A stretch of DNA of 47,215 nucleotides from a bacterium (GTDB lineage: Bacteria > Patescibacteriota > UBA1384 > 2-12-FULL-50-11). Made by a program: the position numbers and the translations under genes. The stretch spans positions 205,932-253,146 of the forward strand of contig JAJTYJ010000001.1 in NCBI GenBank assembly GCA_021463485.1, given 5' to 3'. The notes beneath the pieces are model-generated. The model was not told the origin of the DNA. It saw only the letters and a list, made by a program, of their open reading frames with translations, and searched no databases. Positions 1 through 47,215 of the stretch are shown here, piece after piece. How positions within the stretch are numbered: position 1 is the stretch's first letter; the number at the start of each line of letters is the position of its first letter.

Positions 1-3000
1 TAAACGTACAATCGAAAACGCTGCCGGACTACCGACGCTCTTTCTAGACACCCACTCACTCGAAGATATGAACAAGATCGAAACGGTTAAGGGCGTCTTC
101 AGCGCTCTCGAGAAAAAAGACGCAGCCTTCGGGGTAATAACTGGTACGATCGATAAAATCCAACGAAACGATACCGAGGGACTAATTTGGGCCGGCGTTA
201 ACGTTTTATCTGATGCTTTTCGCCTAACCGATCAACAGCGTCTAGCGTTAGAATCTGCAACTAGAGCCAGGGCTACGCCGCCTATCACCCTCGAAAACGC
301 CCCGATCGATCGAAGTGTCCCGATCGCCTCTTTGGCTAAAATTTTCGCTGAAGATAAAGCTAAACAGCAGGCGGCACTAACAGAGCTACGCGACTACGGT
401 TACAGCTTTCTTAGAGAAGCGGCTGTTAAAGGAATACCCGGTCAGTACCGAGCGATCGGCAACGGCGTAATACGTGACCTGCTAGCCGGCAAGGAGATAA
501 CTCTTGGATACTTGAAAGATAACATCGCCGCCAGCGTTATCGCCGAACAAACGGGGTTGGATTTCTCAAGTGCCCGCGATCTTACTCGAGGCAAGTTTAA
601 CTCAAAGTCGATCGGCGTTTTAACGAATTTTATTAATAAGGAGCTTGAACTCGACCCACAGAACCAGCTTTCGGCGCAAGATGTCCAAGCCGTTGTTAGG
701 GGCGATGGCTTAAGTGTCTTGCAAAAAGTCGGCGGCGCCCAAGCTGATAAGATTATCGGCTGGAATATAGGCACCGGTTACCAAGTGATTAAGGGTGAGA
801 AGAAGTTAGAAATCGCGCTGCAAGAGGTGTTTGGCAACTCGATCACAAGCCTACTTGGTTTAGACCGGGGCACAACTATACCGCTAACAGGAGATCTTCA
901 GGGAAATTACGGACAAGCTATTGTTGAGCAGCGCCTTGGGCTACCTACTGGTTACCTCAAAGATCGGCCAAACGCTGGCAGTTTTTCTGGTAACGATCTG
1001 GAGCGGTATTTTGGCAGCGATTACGAAGAATGGGAGTACACCGACTTAATTCTTGGTGTCCCGATCGGTACAACCGAGCAGTTCGTGAACGGCGCAATCG
1101 ACACTAAGAGCCTAATTAAAAAAGCCGGTAGTGAGAATCTTATTAATATCGGCGTTGACCAAATTTGGAACTATTTCGACCTTGACGAAGCACTTAGAAT
1201 CAAAACTCAGGAGGCGCAGTTCCTGCTCGATACGATCCGTAACTGGGAGAACGCCCCCCTGGAAGATAGGGCGAAAGCCTTAAATTTCAGCGTGACGCTC
1301 GTGGGACGGTTTCTTGATCGACAAGCTAATTTCACTAGAGATACGTTCCTAGCATTTGCGCTTGGCGATACACAAACCGGCACTAAGTTGTTGATCGCCG
1401 AAGGGATAAAGCAGCTCGCCGGCGCGCTCGGGCTTAAACTCGATGGCTTCGACGAAGATGCGCTAAAGACGCTAGCCAACCAGATCACGCGGGCGTTTAG
1501 CGGAGATTTAAGTGATTTTGAGAAACGAGGCTTGATCGCAAAGTTAGCAAAAGCGACCGGAATTCCAATAGAGTACGTCAACGACATTGAGAACTTTATC
1601 GACGGCGACTACCGTCAAGCTTTGGAGCACTGGTCTTCGGCGATGTGGAGTGAGTTCGCTAATAAATATCTACCAGAAGAAGGCAAACTCTCATACGAAG
1701 AGCTTCGAAACGCACTTGATTTTGCCGACAACGACGCGATTAACGCCGCAGCAGTTGCGCTCTTCAATGAGCAAACTGGGTCGAATATGGAAGTTAACGA
1801 GTTTATACAGCTTTCTGAATCGACCCGAAAACTCTACCAAGACAGTGCTCGAAAGGAGCTAACCCAAACCGCTCGTGACAACACAAAGTACAAGATCTCC
1901 GACGCTTTTCTCCGTCAAGCCGGCATACTTGTACCCCTAGACTTCTCGCGAGTCATGTTCAGCGGCTCAGACAAGGAACGGGCGGCAATGTTAACAAGCG
2001 CTGTCTTTGCCTACCTAGATCCAGAATTAGCGACGCTCGTGCCAGGCTATCAAACGGGCATGCTCGAGAAGCTGTATAAGGGCGAGTTAACTTCGCGTGA
2101 GGTTGACGGAATAGTCGGAGCCTTCATCAGCCGGCTCGATATCGGCCTCGGTCCGTTCACGAGCGACTTCGTAAAGACTTTCTACCAGTTTGTAAGAAAC
2201 AGTAACCGAGATAACTTCTTTACTGGCAGCGAGTATCAAGGGATGTGGAGTTATCTAGACTCATGGTTCTCTAACACCCTCGGGATCCAGGAACTGCCAA
2301 GCGGATTTGTTAAATCTATCTACTACGCCTCTCAAAACGGGTTTGATTTTAATAAGGGTCTGGTAATTGACGGTCGCGTCGTCGTCCCGTCTCTTACGGA
2401 CTTAGGAAGAGATTTTGTCATCGGGAAAGTCACGCAGTGGGCTGATAAAGCGCTTGGACTACCAGCTGGTTCGGTTTACCAGCTTTATCAAGCAGTTAAC
2501 GGTATTATTACCGCTTCAAGAGCGCTAACCGCCGCTCACGCCGCAGCTCAGGGTATTAACGTAACTGTCCAAGCACTTACCGGCTTAACTGGCACCGGCG
2601 ACGCCCTGGTTAATAGTGCTAGAACCAGCCTAGCAAAAGCGCAAGCAAACCTGACTGTTCTAGCAATCACCATCGCCCTCAACGCGTGTGAGGCTTGCCA
2701 GGCGTTCTTCGCCTCGATCGATCAGGCCATCCAAGCGCCACCCGGGTTCACTAACGCCGCCGTCGCCGGCGCAATCGCGATGGCAGCCGGACTCGGACCG
2801 GCTGGGTTAATTATCGCTGCGGCTATTTACCTATTTGGTACGTACCGTGTTGACTACCTTTGCCCGATTCCGCCACCAGATCGATTCGCCAACGCCCAGT
2901 TTGATCCAGATTACGATAAACTGGAGTACGCCTACGGCGACTACTACAACGACCCAAATAAACCAATTAAAGACACGCCGGCTGAGGGCGAGAACCCGTT

Positions 3001-3304
3001 CGATTGGGACGATGGAGTACCGTTTAAAGACGGGAATGACCCGAAGCTTTGGATGGCATGGTCGCGCTACTTCACTGGGAAACTTCTGGAAGCGACTATG
3101 GACTACGGCGCGTCGCAGCAAGGTGCAAATAAACCAGTACAGGTTATTACCTTCCGACAAGCTAACGCGGAGTACTTCTACCCACGTTCACCTGAGGTGT
3201 TTGGCCCAGGTGAAGCTAATAACCCACGCGTCGGCCTTGGCTTCACTCAGCGTTCAACAAAAACCACCGATTGGGTTCACGCCGCATTCGGGGGATTTTT
3301 CTAA
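1..3304 (+). CDS. Very large hypothetical protein, 5'-truncated by the window; carries recurring (D/E)xxLGLPxG motifs and a hydrophobic Ala/Gly-rich C-terminal segment
   Basis: The frame is open from position 2 (KRTIENAAGLPTLFLDTHSLED) into the ORF-track ATG at 68, so the gene probably starts upstream of the window. At least 1100 codons; stop TAA at 3302-3304 overlaps the next ATG. Confidence 0.85.
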   Translation, partial: KRTIENAAGLPTLFLDTHSLEDMNKIETVKGVFSALEKKDAAFGVITGTIDKIQRNDTEGLIWAGVNVLSDAFRLTDQQRLALESATRARATPPITLENAPIDRSVPIASLAKIFAEDKAKQQAALTELRDYGYSFLREAAVKGIPGQYRAIGNGVIRDLLAGKEITLGYLKDNIAASVIAEQTGLDFSSARDLTRGKFNSKSIGVLTNFINKELELDPQNQLSAQDVQAVVRGDGLSVLQKVGGAQADKIIGWNIGTGYQVIKGEKKLEIALQEVFGNSITSLLGLDRGTTIPLTGDLQGNYGQAIVEQRLGLPTGYLKDRPNAGSFSGNDLERYFGSDYEEWEYTDLILGVPIGTTEQFVNGAIDTKSLIKKAGSENLINIGVDQIWNYFDLDEALRIKTQEAQFLLDTIRNWENAPLEDRAKALNFSVTLVGRFLDRQANFTRDTFLAFALGDTQTGTKLLIAEGIKQLAGALGLKLDGFDEDALKTLANQITRAFSGDLSDFEKRGLIAKLAKATGIPIEYVNDIENFIDGDYRQALEHWSSAMWSEFANKYLPEEGKLSYEELRNALDFADNDAINAAAVALFNEQTGSNMEVNEFIQLSESTRKLYQDSARKELTQTARDNTKYKISDAFLRQAGILVPLDFSRVMFSGSDKERAAMLTSAVFAYLDPELATLVPGYQTGMLEKLYKGELTSREVDGIVGAFISRLDIGLGPFTSDFVKTFYQFVRNSNRDNFFTGSEYQGMWSYLDSWFSNTLGIQELPSGFVKSIYYASQNGFDFNKGLVIDGRVVVPSLTDLGRDFVIGKVTQWADKALGLPAGSVYQLYQAVNGIITASRALTAAHAAAQGINVTVQALTGLTGTGDALVNSARTSLAKAQANLTVLAITIALNACEACQAFFASIDQAIQAPPGFTNAAVAGAIAMAAGLGPAGLIIAAAIYLFGTYRVDYLCPIPPPDRFANAQFDPDYDKLEYAYGDYYNDPNKPIKDTPAEGENPFDWDDGVPFKDGNDPKLWMAWSRYFTGKLLEATMDYGASQQGANKPVQVITFRQANAEYFYPRSPEVFGPGEANNPRVGLGFTQRSTKTTDWVHAAFGGFF

Positions 3305-4569
3305 TGCAACGCCGGGGTAACGCCGTTGTTATTGTTATAGTAGCGCTTGCTGTAATTCTCTTAATCGTCGGTAGCATTATGCCGTTTATCCTCTTAGCAA
3401 CATTCCTGGGGCCAAAAATTGATAAACCAACTGGCTCATTCGGGGGTAACGGTTGCTTCCTAACCGATAGCGCTTTCAGCGACACCTCGATTAGCGCTAA
3501 CCCTAGCCAAGTAATCGCCACCTTAAAAAAAGATTCGTACAGATTAAGCCAGATTAACAAAATGCGTTCAGAAACGCCGGACGCAAAAGAGTTTGAGTAT
3601 TACATTAACAATATATTGGAGCGCGGTAAGAGTGAGGGGATTAACCCCGCTATCGTAATTGCTATTTGGTGGGGTGAGCAGGAGTTTAAGCACCCAGAAA
3701 AAGCCTTTGGCTATAAGCATTACGACAGTGGTGCTAGTTCCGATGTTTTGAGTGGTTCAACTGAAGAGCGCTGGCAGAAGCAGTTAGAAGGTGTTTACAA
3801 AACAGTCCGAAGGGCGATGCAAGGCGAAGATATGTACGCCAGCCCAGCTGGAACTAACATTAATACTCGATTATTTTACAATTATGCTACAGCCATGAAG
3901 ACCCAGTACGACGAGAGCGGCAAACGGTGGGAGGAGTCTTATAAACATCCTTCTTACGGTAACCCTTACTACAAGAGGCTAAATATTGTGAGGCTGTTGG
4001 CCGAAAATCAGGTACAGTGCGAGTCTTCTGGTGGTGCTGGTGTAGCTACGGGTAACTATGCCTGTATAGCGGAAGAATCAGCTGCCCGAAACGCTGGTCG
4101 CGGTGGTTGGGGTGATGTAGTGAGCAAACGTACCTATAAAACTGGTACCTACGCCGGTCATGAGGGTTACGACTTAATGGCTCCTGTTGGAACCAGGGTT
4201 TTCAGCGCCAGCGATGGAGAAGTTGTTAAGGTTTCAATCGACAACGACGGTGACGGGGAAAGCTCAACGTCAGTAACTGTGAAAGAAACGAATAATATCT
4301 TTTGGTACTACACCCACCTGCAACGGCCGTCAGTCAGAGAGGGACAACAGGTAAAGAAGGGCGATAAGTTGGCGGAAGTTGGTGTTTACATACGCAACTC
4401 GAACGGCGAGCAGGCACATCATCTTCATGTTGGTGTCTCAAAACGACTCGATAATAGGCCAACGCTCGGCGGTACGTATAATTGGGACGCGTGGTATTAC
4501 CCGTACGAATTCTTGCGCCATATTCCTTGCTTACAGCCGCCAGCCGCTACGGAGGTAAACTACCCATGA
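3304..4569 (+). CDS. Membrane-anchored M23 family metallopeptidase with an N-terminal lysozyme-like domain
   Basis: ATG at 3304 is coupled to the upstream stop (TAATG). N-terminal TM helix; M23 zinc motifs HEGYD, YYTHL and HLH; central GINPAIVIAIWWGEQ resembles a lysozyme-fold catalytic helix. Confidence 0.85.
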   Translation: MQRRGNAVVIVIVALAVILLIVGSIMPFILLATFLGPKIDKPTGSFGGNGCFLTDSAFSDTSISANPSQVIATLKKDSYRLSQINKMRSETPDAKEFEYYINNILERGKSEGINPAIVIAIWWGEQEFKHPEKAFGYKHYDSGASSDVLSGSTEERWQKQLEGVYKTVRRAMQGEDMYASPAGTNINTRLFYNYATAMKTQYDESGKRWEESYKHPSYGNPYYKRLNIVRLLAENQVQCESSGGAGVATGNYACIAEESAARNAGRGGWGDVVSKRTYKTGTYAGHEGYDLMAPVGTRVFSASDGEVVKVSIDNDGDGESSTSVTVKETNNIFWYYTHLQRPSVREGQQVKKGDKLAEVGVYIRNSNGEQAHHLHVGVSKRLDNRPTLGGTYNWDAWYYPYEFLRHIPCLQPPAATEVNYP

Positions 4570-5168
4570 TTAGTAAAAAAGTGATTATTGTCTTGGGTAT
4601 CGCGGCACTTGGGCTACTTGTTTGGCTTATTATTTGGTACAGCCGGACAGTACCGTTTAGTATTGGCGTAGACCCAAGTAGCCAAATAAAAACCGGTTTA
4701 GTAGCAACTACTAGCAAAGACTCTCATAAAAAGAGTCGCTCGTTACCGTATAGCACTAGGGTGAGACCGGGAAACTACTCAGTAACGGCTTGGGGCAACG
4801 GCTCAGCCCCTGTTTCGGTGAGCTACAGTGTTGAACGAGGGAAAGATAATAAGTTATTGCTCTACTTTCGTCCGGTCTCAGGAGACGATTTCATCAAACT
4901 CTATCAAGGAGACCCTTCTAAAAAGATTCCTTACTTAGAACTGTTTCCACATGAAACAATCGATTACTTAATATCAGCTACCCATAATAACGAGTCAATC
5001 ACAGCAATTACTGTTTCAGTGAAACATCGCTTCACCACCCCGAAAGACGGAAAAAGCTATATTGAAGAGCGCGATATAGTCGCGGCTGCCGCTAAGAGCT
5101 GGTTGAAGGAGCGAGGAATCCCGGGTTCCATACCAGTAACTATTATTGATTTCACGACGAATAATTAG
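4566..5168 (+). CDS. Hypothetical membrane-anchored protein with a possible PEGA/Ig-like domain
   Basis: ATGA overlap with the M23 gene stop; N-terminal TM (MISKKVIIVLGIAALGLLVWLIIW); VRPGNYSVTAW is PEGA-like. Confidence 0.7.
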   Translation: MISKKVIIVLGIAALGLLVWLIIWYSRTVPFSIGVDPSSQIKTGLVATTSKDSHKKSRSLPYSTRVRPGNYSVTAWGNGSAPVSVSYSVERGKDNKLLLYFRPVSGDDFIKLYQGDPSKKIPYLELFPHETIDYLISATHNNESITAITVSVKHRFTTPKDGKSYIEERDIVAAAAKSWLKERGIPGSIPVTIIDFTTNN

Positions 5169-5451
5169 ATCGTTTGAGTCGGAACTGTAATTTTGGACGT
5201 TCTGTCCGGTAGAGTTCGGGCGTAATGCGCTTAATTTGGGCGTATATAGCCCGCTGGTGAAGTTTTAGCGCCTGTAAATACACTGACGACGTTCCTTCTA
5301 TTACGAGCGTCTGGCTCTTAATTATCACCGTACACTCACCGGGGACGATTTTTTGAATCTGCTCTTGCAGCTTTTGAGCTAGATATATTTTTTGTAGGTA
5401 ATTCCTTTTGTAGTTGTTTCCTAAAAAATTACTTAGTCGTTCAAGCGTCAT
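5152..5451 (-). CDS. DciA/DUF721 family protein (putative replicative helicase loader)
   Basis: 99-aa ORF overlapping the recF stop, the usual position for DUF721; TLVIEGTSSVYLQALKLHQRAI matches the DUF721 pattern. Start placed at ATG 5451. Confidence 0.65.
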   Translation of the reverse strand: MTLERLSNFLGNNYKRNYLQKIYLAQKLQEQIQKIVPGECTVIIKSQTLVIEGTSSVYLQALKLHQRAIYAQIKRITPELYRTERPKLQFRLKRSNYSS

Positions 5452-6475
5452 TTTGTACTGTAATAACCTCAAAATTATTAAATTCTTTACTTTGTTCGAC
5501 ACTCGTAGCGACTACTTGGAAATCTCTGGAGAAATTATTAAGCACAAACTCAGTATTAGCCCGATCAAGTTCAGACAGAATATCATCTAACAAGATTACT
5601 GGTTTTATATTCGTATGCTCTTTTAAGAACTGTGCCTCGATCACTTTAATAGCCGCGATAATCGTTCTAGACTGTCCCCGAGAAGCGAATTTTCTCGCCG
5701 GACGATCTTGAAATACTATCTCGATTTCATCGCGATGTGCCCCAAACAGATTTTGCGCACTTTCAATTTCTTGAAAAATTAAGTCCTCGGTTTCTGTGAA
5801 GGCAGGTTTGCTAACTACCGTAACCACTAGATCTTCTCTGTAGAGAAGATCGGTACCCATTTTTTGTGAGATATACTCAGAGAATCTTTGTCTACCAGTG
5901 CGCACTATCGCGGTTTTTTCTCTTAATAACTCGCTCCATGGCTCGAGTTCATCTATCTTGGCTCGTTTTGTTTTAATTAAAAATAACAGCGCCGATCTTT
6001 CTTTTAAAACGCGTTGTAAATCGAGGTGAGCCTGTCTAAATTCTCGATCAACCTGCCAGAGAACGCTGTCAAAATATCTTCGACGCTCTGACGGCGCTCC
6101 TAAAATAATCTCGAGGTGTTCTGGAATAAACAATACCGACGGGAAGCGGCCGATATAATCGATGTATTGATCTTCTTTCTTATTAACTTGAAGTCTTCTT
6201 TCCTTAATCGGATTCTCTGTGAACTGGGTGCCGTAGAAGAAATCTAGCTCGGCGTCGTTCCAAGTAGCCGTCACTTGTAGATACGGTTGGTTAAAGCGGA
6301 TTACTTCGTCAAGCCGGTTCGAACGAAAGCTCTTCCCAACCGACAAAATCCTAATTGCTTCGATTAAGGTAGTTTTTCCTGATCCGTTACGCCCCGTAAT
6401 AATAACGAGTGGTTTAGTAGTAAAGGTGGCACTATCGTAACTTCGAAAATCTTTAACCGATAAGGTTGTGAGCAT
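5441..6475 (-). CDS. recF: DNA replication and repair protein RecF
   Basis: FRSY, Walker A GRNGSGKT, GAPSERRRYFD, GAHRDE, SRGQ and LLDDILSELD motifs; follows dnaN. Confidence 0.96.
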   Translation of the reverse strand: MLTTLSVKDFRSYDSATFTTKPLVIITGRNGSGKTTLIEAIRILSVGKSFRSNRLDEVIRFNQPYLQVTATWNDAELDFFYGTQFTENPIKERRLQVNKKEDQYIDYIGRFPSVLFIPEHLEIILGAPSERRRYFDSVLWQVDREFRQAHLDLQRVLKERSALLFLIKTKRAKIDELEPWSELLREKTAIVRTGRQRFSEYISQKMGTDLLYREDLVVTVVSKPAFTETEDLIFQEIESAQNLFGAHRDEIEIVFQDRPARKFASRGQSRTIIAAIKVIEAQFLKEHTNIKPVILLDDILSELDRANTEFVLNNFSRDFQVVATSVEQSKEFNNFEVITVQNDA

Positions 6476-7558
6476 CTATTCATTCCTAAGTGGCATTACA
6501 AGATATAAATACGACGGCTCATTAGGGATAGTAATAACAACTGGGCTCTTCTGATCAATTACTCCAAGGGTGATGTCTTGATTAATTACTTGGAGTGCGT
6601 CAATTAAATACTGCGCATTAACAGATAAAGAGAACTCATCCGTACTCTCAACTATTAATTCATTACTACTCTCACCCACCTGGGCTGAAACCGCGCTAAT
6701 AACTAATTTTCCTTTTTGAAGCCCAATTTTCGTACTATAAGCGGAGTCCCGAGAAAAAATACTAGCGAGCCGAAGATTTTGCAATAAAGCCGACGACCGA
6801 AGTTGGAGTTTAACGCGCTGATCCTTAGGTAGTATTCCTTTGTAATTTGGGAAAGCACCGTCTAAGAGACGTGTTGTTAATACAGTACTACCTGTTACTA
6901 ACCTGGCTTGGTTTTCTCCGATAATAAAAGTAACCTCGGCAGTGGAAGTAAGCTTAGCTAATTCAACCAACGCCCTTCTTGGAAAGATGTACTCCGATTC
7001 AACTTCTTGAGAGAGTGGTATCTCATGCATCGCTAATCGGTATCCATCTGTTGCAACAGCGGTAATTTTATTTTTAGATAATTGGAATAACACCCCCGTT
7101 AATATCGGTCGAGTATCGTCTTGGCTCGTGGCGAAAACGCAGCGCTCAATAACGTTTTTAAGTGAGCTTGCTGGTAGTTTAAAGGAAGTTTTTTCTGTAA
7201 ATACCGGCGGGGTTGGGTAGTCTTCGGCTGGGAATGATTTAATCCTCGCCTTGTGGTTGGCAGAGGAAATTATGAGAGTAGTATCTTCAAGTTCAAGAGT
7301 AATAGTAGTGTCGTTATTATTCTGAAGAAAATCTGTAATAATCTTACCCGGAACCGCGACCGCGCCTCCTTCTTGTATTTCGGATTGAATCTCCACTTCA
7401 AGTGCTTGCTCAAGATCTGTTGTTCGTAGGATGAGGCTGTTTTTCCCTGTTGTAATAAGGATCGCCTGTAGTACTGGAAGGGTTGAACGAGTACTCACTA
7501 AGCGACTTGTAGTATTAACTGCTTCCCTTAAAGTTTCTTTTTCACAAATACATTTCAT
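6476..7558 (-). CDS. dnaN: DNA polymerase III beta sliding clamp
   Basis: TLPVL, TDLE, RPILTGV, ATDGYRL, FPNY and LVMPLR motifs; position after dnaA. Confidence 0.98.
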   Translation of the reverse strand: MKCICEKETLREAVNTTSRLVSTRSTLPVLQAILITTGKNSLILRTTDLEQALEVEIQSEIQEGGAVAVPGKIITDFLQNNNDTTITLELEDTTLIISSANHKARIKSFPAEDYPTPPVFTEKTSFKLPASSLKNVIERCVFATSQDDTRPILTGVLFQLSKNKITAVATDGYRLAMHEIPLSQEVESEYIFPRRALVELAKLTSTAEVTFIIGENQARLVTGSTVLTTRLLDGAFPNYKGILPKDQRVKLQLRSSALLQNLRLASIFSRDSAYSTKIGLQKGKLVISAVSAQVGESSNELIVESTDEFSLSVNAQYLIDALQVINQDITLGVIDQKSPVVITIPNEPSYLYLVMPLRNE

Positions 7559-7797
7559 ATTAATTTCTTAGTGTGAGAGTTTATTTTTATTTCTTTAATT
7601 AAGTAGTTAAGAGACTAAGTAGTTGTTATAAGTGTTGTGGTTTTGTGGAGCTATTTGGTTGTCGAGCGTGGAAAACATTGGTGTTATTGTGGAAAAGTTG
7701 TGAAATGTCTGTGAATAGAAATCTAAACCAGTTATCTCAAGACAGTTATCCCATGTTTGTTTGGTTTCAGCAATATTTACTAACATCTTATCCACAA
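7559..7797. promoter_or_regulatory. Chromosomal replication origin oriC (dnaA-dnaN intergenic part)
   Basis: Perfect DnaA box TTATCCACA at 7788-7796; TGTGGAAAA 7688-7696; near matches at 7667-7675 and 7710-7718; tandem degenerate boxes 7636-7652; DnaA-trio-like run 7617-7631; AT-rich tract next to dnaN. Confidence 0.9.
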
Positions 7798-9156
7798 TTA
7801 TTCATATAGTAGGTTTAGTATATTTTTTATATCTTTTTCTACAGTAGGATCCTTCTTTTTTTGGTTCTCAATCTTTGTCACCCCATACATAATCGTTGTG
7901 TGATCCTTTCCTCCTAATATTTCTCCAATTTGTGGGAACGACTGTCGGAGTTTATCTCGTAAAAAATACATAATTAACTGTCTCGGGTAGACTAGCTCTT
8001 TAATTCTCTTACTACCAAGCAGATCGCTTTCCTCTAAACTGAAATACGTAGCCACGACTCGCAAAACCTTCTTACTTGAAATTACTCCACTAGGTTGTTG
8101 TAGTAAGTCTTTTAAAACACGTTGGGCAAACTCTCTTGTGATTTCCTCGCCCTCAACCAACGAAGCGGTATGAAGCTTAATTAACGACCCCTCGAGTTCG
8201 CGAACATTAGAAGTGATAGTGTTAGCGATATACTCTAATACTTCCTGAGGAATAGTAATACCCTTTTCTTCCGCTTTCGACTGCAAGATAGCAGTACGAG
8301 TTTCAAAGTTTGGCGACTGGATATCAGCAATCATTCCCCAACCGAATCTTGAGATTAGGCGGTCTTCTAGCTCAGTCATCTCTTTTGGTACGCGGTCGGA
8401 AGTTAGGACGATCTGACGATTAGCTTGGTGTAGGATGTTAAATGTGTGAAAAAACTCCTCTTGGGTCCCCTCTTTGTTGGCTAAAAACTGAATATCGTCG
8501 ATTAACAACACATCAGCGGTCCGGTACTTACGCTTAAATTCGGTGATGGTCTTTGTTTGTAGGGCGTTAATAAATTCTCCTGTGAATGTCTCACATGAAA
8601 TGTAGATAATTTTCTTTTTTGGGGAGCTCTCTAATACCCTATTGCCGATGGCATGCATAAGATGTGTCTTACCTAGTCCCACGCCGCCGTAGATAAACAG
8701 CGGGTTATACGCCTGACCGAGTTTCTCGGCTACAGCTTGGGAGGCAGCGAAGGCGAGGCGATTGTTATTGCCCACAATAAAATTCTCAAATGTATACCGA
8801 GAGTTAAAAGAAGGTATTTCCACGTTTCTTTTAGCTACGCCTTCAGTTTCAGATTGTTCTACCTCTAATTGATTTGAAAGCAGCGGTAATTCGGTATAGT
8901 CCTTTTTTGGCTCTGGTTCTACTAAAACTAATTCAATATTCTCGATCTCTGGGTGGTGTTGCTGTAGCGCCAAGAGAAGTTGCTTTGTTGCGTTCTTCTC
9001 GATCCAGCTTTTTGCATAATGATTTGGGATTGAGATACGCGCCAAGTTATTTTTTAGCTCAAGTAGGTCAGTTGGTTTGATCCAGGTAATAAAGTTCGGT
9101 CGGCTCGTGGTAGCCTCAAGGGTGTCTAAAACCTGTTTCCACAAAATACTCGACAT
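7798..9156 (-). CDS. dnaA: Chromosomal replication initiator DnaA
   Basis: YTFENFIVG, YNPLFIYGGVGLGKTHL, LLIDDIQF, QEEFFHTFN, NVRELEG and GGKDHTT motifs. Confidence 0.99.
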   Translation of the reverse strand: MSSILWKQVLDTLEATTSRPNFITWIKPTDLLELKNNLARISIPNHYAKSWIEKNATKQLLLALQQHHPEIENIELVLVEPEPKKDYTELPLLSNQLEVEQSETEGVAKRNVEIPSFNSRYTFENFIVGNNNRLAFAASQAVAEKLGQAYNPLFIYGGVGLGKTHLMHAIGNRVLESSPKKKIIYISCETFTGEFINALQTKTITEFKRKYRTADVLLIDDIQFLANKEGTQEEFFHTFNILHQANRQIVLTSDRVPKEMTELEDRLISRFGWGMIADIQSPNFETRTAILQSKAEEKGITIPQEVLEYIANTITSNVRELEGSLIKLHTASLVEGEEITREFAQRVLKDLLQQPSGVISSKKVLRVVATYFSLEESDLLGSKRIKELVYPRQLIMYFLRDKLRQSFPQIGEILGGKDHTTIMYGVTKIENQKKKDPTVEKDIKNILNLLYE

Positions 9157-9185
9157 CTGTGGGTAAAATACAGGAGTTTTCCACA
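9135..9185. promoter_or_regulatory. DnaA box cluster at the dnaA start (autoregulation, or second half of a bipartite oriC)
   Basis: GTTTCCACA 9135-9143, TGTGGGTAA 9158-9166, TTTTCCACA 9177-9185. Confidence 0.75.
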
Positions 9186-9215
9186 GGGGTCAATCAGAAG
9201 TACGGGAGTTAATCG

Positions 9216-9244
9216 TTGCTTTACCTCTCGAGAAATAGTACAAT
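9216..9244 (+). promoter_or_regulatory. Sigma-70 promoter for rpmH-rnpA-yidD-yidC
   Basis: TTGCTT (9216-9221), 17-bp spacer, TACAAT (9239-9244). Confidence 0.65.
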
Positions 9245-9274
9245 TACAGAACAATAATAATCGAATAAAATCAA

Positions 9275-9394
9275 ATGAAGCGGACATATCAAGGAAATAA
9301 GCGCAAACGCAATAAGGTTCACGGTTTTCGTGGTCGATCTGTTGTAGTACTCCAGCGCCGTCGCCGCAAAGGGCGCACTCGTCTAGCGGTTTGA
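9275..9394 (+). CDS. rpmH: 50S ribosomal protein L34 (39 aa; absent from the ORF track)
   Basis: Manual translation [39 protein letters not shown]; divergent from dnaA and upstream of rnpA. Confidence 0.95.
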
Positions 9395-9404
9395 TAGTGT
9401 CGCC

Positions 9405-9734
9405 ATGCTTAAACGCCAGCACCGCCTGAAAAAACAGGCCGATTTTTTACGCGTCTTTAAAGAAGGAAAGCGTCGTAACTACGAATCGATTAATGTTACT
9501 CAACTAACCAACTCTTTAGGCGTTCCTAGGTTTGCAGTAGTTGTTTCTAAAAAAGTCAGTAAAAAGGCGGTTGTTCGCAATAAAATTCGACGAAGTGTTT
9601 TAGCGATCCTTGAGCCCTATCAACAACTACCACTTAGTGAAGACGTTGTGATAACCATTACTCGACTACCAGACGATCAATCCAGCCCGTATCGATACTT
9701 TCAGCCAATTATTAAACAATGGCGATCGCTGTAG
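9405..9734 (+). CDS. rnpA: Ribonuclease P protein component
   Basis: RLKKQADFLRVFKEG, PRFAVVVSKKV and AVVRNKIRR (RNR motif). Confidence 0.96.
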   Translation: MLKRQHRLKKQADFLRVFKEGKRRNYESINVTQLTNSLGVPRFAVVVSKKVSKKAVVRNKIRRSVLAILEPYQQLPLSEDVVITITRLPDDQSSPYRYFQPIIKQWRSL

Positions 9735-9961
9735 TCTGGTTAATCGAGCTTTATCAGCGGACGCTTTCACCAGATCACGGTCTGTTAAGAATTTTCTTCC
9801 CATCTGGGGCTTGCCGACACCATCCAACTTGCTCTGAGTACACAAAAGAGGCGGTAAAACGCTACGGGCCGTACCAAGGATTAACGCTAGGGCTGAGGCG
9901 AGTGTCGCGATGTCACCCATTCAATCCGGGCGGATTTGACCCCGTACCCGAGAAAAAGTAA
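9719..9961 (+). CDS. yidD: Membrane protein insertion efficiency factor YidD
   Basis: YQRTLSP, CRHHPTCSEY and RCHPFNPGGFDPVP motifs. Confidence 0.96.
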   Translation: MAIAVVWLIELYQRTLSPDHGLLRIFFPSGACRHHPTCSEYTKEAVKRYGPYQGLTLGLRRVSRCHPFNPGGFDPVPEKK

Positions 9962-9972
9962 TATTCCACCAT

Positions 9973-10722
9973 ATGGTTAAAGAGTTCTTCAAGACGATTC
10001 TGTACGAACCGTTATACAACCTGCTCATCTTTTTCGCCTGGCTCGTGCCGGGGCATAGTATCGGTTGGGCGATAATTCTACTAACAATTGTCGTAAAAAT
10101 TCTACTTTGGGTACCGTCAGTTAAGGGTATCCGTGCGCCGCTACAAATGCGGGTTCATCAGCCAGAATTGAAGAAGATTCAAGAGCGATATAAAGACGAC
10201 CGAACAATGCAAAGCCAGGCGTTAATGGCCTATTACAAAGAACACGGCGTAAACCCGCTCGCGGGCTGCCTACCGCTCTTAATCCAGTTGCCGGTTATCC
10301 TTATCCTTTACAACGTGTTTGTGGCTGGCTTGAAGGACATTCGACCAGATATCATCTACTCATTTACGCCGCATCTCGATACTATTAACACCCACTTTCT
10401 CGGTTTAGATCTCTCCAAACCAGATCGGATTTTTCTCCCATTAATAATCGCCGCCCTACAGTTCTTCCAGGCCCGCCATATGCAAAAGATAAACCCACCG
10501 ATGTCGAACGATCCGAAAGATCCGATGGTGATAATCTCGAAGCAGTCGGTTTTTCTCTTCCCGTTAATGACGTATTTCTTCGCGCTTGGCTTCCCGGCAG
10601 GCGTCTCTCTCTATTGGGGAACATCAACGCTGTTCCAATTACTCCAACAGCTCTATATCCAGAAAACCTTTGTTACTCCAAAGCCGAAAGTGGCGGTGAC
10701 AGTTCGTTCAAAAAAGAAGTAA
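9973..10722 (+). CDS. yidC: YidC/Oxa1 membrane protein insertase (short form)
   Basis: GWAIILLTIVVK, QPELKKIQERYK, NPLAGCLPLLIQLP and PAGVSLYW motifs; no periplasmic domain. Confidence 0.95.
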   Translation: MVKEFFKTILYEPLYNLLIFFAWLVPGHSIGWAIILLTIVVKILLWVPSVKGIRAPLQMRVHQPELKKIQERYKDDRTMQSQALMAYYKEHGVNPLAGCLPLLIQLPVILILYNVFVAGLKDIRPDIIYSFTPHLDTINTHFLGLDLSKPDRIFLPLIIAALQFFQARHMQKINPPMSNDPKDPMVIISKQSVFLFPLMTYFFALGFPAGVSLYWGTSTLFQLLQQLYIQKTFVTPKPKVAVTVRSKKK

Positions 10723-10725
10723 TTT

Positions 10726-10824
10726 GCGCGCTCGACAGGAATCTTCACAAGCTCGGTTCCTGCCAAGCTCCCCACAAAAATATCCCCTATTAGGGGGATA
10801 TTTTATAGCGCTCGACAGGAATCG
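10726..10824 (-). repeat. Two extra copies of the tRNA-Arg 3' end (T-loop to acceptor stem)
   Basis: GCGCTCGACAGGAATC (+ strand) at 10728-10743 and 10808-10823 is identical to 10866-10881 of the tRNA; the matches extend to 10726 and 10824. Confidence 0.95.
10776..10804. terminator. Terminator-like hairpin inside the spacer between the tRNA 3' repeats
   Basis: AAAATATCCCC-TATTAG-GGGGATATTTT inverted repeat between convergent yidC and tRNA-Arg. Confidence 0.6.
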
Positions 10825-10864
10825 CCCCAATGGGCGTTCCTCCCTTGTGCACTCATTACATGCG

Positions 10865-10937
10865 CGCGCTCGACAGGAATCGAACCTGTGGCCTCCCGGA
10901 CCGCAACCGGACGCTCTATCCGCTGAGCTACGAGCGC
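10865..10937 (-). tRNA. tRNA-Arg (anticodon GCG), no encoded CCA
   Basis: Reverse complement GCGCTCG TA GCTC AGCGGATA GAGC G TCCGG TTGCGGT CCGGG AGGCC ACAGG TTCGATT CCTGT CGAGCGC G folds as a full cloverleaf. Confidence 0.95.
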
Positions 10938-10987
10938 TGAAAACTGGTTAACACCAGTAGCTCAAAGGACAACGGCGTTAGCCGGTG

Positions 10988-11084
10988 ATCCGCTGAGCTA
11001 CGAGCGCATGAGTGAAGTAATGAACGAATGCGTTAGTAGCTTGGGCGGAACGAATATTTGCAGTATCCGCTGAGCTACGAGCGC
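10988..11084 (-). repeat. Two extra copies of the tRNA-Arg 5' end (acceptor stem to D-loop)
   Basis: ATCCGCTGAGCTACGAGCGC (+ strand) at 10988-11007 and 11065-11084 is identical to 10918-10937. Confidence 0.95.
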
Positions 11085-11093
11085 AATACGGAA

Positions 11094-11122
11094 ATTTTAT
11101 CTAAACTTTACTGATTAGTAAA
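11094..11122 (-). promoter_or_regulatory. Sigma-70 promoter immediately upstream of the outermost tRNA-Arg 5' repeat
   Basis: Minus strand TTTACT (11122-11117), 17 bp, TAAAAT (11099-11094), 9 nt before the repeat start at 11084. Confidence 0.65.
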
Positions 11123-11494
11123 TCAGTTACTAGCCGGTTCCATCTGGTTGTTAAGTAGGTATTGTCTTGTAGGCACTAGGGAATTTCTGTTTTGAGGCGG
11201 AGTTTTATATAAATATTCTTCATTATCTGTGGTTAGAATATAAAGCCAGTCGTAGCTATTTGGTGTTGGATACTTAACTACATAACCCTTAGAATTTGAA
11301 TGAATTCTTCTTAGAGCAACTTGCCTTGAACCACAATAACGAACTTGCACCCTTTTTATACTTCCCAGGTAATCAACGGCTAGGTCGTACGACGCAGACT
11401 CGGTTAACGGAATTAATGCGTCGTAACCAAGCCTTGTGAAGGTAGCTATAGCCTGTGCTACAGCATAATCACCTTTCCGCTGCGTTGTTCTCAT
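11123..11494 (-). CDS. Free-standing PD-(D/E)XK nuclease of the group I intron-associated type (PDDEXK_5-like)
   Basis: KGDYAVAQAIATFTRLGYDALIPLTESASYDLAVD...KRVQVRY...Y....YDWLYI fits the family pattern G..aE......GY.V..P......YDL.......RVQVK. Confidence 0.8.
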   Translation of the reverse strand: MRTTQRKGDYAVAQAIATFTRLGYDALIPLTESASYDLAVDYLGSIKRVQVRYCGSRQVALRRIHSNSKGYVVKYPTPNSYDWLYILTTDNEEYLYKTPPQNRNSLVPTRQYLLNNQMEPASN

Positions 11495-11537
11495 AAAGTC
11501 ATCCTAACAGTAGGGGATACTGTTTCCAATATATTTG

Positions 11538-11624
11538 CGGAGATGGTAGGATTCGAACCCACGAGGAGCTTTCACCCCTAACGCTTTTCAAGAGCGCCGC
11601 CTTAAGCCGCTCGGCCACATCTCC
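11538..11624 (-). tRNA. tRNA-Ser (anticodon TGA)
   Basis: GGAGATG/CATCTCC acceptor stem, anticodon arm GCGCT-CTTGAAA-AGCGT, long variable arm, GTTCGAATC T-loop. Confidence 0.96.
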
Positions 11625-11686
11625 AACAAGAGCAAGGCACTCGAGTATTGTACCGTAAATCAGGAGTGGGGTCACTACTTTTTAGG

Positions 11687-12370
11687 TTAATCGTGAGCAA
11701 GAGTGATCGCCCAAATGCGTTTTGCGCCCGCCTTTCTTAACGGTATTACTACAGCTGATAAAGTACTCCCGGTGGTAATAACGTCATCGCAAAGCACAAT
11801 CTCCTCAGGCGGCTTATCAACAACTTTAAACGCATTCTTTAAGTTGGTCCTCCGTTCAGCTTTTGTTGAAGTTGCCTGAGCAGCGGTCTCTCTTATTTTC
11901 TTAATTCCCAGAAATACCCTCTCGTTGGCAAGTAGTCTAGTAATAATCTCCGACTGGTTGTACCCACGCTTTGCGGTTCGTTGCTTGGTTTGTGGAATGT
12001 AAGCGTAATACCAATCTCCTTCTGGCAGTCGCCGGACTATCTCTTCGTACAGCGCAGCTGACAGGCAGGTAATAGCGTCCCACCCGCCGTCGTACTTAGC
12101 AGTGCTTAACGCCTGTTTTATTAACGGGTTCTGGTAATCGAACGGCGCGATAACGCCGTCTAGTTGGGTTGATTTGCGGCACTTATGGCACAGCCCGCCG
12201 ATCGCTGCTTTTTTACATATCGCGCAGCGACGATCGCTCATAATCTCAAGCTGTTTTAGGCACTGCGGGCAGATCCAGTCTGATTCCGAGCCACAGCCCA
12301 GACAATAAACAGGAAATAGTAAACGCTTAAACCAATCGAGTACCGACCGACTTTGACGAGCTCTTAGCAT
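11687..12370 (-). CDS. comF: ComF family competence protein (double zinc ribbon plus PRTase domain)
   Basis: Four CxxC pairs, RGYNQS, RRTNLKNAF and DDVITTGST motifs. Confidence 0.9.
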   Translation of the reverse strand: MLRARQSRSVLDWFKRLLFPVYCLGCGSESDWICPQCLKQLEIMSDRRCAICKKAAIGGLCHKCRKSTQLDGVIAPFDYQNPLIKQALSTAKYDGGWDAITCLSAALYEEIVRRLPEGDWYYAYIPQTKQRTAKRGYNQSEIITRLLANERVFLGIKKIRETAAQATSTKAERRTNLKNAFKVVDKPPEEIVLCDDVITTGSTLSAVVIPLRKAGAKRIWAITLAHD

Positions 12371-12417
12371 ATTTTTCCTTGACTTACTTGTACGCCCAAG
12401 TGGATAATATATCTATA

Positions 12418-12801
12418 ATGGCACGTAAAGAAGAACACATTACTGAGGAGTGGCTCGAAGACGAATCAGAAGAAGGTCAGCTAGCAATCGACGCCTATCA
12501 AGATGAGGACAACGTTGTCCTAAAGGCACCGATCGCCGGTGTTAGCATTGAAGATCTTGAGATCTCGATTACTGATGAGGTCGTAACAATTAAAGGGCAG
12601 CGTCGTAACGAGGCAGACGTTGAGCGCCAGAACTATTTTGTTCAAGAGTGCTACTGGGGCTCGTTTATGCGCTCTTACATCCTGCCGGTATCTGTAGACG
12701 CAGCTAAAGCCGAGGCATCGCTTCGAAACGGAATTCTCACAATCAAGATTCCAAAACAAGAGAAAACCAAAACCCGAGTACTTAAGGTTCAGGTTGGGTA
12801 G
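12418..12801 (+). CDS. Hsp20/alpha-crystallin small heat-shock protein
   Basis: EGQLAIDAYQ, LEISIT, ECYWGSFMRSYILP and NGILTIKIPK motifs; start placed at ATG 12418. Confidence 0.93.
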   Translation: MARKEEHITEEWLEDESEEGQLAIDAYQDEDNVVLKAPIAGVSIEDLEISITDEVVTIKGQRRNEADVERQNYFVQECYWGSFMRSYILPVSVDAAKAEASLRNGILTIKIPKQEKTKTRVLKVQVG

Positions 12802-12806
12802 TCCCG

Positions 12807-12835
12807 TTGCCGAGTAGCGGTATTCGCTCTACACT
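12807..12835 (+). promoter_or_regulatory. Sigma-70 promoter, probably giving a leaderless transcript
   Basis: TTGCCG (12807-12812), 17 bp, TACACT (12830-12835), 8 nt before ATG 12844; no SD. Confidence 0.6.
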
Positions 12836-12843
12836 AGCTGTAT

Positions 12844-14202
12844 ATGAAGCGAGGGGTTTTATTACTACTTGGTCTTATCGGAGCCGCTGTTGTAACGGCG
12901 CTGATTATTTTTCTAGTGCGGAGCGCCGGCGACTCTACACCCAAAGACAAAGTACTTAAAATTTGGTCGCCGTTTGACGAAAAAAAGATTTATCAAGAGA
13001 TATCGAGAGACTTTACGTACGCCAACCCGGGCGTTGGTCTGGAGTTTGAGTTTATCGACGCCAAAGATGCCAAGGAGTACGAGGCGCGTGTAGTTAACGC
13101 CATCGCCGACGGCGCCGGCCCTGATATCTGGTTAGTTCGAAACGATTGGATTCCGAAACACGCACCAAAGAGTTTGGCGGCAGTGGTCTCAAACCCCGAG
13201 GAAGATCCGATCGCGCTAGCTAAAACTAAAATCGAACCAGCGCTGGTGGACCTAAACGTGTTTGAGAATAAGTTGTACGGTATCCCGCTCACAGCCGATT
13301 CGCTGATGATGCTTTATAACTTAGATTTTTATAATAACGTCGCCAACGCCGCTGATGAGGCTGGAAAAAAGACTCTCGGGGTTACACCGACCACTTGGAG
13401 TGACCTATCAAGCCAGAGCGCAGTAGTTAGCCAGCGCAAGGAAGCAACGATTCAGCGCTCAGCGATCGCACTCGGTACAGTTGACACAACGTTCGCACCA
13501 AGCGACGTGCTAACAGCGTTTATGACTCAGGCCGAGGTAGCTATTCTAACCGAGGACAAGAAGAACGTCGGTTTTAACTTGGCCAGATTCAAGGGCGGCG
13601 TTGCCGAGTTCCCGGCGACCGACGTACTAGATTTCTATACCAGCTTTGCCAGAGTCGATAAGTCGAATTACTCCTGGAACGATACGATGGGTAATCCGAT
13701 CGATGCGTTTGTTAATCAAAAAACCGGCGCCCTAATCGGTTACTACTCGACGTTACAGACCATACTTAATCGAGATCCGAACTTTGAGATTAGAGTTGTT
13801 CCGTTGGTTCAGCGAGAGGAAAAAACCGACCGAGTTGATTACGCCACCACTTGGTCGTTTATCGTTAATTCAGAAACAACGCAGCCGCAACTCTCGTGGA
13901 GTTATCTCTCATATATGGCTAACGAGTTAGTGCAGCAGAAATACTCAGAAAAAACTAATAAGCCACCAGCGACTAAATACAACAATCCGACAATTATTGT
14001 GCCATCGCTCAAGCTACCAAGTGAAGCAGCGGAGTTAGTCCGTCTCCAATTTAGAACAGCAAAACAATTTGTAAAACCTGAGTGGCAACAGACAGACGAG
14101 ATCTTCCAAGACGCGATTCGCCAAGTTGTAGTACTCGGGAAGACCGCTCAAAACAGCGCCGACTCAGCGGCGGAGCGCTTCAAGATATTTGTAACACCGT
14201 AA
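12844..14202 (+). CDS. Extracellular solute-binding protein (sugar ABC-type fold), membrane-anchored
   Basis: N-terminal TM; LKIWSPF, GAGPDIW and KLYGIPLTADSLMMLYNLD motifs; TPTTWSDL. Confidence 0.88.
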   Translation: MKRGVLLLLGLIGAAVVTALIIFLVRSAGDSTPKDKVLKIWSPFDEKKIYQEISRDFTYANPGVGLEFEFIDAKDAKEYEARVVNAIADGAGPDIWLVRNDWIPKHAPKSLAAVVSNPEEDPIALAKTKIEPALVDLNVFENKLYGIPLTADSLMMLYNLDFYNNVANAADEAGKKTLGVTPTTWSDLSSQSAVVSQRKEATIQRSAIALGTVDTTFAPSDVLTAFMTQAEVAILTEDKKNVGFNLARFKGGVAEFPATDVLDFYTSFARVDKSNYSWNDTMGNPIDAFVNQKTGALIGYYSTLQTILNRDPNFEIRVVPLVQREEKTDRVDYATTWSFIVNSETTQPQLSWSYLSYMANELVQQKYSEKTNKPPATKYNNPTIIVPSLKLPSEAAELVRLQFRTAKQFVKPEWQQTDEIFQDAIRQVVVLGKTAQNSADSAAERFKIFVTP

Positions 14203-14498
14203 TGTTAGACTGGTTTGTAAGTCGGGCGCTAGCGTACGAGATCAACGTACCGTTAACAGGCGATAAGCGAACGTATACTACGTTTAAGGAGTATTTCCTC
14301 GATCTAATTAAATTGGCAGTTAATATCGCTGCGGCGTTGGCCGTCTTGATGATCGTCTACGGCGCATTCAAGTACGCAACGAGCGGTGGTGACGAGAGTA
14401 AGGCTAAAGATGGCAAAGATATGATCGTTGGAGCGCTTGTTGGTTTTGGGCTGTTATTGTTAATACGAGTTTTAATTCCGCTTCTAGGATTACAATGA
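14202..14498 (+). CDS. VirB2/TrbC-like (T4SS-type) pilin
   Basis: ATG 14202 coupled to the upstream TAA; AVLMIVYGAFKYATSGGDESKAKDGKDMIVGALVG is the CPR pilin hairpin motif. Confidence 0.85.
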   Translation: MLDWFVSRALAYEINVPLTGDKRTYTTFKEYFLDLIKLAVNIAAALAVLMIVYGAFKYATSGGDESKAKDGKDMIVGALVGFGLLLLIRVLIPLLGLQ

Positions 14499-15682
14499 AA
14501 AAAATTCTTATCGCTCTCATTGCGCTTATTGGTGTAGTTACGCTCCAATTCCCTGCCCACGAAGCGTTAGCAGCGCCGTCGATCCGGATCTTTAAGGCAG
14601 CAACCGGTGAAGAAGGGGTAAGTAGTTTTACGGTGCCAAAAGACGCTGGGCAATCGAGCTGGCCAGTTTATATCGCGCTCTCTGAAGCGCCGAGCAGCCC
14701 AGTGACGCTCGAAGTCAGACACCAGGGCGCCGCCGTTTTTTACTGGTCTGGCAGTAACGACTTAACTTTTACACGAGACGACTGGAATCGCCGTCGTCGA
14801 CTTGTTTTAGAGTACCAGGGGACGGCCCAACCCGGGGCACGCGGGCGAATTATTATCTCTGGCAATGGTTTATCGACGCGAGAAATACTATTTACGGTTG
14901 AAGGTACTTCTGAAAATAACGGCGGCAGCGGTAATAATAACGGTTCTGGAACTGGCGGCTCGGGCGGCGGCGATCCCACAAAGTTGGCTGAGAATATTAC
15001 GACCGACGACTTAAAGGGACTTGGTTTCTCGCAGCTAGAAATAAGCGGTCTGTTTGACAGGTTAATTCAACTCCTTCTTATACTAATTGCTCTTGGTGCA
15101 TTCTTTAGCATTATGTACAGCGGCTATCAGTACATCACATCTGGTGGTGATATGGCGGTTACGGCTAAAGCCCGCAAGAATATTACCTGGGCGATTATTG
15201 GCATACTCATCGCCCTACTAGCATTCGCCGCTGTTCGTTATGTTGCAGGTATTGGTGAGCGTGGTTCACTAGTCCAGATCCCTGATTCAGCCAATAACAA
15301 TAACTCCACAAGTACTACGAACGAAAACACCGCTACCTCTGGCGCTACTGCCGATCCTAACGGTGTCTCAATTTTGGTTTTTGATCCAAGTAACTTCTCG
15401 CCAAGCACAGTTCTGCTTCGAGACTTAACTACTCAGATTTCAGAACAGTTCGCCCTACAACTAAGCGCACCGGCCGGAGAAGTAACGGTAACGATTACCA
15501 AAACTGGCAAGTTACCGATTACTGTTACCCCAGACTCGTTTACTTTCAACGATCAGAACTGGCAGCAATCGCAAGTGTTTGGCATTAGCTACGCCGGCGA
15601 CGGTCAAAGCGGCGAAGCCGCCGAGGTAATTATTAAGACCTCAACCGGAGCCAGATATGTTATTAGAGTGGAGGCGCCATGA
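14495..15682 (+). CDS. VirB2/TrbC-like pilin fused to two Ig/Calx-beta-like domains
   Basis: Signal peptide; pilin core IMYSGYQYITSGGD...ARKNITWAIIG; flanking domains carry LTFTRDDWN and FTFNDQNWQ motifs. Confidence 0.8.
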   Translation: MKKILIALIALIGVVTLQFPAHEALAAPSIRIFKAATGEEGVSSFTVPKDAGQSSWPVYIALSEAPSSPVTLEVRHQGAAVFYWSGSNDLTFTRDDWNRRRRLVLEYQGTAQPGARGRIIISGNGLSTREILFTVEGTSENNGGSGNNNGSGTGGSGGGDPTKLAENITTDDLKGLGFSQLEISGLFDRLIQLLLILIALGAFFSIMYSGYQYITSGGDMAVTAKARKNITWAIIGILIALLAFAAVRYVAGIGERGSLVQIPDSANNNNSTSTTNENTATSGATADPNGVSILVFDPSNFSPSTVLLRDLTTQISEQFALQLSAPAGEVTVTITKTGKLPITVTPDSFTFNDQNWQQSQVFGISYAGDGQSGEAAEVIIKTSTGARYVIRVEAP

Positions 15683-16047
15683 AAATAATTCTTAGCCTAC
15701 TTGGGATCGGTTCGGCGGCAGCGCAAGATAGCGGCAGCGGTGTCACAGCTTTAACTGGCGGCGGGCTTATTCCAGAGTGTATTGCCGATCCAGAGAAGGT
15801 TCGCACCGCCGGAGCAAGCTGCCTAACGGACTCAATTACTCATTTTACAAGTTTGTTGCTGCTCGGCGTAGCGATCGGCTCGTTCGTTTACTTATTATAC
15901 GGAGCATTTCTTTATACGACCGCCTTCGGCGATGAGAAAAAAGTCGAACAGGGCAAGAAGTCGATTACGTACGCGCTGATCGGTGTAGTTATCGCAACAC
16001 TCTCCTATCTGCTCGTGCAGTTACTAAAAAATGTTTTAAACGCCTAA
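15679..16047 (+). CDS. VirB2/TrbC-like pilin
   Basis: LLYGAFLYTTAFGDEKKVEQGKKSITYALIG motif; ATGA overlap with the previous gene. Confidence 0.85.
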   Translation: MKIILSLLGIGSAAAQDSGSGVTALTGGGLIPECIADPEKVRTAGASCLTDSITHFTSLLLLGVAIGSFVYLLYGAFLYTTAFGDEKKVEQGKKSITYALIGVVIATLSYLLVQLLKNVLNA

Positions 16048-16105
16048 CCTTGACAAGGCGAACATTTCATTTCTTAATAAGAGTAGATTAATTACGGGAG
16101 GATAA

Positions 16106-16483
16106 ATGAAACTAACTGAATACATAATACCAACGGTGCAGGCTCAGTTTGGTGGTAACAGCGACCCAGCCAAGACCAGCGGCTTTACGCTCGGAGACTT
16201 TAACTTTTTACGTCCGTTTAAACCAACTAGTGCAGCTGATGCTGGCAACAGGTTTAATAACTTACTCGGTCAAGTGATCGGTTTAGTGCTAACGATCGCT
16301 GCGATCGTCGCCTTCTTTTACTTAGTTATCTCTGGTTTCCAGTACATCACCGCTGGCGGTGATGCCGGTAAAGCTCAGACCGCGCGCCAGGGAATTATTA
16401 ATGCCTTAATCGGTATTATCATCATTCTCGTTGCGTACTTGGTTCTGCGCTACGTTGGGACGTTCCTCACGGGCGAACGCTAA
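16106..16483 (+). CDS. VirB2/TrbC-like pilin (candidate major pilin)
   Basis: LVISGFQYITAGGDAGKAQTARQGIINALIG motif; own SD (GGGAG), upstream TTGACA at 16050-16055 and a downstream terminator. Confidence 0.87.
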   Translation: MKLTEYIIPTVQAQFGGNSDPAKTSGFTLGDFNFLRPFKPTSAADAGNRFNNLLGQVIGLVLTIAAIVAFFYLVISGFQYITAGGDAGKAQTARQGIINALIGIIIILVAYLVLRYVGTFLTGER

Positions 16484-16498
16484 AATTATACAAAAAGG

Positions 16499-16523
16499 AA
16501 AGAGGGCTTCGGCCCTCTTTTTT
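16499..16523. terminator. Intrinsic terminator, probably bidirectional
   Basis: AAAGAGGGC-TTCG-GCCCTCTTT followed by a T-run, between the convergent pilin and ATPase genes. Confidence 0.85.
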
Positions 16524-16534
16524 GGTAGTCACAC

Positions 16535-18112
16535 TTACTCAGTTACTGATCTAATCTCAGCTTCAGTCGTTAACCCCTGAGAAACTTTTTCCAAACCATC
16601 TTGAAGTAGTGTTTTATTGCCTACGGCGGTAAACTGCTGCTCAAATTCGCCAAGCGTCGCTTCTCGTTTAATCAGCTCAACTGTCTGTTGGTCTGGGATG
16701 TAGTGCTCAGCGATCAAGATTCTACCTTTAAAGCCTGTGTTGTTACACTGCTCGCAGCCAGTTCCTTTACAGTACTGACAGAGCTTACGGACGAGTCGTT
16801 GCGCTACCACCAGCGAAATTGCGTCGGCAAGTAAGTATTTCGGTACGCCCATTTGAATAAGACGGGCAAACGCGGCCGGGGCACTGTTGGTGTGGAGCGT
16901 GCTTAAGACCAAGTGCCCCGTCAGCGCGGCGTTCACGGCGATCTCGGCGGTCTCTTTATCGCGAATTTCTCCAACCATAATAATATCCGGATCTTGACGC
17001 AACGCTGCCCTGAGCGCTTGTGCGAAATCGAAGGCACCGGTGCTAACCTGCTCATTGGTCTGGCCGTCTTTGCCCTTATGGCTAACACTAATCGTCTCGC
17101 CTGCTGGTTCGATCTGAACCTGTTCGATTCCATCTAATCGGTACTCAACAGGATCTTCTAAGGTGATAATCTTGCGATCTGGTTTGTTTAATATCTGTAA
17201 GACGGAGTAGAGGCTAGTGCTCTTACCCGAGCCGGTCGGGCCGGTAAAGAGGATGAGGCCTTCTGGTTTGGCGATCGACTGCATAATCGCCTGTAGGGTT
17301 GCCGGCGCAAAACCGAGCTGGTCGATCGAGAGCATTTCGTGGTTAGCAAGGAGGCGTAACTCGATAGTTTGGCCAAACGTTGTCGGGATGGCATTAACTC
17401 GAATATCGATCGGAGTCTCGCCGATCTTGACCGTCATTCGACCGTCCTGAGCGACTTTCTTAATATCTAATTTAATATGGGCAGCAGTTTTAATTCTGGA
17501 CGATAACGCGTGATACGACTTTTCGGGAATCTCGATTATCGGCAGTAATCGACCGTCAATACGGAATCGGATATGAACAGAAGACTCCATCGGCTCAAAA
17601 TGGATATCCGACGCCTCAAGCGCGACCGCACCTGAGATAATCGTATCCAGAAGCTCACTGGTGGAGACCCGACCGATCGCTGCCTGGAGATCTTTAAGGC
17701 CGGTAATTTGAGTAGCAAACTCCTCTTTTGTCGATTGTTGGATCGAAGTTGGTTTTGGTTTTTGTACGAGTAACGGGTATCGAGACAACGCGTAAGCGAT
17801 CGAGGTGTTTGAGCAGATATACGGCTCGAATGTAATGCCGATTTTTGCGCCCAATTCGTTCATCGTCTCGGCCAAGCCTTGTTGGAACGGATCCGGAGTG
17901 GCAACGCGCACAGTTTGACCGAGTCGCATAAACGCCACCAGTCGGTACTGAAGCGCCTGCTCTTCGGGGATAATATTTAAGACATCACCGACGAATGGGT
18001 AGTTTACTAAGTTAACGTACGGCAACCCCTTCTGCGACGCAAAGAGCGCAACTTGCTCTTCTTCTTGCTGTCGATCGAAGCTTCGTACAACTGAACGTAA
18101 ATCCCTCGCCAT
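16535..18112 (-). CDS. GspE/PulE/PilB family pilus assembly ATPase
   Basis: ASDIHFEP, AQDGR, Walker A GPTGSGKST, TLEDPVEY, LRQDPDIIMVGEIRD, TGHLVLSTLHTN and AQRLVRKLC motifs. Confidence 0.95.
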   Translation of the reverse strand: MARDLRSVVRSFDRQQEEEQVALFASQKGLPYVNLVNYPFVGDVLNIIPEEQALQYRLVAFMRLGQTVRVATPDPFQQGLAETMNELGAKIGITFEPYICSNTSIAYALSRYPLLVQKPKPTSIQQSTKEEFATQITGLKDLQAAIGRVSTSELLDTIISGAVALEASDIHFEPMESSVHIRFRIDGRLLPIIEIPEKSYHALSSRIKTAAHIKLDIKKVAQDGRMTVKIGETPIDIRVNAIPTTFGQTIELRLLANHEMLSIDQLGFAPATLQAIMQSIAKPEGLILFTGPTGSGKSTSLYSVLQILNKPDRKIITLEDPVEYRLDGIEQVQIEPAGETISVSHKGKDGQTNEQVSTGAFDFAQALRAALRQDPDIIMVGEIRDKETAEIAVNAALTGHLVLSTLHTNSAPAAFARLIQMGVPKYLLADAISLVVAQRLVRKLCQYCKGTGCEQCNNTGFKGRILIAEHYIPDQQTVELIKREATLGEFEQQFTAVGNKTLLQDGLEKVSQGLTTEAEIRSVTE

Positions 18113-18175
18113 TAGCTTATTGTAGCCTAAATACCCTCAACGAACGCTGTGATTTAAGGTAAAATATCCAGGTAC

Positions 18176-18262
18176 GGAAGAGTGCCGGAGTGGTTGAACG
18201 GGACAGTCTCGAAAACTGTTGGCTGCGCAAGTGGCTCGTGAGTTCGAATCTCACCTCTTCCG
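18176..18262 (+). tRNA. tRNA-Ser (anticodon CGA)
   Basis: GGAAGAG/CTCTTCC acceptor stem, anticodon arm ACAGT-CTCGAAA-ACTGT, long variable arm, GTTCGAATC T-loop. Confidence 0.96.
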
Positions 18263-18322
18263 CGAAAAGTTCGACGACGAAAAAGCGAATGAGGCGCTGA
18301 AATTCGCCGAAGGTGAATGAAG

Positions 18323-18336
18323 ATCTCACCCCTTCC
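18323..18336 (+). repeat. Degenerate copy of the tRNA-Ser(CGA) 3' end
   Basis: ATCTCACCCCTTCC versus ATCTCACCTCTTCC at 18248-18261 (13/14 identical). Confidence 0.7.
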
Positions 18337-18342
18337 TCAGTT

Positions 18343-18378
18343 ACAAAAAAGCCGCCTCCGAAGAAGCGGCTTTTTTGT
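18343..18378. terminator. Intrinsic terminator, probably bidirectional
   Basis: ACAAAAAAGCCGC...GCGGCTTTTTTGT inverted repeat. Confidence 0.85.
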
Positions 18379-18502
18379 TTTATTAATCTAATGTACAGAT
18401 CTCTACTGAGATTAAGTAAAGTAAACAACAGGTTAACCCCGTTGTCAACAATTTTTTAGGGTAAAAAAAGGCCGGTAGGCCTGCTGCATTTCTGCAGAAA
18501 AC

Positions 18503-19228
18503 CTACCGGGAAGTGGATTTGAACTCGCGCATCTTCTTACGCAAGTCGTCGAGGGCTCTGGCCGTAGCCATCATACCGCGCCGGAACTCGGGATTGTTAT
18601 CCCATTGATCCAGCCGGAACTGGTTGCCGATTTTGAAACCGGCAAACAGTCGATCAACTGACAGACCCTCGAGGTTGGTGGAGCCGTACTTAGCCCGACC
18701 AACAAACGTCTTCACTCGCCGACCCGTTACCAGATCTTTGAGATGAACAACGATGATCGCCTCGGCCGATCCCGACTCGAGAGCGATGTTAACTCCCCCT
18801 AAGGAGAGGTTCATGCCGCGCGATCCGCCACCGTTGGAGCCGCCAGTGGCGATATCCAGGGCGTATTCGCTCGGTTCGAGCGTTCGCTCGCGCAGTCTGG
18901 CGGAGTCGGCAACCCAGCGGTTGTTCCACAGCGCGTCGCGCTGGGAGGCCTCGTTGAGTAGTTCGAGCGTACTCGAACCAACTTGCCCACCCCACTCCTG
19001 GTTCACCAACTCGGCCACAAGGCCGAAGAGGATTTCCCTTGAGTAGGGGCCGCCGCTCATTTCCCACCCGTTGTCGCCGAGGGCGAGTTCGAACGGGGCG
19101 GACCAATTGATAGGCCCGCGCGCTTGCGGTGTCGTGGGGCGAGCGTTGCTGCCGCCCAGGTTGTCGATACTTTGGGCAAAGCCCAAGCTCGTCAAGAAGG
19201 CGAGAACGATAGTCGTAACGATCTTCAT
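18503..19228 (-). CDS. Secreted protein, possibly of the CsgG/HfaB family
   Basis: Signal peptide ending AQS; Gly-rich beta hairpin followed by AEAIIVVHLKDLVTGRRVKTFVGRAK and a C-terminal helix ATARALDDL; SD AGGAG; GC-rich codon usage. Confidence 0.55.
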   Translation of the reverse strand: MKIVTTIVLAFLTSLGFAQSIDNLGGSNARPTTPQARGPINWSAPFELALGDNGWEMSGGPYSREILFGLVAELVNQEWGGQVGSSTLELLNEASQRDALWNNRWVADSARLRERTLEPSEYALDIATGGSNGGGSRGMNLSLGGVNIALESGSAEAIIVVHLKDLVTGRRVKTFVGRAKYGSTNLEGLSVDRLFAGFKIGNQFRLDQWDNNPEFRRGMMATARALDDLRKKMREFKSTSR

Positions 19229-19279
19229 GTTAACTCCTGTGTACGTTTCGCGTTTTTGAGGACGCGAAATTGTGCCCCG

Positions 19280-19308
19280 ACTATACCAGTTAACTGGTTA
19301 AAAGTCAA
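19280..19308 (-). promoter_or_regulatory. Near-consensus sigma-70 promoter with a 14-bp palindrome in the spacer
   Basis: Minus strand TTGACT (19308-19303), 17 bp, TATAGT (19285-19280); palindrome ACCAGTTAACTGGT at 19285-19298. Confidence 0.75.
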
Positions 19309-19320
19309 GGGATTGGGGGG

Positions 19321-19683
19321 CTATTTCTGGGGTTCTGCTCGCAGGATTTTATCCATCGACTTACCGTGAGCTAGCTCGTCGACGAGTTTGTCGAGATATC
19401 GCACTTCTCGCATAATCGGGTCTTGAATCTCTTCTACGCGAACTCCGCAAATAACGCCCTTAATGAGGTTGCGCAGAGGGTTAGGCTTGGGGGCTTGAGT
19501 AAAGAAATTTTCAAAATCTGTTCCCTGTTCTAGCTTCGTTTCTAGCTTTTTGTGGCTGTAACCGGTTAGCCAGCAGATAATCTGATCGACTTCCTGTTTT
19601 GTTCGCCCTTTTCTCTCGGCCTTAGCTACGTAGAACGGATATACTTTGGCGACCACCATTTTATAAACTCGTTCGTTGTTCAT
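19321..19683 (-). CDS. DUF2200 family protein
   Basis: [40 protein letters not shown] and [14 protein letters not shown] motifs. Confidence 0.92.
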
Positions 19684-19714
19684 AAGCTCTATAGTACTTC
19701 CGTCGCTAGCTAAT

Positions 19715-19738
19715 AAAAATACCTGCGCTAAGCAGGTA
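19715..19738 (-). terminator. Terminator downstream of tRNA-Ser(GCT) and its 3' repeat
   Basis: TACCTGC-N5-GCAGGTA hairpin followed by TTTTT on the minus strand. Confidence 0.65.
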
Positions 19739-19743
19739 GGGAA

Positions 19744-19761
19744 CTGGCGGAGAGGCAGGGA
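19744..19761 (-). repeat. Exact 18-bp copy of the tRNA-Ser(GCT) 3' end, including CCA
   Basis: CTGGCGGAGAGGCAGGGA at 19744-19761 and 19797-19814. Confidence 0.9.
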
Positions 19762-19797
19762 AGACGGTCCCCTAAATCCCTACCTCGTCATAAGTTC

Positions 19798-19889
19798 TGG
19801 CGGAGAGGCAGGGATTCGAACCCTGGGTCCATCTTTCGACAGACAACTCATTAGCAGTGAGCTCCATTCGACCACTCTGGCACCTCTCC
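19798..19889 (-). tRNA. tRNA-Ser (anticodon GCT), CCA encoded
   Basis: GGAGAGG/CCTCTCC acceptor stem, anticodon arm GCTCA-CTGCTAA-TGAGT, long variable arm, ends GCCA. Confidence 0.96.
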
Positions 19890-19955
19890 AATTTGTAAAG
19901 AATTACCTGAGTATTATATCTCGGTTCACCAAGTAAAAAAAGCAGGTTTCCCTGC

Positions 19956-20999
19956 TTACTGTATTGGAGTACCTAACGGTATTCCGATTTTGCTAAGTAG
20001 ATTTTTCCCAGTCCAATCTGTTGGTACCGGTATTTCTAGAAGCGAAAGAGCGGTTGCCGCCGTATCCATCGTCGAGATTGATCGCCCCGATAGAACGGAG
20101 CTGGCAAATTGATAATTCTGCTGAATCTTGCCGCCCGTTGCTGCCCAGGGAATGGTCGTGTCTTCCGGGCTGTCTGATCCGTGACTCTTACCCTTCCCGC
20201 CGTGATCAGAAGTAATAATCACCACAGTTTGGTTCCATAAGTCATCCGATTTTAGTTGAGCCAATAGCAAACCTGTTACTCGATCCACTTCTTGAAGAGC
20301 TGCCATGTACTGCTGTGAGGGCGCCTCGTCTTTCGATCCCCCGCCCCAACCGTAGGCGTGCCCCGCCGCGTCTGGTTCTTTGAAGTGAAGAAATAGTAGC
20401 CCAACTGAGCTGTCTTTCAATATCTCGAGCGCTCGGTTGGTGGCGGCAGCTGCGTCTCCCTGCTCATAGAAGTAGCGGTCGATAGTTTCTGGTTTATTTA
20501 AATGAGCGAACTTTTCCTTAGTTGCCACCATCGCCGTGCCGATCCCCTGTTTGTTGGCCAGCTCAAAGATAGTTTCGCTTTTAACGAAGCCACGCTCTGG
20601 CTGATAATCATTCCAGGTAATTTTGTGTTCCGAGATCGGTCTGCCGGTTAGCATCGAAGTGTGGCTTGGTAGCGTCACACTCGGTACAACGGTCTGGGCG
20701 TCTAAATCTACATAGCTTCCGACCTGTAGACTCGCAAAAGTTGGGAGCTTACCCTCGTCCATTAAGGACTTCATCACAACAGGTTTTGCTCCGTCCCAGC
20801 TCACAATTACAACCCGACTAACCTTAGTTGGTTGCGGCGTTTGCTTCTCAACTGGCGTCTGAGCGCTCTCCGGTTCCCGCTGCGATATTGTCCAGGTTAG
20901 ATAGCTGCCAAGCCCGAGCGCTATAAGCGCTAAGCTGACGATACTCCAAAGGAAGAATCGGTTTAATTTGTTCGAGTGCATAGATATATTGTTGACCAC
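19956..20999 (-). CDS. Alkaline phosphatase superfamily protein (nucleotide pyrophosphatase/phosphodiesterase type), membrane-anchored
   Basis: VVIVSWDG, PSVTLPSHTSMLTG, PDAAGHAYG, IITSDHGG and DTAAT motifs; start may be the second Met. Confidence 0.9.
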   Translation of the reverse strand: MVNNISMHSNKLNRFFLWSIVSLALIALGLGSYLTWTISQREPESAQTPVEKQTPQPTKVSRVVIVSWDGAKPVVMKSLMDEGKLPTFASLQVGSYVDLDAQTVVPSVTLPSHTSMLTGRPISEHKITWNDYQPERGFVKSETIFELANKQGIGTAMVATKEKFAHLNKPETIDRYFYEQGDAAAATNRALEILKDSSVGLLFLHFKEPDAAGHAYGWGGGSKDEAPSQQYMAALQEVDRVTGLLLAQLKSDDLWNQTVVIITSDHGGKGKSHGSDSPEDTTIPWAATGGKIQQNYQFASSVLSGRSISTMDTAATALSLLEIPVPTDWTGKNLLSKIGIPLGTPIQ

Positions 21000-21036
21000 C
21001 TCACCTGGAAAGGCAATGTGGTACGATCAAAGTACG

Positions 21037-21528
21037 ATGAAACCGCGCTCAGAGCACAAAAAGAGCTCAAAACACACCACCCACAGTTTCGCGGCGAAAG
21101 AATTCGTCTACCACGAAAAAAACCACTACTGGTACATCGGTGTGGCGGTACTACTGCTTGGCTTTCTTTTCTTAACTATCCAATCGCAAGATTATCTAAT
21201 GTCGGCCGTCGTTATTGCTATCGGCGTTGCGGTGTTTCGGCTTGCCGGTCTCAAGCCCGGATCACATAATCTCGAAGTGACGTCGAAAGGTGTTTACTGG
21301 GGCGATAAGTTTATCGGCTTTCACCAAATAAAAAACTTTTGGGTAGCGGATATAAACGGACAAGCGCACGTTTACTTAGACCAGCTCGGTTTCCGCCCAA
21401 CGCTCTCGTTTGTAATCCCAGCATCAAAAATCGAATCAGTAGTAATGTTACTAGTTAGCCATCTCCCCCATCACCCCCACCGTAACGAACCGGTTTCAGA
21501 TAAATTGAACAGGTTGCTTAGGCTATAA
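21037..21528 (+). CDS. Conserved CPR-type membrane protein (two TM helices plus a PH-like domain)
   Basis: AKEFVYHEKNHYWY, two TM segments, IKNFWV and EPVSDKLNRLLRL; start placed at ATG 21037. Confidence 0.75.
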   Translation: MKPRSEHKKSSKHTTHSFAAKEFVYHEKNHYWYIGVAVLLLGFLFLTIQSQDYLMSAVVIAIGVAVFRLAGLKPGSHNLEVTSKGVYWGDKFIGFHQIKNFWVADINGQAHVYLDQLGFRPTLSFVIPASKIESVVMLLVSHLPHHPHRNEPVSDKLNRLLRL

Positions 21529-21537
21529 AATTATCTC

Positions 21538-21573
21538 CAATTGTCTTTACAATTTCTGACAATTGCGTATTAT
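21538..21573 (+). promoter_or_regulatory. Promoter overlapped by an inverted repeat
   Basis: TTTACA (21546-21551), 16 bp, TATTAT (21568-21573); CAATTGTC-N12-GACAATTG at 21538-21565. Confidence 0.55.
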
Positions 21574-21598
21574 ATCCAAGCACCTTAACGGAGGAACC

Positions 21599-22114
21599 AT
21601 GTCAAAACTTGCACAAGAACTCATCCAAACCCCTGAAGGGTATTTCTACCACGAGTCGGCATACGTCGACGAGGGATCCGTGATTGGCGAGGGCACCAAG
21701 ATCTGGCATTTTAGTCACGTCTGCCCAGGCGCCAAAATCGGCCGTAACTGCGTGATCGGTCAGGGTTGCTACATCGGCCCGGGCGTAGTCATCGGAGACA
21801 ACTGCAAAGTTCAGAACGGAAACTCGTTGTACGAGGGTATCGTTCTCGAAGACGGCGCGTTCATCGGGCCTCACTGTGCGTTCACAAACGACCGCAACCC
21901 GGTCGCTGTGGACACTAGAACCAAGGAAGAGTGGCTTGAGCACACACTGCTTAAGAAAAACTGTGCCTTGGGCGCTGGAACGGTCGTCCGTTGTGGCATC
22001 ACCATCGGTGAAGGCGCGCGAACTGGCGCTGGAACACTTGTCGTCAAGGATATTCCTGACGGCGAGCTCTGGGTCTCCAAGGCTCTGCCAGCGGAACCCA
22101 TGCTCACTTCCTGA
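21599..22114 (+). CDS. Hexapeptide-repeat N-acetyltransferase, WbpD/WlbB-like
   Basis: HESAYVDEGSVIGEGTKIWHFSHV, KVQNGNSLYEG and FIGPHCAFTNDRNP motifs; SD GGAGG before ATG 21599. Confidence 0.9.
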   Translation: MSKLAQELIQTPEGYFYHESAYVDEGSVIGEGTKIWHFSHVCPGAKIGRNCVIGQGCYIGPGVVIGDNCKVQNGNSLYEGIVLEDGAFIGPHCAFTNDRNPVAVDTRTKEEWLEHTLLKKNCALGAGTVVRCGITIGEGARTGAGTLVVKDIPDGELWVSKALPAEPMLTS

Positions 22115-22162
22115 TCACGGAGGAACCTCCGTGATCGCTCCCCGCTTCGGCGGGGATTTTTT
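22113..22162 (+). terminator. Perfect 11-bp-arm hairpin followed by an intrinsic terminator
   Basis: GATCACGGAGG-AA-CCTCCGTGATC (22113-22136); TCCCCGC-TTCG-GCGGGGA-TTTTTT (22139-22162). Confidence 0.85.
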
Positions 22163-22199
22163 ATTTCCGTATCAGGGTAATTAGGTTAAAATACAAGTC

Positions 22200-23486
22200 A
22201 TGAATCGGTTCTCCGCGTTAATTAAAGGCAGCGCGGTCGTTACTATTGGTACGCTCGTGAGCGGAGTACTTTCTTACGCTTACAGCTCGCTTATGGGGCG
22301 TATGCTTGGCCCAGCCGACTTTGGTGATTTAGGAGCGATAAACGCGTATTTTGTGCTCTTAACAGCAGTTGGGGGTGGGTTGCTAACTGTGACGATGTAC
22401 TACACTAGCTCACTTTCAGCTAGCGGAAACCTAGTTGGGGTTGCTCGTTTTTATCGAAAACTTATAATAATCGTTTTTCTTGCGTCACTAGTTATGACGA
22501 TTATCGTTGTTCTAACCGCTCCGCTTGTTGCGGATTTTTTCTCAATTAAAGATTCACGCAGTCTCGCTTTTGCGCTTTCTTCAATTGTTGCCAGTCTACT
22601 ACTCGTAGTGAACCGAGGGGTTCTACAGGGTAGTCAGAAATTCGGGCAGCTAACTATAAGCAATATCTTAGAGTACGGGATCAAGCTTGTTGTAGCATAT
22701 ATATTGGTGCGAGCAGGATTAGCGCTAGGCGGTGCTACGTTAGCAATACCAATAGCTGCAGTTAGTACTTTTCTAATAACCTTTCTACCGCTTCGACAGG
22801 TGTTAAAAGTAGATAGCTCGAAGCAACAGGAAGCGACTAGTCACTTTCCAAATAAAAAAGAGATTGCGCTCTACTTCCTGCCAGCTTTGGCCAGTAACGC
22901 GCTCCTGCTTTTACTAATGAATACAGACATTCTTCTTGCAAAAAGATATTTTGAAGCCGAAATAGCTGGCCAGTACATCGCAGTTTCTACGGTTGCGAAA
23001 ATAATTTTCTACATAACTGGGCCGATCACTTCTGTGATGTTTCCCTTGATCGCTTCTCAGCGTAGTCGGGGCGAGAAACACTATCTAACGCTGGTTGGTT
23101 CGGCAATCATTACGGTACTCGGCTCAATGTTAATACTGGCGCTATACACTGTCTTTGACAAAGAAATCGTGACAGCGCTTTACGGCGCTCAGTACCAAGC
23201 TCTATCTAAGTACTTGCCCATCAGTGCAATCCTAGTAATACTTCTTTCATTAGTTAACCTAATGAGTCAGTATTTCTTATCAATTCAGCGCTACTGGTTT
23301 ATCGCTGAGATGACAGTGGTCTCAGTAATTGTTTTAGCCTACAGCTTAATAACGGCTACTGAAACAATCGATTCGATGCTCAACCGCCTTGTGCTTGGTT
23401 TATCTGGCTTAATCGTTATTATGGCAGTGGACTACCTAATTATGAAACGCAGACAGATATCGGAGATTTGGCATAGAAATGACTAA
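22200..23486 (+). CDS. Wzx-type oligosaccharide flippase
   Basis: About 12 TM helices; GRMLGPADFG, RGVLQGSQKF, NTDILLAKRYF and AGQY motifs. Confidence 0.9.
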   Translation: MNRFSALIKGSAVVTIGTLVSGVLSYAYSSLMGRMLGPADFGDLGAINAYFVLLTAVGGGLLTVTMYYTSSLSASGNLVGVARFYRKLIIIVFLASLVMTIIVVLTAPLVADFFSIKDSRSLAFALSSIVASLLLVVNRGVLQGSQKFGQLTISNILEYGIKLVVAYILVRAGLALGGATLAIPIAAVSTFLITFLPLRQVLKVDSSKQQEATSHFPNKKEIALYFLPALASNALLLLLMNTDILLAKRYFEAEIAGQYIAVSTVAKIIFYITGPITSVMFPLIASQRSRGEKHYLTLVGSAIITVLGSMLILALYTVFDKEIVTALYGAQYQALSKYLPISAILVILLSLVNLMSQYFLSIQRYWFIAEMTVVSVIVLAYSLITATETIDSMLNRLVLGLSGLIVIMAVDYLIMKRRQISEIWHRND

Positions 23487-24228
23487 CCAACCAAAGCTAT
23501 CAATTATTATCCCAGCGTATAAGGAAGAAAGAAGTATTCGTCAGACAGTTGAAAGAATCGTCGAAGTATACGACAAGCTACCGTACTCGTACGAAGTATT
23601 AGTTGTTGTTGATGGTTCACCGGACCAAACAGCTGCAGAGGCAAAAAAAGTTAACTCACAAAACGTAAAAGTTTACGAATACTCGCCAAATCAGGGTAAG
23701 GGCTACGCAATTAAATACGGTGTTGAGAAAGCGATCGGAAAGATAATAACCTTTACAGACGCTGGTGGCGATTTTAACCCAGAGCAGTTCGATAAGTATG
23801 TTAGTTTAATGGAGCTCTTCGACGCGGATATTGTAATCGGCTCGAAGCGTCATCCGGCCTCTAGGGTAAATTACCCACTCGTACGGCGAATTTATTCGCG
23901 CTGCTACCAGCTGCTTATCCGCTTACTGTTTGGGTTAAAGGTAACCGATACCCAAACAGGACTTAAATTCTTTAAGAGTAATGTTGCAAAAACAATCTTT
24001 CCTAAGGCGTTGGTTAAACAGTATGCGATTGATTTAGAGCTGCTCGTAATCGCCCAGCAATATGGATTTAAGCGAATCTTCGAAGCTCCTGTCGAGCTAG
24101 AATTTAATACCGAAGGTGGTGGAGCAGCGACGATACGAGCAATTTGGAAAATGTTTGTTGATACGCTGGCCGTTTTCTATCGCTCACGCATTCTGAACTA
24201 TTATCAACAGAGTAACCAGGAGAAGTAA
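23479..24228 (+). CDS. GT2 glycosyltransferase, polyprenyl-phosphate glycosyltransferase (DPM/DPG synthase-like)
   Basis: LSIIIPAYKEE, VVDGSPD, NQGKGYA, DIVIGSKRH and DTQTGLK motifs. Confidence 0.92.
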   Translation: MTNQPKLSIIIPAYKEERSIRQTVERIVEVYDKLPYSYEVLVVVDGSPDQTAAEAKKVNSQNVKVYEYSPNQGKGYAIKYGVEKAIGKIITFTDAGGDFNPEQFDKYVSLMELFDADIVIGSKRHPASRVNYPLVRRIYSRCYQLLIRLLFGLKVTDTQTGLKFFKSNVAKTIFPKALVKQYAIDLELLVIAQQYGFKRIFEAPVELEFNTEGGGAATIRAIWKMFVDTLAVFYRSRILNYYQQSNQEK

Positions 24229-25350
24229 ATGGAAAGAAACACTCAGATACCGATTTACTTTTTTATCGGTACGGTCGCAGAATTACTAAAAGTAATGCCG
24301 GTTATACAGGAGCTCCAGAAGCGGCAAGTACCGATTAAGATTATTGCTTCTGGTCAGAATGACATTACTACCAGTGAAGCTCTGGGCTTGATGGGCATAG
24401 AGTCTGTTGATCTTGTGATTTCCAAGGATCGAATTAAGCAAACAGCACTCGGGCTTATTTGGTGGTTCATTAAGACTTTCTTTCGTGCTATACCCGCGAT
24501 GCGGAAGGAGTTCAAGGGCATGAAACGTGGTACTGGGTATGTTTTAGTTCATGGAGATACCGTTTCTACGGTTATGGGAGCAGTTGTTGGTAGGATGCTG
24601 GGAAGAAAAGTCGCCCATTTAGAAGCTGGGTATCGTTCTCGTAACTTTTTGCAGCCATTTCCTGAGGAGATAGATCGGGTTTTAACTTCGTATTTTGCCA
24701 ATGTTCACTTCTGCCCATACGAGGAATTACTGAAAAATGTTGAGAGAAGGGCTGGCGATAAAATTAATACGTTTTATAACACTTTCATTGATAGCTTAGA
24801 TTTCGCAGTAAACCAGCCAACTAAGCCCGAGATTTTAGGCAGGGTTGGCAATCGCAAGTATTTTATTTTTATTCTCCATCGCCAAGAGAACCTCTTTAAC
24901 GAGGATCTAGTTAAGAGAATGATTGCGCTGGTGAGCGAAAAGGCAACAAAAGACCTCGCATGCCTATTTGTCACCCATGAGCATACTCACGAAACACTCG
25001 AACGTTTTGGCTTATTAAGTTTGGTTGAGGGTAACCCTAACATTGTCCTCACCAAGAGACTCCCGTACTTTGAGTTCGTTAAAGTACTCGATAAATCAGA
25101 GTTTCTTATGACAGACGGTGGCGGCAATCAACAGGAAACTTTTTATTTAGGGAAGCCGTGCATTATTCTTCGTAATGTTACGGAGGGGAGCGAAGGTTTA
25201 GGCACTACCACTGTGCTCAGTAAACTTGACCCTAAAGTGATTGATGACTTTATGAAAAATTATAAGAGGTACGCTCAGCCAAGAATTGTTCCCGAGAAAC
25301 GACCTAGTGTTATAGTCGCTGACTACCTCTTGTCTGAACAAGAAAGTTGA
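24229..25350 (+). CDS. UDP-N-acetylglucosamine 2-epimerase-like protein (WecB/WbpI family, divergent)
   Basis: VLVHGDT, VAHLEAGYRS, PFPEEIDR, LHRQEN and TDGGGNQQE motifs. Confidence 0.85.
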   Translation: MERNTQIPIYFFIGTVAELLKVMPVIQELQKRQVPIKIIASGQNDITTSEALGLMGIESVDLVISKDRIKQTALGLIWWFIKTFFRAIPAMRKEFKGMKRGTGYVLVHGDTVSTVMGAVVGRMLGRKVAHLEAGYRSRNFLQPFPEEIDRVLTSYFANVHFCPYEELLKNVERRAGDKINTFYNTFIDSLDFAVNQPTKPEILGRVGNRKYFIFILHRQENLFNEDLVKRMIALVSEKATKDLACLFVTHEHTHETLERFGLLSLVEGNPNIVLTKRLPYFEFVKVLDKSEFLMTDGGGNQQETFYLGKPCIILRNVTEGSEGLGTTTVLSKLDPKVIDDFMKNYKRYAQPRIVPEKRPSVIVADYLLSEQES

Positions 25351-27536
25351 GGGCGAAAGTGATTATTAGATGGCGCAGCCCTCTTTTACCCCTAGTAATA
25401 GTTTTTACTATCTTTATTGCGGTGACACTACTTCGACCAAGTAGTAGATTTTGGTTACAAGAGTTGCAATCCGTTACTGCCCACCATCTAGTTGACGCAG
25501 GAGAGATTAGGGTTCACGAGCTTACTGACTTCCAACAAACTACTTGGGCGCCCTATTTATTCGCTGATAACGAAGTCCGACTCAAGCTACGGCTACCAGA
25601 GCTTCAGAAGCTTGGTCGGGCCGTGATTGTTCTGGACTCAAGACGCGCTGTTGGTAGTCAGATTCAAGCTGCACTCGTTGGAACAGACGGAAAGGTATAT
25701 GCACAAATAAACGGTGAAACGACTAAGCCACTGATTTTTGATTTATTATCACAAGACGTAAGAGTCAGCCAGGTTGACCTAATTGTGTCCGGAACAAGTG
25801 AAACATATATTGAAATCCAGGACATTTTTCTTTTCTCGGCACATGAGCGAAGCTTGGCTGGCTGGTTACTGCACTCCTGGCTGGTATACCCGCGATCATT
25901 GCCCGCTTACTTTTTCTACGCTCTCTTTACACTGTTGGCTGTTGTTATGAGTGGCTTAGTCCTGATCAAAAGATTTGTTCGTGCCACAGAGCCAGTATCG
26001 GGATTGGCTTCGTCCTTTCTGGCTGGTCTGGCGCTTTTAGGAGCCGTGGGATGGTTGACTAGTTATATTCACGCGCAAACTCAGTTCAGCCAGACTTATT
26101 ATTTGACCGCCCTTCTGATTTGGATGATTTTAATTTGGTGGCAAACAGGAGGATTTCTACTACAACTACTTAGAAATACCGATCGTCGGTTAATCTTCAC
26201 ACTAACTGGCTTTCTTGTTATTTTGGTTGGCTGGACCTTTGTATTTGAAGGCGGTATAACAAATCGACTAGCAACCCAACATGATCTCTATTTTGATAAC
26301 TCTACTCGCTACCAAGCCTCGATTCAGCCATATCAGTCGGATCAGGTTCTTCCCTATAATACCGCCAAGCTTTTTTATCACGGGGATGAGCTGCAAGGTG
26401 ATTACGACTCAGTCCTCGGAGCTCAGTTAGTAAAGTCACGACCAGCATTGCTCTCTTGGGCGGCCCAGCCATTTTTTCGCGCATTTGGAGAGCGATTTTT
26501 TATCTTTCAAGCGCTTAGCCTGGGGCTGGTTTCCTTCTTGGTTTTTGCCGCCTACCTCGTAACTGTTAAGTTTTTTGGTCGTCGCCCGGCATTGTTGGCG
26601 TCCACTCTAATCCCTGCAAGCTACTTTCTTATTTATCTCAGTCACCTGATGCAAGTTAAGGCGCTAGCGGTAGTAGTAGTTTCAATTTACTTAGCACTTA
26701 CAGTACAAGCAAAAACAGATGGTAGGAAACTAAACCGAATATTATTACCAGTAGCCGGCGTTGTCGCACTGTTGACACATTATTTCACGATAGTTTTTTT
26801 AATCTCTGGAGCACTCTACTTGTTTGTGACTGCTAAAGACTTGCTAGAGAAAGTACGCTTGGTCTGGCTGGCGCTTGTCTTACCAGCTAGCCTGCTGGCA
26901 ATCTGGTTCTTAGTGGTGGGCGAATCGACTGGGATAGGACTAGTAGGTGATGTTGCTTCTACAAATACGGCCGCCGGTAGCTTCTGGCAAAGTAATTTTT
27001 ACGGCCGCTACCAGAACCTAATTGGCCTATTCCAGACCAATCCGTTTCCAGAAGTATGGAACCGAACCACTGGCTTCTATAAGCTTAACTTGATCGGTAT
27101 GTTTGGGGTCGTGGTAAGTGGGTTGGTATTAATTTCACTACGTGAAGCTAGTCGTAGATTCGGTCGTCTGCTGCTTTGTTTTATTTTAATGCCAATTCTG
27201 CTAATTTTCTTGTCTAATGGCGACTTTCACCTGTTTGGTATCCACATTTATTTTGCGGGATTTCTGCCACTGGTTTTGGGGATTGCGGCGTGGCAACTTT
27301 TTAGCCTATCGGTCGGTTGGCGAAGGCTATGGCTAAGCTTTGCTCTAACGGAGTACTTGTTTATTTTTGTTTACTACTATCAAGACGAGATTTATTTACC
27401 CCTGTTGAAGGGACTTAGTGCCAAACTGCCCCTTGCCTGGGCGTCTGCGGTTGTTTTGGGGCTGGGGCTGGTCGTAATTATCTATAATATCTTTGCAGCC
27501 GCCCAAAACGCACCTGAGACCGAAACAAGATCATGA
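25347..27536 (+). CDS. Large polytopic membrane protein, probably a GT-C fold glycosyltransferase
   Basis: Many TM helices with extracellular loops; SRPALL...F and KFFGRRPALLA segments are ArnT/PMT-like; TTG start overlaps the previous stop. Confidence 0.6.
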   Translation: MRAKVIIRWRSPLLPLVIVFTIFIAVTLLRPSSRFWLQELQSVTAHHLVDAGEIRVHELTDFQQTTWAPYLFADNEVRLKLRLPELQKLGRAVIVLDSRRAVGSQIQAALVGTDGKVYAQINGETTKPLIFDLLSQDVRVSQVDLIVSGTSETYIEIQDIFLFSAHERSLAGWLLHSWLVYPRSLPAYFFYALFTLLAVVMSGLVLIKRFVRATEPVSGLASSFLAGLALLGAVGWLTSYIHAQTQFSQTYYLTALLIWMILIWWQTGGFLLQLLRNTDRRLIFTLTGFLVILVGWTFVFEGGITNRLATQHDLYFDNSTRYQASIQPYQSDQVLPYNTAKLFYHGDELQGDYDSVLGAQLVKSRPALLSWAAQPFFRAFGERFFIFQALSLGLVSFLVFAAYLVTVKFFGRRPALLASTLIPASYFLIYLSHLMQVKALAVVVVSIYLALTVQAKTDGRKLNRILLPVAGVVALLTHYFTIVFLISGALYLFVTAKDLLEKVRLVWLALVLPASLLAIWFLVVGESTGIGLVGDVASTNTAAGSFWQSNFYGRYQNLIGLFQTNPFPEVWNRTTGFYKLNLIGMFGVVVSGLVLISLREASRRFGRLLLCFILMPILLIFLSNGDFHLFGIHIYFAGFLPLVLGIAAWQLFSLSVGWRRLWLSFALTEYLFIFVYYYQDEIYLPLLKGLSAKLPLAWASAVVLGLGLVVIIYNIFAAAQNAPETETRS

Positions 27537-27988
27537 AAATCGCGGACTTAAACGAAAAGTATCTAGACCAACTTATATTGCTCGACATTGATGGAACAAT
27601 TGTTGAGGATGGCGCCGACCAACTGTCAGCGTCTACTGAAAAGATGGTGGCCAACTTAAGGCAGCGGCACCGAGTTTTGCTTGTCACTAACAGTCGTAAC
27701 GATAGACGCAATCAGAAGATAGCCGATCAGACCGGATTGATTTTACTCACAACCCCCCATCGAAAACCGAGTCTTAGAGTCATCGAAGAATTAATTGACT
27801 ATAAGCCGGAAAGTAGTGTGGTCATCGGCGACAAATTTATCACCGATGGTTTATTTGCCCGTAATATTGGAGCAGAGTTTATCCGAGTCGAGAGAGTCCG
27901 AGGCAAAAATGAACCAGTTGTGGTAAGACTAAGCTACTGGCTTGATGATCTGATTTGGCGGATACTTACTTTTAAAAGAAAACCTTAG
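27533..27988 (+). CDS. HAD-superfamily IIIA phosphatase (YqeG-like)
   Basis: LLDIDGTI, LVTNS, HRKP and VVIGDKFITDGLFA motifs. Confidence 0.88.
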   Translation: MKIADLNEKYLDQLILLDIDGTIVEDGADQLSASTEKMVANLRQRHRVLLVTNSRNDRRNQKIADQTGLILLTTPHRKPSLRVIEELIDYKPESSVVIGDKFITDGLFARNIGAEFIRVERVRGKNEPVVVRLSYWLDDLIWRILTFKRKP

Positions 27989-29027
27989 CAAAACGCAATA
28001 TCCCTTGTTTCCAGGGAACTCGGTGGCTGATGCCGGACTTGTTTTCGAACTCTTTAAAATTCTCCAGGTACCACTTGTAATTTCTTATTAGAGCATCTTT
28101 ATTAGAGTACTTGGGTTTGTAGCCGATAACTTTCTCGGCTTTCTCGATAGAGACGAATGAGTCTTTGGCCGCTGTCGCGTACACCCAGGCGTAGAGAGGA
28201 GAAATCTTCAACTTCTCCAAAATCTTGAGGATAGTAATTGCTGGACCGGCGGGAATTGGCTTAATTTTTTTACTAAAGCCAGCGTAGTCAAGAACCGCCT
28301 GATAGTCTTCTTGCATAGTTGTAAACTCCTTGGCGCCTATGTTGAAAACGTCATTAACTTTGATTGTTGGTAATGTGGTGCAAGAGTAGATTGCTTCGCA
28401 AAGATCCTCGACGTCAAGTAGTTGGTAACGGTTCTTGCCGTTGCCCAAAATTGGGAAGCCGTGCTTATCTTTAGCCCAATCGTAAAACAGGGCAAACACA
28501 CCCAGGCGTTCAGGTCCGATAAAGGATTTTGGTCGAATAATTGGTATGCAAAGACCTTTCTTGCGGTAATCCTGACAAATTCCTTCGGCATCTATCTTTG
28601 CCTGACCATAAGGACCCACCCCTACCATGGGGTCAGTTTCGTAAAGCGGATGGTGGTCGGGCACACCATATACAGCGGTTGAAGACGTATAAACAACTCT
28701 CTTAATACCCAGCTTGTGAGCTGCTTCAAGAACGTTTTTTGTTCCGTCAACATCAGTGGTAAAGATATCTTCTTCAGAGTAGAGGGGCAGGGCAGCTGCA
28801 AAGTGGAGAACTACATCACAGTCTTTCATAGATTTCTCGAGGAGTTCTGGGTTACGAATGTCACCAACGATGCTCGTGATTTGATTAATCTCTGGATACT
28901 CAAATTCAGCGATATCGTAGTTGGTGACCTTGTGACCCCTATTAAGCAAGAAACGAATCATATTAATACCTAAGAAGCCTGAGCCACCGGTAACGAAATA
29001 GCGTGTGTTTTGGCTGTTTTTTCTCAT
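27972..29027 (-). CDS. NAD-dependent epimerase/dehydratase (extended SDR)
   Basis: TGGSGFLG, HFAA, SSTAVYG and YGQAK (YxxxK) motifs. Confidence 0.92.
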   Translation of the reverse strand: MRKNSQNTRYFVTGGSGFLGINMIRFLLNRGHKVTNYDIAEFEYPEINQITSIVGDIRNPELLEKSMKDCDVVLHFAAALPLYSEEDIFTTDVDGTKNVLEAAHKLGIKRVVYTSSTAVYGVPDHHPLYETDPMVGVGPYGQAKIDAEGICQDYRKKGLCIPIIRPKSFIGPERLGVFALFYDWAKDKHGFPILGNGKNRYQLLDVEDLCEAIYSCTTLPTIKVNDVFNIGAKEFTTMQEDYQAVLDYAGFSKKIKPIPAGPAITILKILEKLKISPLYAWVYATAAKDSFVSIEKAEKVIGYKPKYSNKDALIRNYKWYLENFKEFENKSGISHRVPWKQGILRFAKVFF

Positions 29028-29094
29028 TTCTAAGACAGGGTAACTCGAGGGGAAGGGAAAATCAATTCGGAGTCCTTGGTGGTGGCTAGGCAGG

Positions 29095-30060
29095 CTAAGT
29101 TATCTCGTTAACATTGACTCTGTAGCGCCGCTCGGCCGTCAACAAAAAAACTGTGCCGATGGCAACAGCAAACCAAAGGGTAGCGGCACGGATCAAAAGA
29201 GTAGCTAATACGGCAATCCCCGTCGGAATATTCAAAAGTTTCAGCAGACCAGTAATTGTTCCTTCAGCAACTCCTAAGCCCCCAGGTAGGAAGGAGGCGG
29301 CGCCAAGAACTGTGGAGAAGGCGTAAACGAACAAAGCGGCTAAAAATCCGTTCTCAAGCCCAAAGCCGAGAAAAATCAGGTACAACCCTAGTCCTTCAAG
29401 CCCCCAGGCCACAACAGAAATTGGGAGCGCTACCAAAGTCACCCTTGGTTGGAGCAAGCTGTATGAGGTATCGTAAATCTCTCTCAAACTAGTCGAGTAT
29501 TGACTTATGATGCTCAGCCTTCCCAGGAAACTCAGAATTCGTTCCCCGAGCGGTCGGTAAACAATAACCGTTAAAATCAGCAGGATTATTAGGCCGACCG
29601 ACCAGACTACCCTTTGCCCGTAAGCGTACCCTAGAACGCCAACAGATGTGAGGAATATCAAAGCAATTAGATCGGTTAGACGGTCGGCAAAGACGATCGG
29701 AGCGGTTTTAGATACCGGTTCGTTGAAGCGCTTTTTCAAGAAGTAGGATTTAACGACTTCTCCTAATTTTCCAGGCGTTATTGATAGCGATAATCCGGAT
29801 AGAAAAATTACTAAAGAATCCATCCTAGGAATATCGATTGCTAGTACCTTCAGATAAAACTGCCACTTCAAGAAGCGAAAAAAATAGTTGATTAACGCCA
29901 GGAGGATAACAGCAGGAAAGAATTTCCAGTTAAAAATTTGAGCCGCTTCACCTAGCCCTTGTGAGCTAGCCCAAACGCTCAGGGCAAGATAGATAATAAG
30001 GGCTAGGACTACGGAGTAGATAACTTTTGTGGCTAAGCTAGGCCTAGAGGTGGATTTCAT
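29095..30060 (-). CDS. Lysylphosphatidylglycerol synthase TM-domain (flippase-like, UPF0104) protein
   Basis: RFLKWQFYL, TPGKLGEVVK, DRLTD, PGGLGVAE and IRAATLWF motifs; start placed at ATG 30060. Confidence 0.88.
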   Translation of the reverse strand: MKSTSRPSLATKVIYSVVLALIIYLALSVWASSQGLGEAAQIFNWKFFPAVILLALINYFFRFLKWQFYLKVLAIDIPRMDSLVIFLSGLSLSITPGKLGEVVKSYFLKKRFNEPVSKTAPIVFADRLTDLIALIFLTSVGVLGYAYGQRVVWSVGLIILLILTVIVYRPLGERILSFLGRLSIISQYSTSLREIYDTSYSLLQPRVTLVALPISVVAWGLEGLGLYLIFLGFGLENGFLAALFVYAFSTVLGAASFLPGGLGVAEGTITGLLKLLNIPTGIAVLATLLIRAATLWFAVAIGTVFLLTAERRYRVNVNEIT

Positions 30061-30931
30061 TAAGTGGTCCCAAGTAAACCAATAGAACAAAAATCAGCCA
30101 GACAATAACACTACCAATCAGTTGTCGATCGCGAGCTATGAGGTTAATTGGATCTCCGCCTTGGTTACGGTTATACAAGAGGAAGAAATAGCGAAAAATA
30201 CCGAAAACTACAATTGGTGTGCTATAAATAAGATTATCGCCTCGAAATCGCTCAACAGTACTTTGGTCGATTGTGTAAAGAGCATAGAAAACAACGCTAA
30301 TACCAGCAGTTAACGCGAGCATCTGGTCAATAAAACCTTCTGTATACTCGGCGATTGATTGGCGGTGGCGATTTCGACCAATACCCTTGCCCAGAACTGA
30401 CATTTCATTTTTTCTTTTTCCAAAAGCAAGAAATAGAGACAAGAAGAAAGTTGTTAATAGGATCCAATGTGACACAGCCACCCCGATGGCAGCTGCTCCA
30501 GCAAAAATTCGAATTACGAAGCCAAAAGCAATGATTAGCACATCAAGGACCGGGATGTTTTTAAGCCCAAAGGAGTAGCCCAGGTTCAAGAACAGGTATA
30601 GCCCTAGTATGTAAAGTATCTTGTAATCGACAAGTAGCGTAAAACTTATCGAACCGACTAGCAATAACCCAATAGTTACCTTGGCAATCGAAGCCGATAC
30701 TGCTCCAGATGCGATCGGTCGCCCCTTCTTTAGGGGATGATGACGGTCTCGGTCGGCGTCCAGTATGTCATTAATGGTATAGACGGCGCTAGCAAGTAAA
30801 CAGAAGGCCAGAAAAGTGAGCGTAGATCTACCGGCAGCTTCAGAGCTAAAAGAAAAAGAAAAAAGGAGAGGGGAAAAAATCAGTAAGTTTTTAATCCAGT
30901 GCTTGAGCCTGAGCAGAAGTAGAAAATCCAT
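30044..30931 (-). CDS. Decaprenyl/polyprenyl-phosphate phosphoribosyltransferase (UbiA family, Rv3806c-like)
   Basis: LRLKHWIKN, YTINDILDADRDRHHPLKKGRPIASG, YSFGLKNIPVLDV, GFVIR, GKRKNE and FGIFRY motifs; start placed at ATG 30931. Confidence 0.92.
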   Translation of the reverse strand: MDFLLLLRLKHWIKNLLIFSPLLFSFSFSSEAAGRSTLTFLAFCLLASAVYTINDILDADRDRHHPLKKGRPIASGAVSASIAKVTIGLLLVGSISFTLLVDYKILYILGLYLFLNLGYSFGLKNIPVLDVLIIAFGFVIRIFAGAAAIGVAVSHWILLTTFFLSLFLAFGKRKNEMSVLGKGIGRNRHRQSIAEYTEGFIDQMLALTAGISVVFYALYTIDQSTVERFRGDNLIYSTPIVVFGIFRYFFLLYNRNQGGDPINLIARDRQLIGSVIVWLIFVLLVYLGPLNEIHL

Positions 30932-32061
30932 TATTTGACCACATTGTGCTCGAGCCGGGGAATAAAAATGTAAGTAAAAGCTGCTAAGGCGATAAACTGG
31001 CTCCAATGGTACTGTTGTTGGTCGAGCCAATTCAGGTTGGCGACGGCGTAAATCAGACCAATGATTGCTAGCCAATGGCTATTTTTGAAGACTAGTTTGA
31101 AGTTCAATTGTAGATAACAGGCAATAACCGCAATCGCCAAAGGTATGCCAAAAGCTATAACGCGACCGCTATCTGTTGCAAAGATTCTTAAGAAGATCAG
31201 TGCTAAAAACAGGTAAAGCGAACTGATTGCCAAGGCTCTATAAAGTCCCTTTTCTTTAATTAGTGCCGTCACGGCAAATCCGTAAACTAACCATAAAAAT
31301 CCGAGAACTTTATACACGGGTATAAAGTCTTTGAAGTAGGTCAATGAGAAACGAATATTATCACTAATTGTCTGGTGTGGCCCGGTGAAAAACGAGTAGT
31401 CGCCGCCCTGAGGGTTAATGCGACCAATAACGTACTGACGGTAAAAAAAGTAAATCACAATGGCGGCAAGACTAAAGATGTAAACCTGACGGCGATCGGA
31501 GCGATAGTTCTGATCGCCTAAATAATTGATAATAAAATACAGAGGTAACAGTAGTAACGCTGACTCTTTATTTAGGAAACCGATAACGACAGTCCCAATG
31601 AAAGCGTAAATATTCTGCCGAATGGCGAAATACAAACTAGCGATCAGCAAAAGGTTCGTTACTGGGTCAATCAGCCAAAAATTTAAAAAGTTATAAAAGG
31701 TAAAGTTATACGTTACTGCCATGGCCAAAGTAGATGCCAAGGCAATTGATGGAGTAACTTTTAAGGGCTTTATTAAAACTAAGTAAAAAAACAGTAAGGA
31801 TAACCAGATAGAGATCGCTGTAATCGTAAACCAACTATTATTAACGTCAAAGCCGATCTTCTGAAGCTGATGAGCAGTAATCGGGGAAAGCTGCCTAAGA
31901 CCGTAAGGATTAGGGACGTCGATGAAAGTATTCTGGCTCATTGAAGCGTATATTGCTGCGTCACCTGGGGTAGGGGGAGCGTTTTTAACAAAAGTACTGT
32001 AACTAATGGCGCTAAATAAACAAACGACTGCCAATATGAGTGCCACCCAACCAATTTTCAT
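30931..32061 (-). CDS. Polytopic membrane protein, probably a GT-C glycosyltransferase
   Basis: GDAAIY after TM1, PYGLRQLSP, IDP and GFLNKES motifs; about 10 TM helices. Confidence 0.65.
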   Translation of the reverse strand: MKIGWVALILAVVCLFSAISYSTFVKNAPPTPGDAAIYASMSQNTFIDVPNPYGLRQLSPITAHQLQKIGFDVNNSWFTITAISIWLSLLFFYLVLIKPLKVTPSIALASTLAMAVTYNFTFYNFLNFWLIDPVTNLLLIASLYFAIRQNIYAFIGTVVIGFLNKESALLLLPLYFIINYLGDQNYRSDRRQVYIFSLAAIVIYFFYRQYVIGRINPQGGDYSFFTGPHQTISDNIRFSLTYFKDFIPVYKVLGFLWLVYGFAVTALIKEKGLYRALAISSLYLFLALIFLRIFATDSGRVIAFGIPLAIAVIACYLQLNFKLVFKNSHWLAIIGLIYAVANLNWLDQQQYHWSQFIALAAFTYIFIPRLEHNVVK

Positions 32062-32068
32062 ATCTGAA

Positions 32069-32097
32069 ATTTTAGCTCTTACCTGTCATTGTGGCAA
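32069..32097 (-). promoter_or_regulatory. Sigma-70 promoter for the GT-C/UbiA/flippase operon, leaderless
   Basis: Minus strand TTGCCA (32097-32092), 17 bp, TAAAAT (32074-32069), 7 nt before ATG 32061. Confidence 0.75.
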
Positions 32098-32170
32098 ATG
32101 TCGATAATTAATTTAATGGATAATCAAAACCAGTTCAACTTCAGGGTAGACGCTGGTAGAATGTCGAGAG

Positions 32171-33220
32171 ATGGAACCGTCCAAAACTGCTAACGCGCAA
32201 GTGACATTAAGTGTGGTTATGCCGACCTTCAATTCTGCTAAGACTTTAGAAGATAGTTTGGTTTCAATTCGTGCTCAAGATTACGGGCAGGATATGATTG
32301 AAATTCTGATAGCTGACGGTGGATCAACTGATGAAACTCGGAGTATCGCTGCTAGGTATGGAGCTACTATCTTGGAGAATAAGCGGCTTCAGCCGGAGTG
32401 TGGCAAGCAGATTGGTATACAAAACGCCAAAGGCAAATATGTTGTTTTTCTCGACTCGGACGAAGTCTTACAACGTCAGGATTCGTTTCGGCGAAAGGTG
32501 GAGTATCTGGAAAAGGGGTCTGTTAAAGCAAAAAATTTTGTGACAGCTGGGCTATTAAACCCCAAAGAGTATCCTGATATTAACGATTATACGAACCGCT
32601 ACGGAGACCCGTTCTCAGCTTACATGTATGGCATCGATGGGGGAGATTATTACTCATCCCTAGAGAAGAGATATAGGATCGTGAGTCGTGAGAGCGACGT
32701 GTTGGTAGTGGAGTTCTCTGAGGATGACTTTCTCCCGATCGTAGACGGTGGCGGGCATATGTTTGATCTGGAATTCATCAAAAAACACGCCAACATCGAT
32801 GACTTAAACACTATCCCTAATATTTTCAATATTGCCGTTAGCCACACTCGGCAGCTGGGAGTATTGCGCGGAGATTTTATTGAACATTACTCGACTGTGA
32901 GTCTAAAAAAATACGTGCAGAAAATCCGTTGGAGAATCATTTCGAATCTATTCTATGCCGATAAAGTTGGAGCAGGGTTTCAAGAGAAGCAAGCGTTTCA
33001 ACCGAAGTGGTTTAAGATAAAAAAATACTTGTTTATTCCCTATTCTCTCAGTTTGATATTGCCCGTTCTGAGAAGTCTTACACTACTTGCTTCACATAGG
33101 AAGCCAGTATACCTTCTACATGGCCCGCTGTCGTTTATCACGGGAATAATGATTCTTTACTATAGCGTGCTGCATGTTATCGGTATTAAGCCGCAGCTTA
33201 GTGCATATGGTAAAAAATAG
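32171..33220 (+). CDS. GT2 family glycosyltransferase
   Basis: SVVMPTFNS, IADGGSTDET and VFLDSDE motifs. Confidence 0.92.
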   Translation: MEPSKTANAQVTLSVVMPTFNSAKTLEDSLVSIRAQDYGQDMIEILIADGGSTDETRSIAARYGATILENKRLQPECGKQIGIQNAKGKYVVFLDSDEVLQRQDSFRRKVEYLEKGSVKAKNFVTAGLLNPKEYPDINDYTNRYGDPFSAYMYGIDGGDYYSSLEKRYRIVSRESDVLVVEFSEDDFLPIVDGGGHMFDLEFIKKHANIDDLNTIPNIFNIAVSHTRQLGVLRGDFIEHYSTVSLKKYVQKIRWRIISNLFYADKVGAGFQEKQAFQPKWFKIKKYLFIPYSLSLILPVLRSLTLLASHRKPVYLLHGPLSFITGIMILYYSVLHVIGIKPQLSAYGKK

Positions 33221-35303
33221 TAAGGCTAAATTTTGGTATTTTTTAGGGTTAACTCTGTTATTGTTACCAATTTTATATAACGCCATCTACTATCGATCGA
33301 GTATTGTGTTTGAGTCTTCTGTGTACTCGCTGGACTACCAAAAGTATTTTAGCGACTTATTCGTGGAGAATAGTAATTTCTTTACTGGGGTACATTCCAT
33401 CCAGTTAGTCAGTTATTTTACCTTGTACGCGCTGTTCTTCGTCGCAAGCCTTATATTTGGGAATGGCCTAGGCTACTTCCTTGTACTCGGGCTCTTTTAC
33501 GTACTTGGCTACCACTATCTAATACGACTTCTCCAACACCTTCGCATAAAACTTACCGTCGTCGATTTAGGAGAGAAAGACGTCCTTCTCCCAGTACTTA
33601 TATCCCTGACGTTCTTTAGCTCTTTGGCTGTCTTTAATTTTTTGAAAAGTAATATTATCTTTCTGCTCCCTTACTTAACCCTTCCCGCTTTTCTGTATTG
33701 GGCAGTTCGATATATGGAAACGAAAAAACCACATTACCTTTTACTACTGCTTGGCTTAACAATTATTGCAACGAGCTTTAACTTCACTCACTTGTTAATA
33801 GTTTGGCTCTTTACTGCTATATTCTCGATCTATTACGGAAAGGTTGTCAGTCAACAGTTAACCAAAGATACTCTCGCTCGGGCTGGTACGATTATAACGC
33901 TTTTTTTGCCTAGCCTTATTTTTACGGTAACGGTTATCGTGACGAATTCACTATACGGCGGTTCTGTTTCTGAATTCGCCGGCGTAATAACTGAAGATTT
34001 TTACAGTTTTGGGGCAAGATTTCTTAGAATCATGCTACAGACGACCGACTGGGGATTATTCGGCTCCTGGCAGGGCGAGCTCTACTACGCCTTCTCTCCG
34101 TACTATCAACGTATCGCCACTGGGATATTAGGACTTCTCCCGTATGTGGCTATGCTATTACTACTAATACGTCCTGCTAAGAATCGAGCATCGCTCGCAG
34201 CGCTTTGGCTGATTGTAATCTCTTTGGTTATTTTTCAGTTCATGCTTGGTTCGAATAACCCCATCTACCGCTATCTGTACGAAAACGTATTTGGCTTCCA
34301 GGTCTTTCGAAACATTACCAAGGCTGCCCCACTTCTCCTTTTAACAATATTAATGGGGTTGTTCATGCTTTCGTACTCGTACCGCACCCAACTGGCTCGG
34401 ACATTAGTCGTGTCAGTGCTTGCAATCTCCCTTCTCTATAACTTGCCCCACTGGACGGCTGCAAGTACCTTCTTTAAAGATAGGGCTGTTAAAAGTATCC
34501 CAGAGTATTGGTATGACACCGCAGCGTATCTGACGACTACGCTAGATCACAACGACAGAGTGCTGGTATTGCCGGCAAGTTATATCGTCGAGCAGTACCG
34601 TTGGGGTGGTGCGGTGAAGAATGTTCAGGGGCACCTTCTTGACGTACTTTTACCGAACGAGATTGAAACGTATCGGATTGGCGAAATTCTTATCGGACCG
34701 ATCGAGATGCAGAAAGATATGGCTAAACTTTTTACTAGGAGTGATCTGTCTGTTCGGCAGAAAGATATTGATTACGAGTCGTTGACTGCGTTTGTCGAGA
34801 AGTACGGCATGAACTACGTCGTTGTTAGTTCAGACTTAGTTAGTGAGTATCAGAAAGATAAGGATATTCGAGCTTGGTTAGATAAATCCGACTATGAACA
34901 AGTAGCTACGTTCGGCGAAATTGATATATATGCCAACAACCAATTAGACGATCACTTGCCAGACCCAAGTAGTGTTACAAGAGTTAGTAGTACTGAGTAT
35001 CGCGTAAGCGTCAAGCCGGGTAATTCGGAGATAAAGGCCGCGACGTATAGCGAAAACTGGAAGGTATTTCGTCTTGATGGTAGAGAAGTGCTAACGGATT
35101 CACACATGGTCGGGCCGGGGTATAGGAATGTATGGAAGGTTGATGAATTACTAAAATCAGAAGTTGAGAGGAATGGGCAAGTTGAATTACGGTTATATTT
35201 CCAACCCGCTCGGTACCTTCCCCTCGGTGTAGGGGCGAGCTTGGTGCTCCTGCTTGGACTAACAGCTATTATTAGTTACTCTTTATGGAGAAGAAAACCA
35301 TAA
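33207..35303 (+). CDS. GT-C membrane protein, AftD/arabinofuranosyltransferase-like
   Basis: About 12 TM helices; FQVFRNITK, IPEYWYDTAAYL, RVLVLP and YSENWK...GYRNVW motifs; C-terminal TM; start placed at ATG 33207. Confidence 0.7.
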   Translation: MVKNSKAKFWYFLGLTLLLLPILYNAIYYRSSIVFESSVYSLDYQKYFSDLFVENSNFFTGVHSIQLVSYFTLYALFFVASLIFGNGLGYFLVLGLFYVLGYHYLIRLLQHLRIKLTVVDLGEKDVLLPVLISLTFFSSLAVFNFLKSNIIFLLPYLTLPAFLYWAVRYMETKKPHYLLLLLGLTIIATSFNFTHLLIVWLFTAIFSIYYGKVVSQQLTKDTLARAGTIITLFLPSLIFTVTVIVTNSLYGGSVSEFAGVITEDFYSFGARFLRIMLQTTDWGLFGSWQGELYYAFSPYYQRIATGILGLLPYVAMLLLLIRPAKNRASLAALWLIVISLVIFQFMLGSNNPIYRYLYENVFGFQVFRNITKAAPLLLLTILMGLFMLSYSYRTQLARTLVVSVLAISLLYNLPHWTAASTFFKDRAVKSIPEYWYDTAAYLTTTLDHNDRVLVLPASYIVEQYRWGGAVKNVQGHLLDVLLPNEIETYRIGEILIGPIEMQKDMAKLFTRSDLSVRQKDIDYESLTAFVEKYGMNYVVVSSDLVSEYQKDKDIRAWLDKSDYEQVATFGEIDIYANNQLDDHLPDPSSVTRVSSTEYRVSVKPGNSEIKAATYSENWKVFRLDGREVLTDSHMVGPGYRNVWKVDELLKSEVERNGQVELRLYFQPARYLPLGVGASLVLLLGLTAIISYSLWRRKP

Positions 35304-36784
35304 TGTTACGGTATTATTACTATCGCTATCGATACATCTTACTACTCTTCCTGTTTCTCTTAGTTTTTGGATTAAAAGTTTCTCCACCTTCCGCGCCTCT
35401 TACCGACAGGAACATCTTTCAGTTAAATGAAGAGCAGCATCGTTTTATATTATTCGATAAAATCCCTACAATTGCCGGTAAAAAATACCGTATTACGTTT
35501 TCTGCCCGACTAGCTCCAAAGGATGTTTTGCGAACTAGAAGTACATTTATTGAGGAGCCTAAGATTGCGTTGTACCGATCAGCTGAGCTGATCACGACCA
35601 CCAAGCTACTTACCACCACGCTCCGGAGTGTAGGAGACTGGCAATATCATACTGTTGAGTTTATGGGGAGCGGTTACGAAGAAAATTTTTACGTTGAAAA
35701 AGAAAAGTCAGCCGGAGCGCTACTTATTGCGCTCCGACCGTTAACAATTTCCTCACTTTTCGATGAGGGGCCTTATCGGACAACCGTATTTGGTGAGGGT
35801 AAGTCGGAACAAATATTTGCAATTGGCGATAACAACACGAACGTTGAGTATAAGGGGGTGGCTGGTTTGAGTAGCTTCGCATTCCAGCCGCTCCCAGAGC
35901 GCCTTACAAACATCGCTTCAATCGAATTGTTGGTCTCTCAAACGGGTTTTGGGGGCAGCGGCAAATACAAAATTTCAATTCGTGATATTAGTCAGACAGA
36001 GGATCGAATTATAGTTGGGGAAGAAATTTCCGCTCTCTCATTCTCGACTGCAGATTTGTTGAGTTACTCATTGGGGGAAAATTGGTACAGGTTCCCAGTT
36101 ACGGCAGTCCTTGAGCCAGAAAAACAATACGGGCTTATTATCGACAGCAGCGAAGTTCGAACAAGCCCATTTCATTTCCTATCATTTGGGCTAGTTCCTG
36201 CTTCTAGCCCTTCTCAGCAAATGTATCTTTTAAGAAACACGAGCAAACTCAACAGCCCGTTGTCGTCACATCTTGCGATGAAACTATATGCGCGAAAGCC
36301 CACAATGCTACAGGGTTCCGCAATGCTTGAAGGGCAGGTACTTGAGGATCGAGGAGAATCCTTATTAATGACATACGAGGCGTGGAGAGAACCAACTCAT
36401 TTGTTAGATCTAAGTAATATAATGGTAGGGAAAAATTACACCGGACCGCTCTACTCCGAGAAGAATAAGCGAGTTGAGATGAAAGTAACTAGTGACGCTA
36501 GTTATGAGTATAAGTTGCCATTAGGCGGTCAGCTAATACGGGCAGAAGTTGCCTACACAACAACCAGCCCGGCTAGCCCAGATATTCGGGTTTCGTACTC
36601 GCTTGATGGCCAGAACTGGAGTTCGCTCGATCCCGAGCAATGGGCGCTGAGTGGTTTAGTAAGGAAACAAATTACTGGTTCAGGTTCGATGATTTGGATT
36701 CGAGTCTCCTACCTACCCAATACTGACACGGATGCAGTTTTTGGGTTAGACCAGTTGCGCGTGGTAGCAGAGGTAAAAAAATGA
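35285..36784 (+). CDS. Membrane-anchored extracellular protein with CBM/beta-sandwich-like domains
   Basis: N-terminal TM; GKKYRITFSAR, GDWQYHTVEF and YSLDGQNW segments; start could be ATG 35303. Confidence 0.65.
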   Translation: MEKKTIMLRYYYYRYRYILLLFLFLLVFGLKVSPPSAPLTDRNIFQLNEEQHRFILFDKIPTIAGKKYRITFSARLAPKDVLRTRSTFIEEPKIALYRSAELITTTKLLTTTLRSVGDWQYHTVEFMGSGYEENFYVEKEKSAGALLIALRPLTISSLFDEGPYRTTVFGEGKSEQIFAIGDNNTNVEYKGVAGLSSFAFQPLPERLTNIASIELLVSQTGFGGSGKYKISIRDISQTEDRIIVGEEISALSFSTADLLSYSLGENWYRFPVTAVLEPEKQYGLIIDSSEVRTSPFHFLSFGLVPASSPSQQMYLLRNTSKLNSPLSSHLAMKLYARKPTMLQGSAMLEGQVLEDRGESLLMTYEAWREPTHLLDLSNIMVGKNYTGPLYSEKNKRVEMKVTSDASYEYKLPLGGQLIRAEVAYTTTSPASPDIRVSYSLDGQNWSSLDPEQWALSGLVRKQITGSGSMIWIRVSYLPNTDTDAVFGLDQLRVVAEVKK

Positions 36785-37134
36785 TTAGAGAAAATTTGAG
36801 TAGGCTATTTGCCTTAATTAGTACCTCACTTAAGGAATATCCAGTTGCTGATGCAGTTGTAGCATCGCTCGCGGTAATTCTAGGGGTTTACTTAGATTGG
36901 CCTGTCGCAACGGCATTAATTTTCGGGGTATTTATTTGGGTGATGCTGCGCCCAGTCGCGACCGAGCTACTCGCTAAAGCCAGTTTGGCAGCATTGGGTG
37001 GAGTTGCGCTGCTGTTATTAGCAGGTAGGGACGATAGAGCTGAAACAATGGCTGCTATAAGTTATTACCTGTTAGCTATAACGGTTGTGGTGCTAATCCG
37101 CGAGCGATTTAACTCTAATGACGAAGCAGAGTAA
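36781..37134 (+). CDS. Small four-TM membrane protein
   Basis: Hydrophobic 117-aa ORF overlapping both neighbours; AETMAAISYYLLAITVV. Confidence 0.7.
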   Translation: MIRENLSRLFALISTSLKEYPVADAVVASLAVILGVYLDWPVATALIFGVFIWVMLRPVATELLAKASLAALGGVALLLLAGRDDRAETMAAISYYLLAITVVVLIRERFNSNDEAE

Positions 37135-39226
37135 AGAGCGGGGTTTATTTGCTCTAATTTTGCTAGCAGGTGTAGTTGCAACGTGGTTCAGGTTCGGTTC
37201 TGGAGCCGGTAATTATTGGGATGGTATATTCCCCTACTGGGGTGAGCAGATACCAACTTGGGTTGCGTCGTTGTTATCAAGTTGGAACCAGACAGGGCTC
37301 GGTAGCCCGATTGCATATACAACCGGCAGTCTCGTAACCATATTATATCTTCCACTTTATTATTTATTCCGAACCCCAGAACTTATTCTATTTATTACAG
37401 TTGCTTCACTTCTATTTGGTGCAGCGTACGGGGTATTTTTACTTGTTCGTCGCGTCAACCCATTGTTACCGTTTTGGGCTGCGGCACTACTAGGGATACT
37501 CTCGGTTGTTAACCCCGCAATTTTTTATAAGTTGTTGGCAGGTCACCTGTATTACTTGGTTGGTTATTTTGGGTTTATCTATTTGCTATTGTCGCTGTTT
37601 AGCCAAATAACCTGGACGAAACGATCGACGGTATTATTAGGGCTACTGCTAGCACTAACGGCAAGTCAGATTCAATTTTTCGTTTTCTCAATTATTGCCG
37701 TAATAACGTGGTGGGCGCTACATAGGCGCTTTGTCCACTATAAATATTTGTTGGGTGCGTTTGGACTGGCGCTAGTGATTCACAGCTACTGGATTAGTGG
37801 TTTCATTTTCGGAATTCACAACATTTCTGGGTTGAGCCAGTGGGCAAGCCAAAACTCGTTTGGCGGTTTAAGTGGTGCGCTCTATCAAAATATCGTTCGA
37901 CTAAACTTTTCCGACGGCACTTTTATTAATCGATTCTTTAGTGGGCCGCTCTCTCTTGCTGGGCTAACACTGGTTGCGTTATTACCCTTATTACTTAGTG
38001 GTACGCGCCGTGTCTCAAAAACCACACTCTACTTTTTAATACTGTTTGTGATTTTCGTTTTTTTAAGTACGGGGGTATTTCATCAATACAATATCCCAAT
38101 CATAGGGATACTCTTCCCAATGTTGCGCGAAGTTGGCCACGTCGCACCTTTAGTAGTTTTGAGTCTGGTATTAGCAATCGGCAGTATCGGCGTACCACAG
38201 CCCAGGATGTTACGAGCCTTATTCTCGGGACTATTAGGGGTAATTATTACAATTAATCTTGTGGTCTATTGGCAATATATCCCAAGAGTGAATTTTGATC
38301 AGGCACGAGCAGAGTTTAACGCATTTTACGAGGTTAATAAGCTAGATAGTAGTACGCACCGCCTGCTTAGCTATCCATTTTTCAACCAATATCGATTTAT
38401 AAATCAAGATCAGACCGTAAAGATGGGCACGCCCATGAGTAATAGTGGCTGGGATAGTTTTACTATATTTTCTGGGAAAGAGTACGTCGATAACGCAATT
38501 CAGGCTGATCCGAATATTTTTCAAGAGTCAATCCAGTATCGGTTTATTACCTCATACGATACAGATGTTTTGCGTCCTTATAACGTTAAGTATATATACG
38601 ATTACTCAAAAATTTACGAATCCTACATAGAGGATTTTAGCGCCAAGTCCGTGTACGGTGGCGATAATAGTGTTGTCCAGAATGACCCAGATTTCATAAA
38701 AAATATTTTAAATAGGAATACTAATGCTGTGGAAGTGTCTCCGGGCGTTGTTCAGCTCAAGGATGTCCTCCCAAGAGTAGTTGTTAGTAGTGGTACATTC
38801 ACCAAAGTTACCCCAACCGAATATAGGGTAACACTGCCAGGTAGTAGCTCTAGTAGTATTGAGTTTTTAACCAGTTTTCATCCGGGGTGGAAGTTGGTTA
38901 AGGAGCGTGACGCTAGTAAGGCTGTAACGTGTCAAGATCCCGTTACTTACGAGAACGGTACACGTGAGTGTGTTGGGCAAAAAAAAGTTTTCTCTGGCGA
39001 TGAGCTAAGACTCTTTCTTGCTCAGGGTAGTAACTCAGGTCGAAGTTCGGAATTCGATTACGCGAACTCATGGTCTACAGCTGGTAACGACAACGACCAA
39101 ACAACTTATACTATCTTTTTCACTCATCAGGCTCGCTATATGCTCTTTATGCTACTTTCGGCTGCTACCGTCCTTACCTGCCTGTTATATCTTTTAGTTA
39201 AAAAAGCCCCAGCTAAGTTAAGCTAG
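37118..39226 (+). CDS. GT-C membrane protein, AftD/arabinofuranosyltransferase-like
   Basis: WD..FP, SSWNQTGLGSP, NPAIFYKLLAGH, FPMLRE, RLLSYP and SFHPGWK...YANSW motifs; distant paralog of 33207-35303. Confidence 0.7.
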   Translation: MTKQSKERGLFALILLAGVVATWFRFGSGAGNYWDGIFPYWGEQIPTWVASLLSSWNQTGLGSPIAYTTGSLVTILYLPLYYLFRTPELILFITVASLLFGAAYGVFLLVRRVNPLLPFWAAALLGILSVVNPAIFYKLLAGHLYYLVGYFGFIYLLLSLFSQITWTKRSTVLLGLLLALTASQIQFFVFSIIAVITWWALHRRFVHYKYLLGAFGLALVIHSYWISGFIFGIHNISGLSQWASQNSFGGLSGALYQNIVRLNFSDGTFINRFFSGPLSLAGLTLVALLPLLLSGTRRVSKTTLYFLILFVIFVFLSTGVFHQYNIPIIGILFPMLREVGHVAPLVVLSLVLAIGSIGVPQPRMLRALFSGLLGVIITINLVVYWQYIPRVNFDQARAEFNAFYEVNKLDSSTHRLLSYPFFNQYRFINQDQTVKMGTPMSNSGWDSFTIFSGKEYVDNAIQADPNIFQESIQYRFITSYDTDVLRPYNVKYIYDYSKIYESYIEDFSAKSVYGGDNSVVQNDPDFIKNILNRNTNAVEVSPGVVQLKDVLPRVVVSSGTFTKVTPTEYRVTLPGSSSSSIEFLTSFHPGWKLVKERDASKAVTCQDPVTYENGTRECVGQKKVFSGDELRLFLAQGSNSGRSSEFDYANSWSTAGNDNDQTTYTIFFTHQARYMLFMLLSAATVLTCLLYLLVKKAPAKLS

Positions 39227-40312
39227 GGCGAGCGCTCGAACGTGACGAGCAAGGGCAAGACTGGCCGTTAGGCCGGGTGATTCTATACCGATTAGATTCA
39301 ACATCGGTAGGACAGGATGACGCTCGATCACGAAATCACTCTCGATTGGTTCATCAGTGGTCTTCGGTCGGATTCCTGAAAACGCCCAAGAAATATCCGC
39401 AGTAGTTATGCTCGGAAGGAAAGACCGAACCGCGCTAAGGAACTTTTCAGGAGGTGTTTTGTCCGACCTGTAGTCGTCGGGGCTTGAGACGCGTTTTGTG
39501 TTCGGCCCGAGTAAGATTCGACCATCGGTTGTGGGTGTGAGATGAATGCCAAGCCCCTTACTGTGCCTGGGTGGGAGCGGATAGACGAGACCGTTTGCCG
39601 TAATTCCTGCCGATGGCTCGATTTCGTAGTATTCGCCGCGATAGTAGTAGTGCTGGAATTGCACATCAGCGAGTCGAGCGACTTGGTCGGCGTATAAACC
39701 TGCGGCGTTAACCACGACACTCGCCCGGAACCGCGAGGAGCCAGCAGTAACTACTAAGCCTGAATTAACCGGCTCGATCGCAGTTACCTCCCTACAGCAG
39801 TCTATAGTTGTGCTGCTATTTCCCATGTCATCGATTAAGGCGGTCAGGAAGGCGCACTGGTCGATGATGCGAACACCTGGCACGTGGACACCGAGCAAGC
39901 AGCGTACAGATGGTTCAACGGTACGTATCGCTCGGCCACTTCTTACTTCTATGTGAATGTCTTGTTCGCGTGCGCGCTGTAGCAGCCTTGTGAATTGCTT
40001 GAGCTGCCCTACCTGTGTGAAGCAATCTTGCGCAGTGACGACGATATGCATTCCAACCTCTCGATTTGGGACGTTGAATTGCTGACAAAAGTCTCGAACA
40101 AGCGCGCTCCCCTCACGCGCTAACCGTGCCTTGAGAAAGCTCGGTGGTAAGTGGATGCCTGAGTGGATGACGCCGCTATTATACCGACTCGTTTCCATTC
40201 CCGGGCGCTCTCGTCGTTCTAGAACCAGTACTGATCCGTGCACCGAGAGCTCTCTTGCGATAGCGCAACCAACTACACCTGCGCCAATAACGATGAAGTC
40301 GTAAGTTTTCAT
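39218..40312 (-). CDS. FAD-dependent oxidoreductase, L-2-hydroxyglutarate oxidase (LhgO)-like
   Basis: IGAGVVG, TSRYNSGVIHSG, RGEY, GLGIHLT, GIRPK and GIESPGLTAS motifs; start placed at ATG 40312. Confidence 0.9.
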   Translation of the reverse strand: MKTYDFIVIGAGVVGCAIARELSVHGSVLVLERRERPGMETSRYNSGVIHSGIHLPPSFLKARLAREGSALVRDFCQQFNVPNREVGMHIVVTAQDCFTQVGQLKQFTRLLQRAREQDIHIEVRSGRAIRTVEPSVRCLLGVHVPGVRIIDQCAFLTALIDDMGNSSTTIDCCREVTAIEPVNSGLVVTAGSSRFRASVVVNAAGLYADQVARLADVQFQHYYYRGEYYEIEPSAGITANGLVYPLPPRHSKGLGIHLTPTTDGRILLGPNTKRVSSPDDYRSDKTPPEKFLSAVRSFLPSITTADISWAFSGIRPKTTDEPIESDFVIERHPVLPMLNLIGIESPGLTASLALARHVRALALA

Positions 40313-40403
40313 AATTTCTAGGTACAAACAGTGGCAGTATAAACCTGTAAACATTTTTTTCAAGCTTTGACTCACGCGTGGATGATTGGTATGAACGTAT
40401 TGG

Positions 40404-41510
40404 ATGATAAAAATTGTTCAACCAATTATCGAAGCCGAGGAGGTTGACGGTGTTGTCGCTGTACTCAAATCAGGAATAATTGCTCAAGGGCCAGTTACGA
40501 AAGAGTTTGAAGAGAACTTCGCCAAGCAGTGCGGGTCTAAGTTCGCAGTTGCAACTAGTAACGGTACGACAGCGCTACACGCGGCACTATATGCCGCTGG
40601 AGTTAGCGCTGGTGACAGCGTCATTACGACACCATTTACGTTTGTTGCCACTGCAAATGCAATTTTGATGCAAGGCGCAAAACCAGTATTTGTTGACGTT
40701 GACGAGGAAACCTTCTGTATCAACACAAAACTAATTAATGAAGCAATTAGAGAAGACACAAAAGCGCTTTTGCCAGTTGACCTGTACGGTCAACCATCTG
40801 AAGTTCAAGAATTAGAATCAATCGCAAAAAAACATTCTCTTAAATTGATTTTCGACGCCTGTCAGGCCATTGGTGCAACGTATAACAACAGACCAGTTGG
40901 CTCATTTGGTGACGCTAGTTGCTTTTCTTTGTACGCAACAAAAAACATCACAACTGGTGAAGGTGGGATGATTACCACTAATAGTGAGAAAATATTTGAG
41001 CTAGCTAAACAATTCAGACATCACGGGCAATCTGAGAGTCAGCGTTATGAGTATTTAGATTTAGGCTATAACTATCGGACAACAGATTTTGCGTCTGCGA
41101 TCGGTAACGCTCAACTTAAGAAGCTAGAGCGGTTCACAAAAGCTAGACAAGAAAACGCCGCCTACTATACGAAATCATTCAATAATATCCCAGGGTTGAT
41201 TACCCCTAGGGTTGCACCAAATAGAACTCATGTTTTTCATCAATACACGTTGCGTATTACCGAAGACTTCCCGATAGATCGAGACCAGTTTGTCGAACGA
41301 CTAAAGGCAAAAGAGATAATGGTAGGCGTATACTATCCGAAGCCGCTCCACCTCTTCCCACAATTCAAGAGCTTGGGACACCGAGAAGGTGACTTTCCGG
41401 TTGCGGAGAAGCTCTGCAAGGAAGTTGTGTCGCTGCCGGTTCACCCTCTGCTGTCAGAGACAGATAGGCAAAAAGTTGTAGAAGAAATTATTAATTTATC
41501 AAAGGAGTAG
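40404..41510 (+). CDS. DegT/DnrJ/EryC1/StrS sugar aminotransferase, WbpE-like
   Basis: SNGTTALH, TPFTFVATAN, PVDLYGQ, DACQAIG, SLYATKNITTGEGG and GYNYR motifs. Confidence 0.95.
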   Translation: MIKIVQPIIEAEEVDGVVAVLKSGIIAQGPVTKEFEENFAKQCGSKFAVATSNGTTALHAALYAAGVSAGDSVITTPFTFVATANAILMQGAKPVFVDVDEETFCINTKLINEAIREDTKALLPVDLYGQPSEVQELESIAKKHSLKLIFDACQAIGATYNNRPVGSFGDASCFSLYATKNITTGEGGMITTNSEKIFELAKQFRHHGQSESQRYEYLDLGYNYRTTDFASAIGNAQLKKLERFTKARQENAAYYTKSFNNIPGLITPRVAPNRTHVFHQYTLRITEDFPIDRDQFVERLKAKEIMVGVYYPKPLHLFPQFKSLGHREGDFPVAEKLCKEVVSLPVHPLLSETDRQKVVEEIINLSKE

Positions 41511-41512
41511 CT

Positions 41513-42532
41513 ATGGCTAAATACAAAGTTGGCATTATCGGTTGCGGAATGATATTTGATCGTCACCTTGAGGCCATTCGTGCCAATAGCGACCATTTTG
41601 AGCTAGTGGCACTATGCGACATTGACCCAAAAAAGACTGAGCATAGGTCGAAAGAGTACCAAGTCCCCGGCTTTACCGACTACAAAGAAATGCTGCAAAA
41701 GATGAAGGGGAAGATGACTATGGTTACGATTGCGACTCCAAACAGCCTTCACTATCAACAGGCAATCGACTCGCTTCAGGCTGGTTACGATATCTTGGTG
41801 GAAAAACCGATCGACTTTATAGAATCCCGAGTACAAGAGATAGCAAATGTTGCTAAAAAGCTACAACGTAACGCGTATGCTGTGCTACAGGTCCGCTACA
41901 ATCCAACTGTCAGTATGGTCAGAGAAGCACTAGACCAAAAGTTATTTGGTGATATTCGTTCGGTTAGTCTGATCCAGCGCTGGCAGCGGCCGCTGAGTTA
42001 CTTCGAGTCATGGAGAGCTGATATTAATGTTGGTGGTAGAACTCTTTATGAAGTGGGTATTCATTATCTTGACATCGTACAGCTACTCTTCGGCGTCCCA
42101 ACGGTCAAAGCTTCGGCAAGTTTTAACAACAAACATAAGCACGTTACATTTGAAGATACCGTCTTTGGGATTTTACAATTTCCAAACGGTGCGTCGGGGT
42201 CGCTGGAAGTAACAATCGCTTCTGAGCCATCAAACCTAGAGTGCTCGATCGCCGTGCTTGGCTCAGAGGGTTTTATTAAGATAGGTGGTCGAGCGCTCGA
42301 CCAAGTTGAGAGGGTAATGTTCTCTAATGATCTAGTTACGAGAAAATGGGAGAAGCTCGTTGCAAACCACGGCGAGTCACTCGAGCCGAATTCTTACGGC
42401 ACTCACGCCGGTTCGTGCCCAAACCACCCAACGCTTTATCAGGAAATAGGCAGTGGAAACGGAATAAAGCTGGAAGACGCAGTTAACTCGATCAAATTTA
42501 TCGAGAGTGTTTACGCTAAAGAAGTTGTTTAG
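41513..42532 (+). CDS. Gfo/Idh/MocA oxidoreductase, WbpB/WlbA-like
   Basis: GIIGCG, ATPNSLH, VEKP, QVRYNP, WQRPLSYF, GIHYLD and NLECSI motifs. Confidence 0.9.
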   Translation: MAKYKVGIIGCGMIFDRHLEAIRANSDHFELVALCDIDPKKTEHRSKEYQVPGFTDYKEMLQKMKGKMTMVTIATPNSLHYQQAIDSLQAGYDILVEKPIDFIESRVQEIANVAKKLQRNAYAVLQVRYNPTVSMVREALDQKLFGDIRSVSLIQRWQRPLSYFESWRADINVGGRTLYEVGIHYLDIVQLLFGVPTVKASASFNNKHKHVTFEDTVFGILQFPNGASGSLEVTIASEPSNLECSIAVLGSEGFIKIGGRALDQVERVMFSNDLVTRKWEKLVANHGESLEPNSYGTHAGSCPNHPTLYQEIGSGNGIKLEDAVNSIKFIESVYAKEVV

Positions 42533-43785
42533 CGAAGCCTACGTCGCAGATAGTAGTAGGTGCCGAAGGCGACACCAGCAAGTAGTAGTACATTTCCGAG
42601 CGCCAAACCAGTCCAAAGCAGGGTTTTCTTTTTAACCGTTAGGCCGAGAACTTTGATGGTGTCATTTTTCGGCGGCTTTTCTTTATCGGCATCGGTAATA
42701 AGGCGAATCGCGCCGCCTTCCGCAACACTAATTTGAATGCGCATTTTGTCGCTCGCTGGTGTTAATACTTTTTCTTTCTGTCCTTGAGCGGTAACGGTAT
42801 AAAACCCGGCTGGAATCGGTGCGTCAACCTGTAATCGCCAGGCACCGTCCGTGCTGATTTCGCTCGTTAGCTTCGTCTCAGCTGGCAGCGGCGGCATTGG
42901 TAGTAGTGTGACGTTGGAGGCAAATCCCGTAACCGTCGTGCCTTCGAATACCACACCGGCAACAGTGCCGTTCTCGACATCATTTGTGTATACATCTGCC
43001 AAGCGAACTGAGCTAAGAGTGGTTTTAGCGAGCGTCTCATCGACTTTCGGGTCCGGCTCCTTAATAGTTATTTTAAAGTGGGTCGTCGGTCCCCAACCGT
43101 CGCCGTTCAGTGCTCTAATGTGAAAGTAATGTGTACCGATCGCGGCCCCCTCGTAGCGCTTCGTTGTATCAGCTGAGGTTACAGTTGTTGGCGGTATCGT
43201 ATCGGCGATATCGTCGTAGAGGTAAGAGAAACCAGTTACGCCGGCAGGCTTATCCCAGCTCAAATCAATGGTGGTTGCCTCATACGCGATTGCCTGGTCT
43301 GGGTGCGTTGCCGAACTAACGGTAATCGCGCCTGGCACAACCAACGCCCGTGTAATTGTAAATTTAGTGCTGCCGCCCGAGTTACCGACTTCCGCGCCAG
43401 ATCTAGCTAAGCGGACGCCGCTAACAGAAACCGAGCCCGAGCCTTCTTTGGTGCCCTTAAGTCTAATCGTCGCCACCGTTAGGTTGCTAGTTGGCGAGAC
43501 AATCCCAACAAACTGCGTGTTGTTGGCTGGAGCCTTACCCGGTAGCCAGGTGGCGCCGCCGGCTGAGAACGAGACGATCGAGACCGGCCCGGACACTGAG
43601 ATTGTGCCTTGTAAGCTATCGAAGGTGGCGCCGCTCGCACGCACGGTAATTGTAAACGTCTGCCCATTCTGAACACTGGTGCCGCCGCTCGGTGTGATAC
43701 TACCGGCCGCGAGCGCTGCTTGCGGTAAGAGGCTAAGGAATACTCCAACAACGATAGAAAGCGAAAGGAAAAAACGACGTAGCAT
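42529..43785 (-). CDS. Surface protein: signal peptide, cohesin-like domain, FN3/Ig-like domains, C-terminal TM anchor
   Basis: SVQNGQTFTITV...VATIRLKGTKEGSGSVSV is cohesin-like; SSATHPDQ...LSWD...GTHYFHIRALNGDGWG is FN3-like; C-terminal TM followed by RRRLR. Confidence 0.7.
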   Translation of the reverse strand: MLRRFFLSLSIVVGVFLSLLPQAALAAGSITPSGGTSVQNGQTFTITVRASGATFDSLQGTISVSGPVSIVSFSAGGATWLPGKAPANNTQFVGIVSPTSNLTVATIRLKGTKEGSGSVSVSGVRLARSGAEVGNSGGSTKFTITRALVVPGAITVSSATHPDQAIAYEATTIDLSWDKPAGVTGFSYLYDDIADTIPPTTVTSADTTKRYEGAAIGTHYFHIRALNGDGWGPTTHFKITIKEPDPKVDETLAKTTLSSVRLADVYTNDVENGTVAGVVFEGTTVTGFASNVTLLPMPPLPAETKLTSEISTDGAWRLQVDAPIPAGFYTVTAQGQKEKVLTPASDKMRIQISVAEGGAIRLITDADKEKPPKNDTIKVLGLTVKKKTLLWTGLALGNVLLLAGVAFGTYYYLRRRLR

Positions 43786-43802
43786 ACTTCTATCTTACCT
43801 CA

Positions 43803-44942
43803 TTATCCTTCCCAAGAATTGGCGAAAATGGAGATATCCAAGAGATTTACTTCATTATCAACATCGGGGTTAAGGTTCATCCAGTCGTCGTCTTTGGTTT
43901 TGTACCCCCACGCCCCACCGATTAAAGACAAGTCTAAGATGTTGACGCCGCCGTCGCCGTTGATGTCGCCGTTCTTGCGCTTTTCGATCGTGATCGATTT
44001 AACCCCGAGTGTACTGCCGTCGGCAAGTTTGTATGTAAAGTTGTAGGTGTTAGTCCCAATCCCTGGGTCGAATTGATACTCCCAAGAGCCGGAGCCTAAC
44101 TCGGCGACAATCGTATCACCAAAATACACTCGAGCGTCGGTCTGCTTATAGCTTTTTACGGTATACTTGCCCGATGCGTACATTCGTCCGCTAGCTGAGG
44201 ACAGATCGTTAACGCCACCACCAAAACTCCCGCCAGTGCCGAATCCGAACCACTCAACGCCGAGCTTCCAGAAATTCCAGTTACCGTAGTATGTGTGTGG
44301 TGTGTAACGCATTAACGCTGCGGTCGTGTGATTAGAAAGATAAACCGAACGAGCGCCGTCGTAGTCTGTGACCGTTACAACCTTACCCATGTAGTACGGC
44401 TCGATCTGGCGAACCGATCGTTCGTAGTGCAAGCGAAGGTTCCAAGCCGCCCAACCGACCTGATTTGAAAAGCCTTTCCACTGCGGTCGGTTTTCAAACA
44501 TCCAAGTACAACCGTTGCCGCCCTCGTAGCCCATCGCGCAGTCGAGATCGCGCTGGCTCGGCGCGCCGTTAGTTACGAGCGATTGCTCTTTCTGTAGTGT
44601 AATAAGAATAACCTTTGGGCTAACGGTGCCGGTGGTGCTGTTGATACAAATATTACCAGAGCAGCCGACAGCCGCGTCGTACAACCCCTTTGCAGCGTCG
44701 TAGATAATCTGGGCTGCTGAGCGGCCAGCGGCGCCGTCACCAAGCTGGCTCGAAGGTGCGACTGCTAAGTAGCTACCTTTTCCGACTAAGAAACCTTGGA
44801 TGTCGGCAACCGACATCGCGTTGACGTTAATAAAATCGCCGTCAGGGGCTAACTGGTTATAGTATTGGTTATTGAGGTAACTAGTTAAACTAGTATCGAT
44901 CGCTTTGGCGCTCGGAATCGGTCCGAGTCCTATTATCATCAT
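43803..44942 (-). CDS. Secreted lysozyme-like (hemagglutinin-type) domain protein with a C-terminal dockerin
   Basis: MSVADIQGFL, AAQIIYDAA, VSPKVILITLQKEQSL, AMGY, GFSNQV and TAALMRYTPH motifs; duplicated Ca-binding loops GDINGDGGVNILDLS and LNPDVDNEVNLLDIS. The true start is probably upstream, as far as 45017. Confidence 0.8.
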   Translation of the reverse strand: MMIIGLGPIPSAKAIDTSLTSYLNNQYYNQLAPDGDFINVNAMSVADIQGFLVGKGSYLAVAPSSQLGDGAAGRSAAQIIYDAAKGLYDAAVGCSGNICINSTTGTVSPKVILITLQKEQSLVTNGAPSQRDLDCAMGYEGGNGCTWMFENRPQWKGFSNQVGWAAWNLRLHYERSVRQIEPYYMGKVVTVTDYDGARSVYLSNHTTAALMRYTPHTYYGNWNFWKLGVEWFGFGTGGSFGGGVNDLSSASGRMYASGKYTVKSYKQTDARVYFGDTIVAELGSGSWEYQFDPGIGTNTYNFTYKLADGSTLGVKSITIEKRKNGDINGDGGVNILDLSLIGGAWGYKTKDDDWMNLNPDVDNEVNLLDISIFANSWEG

Positions 44943-45028
44943 TGCTGCAACAACGACGAAAAATAGCTTTCGAAAGCCGTTATTATTCTCTTTTTGGAGT
45001 CTTATCGTATCTGACAGTTATCCCCCTA

Positions 45029-45091
45029 CTTGATTACAGTATAACAGCATAATCAAGGTTTCTTTGGCATATCAGACAAAATAGGTAGAAT
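45029..45091. promoter_or_regulatory. Divergent promoter region with an inverted repeat
   Basis: CTTGATTA-N13-TAATCAAG (45029-45057) surrounds a minus-strand extended -10 TGTTATACT; plus strand TTGGCA (45064-45069), 16 bp, TAGAAT (45086-45091). Confidence 0.55.
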
Positions 45092-45102
45092 TAGCCTAGA
45101 TT

Positions 45103-46590
45103 ATGAGTTTGGCCACAAAAGTCGCGTACAATACCGTCGTTCAAATCGCTGGGCGCTTACTCGGTCTGGCGATCACTCTGGTAACGGTTAACTTTATCGC
45201 TAACCACTTATTGGTCGAAGGCTCGGCGCTACGCGGGTACGGACAATATACAATTATTTTTACCTACGTTTCGATTATCGGTTCAGCCGCGGATTTCGGT
45301 TTGTTCACGTTGTTGGTTAGAGAAATCAGCGGCAAAACCCATCGCGAAGCCGGCGAATTAGCCGGAAACGCCTTAGCGTTTCGGTTGCTACTGTTTGCGG
45401 TTACCTTAATTCTCTTTCTTATCCTCTACCAGTTCTTGCCGTACCTGGCGATCGTCAAACAGGGCATTATTATCGGCGTTTTTATCGCGTTCTCGATGCT
45501 TTGCTCGCAGATTATCGCCACCGTTTTCCAGGCGAATCTACTGGCAGACCGAATTGTTATTTCGGAAACTATCGGCAAGCTTTTTACCGCTATCGGTACG
45601 ATTGTCGTGTTGAAAATGGGCTACGGGCTGATGTCGGTGGTAATCGTAAACCTGTTCGGCCAGATTTTAATTTTCGGCGTCAGTTTCCTGCTGGTTCGGC
45701 GCTTAGTCACGATTAAACTCCGACTAGATTTCTCGCTCTGGCGTCGGCTACTACCGCAGTTTGGCACGATCGCGATAATTAATTTACTAGCGCTCGTTCA
45801 TTTCAAAACCGATATGCTACTGCTCACTTTTTTCAAAAGCGAGTCCGACGTCGGTATCTACGGCGTCGCCTATAAGCTACTTGAGGTTGTGTTAGTTATC
45901 CCGTCGATTTTTGCTACTAACTTGTTGCCAGTACTAAGCGCGGTGATGTTAGAGGGGCGGCGTGAGGATGCTAGCCAGATTTTAAAGCGATCTAGCTCGA
46001 TACTGTTTGTTATCGCAGCCTTTCTGGTTGTTGCGCTGGTGGCGTTCGCGCCGCTGGCGATCGTCTTCATCACGCAGCCGGACTTCTTACTCTCGGTCGC
46101 ACCGCTACGAATACTAATGCTCTCGATCGTTTTCGTCTTTATTACAACACTTCTAAGCCAGGCGATCATCGCAAGTCGCGATCAGGGGGTGTTGGTACGG
46201 GGATACTTGCTAGCGGTTGTCGTGAACGTGCTTCTAAACCTGTACGCCATTCCAAGATACTCGTACATCGGCGCGGCGACGGTAACGGTGATCACGGAAA
46301 TTGTACTTCTCGCTTATACGCTTCGCGCCAGTCGCCGACACTTCCAAGATTTCATCCACTGGCCGGTACTAGGGCGTGTGGTACTAGCAGCACTGGCTAC
46401 CTGGATTATTCTTTACTTCTTGCCGCTTGGATTAATCGAACCGCAGACATTCGCCGACGCTGGCAAGCTGATGCAAGCCGGTTGGCTCTTGGGCGCGTTC
46501 ACGGCTGTGGCTGGGGTGTTCTTCCTGGCACTGCTAGTAACATTTAAGGGTTCGTTCCAGCGAGTTTTCCAGATCTTTAGTGTTAAATGA
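45103..46590 (+). CDS. Wzx/RfbX-type flippase
   Basis: KVAYNTVVQIAGR, YGQY, ADFGL...VREIS, KTDMLLL, VGIYGVAYK and LNLYAIPRYSYIGAA motifs. Confidence 0.92.
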   Translation: MSLATKVAYNTVVQIAGRLLGLAITLVTVNFIANHLLVEGSALRGYGQYTIIFTYVSIIGSAADFGLFTLLVREISGKTHREAGELAGNALAFRLLLFAVTLILFLILYQFLPYLAIVKQGIIIGVFIAFSMLCSQIIATVFQANLLADRIVISETIGKLFTAIGTIVVLKMGYGLMSVVIVNLFGQILIFGVSFLLVRRLVTIKLRLDFSLWRRLLPQFGTIAIINLLALVHFKTDMLLLTFFKSESDVGIYGVAYKLLEVVLVIPSIFATNLLPVLSAVMLEGRREDASQILKRSSSILFVIAAFLVVALVAFAPLAIVFITQPDFLLSVAPLRILMLSIVFVFITTLLSQAIIASRDQGVLVRGYLLAVVVNVLLNLYAIPRYSYIGAATVTVITEIVLLAYTLRASRRHFQDFIHWPVLGRVVLAALATWIILYFLPLGLIEPQTFADAGKLMQAGWLLGAFTAVAGVFFLALLVTFKGSFQRVFQIFSVK

Positions 46591-47215
46591 ATCGGTACTA
46601 CAGCTTTATCGGGTTAATCCTTAGTGCAGCGTTATTAATTTTGCCGTTTCAATACCTGTGGGTCCGACCGTTTGAGCTGCTAGAAACTTCGGCTCGCTCG
46701 GTATTTCTACTCACAAACTGGTACGAGCTGTTAATAATAGTAGCGCTACCTGCTCTTGTAGTACTGTTTCTCAAACGTAAATTATTTTGGTTTGACTGGC
46801 TCCTGCTCGGGGTGTTGGCGCTCTCGGCAATCAGCTCGTACTGGTCGCCGGCAACAGGATGGACCGACGTTATCGGTTTGCGTTACGGTGTTGGTTTTAT
46901 TGTCTTTTATTTTATCGCTCGCTCGATCGCACAGTGGCAGGTGAGTGAAAGGCTTTTAAAAACAGTATTTTATTTGGTTGTTATTATCGCTCTAGGACAA
47001 GGCGTATTCTGGATCATTGGAGTTGAAAGTGATTTTTGGGTGCTGGCAAAACGAGATTTAGCCGGCGATCTGCCGCGGCTGTACGGCTCGTTTATCGGGC
47101 CAAACCAGCTAGGGACGTACGTTGCCTGCTTGGGTCTCTGGCTGTACGCCAAGCGCCAGATCGGCAACTGGTGGCTAGCGGCAGCCACACTGGTGGTGAT
47201 CGGAACGTTTTCGAG
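46587..47215 (+). CDS. O-antigen ligase/Wzy_C family protein, 3'-truncated by the window (absent from the ORF track)
   Basis: ATGA overlap at 46587; manual translation MNRYYSFIGLILSAALLILPF...GLRY...PRLYGSFIGPNQLGTY...IGTFS stays open to the window end. Confidence 0.85.
   Translation, partial: MNRYYSFIGLILSAALLILPFQYLWVRPFELLETSARSVFLLTNWYELLIIVALPALVVLFLKRKLFWFDWLLLGVLALSAISSYWSPATGWTDVIGLRYGVGFIVFYFIARSIAQWQVSERLLKTVFYLVVIIALGQGVFWIIGVESDFWVLAKRDLAGDLPRLYGSFIGPNQLGTYVACLGLWLYAKRQIGNWWLAAATLVVIGTFS

Follow-up and report, generated by a model that had tools for sequence, protein, structure and literature searches.

The window analysed here, a stretch of 47,215 nucleotides from a 722-kb patescibacterial genome (G000), contains an intact tRNA-Arg(GCG) gene flanked on both sides by exact copies of its own ends. 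What are these copies, and how did the DNA between them arrive? On the minus strand, four small non-coding inserts surround the gene, two on its 5' side and two on its 3' side (Table 1). A sequence-only reading had described this array, and genome-wide searches bear it out: the 20-mer of the 5' end has three exact occurrences, all at the array, and the 16-mer of the 3' end also has three, compared with none for the reversed control of either, which places the copies far beyond chance. The 5' copies break off in the D loop after position 20/21 and the 3' copies in the T loop at 56/57, as that reading had proposed. These break points are the centres of the arm palindromes. No open reading frame fits in the four spacers (39–64 nt), and Rfam searches at permissive thresholds returned only tRNA in the window region and at 15 other module loci. 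A split, permuted or intron-bearing tRNA would leave no intact gene, and the tRNA-Arg here is full-length (66.1 bits).

On balance, we favour the reading that four miniature insertion modules, none of them coding, are stacked around a single working tRNA-Arg(GCG), with the gene end regenerated. On one side of each module is the intact gene and on the other a duplicate of that gene's terminal 17–21 bp. The duplicate begins in the D loop or the T loop, reaches the gene end and often runs 1–4 nt further. Entry is next to the intact copy, which makes the innermost modules the youngest. Every insertion restores the target, so the site remains open and modules accumulate.

Table 1. Features of the tRNA-Arg array and its flanks, by position in the window.
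Feature	Position	Strand	Length	Evidence or comment
yidC (60-kDa inner membrane insertase), convergent flank of array	9973-10722	+		Pfam PF02096 E=6e-50
Outer 3' end copy, exact, tRNA positions 57-74	10726-10743	-		
Spacer 4, body of outer 3' unit	10744-10807	-	64 nt	
Inner 3' end copy, exact, tRNA positions 56-72	10808-10824	-		
Spacer 3, body of inner 3' unit	10825-10863	-	39 nt	
tRNA-Arg(GCG), intact	10864-10937	-		ARAGORN; Rfam tRNA 66.1 bits over full model; identical in G001
Spacer 2, body of inner 5' unit ('type A')	10938-10987	-	50 nt	
Inner 5' end copy, exact, tRNA positions 1-20	10988-11007	-		
Spacer 1, body of outer 5' unit ('type B')	11008-11063	-	56 nt	
Outer 5' end copy, exact, tRNA positions 1-21	11064-11084	-		
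Sigma-70-like promoter match TTTACT-17-TAAAAT, tail of endonuclease insertion	11094-11122	-		9/12 matches
PD-(D/E)XK homing-endonuclease-like ORF, between tRNA-Ser and array	11123-11494	-	123 aa	Pfam PF11645 E=4e-14; PDB 2OST E=5e-5
tRNA-Ser(TGA), conserved upstream partner of tRNA-Arg(GCG)	11537-11624	-		ARAGORN; Rfam

The sequence-only reading had called for the assembly to be confirmed. A contig from the probable source run covers the whole stretch with 0 differences and is not independent evidence. A 479-nt contig from an independent study (X5) matches positions 10502–10871 with two differences and includes both 3' copies, both 3' spacers and the 3' end of tRNA-Arg; the assembly thus has independent support.

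We compared all 685 kb (44 tRNAs) of the closest relative, G001, which is ~91% identical to this genome. G001 lacks exactly two of the units, the inner ones: 70 nt on the 5' side and 58 nt on the 3' side. Spacer 1 is identical in G001 at 55 of 56 nt. The outer 3' spacer is only ~55% identical to its G001 counterpart, whereas identity is 98–100% across the tRNA and the ~90 nt of flank immediately downstream, which indicates cassette replacement. The two genomes have ten modules in common, nine of them 84–100% identical and the tenth being the replaced outer Arg 3' spacer; at least seven modules are private to G000 and four to G001. Empty sites are precise, with flanks more than 95% identical. 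One end copy has decayed (tRNA-Ala in G001, two mismatches).

Contigs of other metagenomes contain at least four allelic forms of the array. In one contig the tRNA 3' end runs directly into the yidC flank; 138 nt are skipped, and 18 nt are common to both sides of the joint. Contigs from X7 and X19 skip 70 nt and so lack the inner 5' unit, and an X19 contig lacks the inner 3' unit. One contig has the outer 3' unit and lacks the inner one, and another has 83 other letters where the 5' units stand. Filled and precisely empty alleles occur among close relatives, with the target tRNA kept functional, and modules are precisely absent or replaced between strains. These allele differences, in G001 and in metagenomes, indicate that units come and go and that the newest are innermost. 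The sequence-only reading had suspected repeated tiny insertions that regenerate the gene and had proposed comparing orthologous loci; gain, loss or replacement of units between strains is what that comparison reveals, in G001 by the precise absence of two inner units and in other strains by the absence of both 3' units or by different 5' content. Counting against our reading, presence or absence at any single site fits gain or precise loss alike. A single 'Russian-doll' event adding both inner units was rejected as a general rule, since some relatives have units on the 5' side alone and others on the 3' side alone. A former resident tRNA was likewise rejected as the source of the inner shell, whose anticodon-arm-like hairpin is unrelated to the anticodon arm of tRNA-Arg.

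The tRNA-Ser/tRNA-Arg pair is present at the loci of 12 relatives. The outermost 5' copy in G001 lies 18 nt after tRNA-Ser, and in module-free relatives tRNA-Arg itself lies 18–26 nt after tRNA-Ser; this shared placement marks the outermost 5' copy as the old gene start. The sequence-only reading had drawn the same conclusion from the promoter 9 nt from that copy. The conclusion stands but the argument does not, because the promoter-like site lies in the endonuclease-gene tail, arrived with the endonuclease insertion and belongs to a region missing in G001; it therefore marks no ancestral tRNA promoter. The endonuclease gene itself is absent from G001 and from an X19 contig. The match is also weak (three promoter-like sites found, 2.1 expected in shuffles). 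The ancestral unit is co-transcription with tRNA-Ser.

Similar arrangements recur across the genome and the lineage, where the sequence-only reading had suggested scanning for them. We identified 3' self-copies (at most 3 mismatches) 27–160 nt downstream of ~14 of the 47 tRNA genes; a control with another tRNA's end was positive in 0 of 188 tests. At least four tRNA genes (Leu-TAG, Ala-TGC, Ile-GAT and Arg) have 5' copies. The inserts measure uniformly 27–160 nt at about 17 tRNAs, and about a third of the tRNA genes in a 0.7-Mb genome are affected. Closely spaced 5' repeats turned up in 8 of 8 genomes from the family, compared with 0 of 93 from elsewhere in the class. Upstream of tRNA-Arg, single 5' units stand in G003 and G014 and two in G013, and G006 and G009 have degenerate 5' copies; the G003 unit is similar to the type B outer 5' unit. 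Other tRNA-Arg isoacceptors carry units in G007, G002, G004, G005, G006 and G009.

The direct repeats point to duplication at the DNA level. On the 3' side they measure 17.7 ± 1.5 nt (n = 17, range 15–22 nt), with correlated start and end positions (r = 0.49, permutation p = 0.026), a modest fixed-length signal; on the 5' side they measure 15–21 nt. They usually extend 1–4 nt beyond the tRNA. Their length, the start/end correlation and this run-on are the basis of the argument. An origin from mature tRNA or tRNA fragments through reverse transcription was rejected, because the copies continue 1–4 nt into flank that is not CCA. Two details count against our reading: the fixed-length signal is modest, and the distal copy of the inner 3' unit lacks a GC expected from simple target duplication.

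Most units are built alike: beside the exact end copy lie a small hairpin core and an inverted, imperfect copy of that same arm of the tRNA. Module bodies are rich in hairpins; those named in the sequence-only reading are present, and each unit by itself is predicted to be more stable than its shuffled versions (z = -3.8, -5.1, -2.8 and -4.1). Spacer 1 contains a small hairpin (AACG-CATT-CGTT) and an imperfect inverted copy of tRNA positions 7–19 (11036–11049; score reached by 14 of 500 shuffles). Spacer 2 contains hairpin X (10973–10984), an inverted copy of tRNA positions 7–19 (10957–10969) and hairpin 2 (ACTGGT-GTTA-ACCAGT, 10943–10958). In spacer 4, a terminator-like hairpin (about 10777–10804, placed at 10784–10796 by a narrower call) is accompanied by an inverted 23-nt copy of tRNA positions 48–70 (10746–10768; 18 of 23 identical; score reached by 0 of 500 shuffles), which pairs with the direct copy in a 12-bp stem. 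Spacer 3 has a GCCC-ATTG-GGGC hairpin flanked by AGGAA and by the TTCCT of the inner 3' copy. Its inverted arm copy is not significant (344 of 500 shuffles reach the score), which counts against our reading. The inverted target copy is significant in 9 of 15 3' spacers (score matched by no more than 2 of 500 shuffles).

The inner 5' unit belongs to a type A family with a covarying hairpin, seen only before tRNA-Arg genes. Hairpin 2 is kept in 11 of 11 type A units, with five compensatory double changes. The type A core motif and the covarying hairpin are not templated by the tRNA and occur in at least five genera and in metagenomes. Searching 19 genomes with the core motif gave eight matches, six of which are type A units before tRNA-Arg (reversed control, four matches). 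In metagenomes, 7 of 13 matches are such units; one locus has three stacked units and another a two-sided array. Long 3' modules of different tRNAs have motifs in common, and the Leu-CAG and Leu-GAG modules have 53 identical nt in common. When all modules were compared with each other by blastn, only this Leu-Leu similarity appeared apart from the end copies, and the weak likeness between modules of different tRNAs counts against our reading. Module bodies fall into families common to several genera. A further point against our reading is that the covarying hairpins could equally reflect RNA function.

No obvious resident enzyme accounts for the insertions, which counts against our reading. 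Cas1, IS110 and TnpB-type genes were found in 0 of 19 family genomes, and a Y1 transposase in one of five genomes (G007). Reverse transcriptase is present in four of five genomes and missing in G001, which has its own modules. Each genome has one tyrosine recombinase (PF00589), far from the locus. This gene is conserved in all five genomes tested and, given its conservation and location elsewhere, is probably Xer-like. No integron integrase or dif-like target was recognised. We also looked for element-specific terminal inverted repeats with a matching transposase and found none; what is inverted is in each case copied from the tRNA and not from the element.

Taken as small mobile or horizontally exchanged DNA units rather than remnants of large islands, the modules may have arrived by either of two routes. 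A non-resident enzyme may insert them and duplicate a target of ~17 bp. Alternatively, they may be copied in by recombination, with the tRNA and the end copy serving as homology arms, a process that tRNA-specific homing endonucleases might sometimes drive. Modules would be lost through recombination between direct repeats. Transcription of the array probably proceeds together with tRNA-Ser and tRNA-Arg, the array supplying a leader and trailer that ordinary tRNA end processing would take off.

Several known systems resemble these modules in part. Casposons reportedly insert through Cas1, and their duplication is 14–15 bp. Like the modules, casposons and Cas1 spacer integration combine a tRNA 3'-end target, a long duplication, tandem arrays and a repeat-spacer appearance. 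However, the duplications here are 17–21 bp, both gene ends are used, Cas1 is absent from the family genomes, and the inserts are hairpin modules in families rather than random spacers. The array is also distinct from a CRISPR in that its repeats are tRNA ends of two kinds and its spacers hairpin modules of 39–64 nt. Integron attC sites and the CTX phage attP(+) site, with XerCD, are recombined as folded single strands. Such sites may share with the modules an imperfect palindrome with target-mimicking arms, small cassettes in arrays and a host recombinase that suffices; in the modules, by contrast, the arms derive from each tRNA. The mobile tRNA introns reported for Thermoproteales are likewise short and without coding sequence, and they move from loop to loop in many tRNA genes, the D and T regions among them (Fujishima et al., 2010, via PMC10714607). 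Those introns are spliced from RNA by an archaeal endonuclease, whereas here, in a bacterium, the duplicated end keeps the gene intact.

The neighbouring endonuclease gene suggests another origin, which we regard as rather unlikely: that the modules are cassettes of tRNA-specific homing endonucleases that have lost the nuclease gene, or are non-autonomous riders. In a naive tRNA gene, the nuclease would cut one of the palindromic arms (D, anticodon or T), and repair would copy the cassette in by homology with the end copy and the tRNA. Break points at the centres of arm palindromes and the PD-(D/E)XK gene directly upstream of the array are consistent with this origin, and of the 16 PF11645 genes detected across 151 genomes from the class, 13 have a tRNA gene within ~100 nt. 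One of these genes is a classical group I intron case in tRNA-fMet; I-Ssp6803I (PDB 2OST) has a tRNA-fMet intron context. In 8 of 13 loci with tRNA-Ser and a homing endonuclease gene (the tRNA-Ser(+)-HEG loci), a tRNA-Ser T-arm and 3' piece follow the nuclease stop, forming nuclease-bearing 3' modules. In G035, a Ser 5' piece that breaks off in the D loop is followed by a nuclease gene and tRNA-Ser. Finally, the ancestral tRNA-Arg(TCT), intact in G001, is cut at position 33/34 in G000 by a nuclease gene with a foreign replacement tRNA.

Other observations separate the tRNA-Arg modules from these cassettes. A locus survey, which used a six-member subfamily because the alignment of all 11 proteins is too divergent for such a survey, found tRNA-Ser beside the gene in 74 of 80 loci of the window's endonuclease subfamily; the neighbouring nuclease is thus assigned to tRNA-Ser and not to tRNA-Arg. 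In the alignment, the window's protein reads QVR where most relatives have QVK, so that arginine replaces the motif lysine. PF11645 occurs in 3 of 19 family genomes (G000, G007 and G011), whereas modules occur in nearly all. G001 has no PF11645 match yet has four modules of its own. The four tRNA-Arg units contain no ORF, and no nuclease-bearing Arg D-loop or T-loop module was found. The modules nevertheless resemble tRNA-linked homing endonucleases in being selfish DNA bound to tRNA genes and in spreading when repair or recombination copies a filled allele, and nuclease-bearing cassettes with a spare tRNA piece do exist in these genomes. T4 SegB is a free-standing homing endonuclease at tRNA genes (PMC2330249).

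It is improbable that the array is a functional RNA device, in which RNase P and 3' processing would release the spacers as small RNAs from nested acceptor-like stems, or in which the copies would act as decoys for tRNA-cutting enzymes or integrases. The sequence-only reading had raised these possibilities, and nested stems are indeed predicted for the 312-nt array transcript (z = -7.0; 0 of 100 shuffles as stable), but this nesting follows from the repeats themselves. Good folding of the units on their own and covariation of hairpin 2 would also suit an RNA function. Contigs of the X19 RNA library cover parts of the locus and link spacer 1 with the tRNA, and tRNA-Ser with the outer unit; because DNA may be present in the library, this is a weak indication and no demonstration of transcription, ends or processing. 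Against an RNA device, units come and go between near-identical strains, end copies decay, spacers are not conserved between different tRNAs and no known RNA family matches.

Still less probable is an origin as eroded att scars of tyrosine-integrase islands or prophages in the T loop, the 5' part having reversed polarity, deleted to tens of bases. Tyrosine integrases reportedly use classical T-loop att sites in tRNA genes, and tRNA-targeting integrative elements are said to include a reversed-polarity 5' type. The array resembles such islands: a loop-to-gene-end direct repeat, on the 3' side from the T loop to the 3' end, bounds the insert, the gene stays intact, insertions stack in tandem, and each genome does have a tyrosine recombinase gene. 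However, that gene is the conserved, probably Xer-like one located elsewhere, and a separate attP would be required for every tRNA. No integrase or cargo was found at the site in the relatives' loci or metagenome contigs examined. The inserts are uniformly short, at 39–64 nt in the array and 27–160 nt at other tRNAs, and about a third of the tRNA genes of this small genome are affected. The 5' break lies in the D loop, an inverted target copy lies inside the insert, the hairpin cores are conserved and covary, and the type A pattern has 0 matches in viral contigs. In favour of this origin, regeneration on the 5' side is known for other targets such as dusA (PMC4482086).

We consider it highly improbable that the units are de novo repair scars, in which an essential, highly transcribed tRNA gene breaks in its loops and error-prone, template-switching repair copies nearby sequence in direct and inverted form, with only products restoring an intact gene surviving: adjacent inverted and direct local target copies, variable direct-repeat length (15–22 nt) and the lack of a transposase would fit, but the type A core motif with its covarying hairpin, the motifs common to long 3' modules of different tRNAs and the identical Leu-CAG/Leu-GAG stretch would not.

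A more far-reaching proposal is possible but doubtful. The insertion modules may represent an undescribed class of miniature mobile elements of Patescibacteria that insert in the terminal ~17–21 bp of tRNA genes at either end, with an inverted and a direct target copy around a conserved folded core. They would encode no transposase and use no recognisable resident one; host enzymes might act on them as folded single-stranded DNA, and the tRNA-shaped nested shells of a two-sided stack would be cut by RNase P to yield structured small RNAs. We found no description of such modules in the literature covered.

The modules yield partial tRNA matches that can mislead tRNA annotation, and they give tRNA precursors long structured leaders and trailers. 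They also point to an insertion machinery, and their link with tRNA-specific PD-(D/E)XK endonucleases that bring replacement tRNA pieces offers a testable route to it. If the modules are mobile, they would be a fast-evolving strain-level marker, with more than ten gains, losses or replacements between two ~91% identical genomes of the genus. They would then also be selfish DNA that colonises the most conserved, essential genes of extremely reduced genomes at no cost, because the displaced gene piece is duplicated.

The tRNA-Arg(GCG) gene is flanked by four short non-coding units, two on each side, that each contain a spacer and a duplicate of one end of the tRNA. The array has the layout and end copies described in the sequence-only reading, and exact copies of its repeats occur only here. 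The Arg 5'-end 20-mer and the Arg 3'-end 16-mer each occur exactly three times in the 722-kb genome, always within the array (reversed controls, 0). The hairpins named in that reading are present, and all four units fold more stably than shuffled sequences (z = -2.8 to -5.1). Support for the assembly comes from an independent study, one contig of which reaches across the two 3' units plus the 3' end of the tRNA and differs at 2 of 370 nt. A further contig extends through the whole array but derives from the probable source run and is not independent evidence. The dnaA, rnpA and yidC genes are grouped at window positions 7798-10722, and the array thus lies in a likely replication-origin region.

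Features of the tRNA-Arg(GCG) array and its neighbours, in transcript order
Feature	Position	Strand	Remarks
tRNA-Ser(TGA)	11624-11537	minus	first in transcript order
123-aa ORF	11494-11123	minus	between tRNA-Ser and outer 5' copy
Outer 5' copy	11084-11064	minus	tRNA positions 1-21
Outer 5' spacer	between the two 5' copies	minus	56 nt
Inner 5' copy	11007-10988	minus	tRNA positions 1-20
Inner 5' spacer	between inner 5' copy and tRNA-Arg	minus	50 nt
tRNA-Arg(GCG)	10937-10864	minus	intact
Inner 3' spacer	between tRNA-Arg and inner 3' copy	minus	39 nt
Inner 3' copy	10824-10808	minus	tRNA positions 56-72
Outer 3' spacer	between the two 3' copies	minus	64 nt
Outer 3' copy	10743-10726	minus	tRNA positions 57-74
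yidC	beyond outer 3' copy		convergent end

Similar units recur at many other tRNA genes, as a genome-wide check proposed by the sequence-only reading revealed. We identified 3' self-copies (last 16 nt, up to 3 mismatches, no more than 400 nt downstream) at 14 of the 47 tRNA genes that ARAGORN predicts in this genome, compared with 0 of 188 control tests that used another tRNA's end. Seven of the 47 have 5' self-copies (6 of 188 control tests), and at least 2 of the 7 are neighbouring tRNAs; the clear cases are Arg-GCG (two copies), Leu-TAG, Ala-TGC and a nested Ile-GAT. Across 80 Patescibacteria loci, a sample biased because loci were picked for an endonuclease, 14 of 138 tRNAs have a 3' self-copy. 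Within the window, tRNA-Ser(GCT) (19744-19889, minus strand) is followed by a 36-nt hairpin spacer, identical in the closest relative, and an 18-nt copy of its own 3' end. tRNA-Ser(CGA) (18176-18340, plus strand) has a degenerate 3'-end copy 58 nt downstream (3 mismatches in 16).

Among 17 events in this genome and its closest relative, a congener, 3' repeats are 17.7 +/- 1.5 nt long. They begin at canonical positions 56-62, the 3' half of the T loop, and finish at positions 72-79, usually 1-4 nt past the discriminator in non-CCA flank. This extension into the flank excludes an origin of the end copies from mature tRNA. Repeats that start later also tend to end later (r = 0.49, permutation p = 0.026), a modest hint of fixed-length duplication.

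Most spacers have a common anatomy. Of 15 3' spacers examined, nine carry the T-arm/acceptor region of their own tRNA as an inverted copy (score reached by at most 2 of 500 shuffles), and a small hairpin lies between the inverted arm and the end copy. In the outer Arg 3' unit, the inverted copy spans 23 nt (10746-10768, 18 of 23 identical) and pairs with the direct copy over 12 bp, two of them G-U, to form a stem. For the inner Arg 3' unit the inverted copy is not significant (344 of 500 shuffles score as high), and this unit has only a 5-bp arm enclosing a GCCC-ATTG-GGGC hairpin. The 5' units follow a mirrored plan: end copy, hairpin, imperfect complement of tRNA positions 7-19 and second hairpin. 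For the two Arg 5' units, 14 and 5 of 500 shuffles reach the score of the complement. Some long 3' modules carry their own terminator right behind the tRNA (Asp and outer Arg in this genome; Glu-CTC and Gln-CTG in the congener).

Comparison with the full 685 kb of the congener identified ten common modules, nine of which have spacers that are 84-100% identical. Modules at Thr-TGT (53 nt), Asp (128 nt), Leu-CAG (123 nt), Met-CAT (two) and the nested Ile are found only in the window's genome, as are the inner 5' (70 nt) and inner 3' (58 nt) units of the Arg array. Those at Glu-CTC (149 nt), Gln-CTG (144 nt), Ser-GGA and Lys-CTT are found only in the congener. Empty sites are precise, with flanks more than 95% identical. 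The outer Arg 5' spacer is 55/56 identical in the congener. The tenth common module, the outer Arg 3' spacer, is only ~55% identical even though tRNA-Arg and the downstream flank over its first ~90 nt match at 98-100%, indicating that this cassette was exchanged. The Leu(CAG) and Leu(GAG) 3' modules have 53 identical nt in common (contig C1:41711-42016, locus L070), and the absence of the Leu-CAG module from the congener suggests recent copying between neighbouring tRNA genes.

Contigs from other metagenomes extend this variation at the Arg locus. Alleles include one with no 3' unit (the joint skips 10726-10863; flank 97% identical), one in which the inner 5' unit is missing, one with the outer 3' unit alone, which has a GC missing from the window's distal copy, and one in which 83 unrelated letters replace the 5' units. 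The endonuclease gene is present in some alleles and absent in others. Other end copies have decayed (Ala-TGC has 2 mismatches in the congener; Glu-TTC, Phe and Gln-TTG are degenerate), so the copies are not under strong selection.

The order tRNA-Ser(TGA), tRNA-Arg(GCG) is kept in the loci of 12 relatives. Where units are absent, the two genes are 18-26 nt apart (G002, G004), and in the congener the outer 5' copy begins 18 nt after tRNA-Ser. The outermost copy thus marks the old start of the tRNA, as had been proposed from promoter position. The promoter argument itself fails, since that site forms part of the endonuclease insertion's tail and is absent from the congener; the ancestral transcript probably started at the tRNA-Ser promoter. 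The inner units are those that vary between close relatives, implying that new units enter beside the intact gene.

Across G002, G003, G004 (two loci), G005-G007, G009, G013 and G014, we identified 5' units before the genes for all four tRNA-Arg isoacceptors that have this acceptor stem. We sampled 101 genomes of the class for closely spaced Arg 5' 20-mer repeats: all 8 members of this family have them and none of the 93 others does, two apparent exceptions having proved to be separate tRNA genes. Units of the inner 5' family (type A) contain the end copy, a variable-sequence hairpin, GTCCCCTG..C.AC and hairpin 2. All 11 distinct units keep hairpin 2, in which five compensatory double changes are seen. 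The core motif has 8 matches in 19 family genomes, 6 of them type A units (reversed control, 4). Of 13 loci from a metagenome scan, seven have type A units upstream of tRNA-Arg, representing five distinct sequences; they include one with three stacked units and another two-sided array with tRNA-Ser upstream. The type A pattern has 0 matches in viral contigs. Type A and the outer 5' family (type B), both D-loop families, are confined to one bacterial family.

The 123-aa ORF encodes a PD-(D/E)XK homing-endonuclease-like protein (PF11645, E = 4e-14; PDB 2OST, E = 5e-5). In the window's protein and two relatives, R replaces K in the conserved D...QVK motif (alignment A2); this nuclease may be weakened or inactive. 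PF11645 genes are present in 14 of 151 genomes of the class, and 13 of 16 lie within ~100 nt of tRNA genes. In one CPR genome (G073, locus L083) the gene lies inside an intervening sequence in the tRNA-fMet anticodon loop, the classical I-Ssp6803I-like arrangement. Directly after another PD-(D/E)XK gene (G048, locus L086), a tRNA-Tyr(GTA) is apparently split in the anticodon loop by a ~215-nt insert, possibly a group I intron (reverse complement, ~1880-2190).

The window's subfamily has 138 relatives in genome_contigs, and 74 of the 80 loci kept (L097-L176) adjoin tRNA-Ser: just upstream on the same strand (31), 41-93 nt downstream (13) or divergent (30). A conserved hairpin (ACGGT-TGCCCAT-ACCGT type) precedes the start codon and seems to come from the anticodon or variable region of tRNA-Ser. 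In 8 of 13 loci in which the endonuclease gene follows tRNA-Ser, a diverged tRNA-Ser T-arm and 3' piece is found behind the stop codon, which shows that some 3' modules carry a nuclease. At the second PF11645 gene of this genome (C23:5748-6293; L029/L082), an ancestral tRNA-Arg(TCT) is severed at position 33/34, and the endonuclease gene lies between its first 33 nt and a complete foreign tRNA-Arg(TCT) whose acceptor stem differs. The congener has the ancestral gene intact at this position, and downstream of it the two genomes are non-homologous. Cut-and-replace cassettes are thus real in these organisms and could be invoked for the Arg array. However, the window's nuclease is assigned to tRNA-Ser rather than tRNA-Arg, the congener has its own modules yet no PF11645 gene, and none of the Arg D-loop or T-loop units seen carries a nuclease.

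These comparisons establish that a terminal gene segment is duplicated, that new units are innermost and precisely absent from some alleles, that cassettes are exchanged and that unit families are common to several genera. None of 19 family genomes has a Cas1, IS110 or TnpB gene; a Y1 transposase is present in 1 of 5 genomes and one Xer-like recombinase in each. We give most weight to two routes of insertion. In the first, recombination or repair would use the tRNA and its end copy as homology arms, would need no dedicated enzyme and may sometimes be driven by homing nucleases. These bacteria have genes for competence, among them the comF-like ORF at window positions 11687-12370 (phosphoribosyltransferase plus double zinc ribbon). 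In the second, a non-resident enzyme would insert units with a ~17-bp target duplication. Units would be lost through recombination between the 17-21-nt repeats, which would account for the precise empty sites. Nested stems are predicted for the array transcript (z = -7.0) as a consequence of the repeats themselves, and we hypothesize that it could be processed into small RNAs.

Published work covers archaeal tRNA gene fragments that integrating elements leave behind (PMC9897764), mobile introns of archaeal tRNAs together with introns of CPR rRNA genes (PMC10714607), the T4 homing endonuclease SegB at tRNA genes (PMC2330249) and 5'-side regeneration at another integration target, dusA (PMC4482086). 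We found no description of such tRNA-end modules in the literature searched. This locus contributes a two-sided stack, a natural allelic series and a neighbouring nuclease assigned to tRNA-Ser.

What the first reader, a model, noticed from the sequence alone, without database searches (positions are those of the whole stretch)
11123..11624. Intron-less PD-(D/E)XK homing-type nuclease between tRNA-Ser and the tRNA-Arg repeat array
Seen: a 123-aa ORF lies 43 bp downstream of tRNA-Ser(TGA) on the same strand and ends exactly at the -35 box of the array promoter. Established: this family includes I-Ssp6803I, which is encoded in a tRNA group I intron and cuts tRNA genes. Here both neighbouring tRNAs are uninterrupted and there is no room for an intron. 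The expected conserved positions read V in place of the N-terminal E (GDYAV) and R in place of K (VQVRY). Inference: this may be a free-standing tRNA-gene-targeting nuclease or DNA-binding derivative. It is the only candidate enzyme in the window for generating or using the tRNA-end duplications, so nuclease plus tRNA-end array is a candidate undescribed mobile or defence system.
Basis: partly seen in the sequence, partly recalled or inferred. Interest (0 to 1): 0.75.

Follow-up and report, generated by a model that had tools for sequence, protein, structure and literature searches.

The report
Selfish nuclease gene beside tRNA-Ser(UGA)
The small gene is a stand-alone relative of the homing endonuclease I-Ssp6803I that comes and goes between near-identical strains and almost always sits right beside the tRNA-Ser(UGA) gene, in ultra-small bacteria, actinobacteria and phages alike, so it is most likely a selfish mobile gene and not the maker of the neighbouring tRNA-Arg repeats.

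Summary
A 123-aa ORF (11123-11494, minus strand) lies 42 nt downstream of tRNA-Ser(UGA). It matches Pfam PF11645 and folds like I-Ssp6803I (PDB 2OST).

It belongs to a tight subfamily (54-68% identical). In 77 of 80 genome loci a tRNA-Ser(UGA) gene lies within 112 nt, in three orientations. The same holds in Arthrobacter phage Talia1610 and in one IMG/VR viral contig.

The subfamily is rare: 6 of 401 Patescibacteria genomes sampled, and 0 of 3 genomes of the same genus. The closest relative (93% identical flanks) and one sludge contig carry an empty site, where 448-450 nt are replaced by about 16 nt.

R at the catalytic-lysine position is a K/R polymorphism (R 180, K 21 of 201). It is not a decayed site.

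Best reading: a free-standing homing-endonuclease gene tied to the tRNA-Ser(UGA) gene. The closest analogue is T4 SegB in a tRNA cluster.

The proposed link to the tRNA-Arg end repeats is not supported. The repeats occur without the gene and are no commoner beside it.

However, this genome's second PF11645 gene (contig 23) sits between a 35-nt stump of an old tRNA-Arg(UCU), cut in the anticodon, and a complete replacement tRNA. Nucleases of this family can therefore leave tRNA stumps.

This scan has noted free-standing PF11645 genes beside tRNAs before, on other DNA.

The parts
11123..11494 (-). Free-standing PD-(D/E)XK (PF11645, I-Ssp6803I-like) endonuclease gene, 123 aa, stop codon included
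   Evidence: Subfamily alignment A2 has invariant K7 G8 D9, D37, Q50, R52, H65-S66-N67-S68 and Y81-D82-W83.
11537..11624 (-). tRNA-Ser(UGA), the constant neighbour of the subfamily and the presumed target region of the nuclease. The target role is inferred, not shown.
   Evidence: Neighbour in 77 of 80 loci, in phage Talia1610 and in an IMG/VR contig. It is the only match to this tRNA in the own genome at E<=1e-6.
11089..11536 (-). Segment present here but absent from the closest relative G401 and from a sludge contig (run X19), where about 14-16 other letters stand instead. It holds a 42-nt leader with AGGA 7 nt before the ATG, the ORF, and a 34-nt tail.
   Evidence: G401; joint 11086->11537, skips 450, 16 letters between. 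No terminal inverted repeat or target duplication at the edges.
11647..11675 (-). Promoter-like hexamers upstream of tRNA-Ser. No promoter-like site lies between the tRNA and the ORF, so co-transcription with the tRNA is the simplest reading (inferred).
   Evidence: GTGACC-17-TACAAT, 9 of 12; consensus match only.
11094..11122 (-). Promoter-like hexamers that start one base after the ORF's stop codon and face the tRNA-Arg repeats
   Evidence: TTTACT-17-TAAAAT, 9 of 12; consensus match only.

Best explanation
The ORF is a free-standing homing-endonuclease-type gene of the I-Ssp6803I (PF11645) family. It belongs to a subfamily whose genomic niche is the immediate neighbourhood of the tRNA-Ser(UGA) gene. 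Shown: family and fold; near-constant adjacency to tRNA-Ser(UGA) in very different hosts and in viruses; rarity and patchiness; presence/absence polymorphism at one fixed site between strains about 93-95% identical; purifying selection. Inferred: the protein, probably a tetramer like I-Ssp6803I, cuts DNA in or next to tRNA-Ser(UGA) genes that lack it. Repair from a copy that carries it, taken up by natural transformation or brought by a phage, then copies the gene in beside the tRNA. The conserved tRNA gene supplies both the recognition sequence and the homology for repair. This would explain why the gene lands beside the same isoacceptor in Patescibacteria, Actinobacteria and phages. The R at the lysine position is a tolerated variant of the catalytic residue and not a sign of decay.
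For: (1) Family and fold: PF11645 at 53.1 bits; 2OST is the best hit by sequence and by fold; AF2 pLDDT 86.7; PADLOC 'HEase' E 1.8e-6. (2) Adjacency: tRNA-Ser(tga) within 112 nt in 77 of 80 genome-contig loci. These split into 35 divergent upstream, 28 gene-then-tRNA, 14 tRNA-then-gene as here, and 3 without. Also 3 of 3 further loci from relatives (L083, L085, L086). (3) Other hosts: high-GC actinobacterial contigs (L068: flank 72.5% GC, ORF 59.8%; also L082 and L023). Arthrobacter phage Talia1610 has a 55.8% identical homolog ending at tRNA-Ser(tga) inside its tRNA cluster. One IMG/VR contig has the gene 25 nt from tRNA-Ser(tga) in an 8-tRNA cluster. (4) Rarity: matches above 170 bits in 6 of 401 genomes sampled evenly over the phylum, own genome included. 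Among 61 relatives, 4 genomes, with 0 of 3 of the same genus and 1 of 17 other genomes of the same family. (5) Empty site: G401 has 93% identical flanks over about 21 kb but lacks window 11089-11536. A contig of run X19 shows the same empty joint. Contigs from two other studies (X7, X13) carry the ORF in place. (6) Selection: of the 8 ORF differences listed for X7/X13, 6 are synonymous. All 120 listed homologs are full length. (7) Active site: D37 in 200 of 201, Q50 in 201 of 201, E32 in 199 of 201; position 52 is R 180 / K 21. The phage copy has K. (8) Oligomer: the four-copy model scores ipSAE 0.85 against a best control of 0.01. The mark was reached by 20 of 30 proteins solved as pairs of one chain and by 1 of 23 solved as single chains. 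Runs share at least 91% of contacts and partner pLDDT is at least 79. V12 lies in the helix-helix interface. A like tetramer (2OST) is solved, so the pass may be from memory. (9) ORF GC is 40.9% against 46.3% for the window. Over 79 loci the ORF mean is 40.8% and the flank mean 45.5%. [quoted passage not shown]
Against: No cleavage or binding has been tested, and the target site is unknown. The empty-site contig of X19 carries a tRNA-Ser identical to the window's: 0 of its 9 differences fall in 11537-11624. So the 13 differences between the window's tRNA-Ser and G401's (75 of 88 identical) are not tied to the gene. They cannot be read as a co-conversion tract or an immunity allele, and how a carrier genome escapes self-cleavage is unexplained. 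HEG-linked and HEG-free tRNA-Ser(UGA) genes show no distinguishing signature. Only the anticodon loop, the T loop and the ends are conserved. R replaces the canonical lysine in 90% of members, and activity of an R variant is unproven. The protein tree is poorly resolved (6 of 78 inner branches starred), so horizontal transfer rests on distribution and not on a supported tree conflict. Organism labels of many metagenome bins may be wrong. X19 is an RNA library that may hold DNA, and contigs cannot show absence.
Confidence: 0.68

Rival explanations
1. Domesticated, catalytically dead derivative. The protein only binds DNA or RNA at the tRNA-Ser(UGA) locus, for example as a regulator or protector of that tRNA gene, and is kept for the host's benefit.
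For: V12 and R52 stand where other family members have E/Q and K. Conservation is very strong, including an invariant H-S-N-S hairpin. The gene always abuts one tRNA. Purifying selection is seen.
Against: It was found in only 6 of 401 sampled genomes and in 0 of 3 congeners. It is present or absent between strains about 93-95% identical. It occurs in phage tRNA clusters. K and R alternate at position 52. Three orientations relative to the tRNA argue against a fixed regulatory layout.
Confidence: 0.12
2. Selfish passenger without activity of its own. The gene spreads because it is linked to a tRNA gene that recombines easily, or it is mobilised in trans by another nuclease, as the defunct I-TevIII is by MobE in T4.
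For: tRNA genes of this genome are swapped and nested independently of this ORF. tRNA-Ser(cga) is 69% identical to G401's in a 93% background, with an old 3' end left behind. The tRNA-Arg repeats vary between strains. The genome holds a second PF11645 gene with the canonical K. Trans-homing is known from the abstract of PMC2790892 (search listing).
Against: A passenger would decay, yet all 120 listed homologs are full length and the catalytic-type positions are nearly invariant. Specificity for one isoacceptor across phyla and viruses needs a specific recogniser.
Confidence: 0.12
3. One reading: the nuclease makes or uses the adjacent tRNA-Arg end-repeat array as one mobile or defence unit.
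For: The two are close: the ORF ends 38 nt before the outermost 5' copy. A paralog elsewhere in the genome is flanked by a tRNA stump.
Against: G401 has the array (1+1 copies) without the ORF. X7 and X13 have the ORF with other copy numbers and other spacers. End copies occur at 24 of 187 tRNAs in loci with the gene and at 10 of 45 in loci without. The subfamily follows tRNA-Ser(UGA), not tRNA-Arg. The only PADLOC match is the generic 'HEase' model.
Confidence: 0.05

Closest known systems
I-Ssp6803I (PDB 2OST; Pfam PF11645), the PD-(D/E)XK homing endonuclease of Synechocystis
   Same: Same Pfam family and fold. The predicted homotetramer matches the solved enzyme (tetramer and 23-bp pseudo-palindromic target read in passages of PMC3384342). 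D and Q of the D...QxK motif are kept. Both are linked to a tRNA gene; that I-Ssp6803I sits in a tRNA-fMet intron is recalled, as the primary paper PMC1864971 was not held.
   Different: It is not in an intron: both tRNAs are uninterrupted and no intron RNA was found. It stands beside tRNA-Ser(UGA), not inside tRNA-fMet. Only about 25% identical. R mostly replaces K, and V replaces Q/E in helix 1. It is spread over Patescibacteria, Actinobacteria and phages, whereas the passage read in PMC3384342 places this endonuclease and its close homologues in cyanobacteria.
Phage T4 SegB (GIY-YIG free-standing homing endonuclease in the tRNA gene cluster)
   Same: A free-standing nuclease gene lodged among tRNA genes. 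It recognises a conserved tRNA-gene motif and drives inheritance of itself and the neighbouring tRNA genes (abstract of PMC2330249). Phage members of the present family also sit in tRNA clusters: 4 of 4 examined, plus one IMG/VR contig.
   Different: A different fold (GIY-YIG against PD-(D/E)XK). SegB is a phage gene, whereas this subfamily lives mainly in cellular chromosomes and keeps to one isoacceptor. No activity has been shown here.
HNH homing-endonuclease genes conserved next to long tRNA gene arrays (Anabaena all8564 and orthologs)
   Same: An endonuclease gene kept beside tRNA genes and proposed to spread them horizontally (passages of PMC8421152).
   Different: HNH fold; linked to arrays of up to 43 tRNAs and not to a single tRNA-Ser(UGA) gene.
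Archaeal Holliday-junction resolvase Hjc (PDB 1GEF)
   Same: Next-best structural neighbour (Foldseek E 8.6e-4). The Talia1610 homolog is annotated 'Holliday junction resolvase'.
   Different: Only 13% identity. The distribution, polymorphism and tRNA linkage found here are not those of a housekeeping resolvase.

Membership tests
Pfam PF11645 (PDDEXK_5, I-Ssp6803I-like) | Match to the family profile above the curated cut-off | tested here: met
   53.1 bits against 26.1, E 4.3e-14, residues 4-101. All 120 listed homologs carry PF11645.
Pfam PF11645 (PDDEXK_5, I-Ssp6803I-like) | Restriction-endonuclease-like alpha/beta core superposable on 2OST | tested here: met
   AF2 pLDDT 86.7. Foldseek best hits are the four chains of 2OST, E 1.1e-9 to 1.2e-6, TM up to 0.74.
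Pfam PF11645 (PDDEXK_5, I-Ssp6803I-like) | Catalytic D ... (D/E/Q)-x-K motif | tested here: inconclusive
   D37 and Q50 are kept (200 and 201 of 201). The K position is R here and in 180 of 201, and K in 21. Whether R supports catalysis cannot be told from sequence.
Pfam PF11645 (PDDEXK_5, I-Ssp6803I-like) | Homo-oligomer (tetramer in I-Ssp6803I) | tested here: met
   The four-copy model scores 0.85 against a best control of 0.01. The mark was reached by 20 of 30 solved one-chain pairs and by 1 of 23 single chains. Contacts agree at 91% or more and pLDDT is at least 79. The pass may be from memory of 2OST.
Homing endonuclease gene (functional class) | Site-specific cleavage of alleles that lack the gene | not testable with these tools
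   Needs purified protein and empty-site DNA.
Homing endonuclease gene (functional class) | Presence/absence polymorphism at one homologous site, with clean edges, between close relatives | tested here: met
   G401 and a contig of X19 have the empty site. The window, X7 and X13 have the gene. No terminal inverted repeat or target duplication.
Homing endonuclease gene (functional class) | Sporadic distribution across distant hosts, always at the same kind of site | tested here: met
   6 of 401 genomes. tRNA-Ser(tga) adjacent in 77 of 80 loci. Also actinobacterial contigs, a phage and a viral contig.
Homing endonuclease gene (functional class) | Co-conversion of flanking markers with the gene | tested here: inconclusive
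   tRNA-Ser is 85% identical to G401's in a 93% background. But an empty-site contig has the window's tRNA allele unchanged.
Intron- or intein-encoded homing endonuclease | Gene lies inside a self-splicing intron or intein | tested here: not met
   Both neighbouring tRNAs are complete. No Rfam intron family reaches its gathering score in 10400-12000.
   The array occurs without the gene in G401. End copies: 24 of 187 tRNAs with the gene against 10 of 45 without.

The most novel reading that the evidence does not exclude
PF11645 nucleases may be the unknown movers behind the tRNA stumps, nested ('Russian-doll') tRNA genes and tRNA-end arrays that litter CPR genomes. A cassette made of the nuclease gene plus a replacement tRNA would break the resident tRNA gene and be copied in, leaving a stump. 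Later loss of the nuclease gene would leave only a nested tRNA and its stumps. The contig-23 paralog of this genome would be such an event caught with the nuclease still in place: a 35-nt 5' stump of an older tRNA-Arg(UCU) allele ending inside the anticodon, then the nuclease gene, then a complete new tRNA. A relative, G441, shows the same layout. The hypervariable tRNA-Arg(GCG) repeats next to the ORF studied here would be older scars of the same process.
Probability: 0.25. Interest if true: 0.7.

Novelty: new variant of a known kind. Interest (0 to 1): 0.45.

Why it matters
Free-standing homing endonucleases are known mostly from phages. The PD-(D/E)XK type is known from one intron-encoded enzyme. 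Here a whole lineage of that type lives outside introns in cellular chromosomes and follows a single tRNA isoacceptor gene across phyla and into phages. That gives natural occupied and empty alleles in related strains for testing three things: how such a gene recognises a tRNA gene, how carriers avoid self-cutting, and whether arginine can replace the catalytic lysine. It also offers a concrete, testable candidate for what generates tRNA gene replacement and tRNA-end scars in CPR genomes. If active, the enzymes would be compact nucleases specific for tRNA genes.

Tried and rejected
1. A co-conversion or immunity allele in tRNA-Ser. First suggested by 13 differences to G401. Rejected as evidence after the empty-site contig of X19 showed the window's allele.

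2. A sequence signature separating tRNA-Ser(UGA) genes with and without the neighbour. None was seen in 83 against 24 sequences. The two sets are not taxonomically matched.

3. A protein tree to show transfer between phyla. It is too poorly resolved (6 of 78 inner branches starred). Orientation classes cluster (20 changes against 37.3 in shuffles), but this does not separate inheritance from homing.

4. Terminal inverted repeats or target duplications at the edges of the inserted segment. None was convincing. One 11-nt pair near the edges lies partly inside a tRNA-Arg copy.

5. tRNA-Ser(UGA) fragments flanking the gene. Found in only 7 of 78 loci, so the stump architecture is not the rule for this subfamily.

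6. NCBIfam gave no family. PHROGs gave only phrog_5018, of unknown function.

7. The primary I-Ssp6803I paper (PMC1864971) is not held. Its catalytic residues were therefore inferred from the alignment and not read.

8. Expression could not be judged. In run X19 (an RNA library kept as contigs) nothing lay on the ORF, because the strain in that run has the empty site.

9. Literature searches (listings and abstracts only) showed no paper on PF11645 genes tied to tRNA-Ser(UGA) or on free-standing members in Patescibacteria.

Full report
THE OBSERVATION

The window holds a 123-aa ORF on the minus strand at 11123-11494. It starts 42 nt after the 3' end of tRNA-Ser(tga) (11537-11624, minus). It ends 38 nt before the outermost of two extra copies of the 5' end of tRNA-Arg(gcg). 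The tRNA-Arg gene itself lies at 10864-10937, minus.

The protein matches Pfam PF11645 (PDDEXK_5) at 53.1 bits against a cut-off of 26.1. NCBIfam has no model for it. Its only meaningful hit among solved structures is I-Ssp6803I (2OST, E 5.1e-5). An AlphaFold2 model built on 33 homologs is confident (pLDDT 86.7), and Foldseek returns the four chains of 2OST first (E 1.1e-9, TM 0.74). SPARDA nuclease domains and the archaeal resolvase Hjc follow.

ARAGORN and Rfam read both neighbouring tRNAs as complete. No intron family or other RNA family reaches its gathering score between 10400 and 12000.

THE TWO 'WRONG' RESIDUES

V12 and R52 are really there. They are features of a whole subfamily and not damage in this copy.

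In 201 subfamily sequences (the window, the 120 best database hits and 80 translated loci, which may overlap), position 12 is V in 191 and never acidic. Position 52 is R in 180 and K in 21. D37 (200 of 201), Q50 (201 of 201) and E32 (199 of 201) are kept. In the alignment, I-Ssp6803I itself has Q opposite V12, so an E there is not a requirement of the family. The phage member has K at position 52.

A four-copy model gives a tetramer with ipSAE 0.85 against 0.01 for the best of three controls. The mark was reached by 20 of 30 proteins solved as pairs of one chain and by 1 of 23 solved as single chains. The runs share at least 91% of their contacts, and partner pLDDT is at least 79. Because the 2OST tetramer is solved, this pass may be from memory. 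In the model V12 lies in the helix-to-helix interface.

K/R exchange at the 'lysine' position, with the other active-site-type positions invariant, fits a working enzyme better than a dead one. That remains an inference. I could not read the primary structural paper (PMC1864971 is not held).

THE SUBFAMILY AND ITS FIXED ADDRESS

The database search found 1011 proteins at E <= 0.001 among 1020 candidates. The best 120 are all about 115-135 aa, carry PF11645 and are 58-70% identical to the query. Source names, where given, include several Patescibacteria groups and Omnitrophota.

A scan of one genome per species found 132 encoding stretches, of which the best 80 were kept. ARAGORN finds a tRNA-Ser(tga) gene within 112 nt of the ORF in 77 of these 80:
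- 35 with the tRNA upstream and divergent;
- 28 with the gene directly upstream of the tRNA;
- 14 with the tRNA upstream on the same strand, as here;
- none convergent.

The three exceptions are L029 (677 nt away), L042 (no tRNA found in the locus) and L060 (tRNA-Ser(gga) instead). Three further loci from relatives also have the tRNA adjacent. In a genome of under 1 Mb, a given tRNA within about 100 nt of a random gene is expected a few times in ten thousand. This figure is my own estimate and not a tool result.

The address holds outside the phylum. Contigs with 64-73% GC labelled Thermoleophilia and Acidimicrobiia carry the gene beside their own tRNA-Ser(tga) (L023, L068, L082). Arthrobacter phage Talia1610 has a 55.8% identical copy, annotated 'Holliday junction resolvase', that ends at tRNA-Ser(tga) inside the phage's tRNA cluster. 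The single hit in IMG/VR lies 25 nt from tRNA-Ser(tga) in a cluster of eight tRNAs, this time convergent.

RARE, PATCHY AND POLYMORPHIC

In an even sample of 401 genomes of the phylum, the subfamily (more than 170 bits) is found in 6, the own genome included. Among 61 relatives it is found in 4. That is none of the 3 other genomes of the genus (92-94% complete) and 1 of 17 other genomes of the family.

The closest relative, G401, aligns to the window at 93% over about 21 kb. It lacks window 11089-11536: right after tRNA-Ser it has about 14 other letters and then the first tRNA-Arg 5' copy.

Contigs from public runs tell the same story. Two DNA runs of two other studies (X7, X13) have the ORF in place on contigs about 95% identical to the window (64-65 differences in 1339 nt). 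A contig of run X19, an RNA library that may hold DNA, joins 11086 to 11537 with 16 letters between. That filler matches the filler of G401 all but exactly (one letter differs), so it is the same empty site.

Of the 8 differences listed inside the ORF for X7/X13, 6 are synonymous. The table was cut, so the list may be incomplete. The ORF is poorer in GC than its surroundings: 40.9% against 46.3% here, and means of 40.8% against 45.5% over 79 loci, with r = 0.79. The edges of the inserted segment show no target duplication or terminal inverted repeats.

Taken together this is the signature of a homing-endonuclease-type selfish gene. It does not fit a housekeeping gene held by synteny, nor an integrase or transposase element.

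WHAT IS NOT SHOWN

The window's tRNA-Ser differs from G401's at 13 of 88 positions. That places it at the 5th percentile of 88-nt windows, while tRNA-Arg(gcg) and tRNA-Ser(gct) are identical between the two genomes. At first this looked like a co-conversion tract. The empty-site contig of X19, however, has the window's tRNA-Ser unchanged: all 9 of its differences lie outside the tRNA. The allele is therefore not tied to the gene.

I found no sequence signature that separates tRNA-Ser(UGA) genes with the neighbour from those without. Only the 5' and 3' ends, the anticodon loop and the T loop are conserved across all. The target site and the way carriers avoid self-cleavage thus remain unknown. 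The anticodon arm is a guess, by analogy with I-Ssp6803I and because the association is isoacceptor-specific. The protein tree is too weakly resolved to prove transfer.

THE tRNA-Arg REPEATS ARE A SEPARATE MATTER

G401 has the repeats (one extra 5' and one extra 3' copy) without the ORF. X7 and X13 have the ORF with other numbers of copies and with other spacer letters. X19 has the G401-like form.

I counted tRNAs that have a near-exact copy of their first or last 16 nt within 600 nt. There are 24 of 187 in loci with the gene and 10 of 45 in loci without. Extra 5' copies of tRNA-Arg(gcg) occur in several relatives that lack the gene.

The array itself is hypervariable between strains about 95% identical. 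It looks like the nested tRNA cassettes that earlier notes of this scan describe elsewhere in this same genome (e1-705100, e1-1002529).

A WIDER PATTERN AND A LINK TO tRNA STUMPS

Other PF11645 subfamilies in Patescibacteria also abut tRNAs. Of 11 such loci, 7 have a tRNA within 75 nt (Arg-tct, Thr, Tyr, Gly). One has tRNA-Met 331 nt away. Three have none within 1.5 kb. All 4 phage homologs that I opened lie inside tRNA clusters.

The own genome's second PF11645 gene, on contig 23, carries the canonical K. It sits between two pieces of tRNA-Arg(tct). Upstream are 35 nt that match the 5' part of G401's allele and stop inside the anticodon. Directly downstream is a complete, different tRNA-Arg(tct). 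At the same site G401 has the older allele intact, then 2 kb with two membrane-protein genes, then a 16-nt 3' remnant of the other allele. In G441 a PF11645 gene likewise lies between a 24-nt 5' fragment and the complete copy of a tRNA with anticodon CTA.

Nucleases of this family are thus found exactly where a tRNA gene has been broken and replaced. For the tRNA-Ser subfamily such fragments are the exception: 7 of 78 loci.

COMPARISON WITH WHAT IS KNOWN

By family, fold and probably quaternary structure, this is a member of the I-Ssp6803I family. That enzyme forms a tetramer on a 23-bp pseudo-palindromic site, and the review places it and its close homologues in cyanobacteria (passages of PMC3384342). 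The present gene differs in being free-standing, in its partner tRNA, in the R/K position and in its hosts.

By way of life, the closest analogue is T4 SegB. SegB is a free-standing GIY-YIG endonuclease in the T4 tRNA cluster. It recognises the T-psi-C stem-loop motif and drives inheritance of itself and the neighbouring tRNA genes (abstract of PMC2330249). HNH genes beside long tRNA arrays have been proposed to act likewise (passages of PMC8421152).

My searches (listings and abstracts only) showed no paper on PF11645 genes tied to tRNA-Ser(UGA) or on free-standing members in Patescibacteria. This scan has noted free-standing PF11645 genes beside tRNAs on other DNA (15 findings in at least 15 genomes, 8 shown). 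One note says that phage relatives most often sit next to tRNA-Ser.

VERDICT

This is a real, intact gene. It is most likely a free-standing homing endonuclease whose niche is the tRNA-Ser(UGA) gene (confidence about 0.68). It is a new variant of a known kind, of moderate interest. The link to the tRNA-Arg array is not supported at this locus.

Noticed in passing
window 10728-11084 (minus strand): The tRNA-Arg(gcg) gene is wrapped in two extra 5'-end copies (21 nt) and two extra 3'-end copies (16 nt, each preceded by a T-arm-like hairpin), nested like shells. The number of shells and the spacer letters differ between strains 93-95% identical: G401 has 1+1. X7 has no 3' copy and 83 other letters on the 5' side. 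X13 has no extra 5' copy and 63 other letters on the 3' side. A terminator-like hairpin at 10783-10797 lies between the two 3' copies. Extra 5' copies of tRNA-Arg(gcg) recur in relatives.
   Followed up: partly
window 18176-18263 and 18323-18338: tRNA-Ser(cga) is only 69% identical to G401's copy in a 93% identical background. This is a precise allele swap that starts about 8 nt into the tRNA. A decayed copy of the tRNA's last 16 nt lies 60 nt downstream (2 mismatches; 0.02 matches expected by chance). G401's own downstream remnant matches the window's current allele, not G401's.
   Followed up: partly
own genome contig 23, L001 1424-1969: Second PF11645 gene (135 aa, canonical Q-x-K). It lies between a 35-nt 5' stump of an older tRNA-Arg(tct) allele, which ends inside the anticodon, and a complete different tRNA-Arg(tct) that starts at the ORF's last base. 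At this site G401 has the older allele intact, a 2-kb insert with two membrane-protein genes, and a 16-nt 3' remnant of the other allele.
   Followed up: partly
L089 (G441 contig 20) 1356-1977: A PF11645 gene flanked by tRNA-Gly(tcc) and by a tRNA with anticodon CTA (amber-reading; ARAGORN labels it Pyl). A 24-nt copy of positions 5-28 of that tRNA lies just upstream of the nuclease gene.
   Followed up: no
L083 and L031 (relatives with the gene): Two copies of the shared 5' end of tRNA-Arg lie between tRNA-Arg(gcg) and tRNA-Arg(ccg), spaced about 90 nt apart. End-copy arrays at tRNA-Arg genes are therefore widespread in this class.
   Followed up: no
window 11499-11536: The 42-nt leader between tRNA-Ser and the ORF holds a 7-bp hairpin and an AGGA 7 nt before the ATG. 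No promoter-like site was found there, so the ORF may be read from the tRNA-Ser transcript.
   Followed up: no
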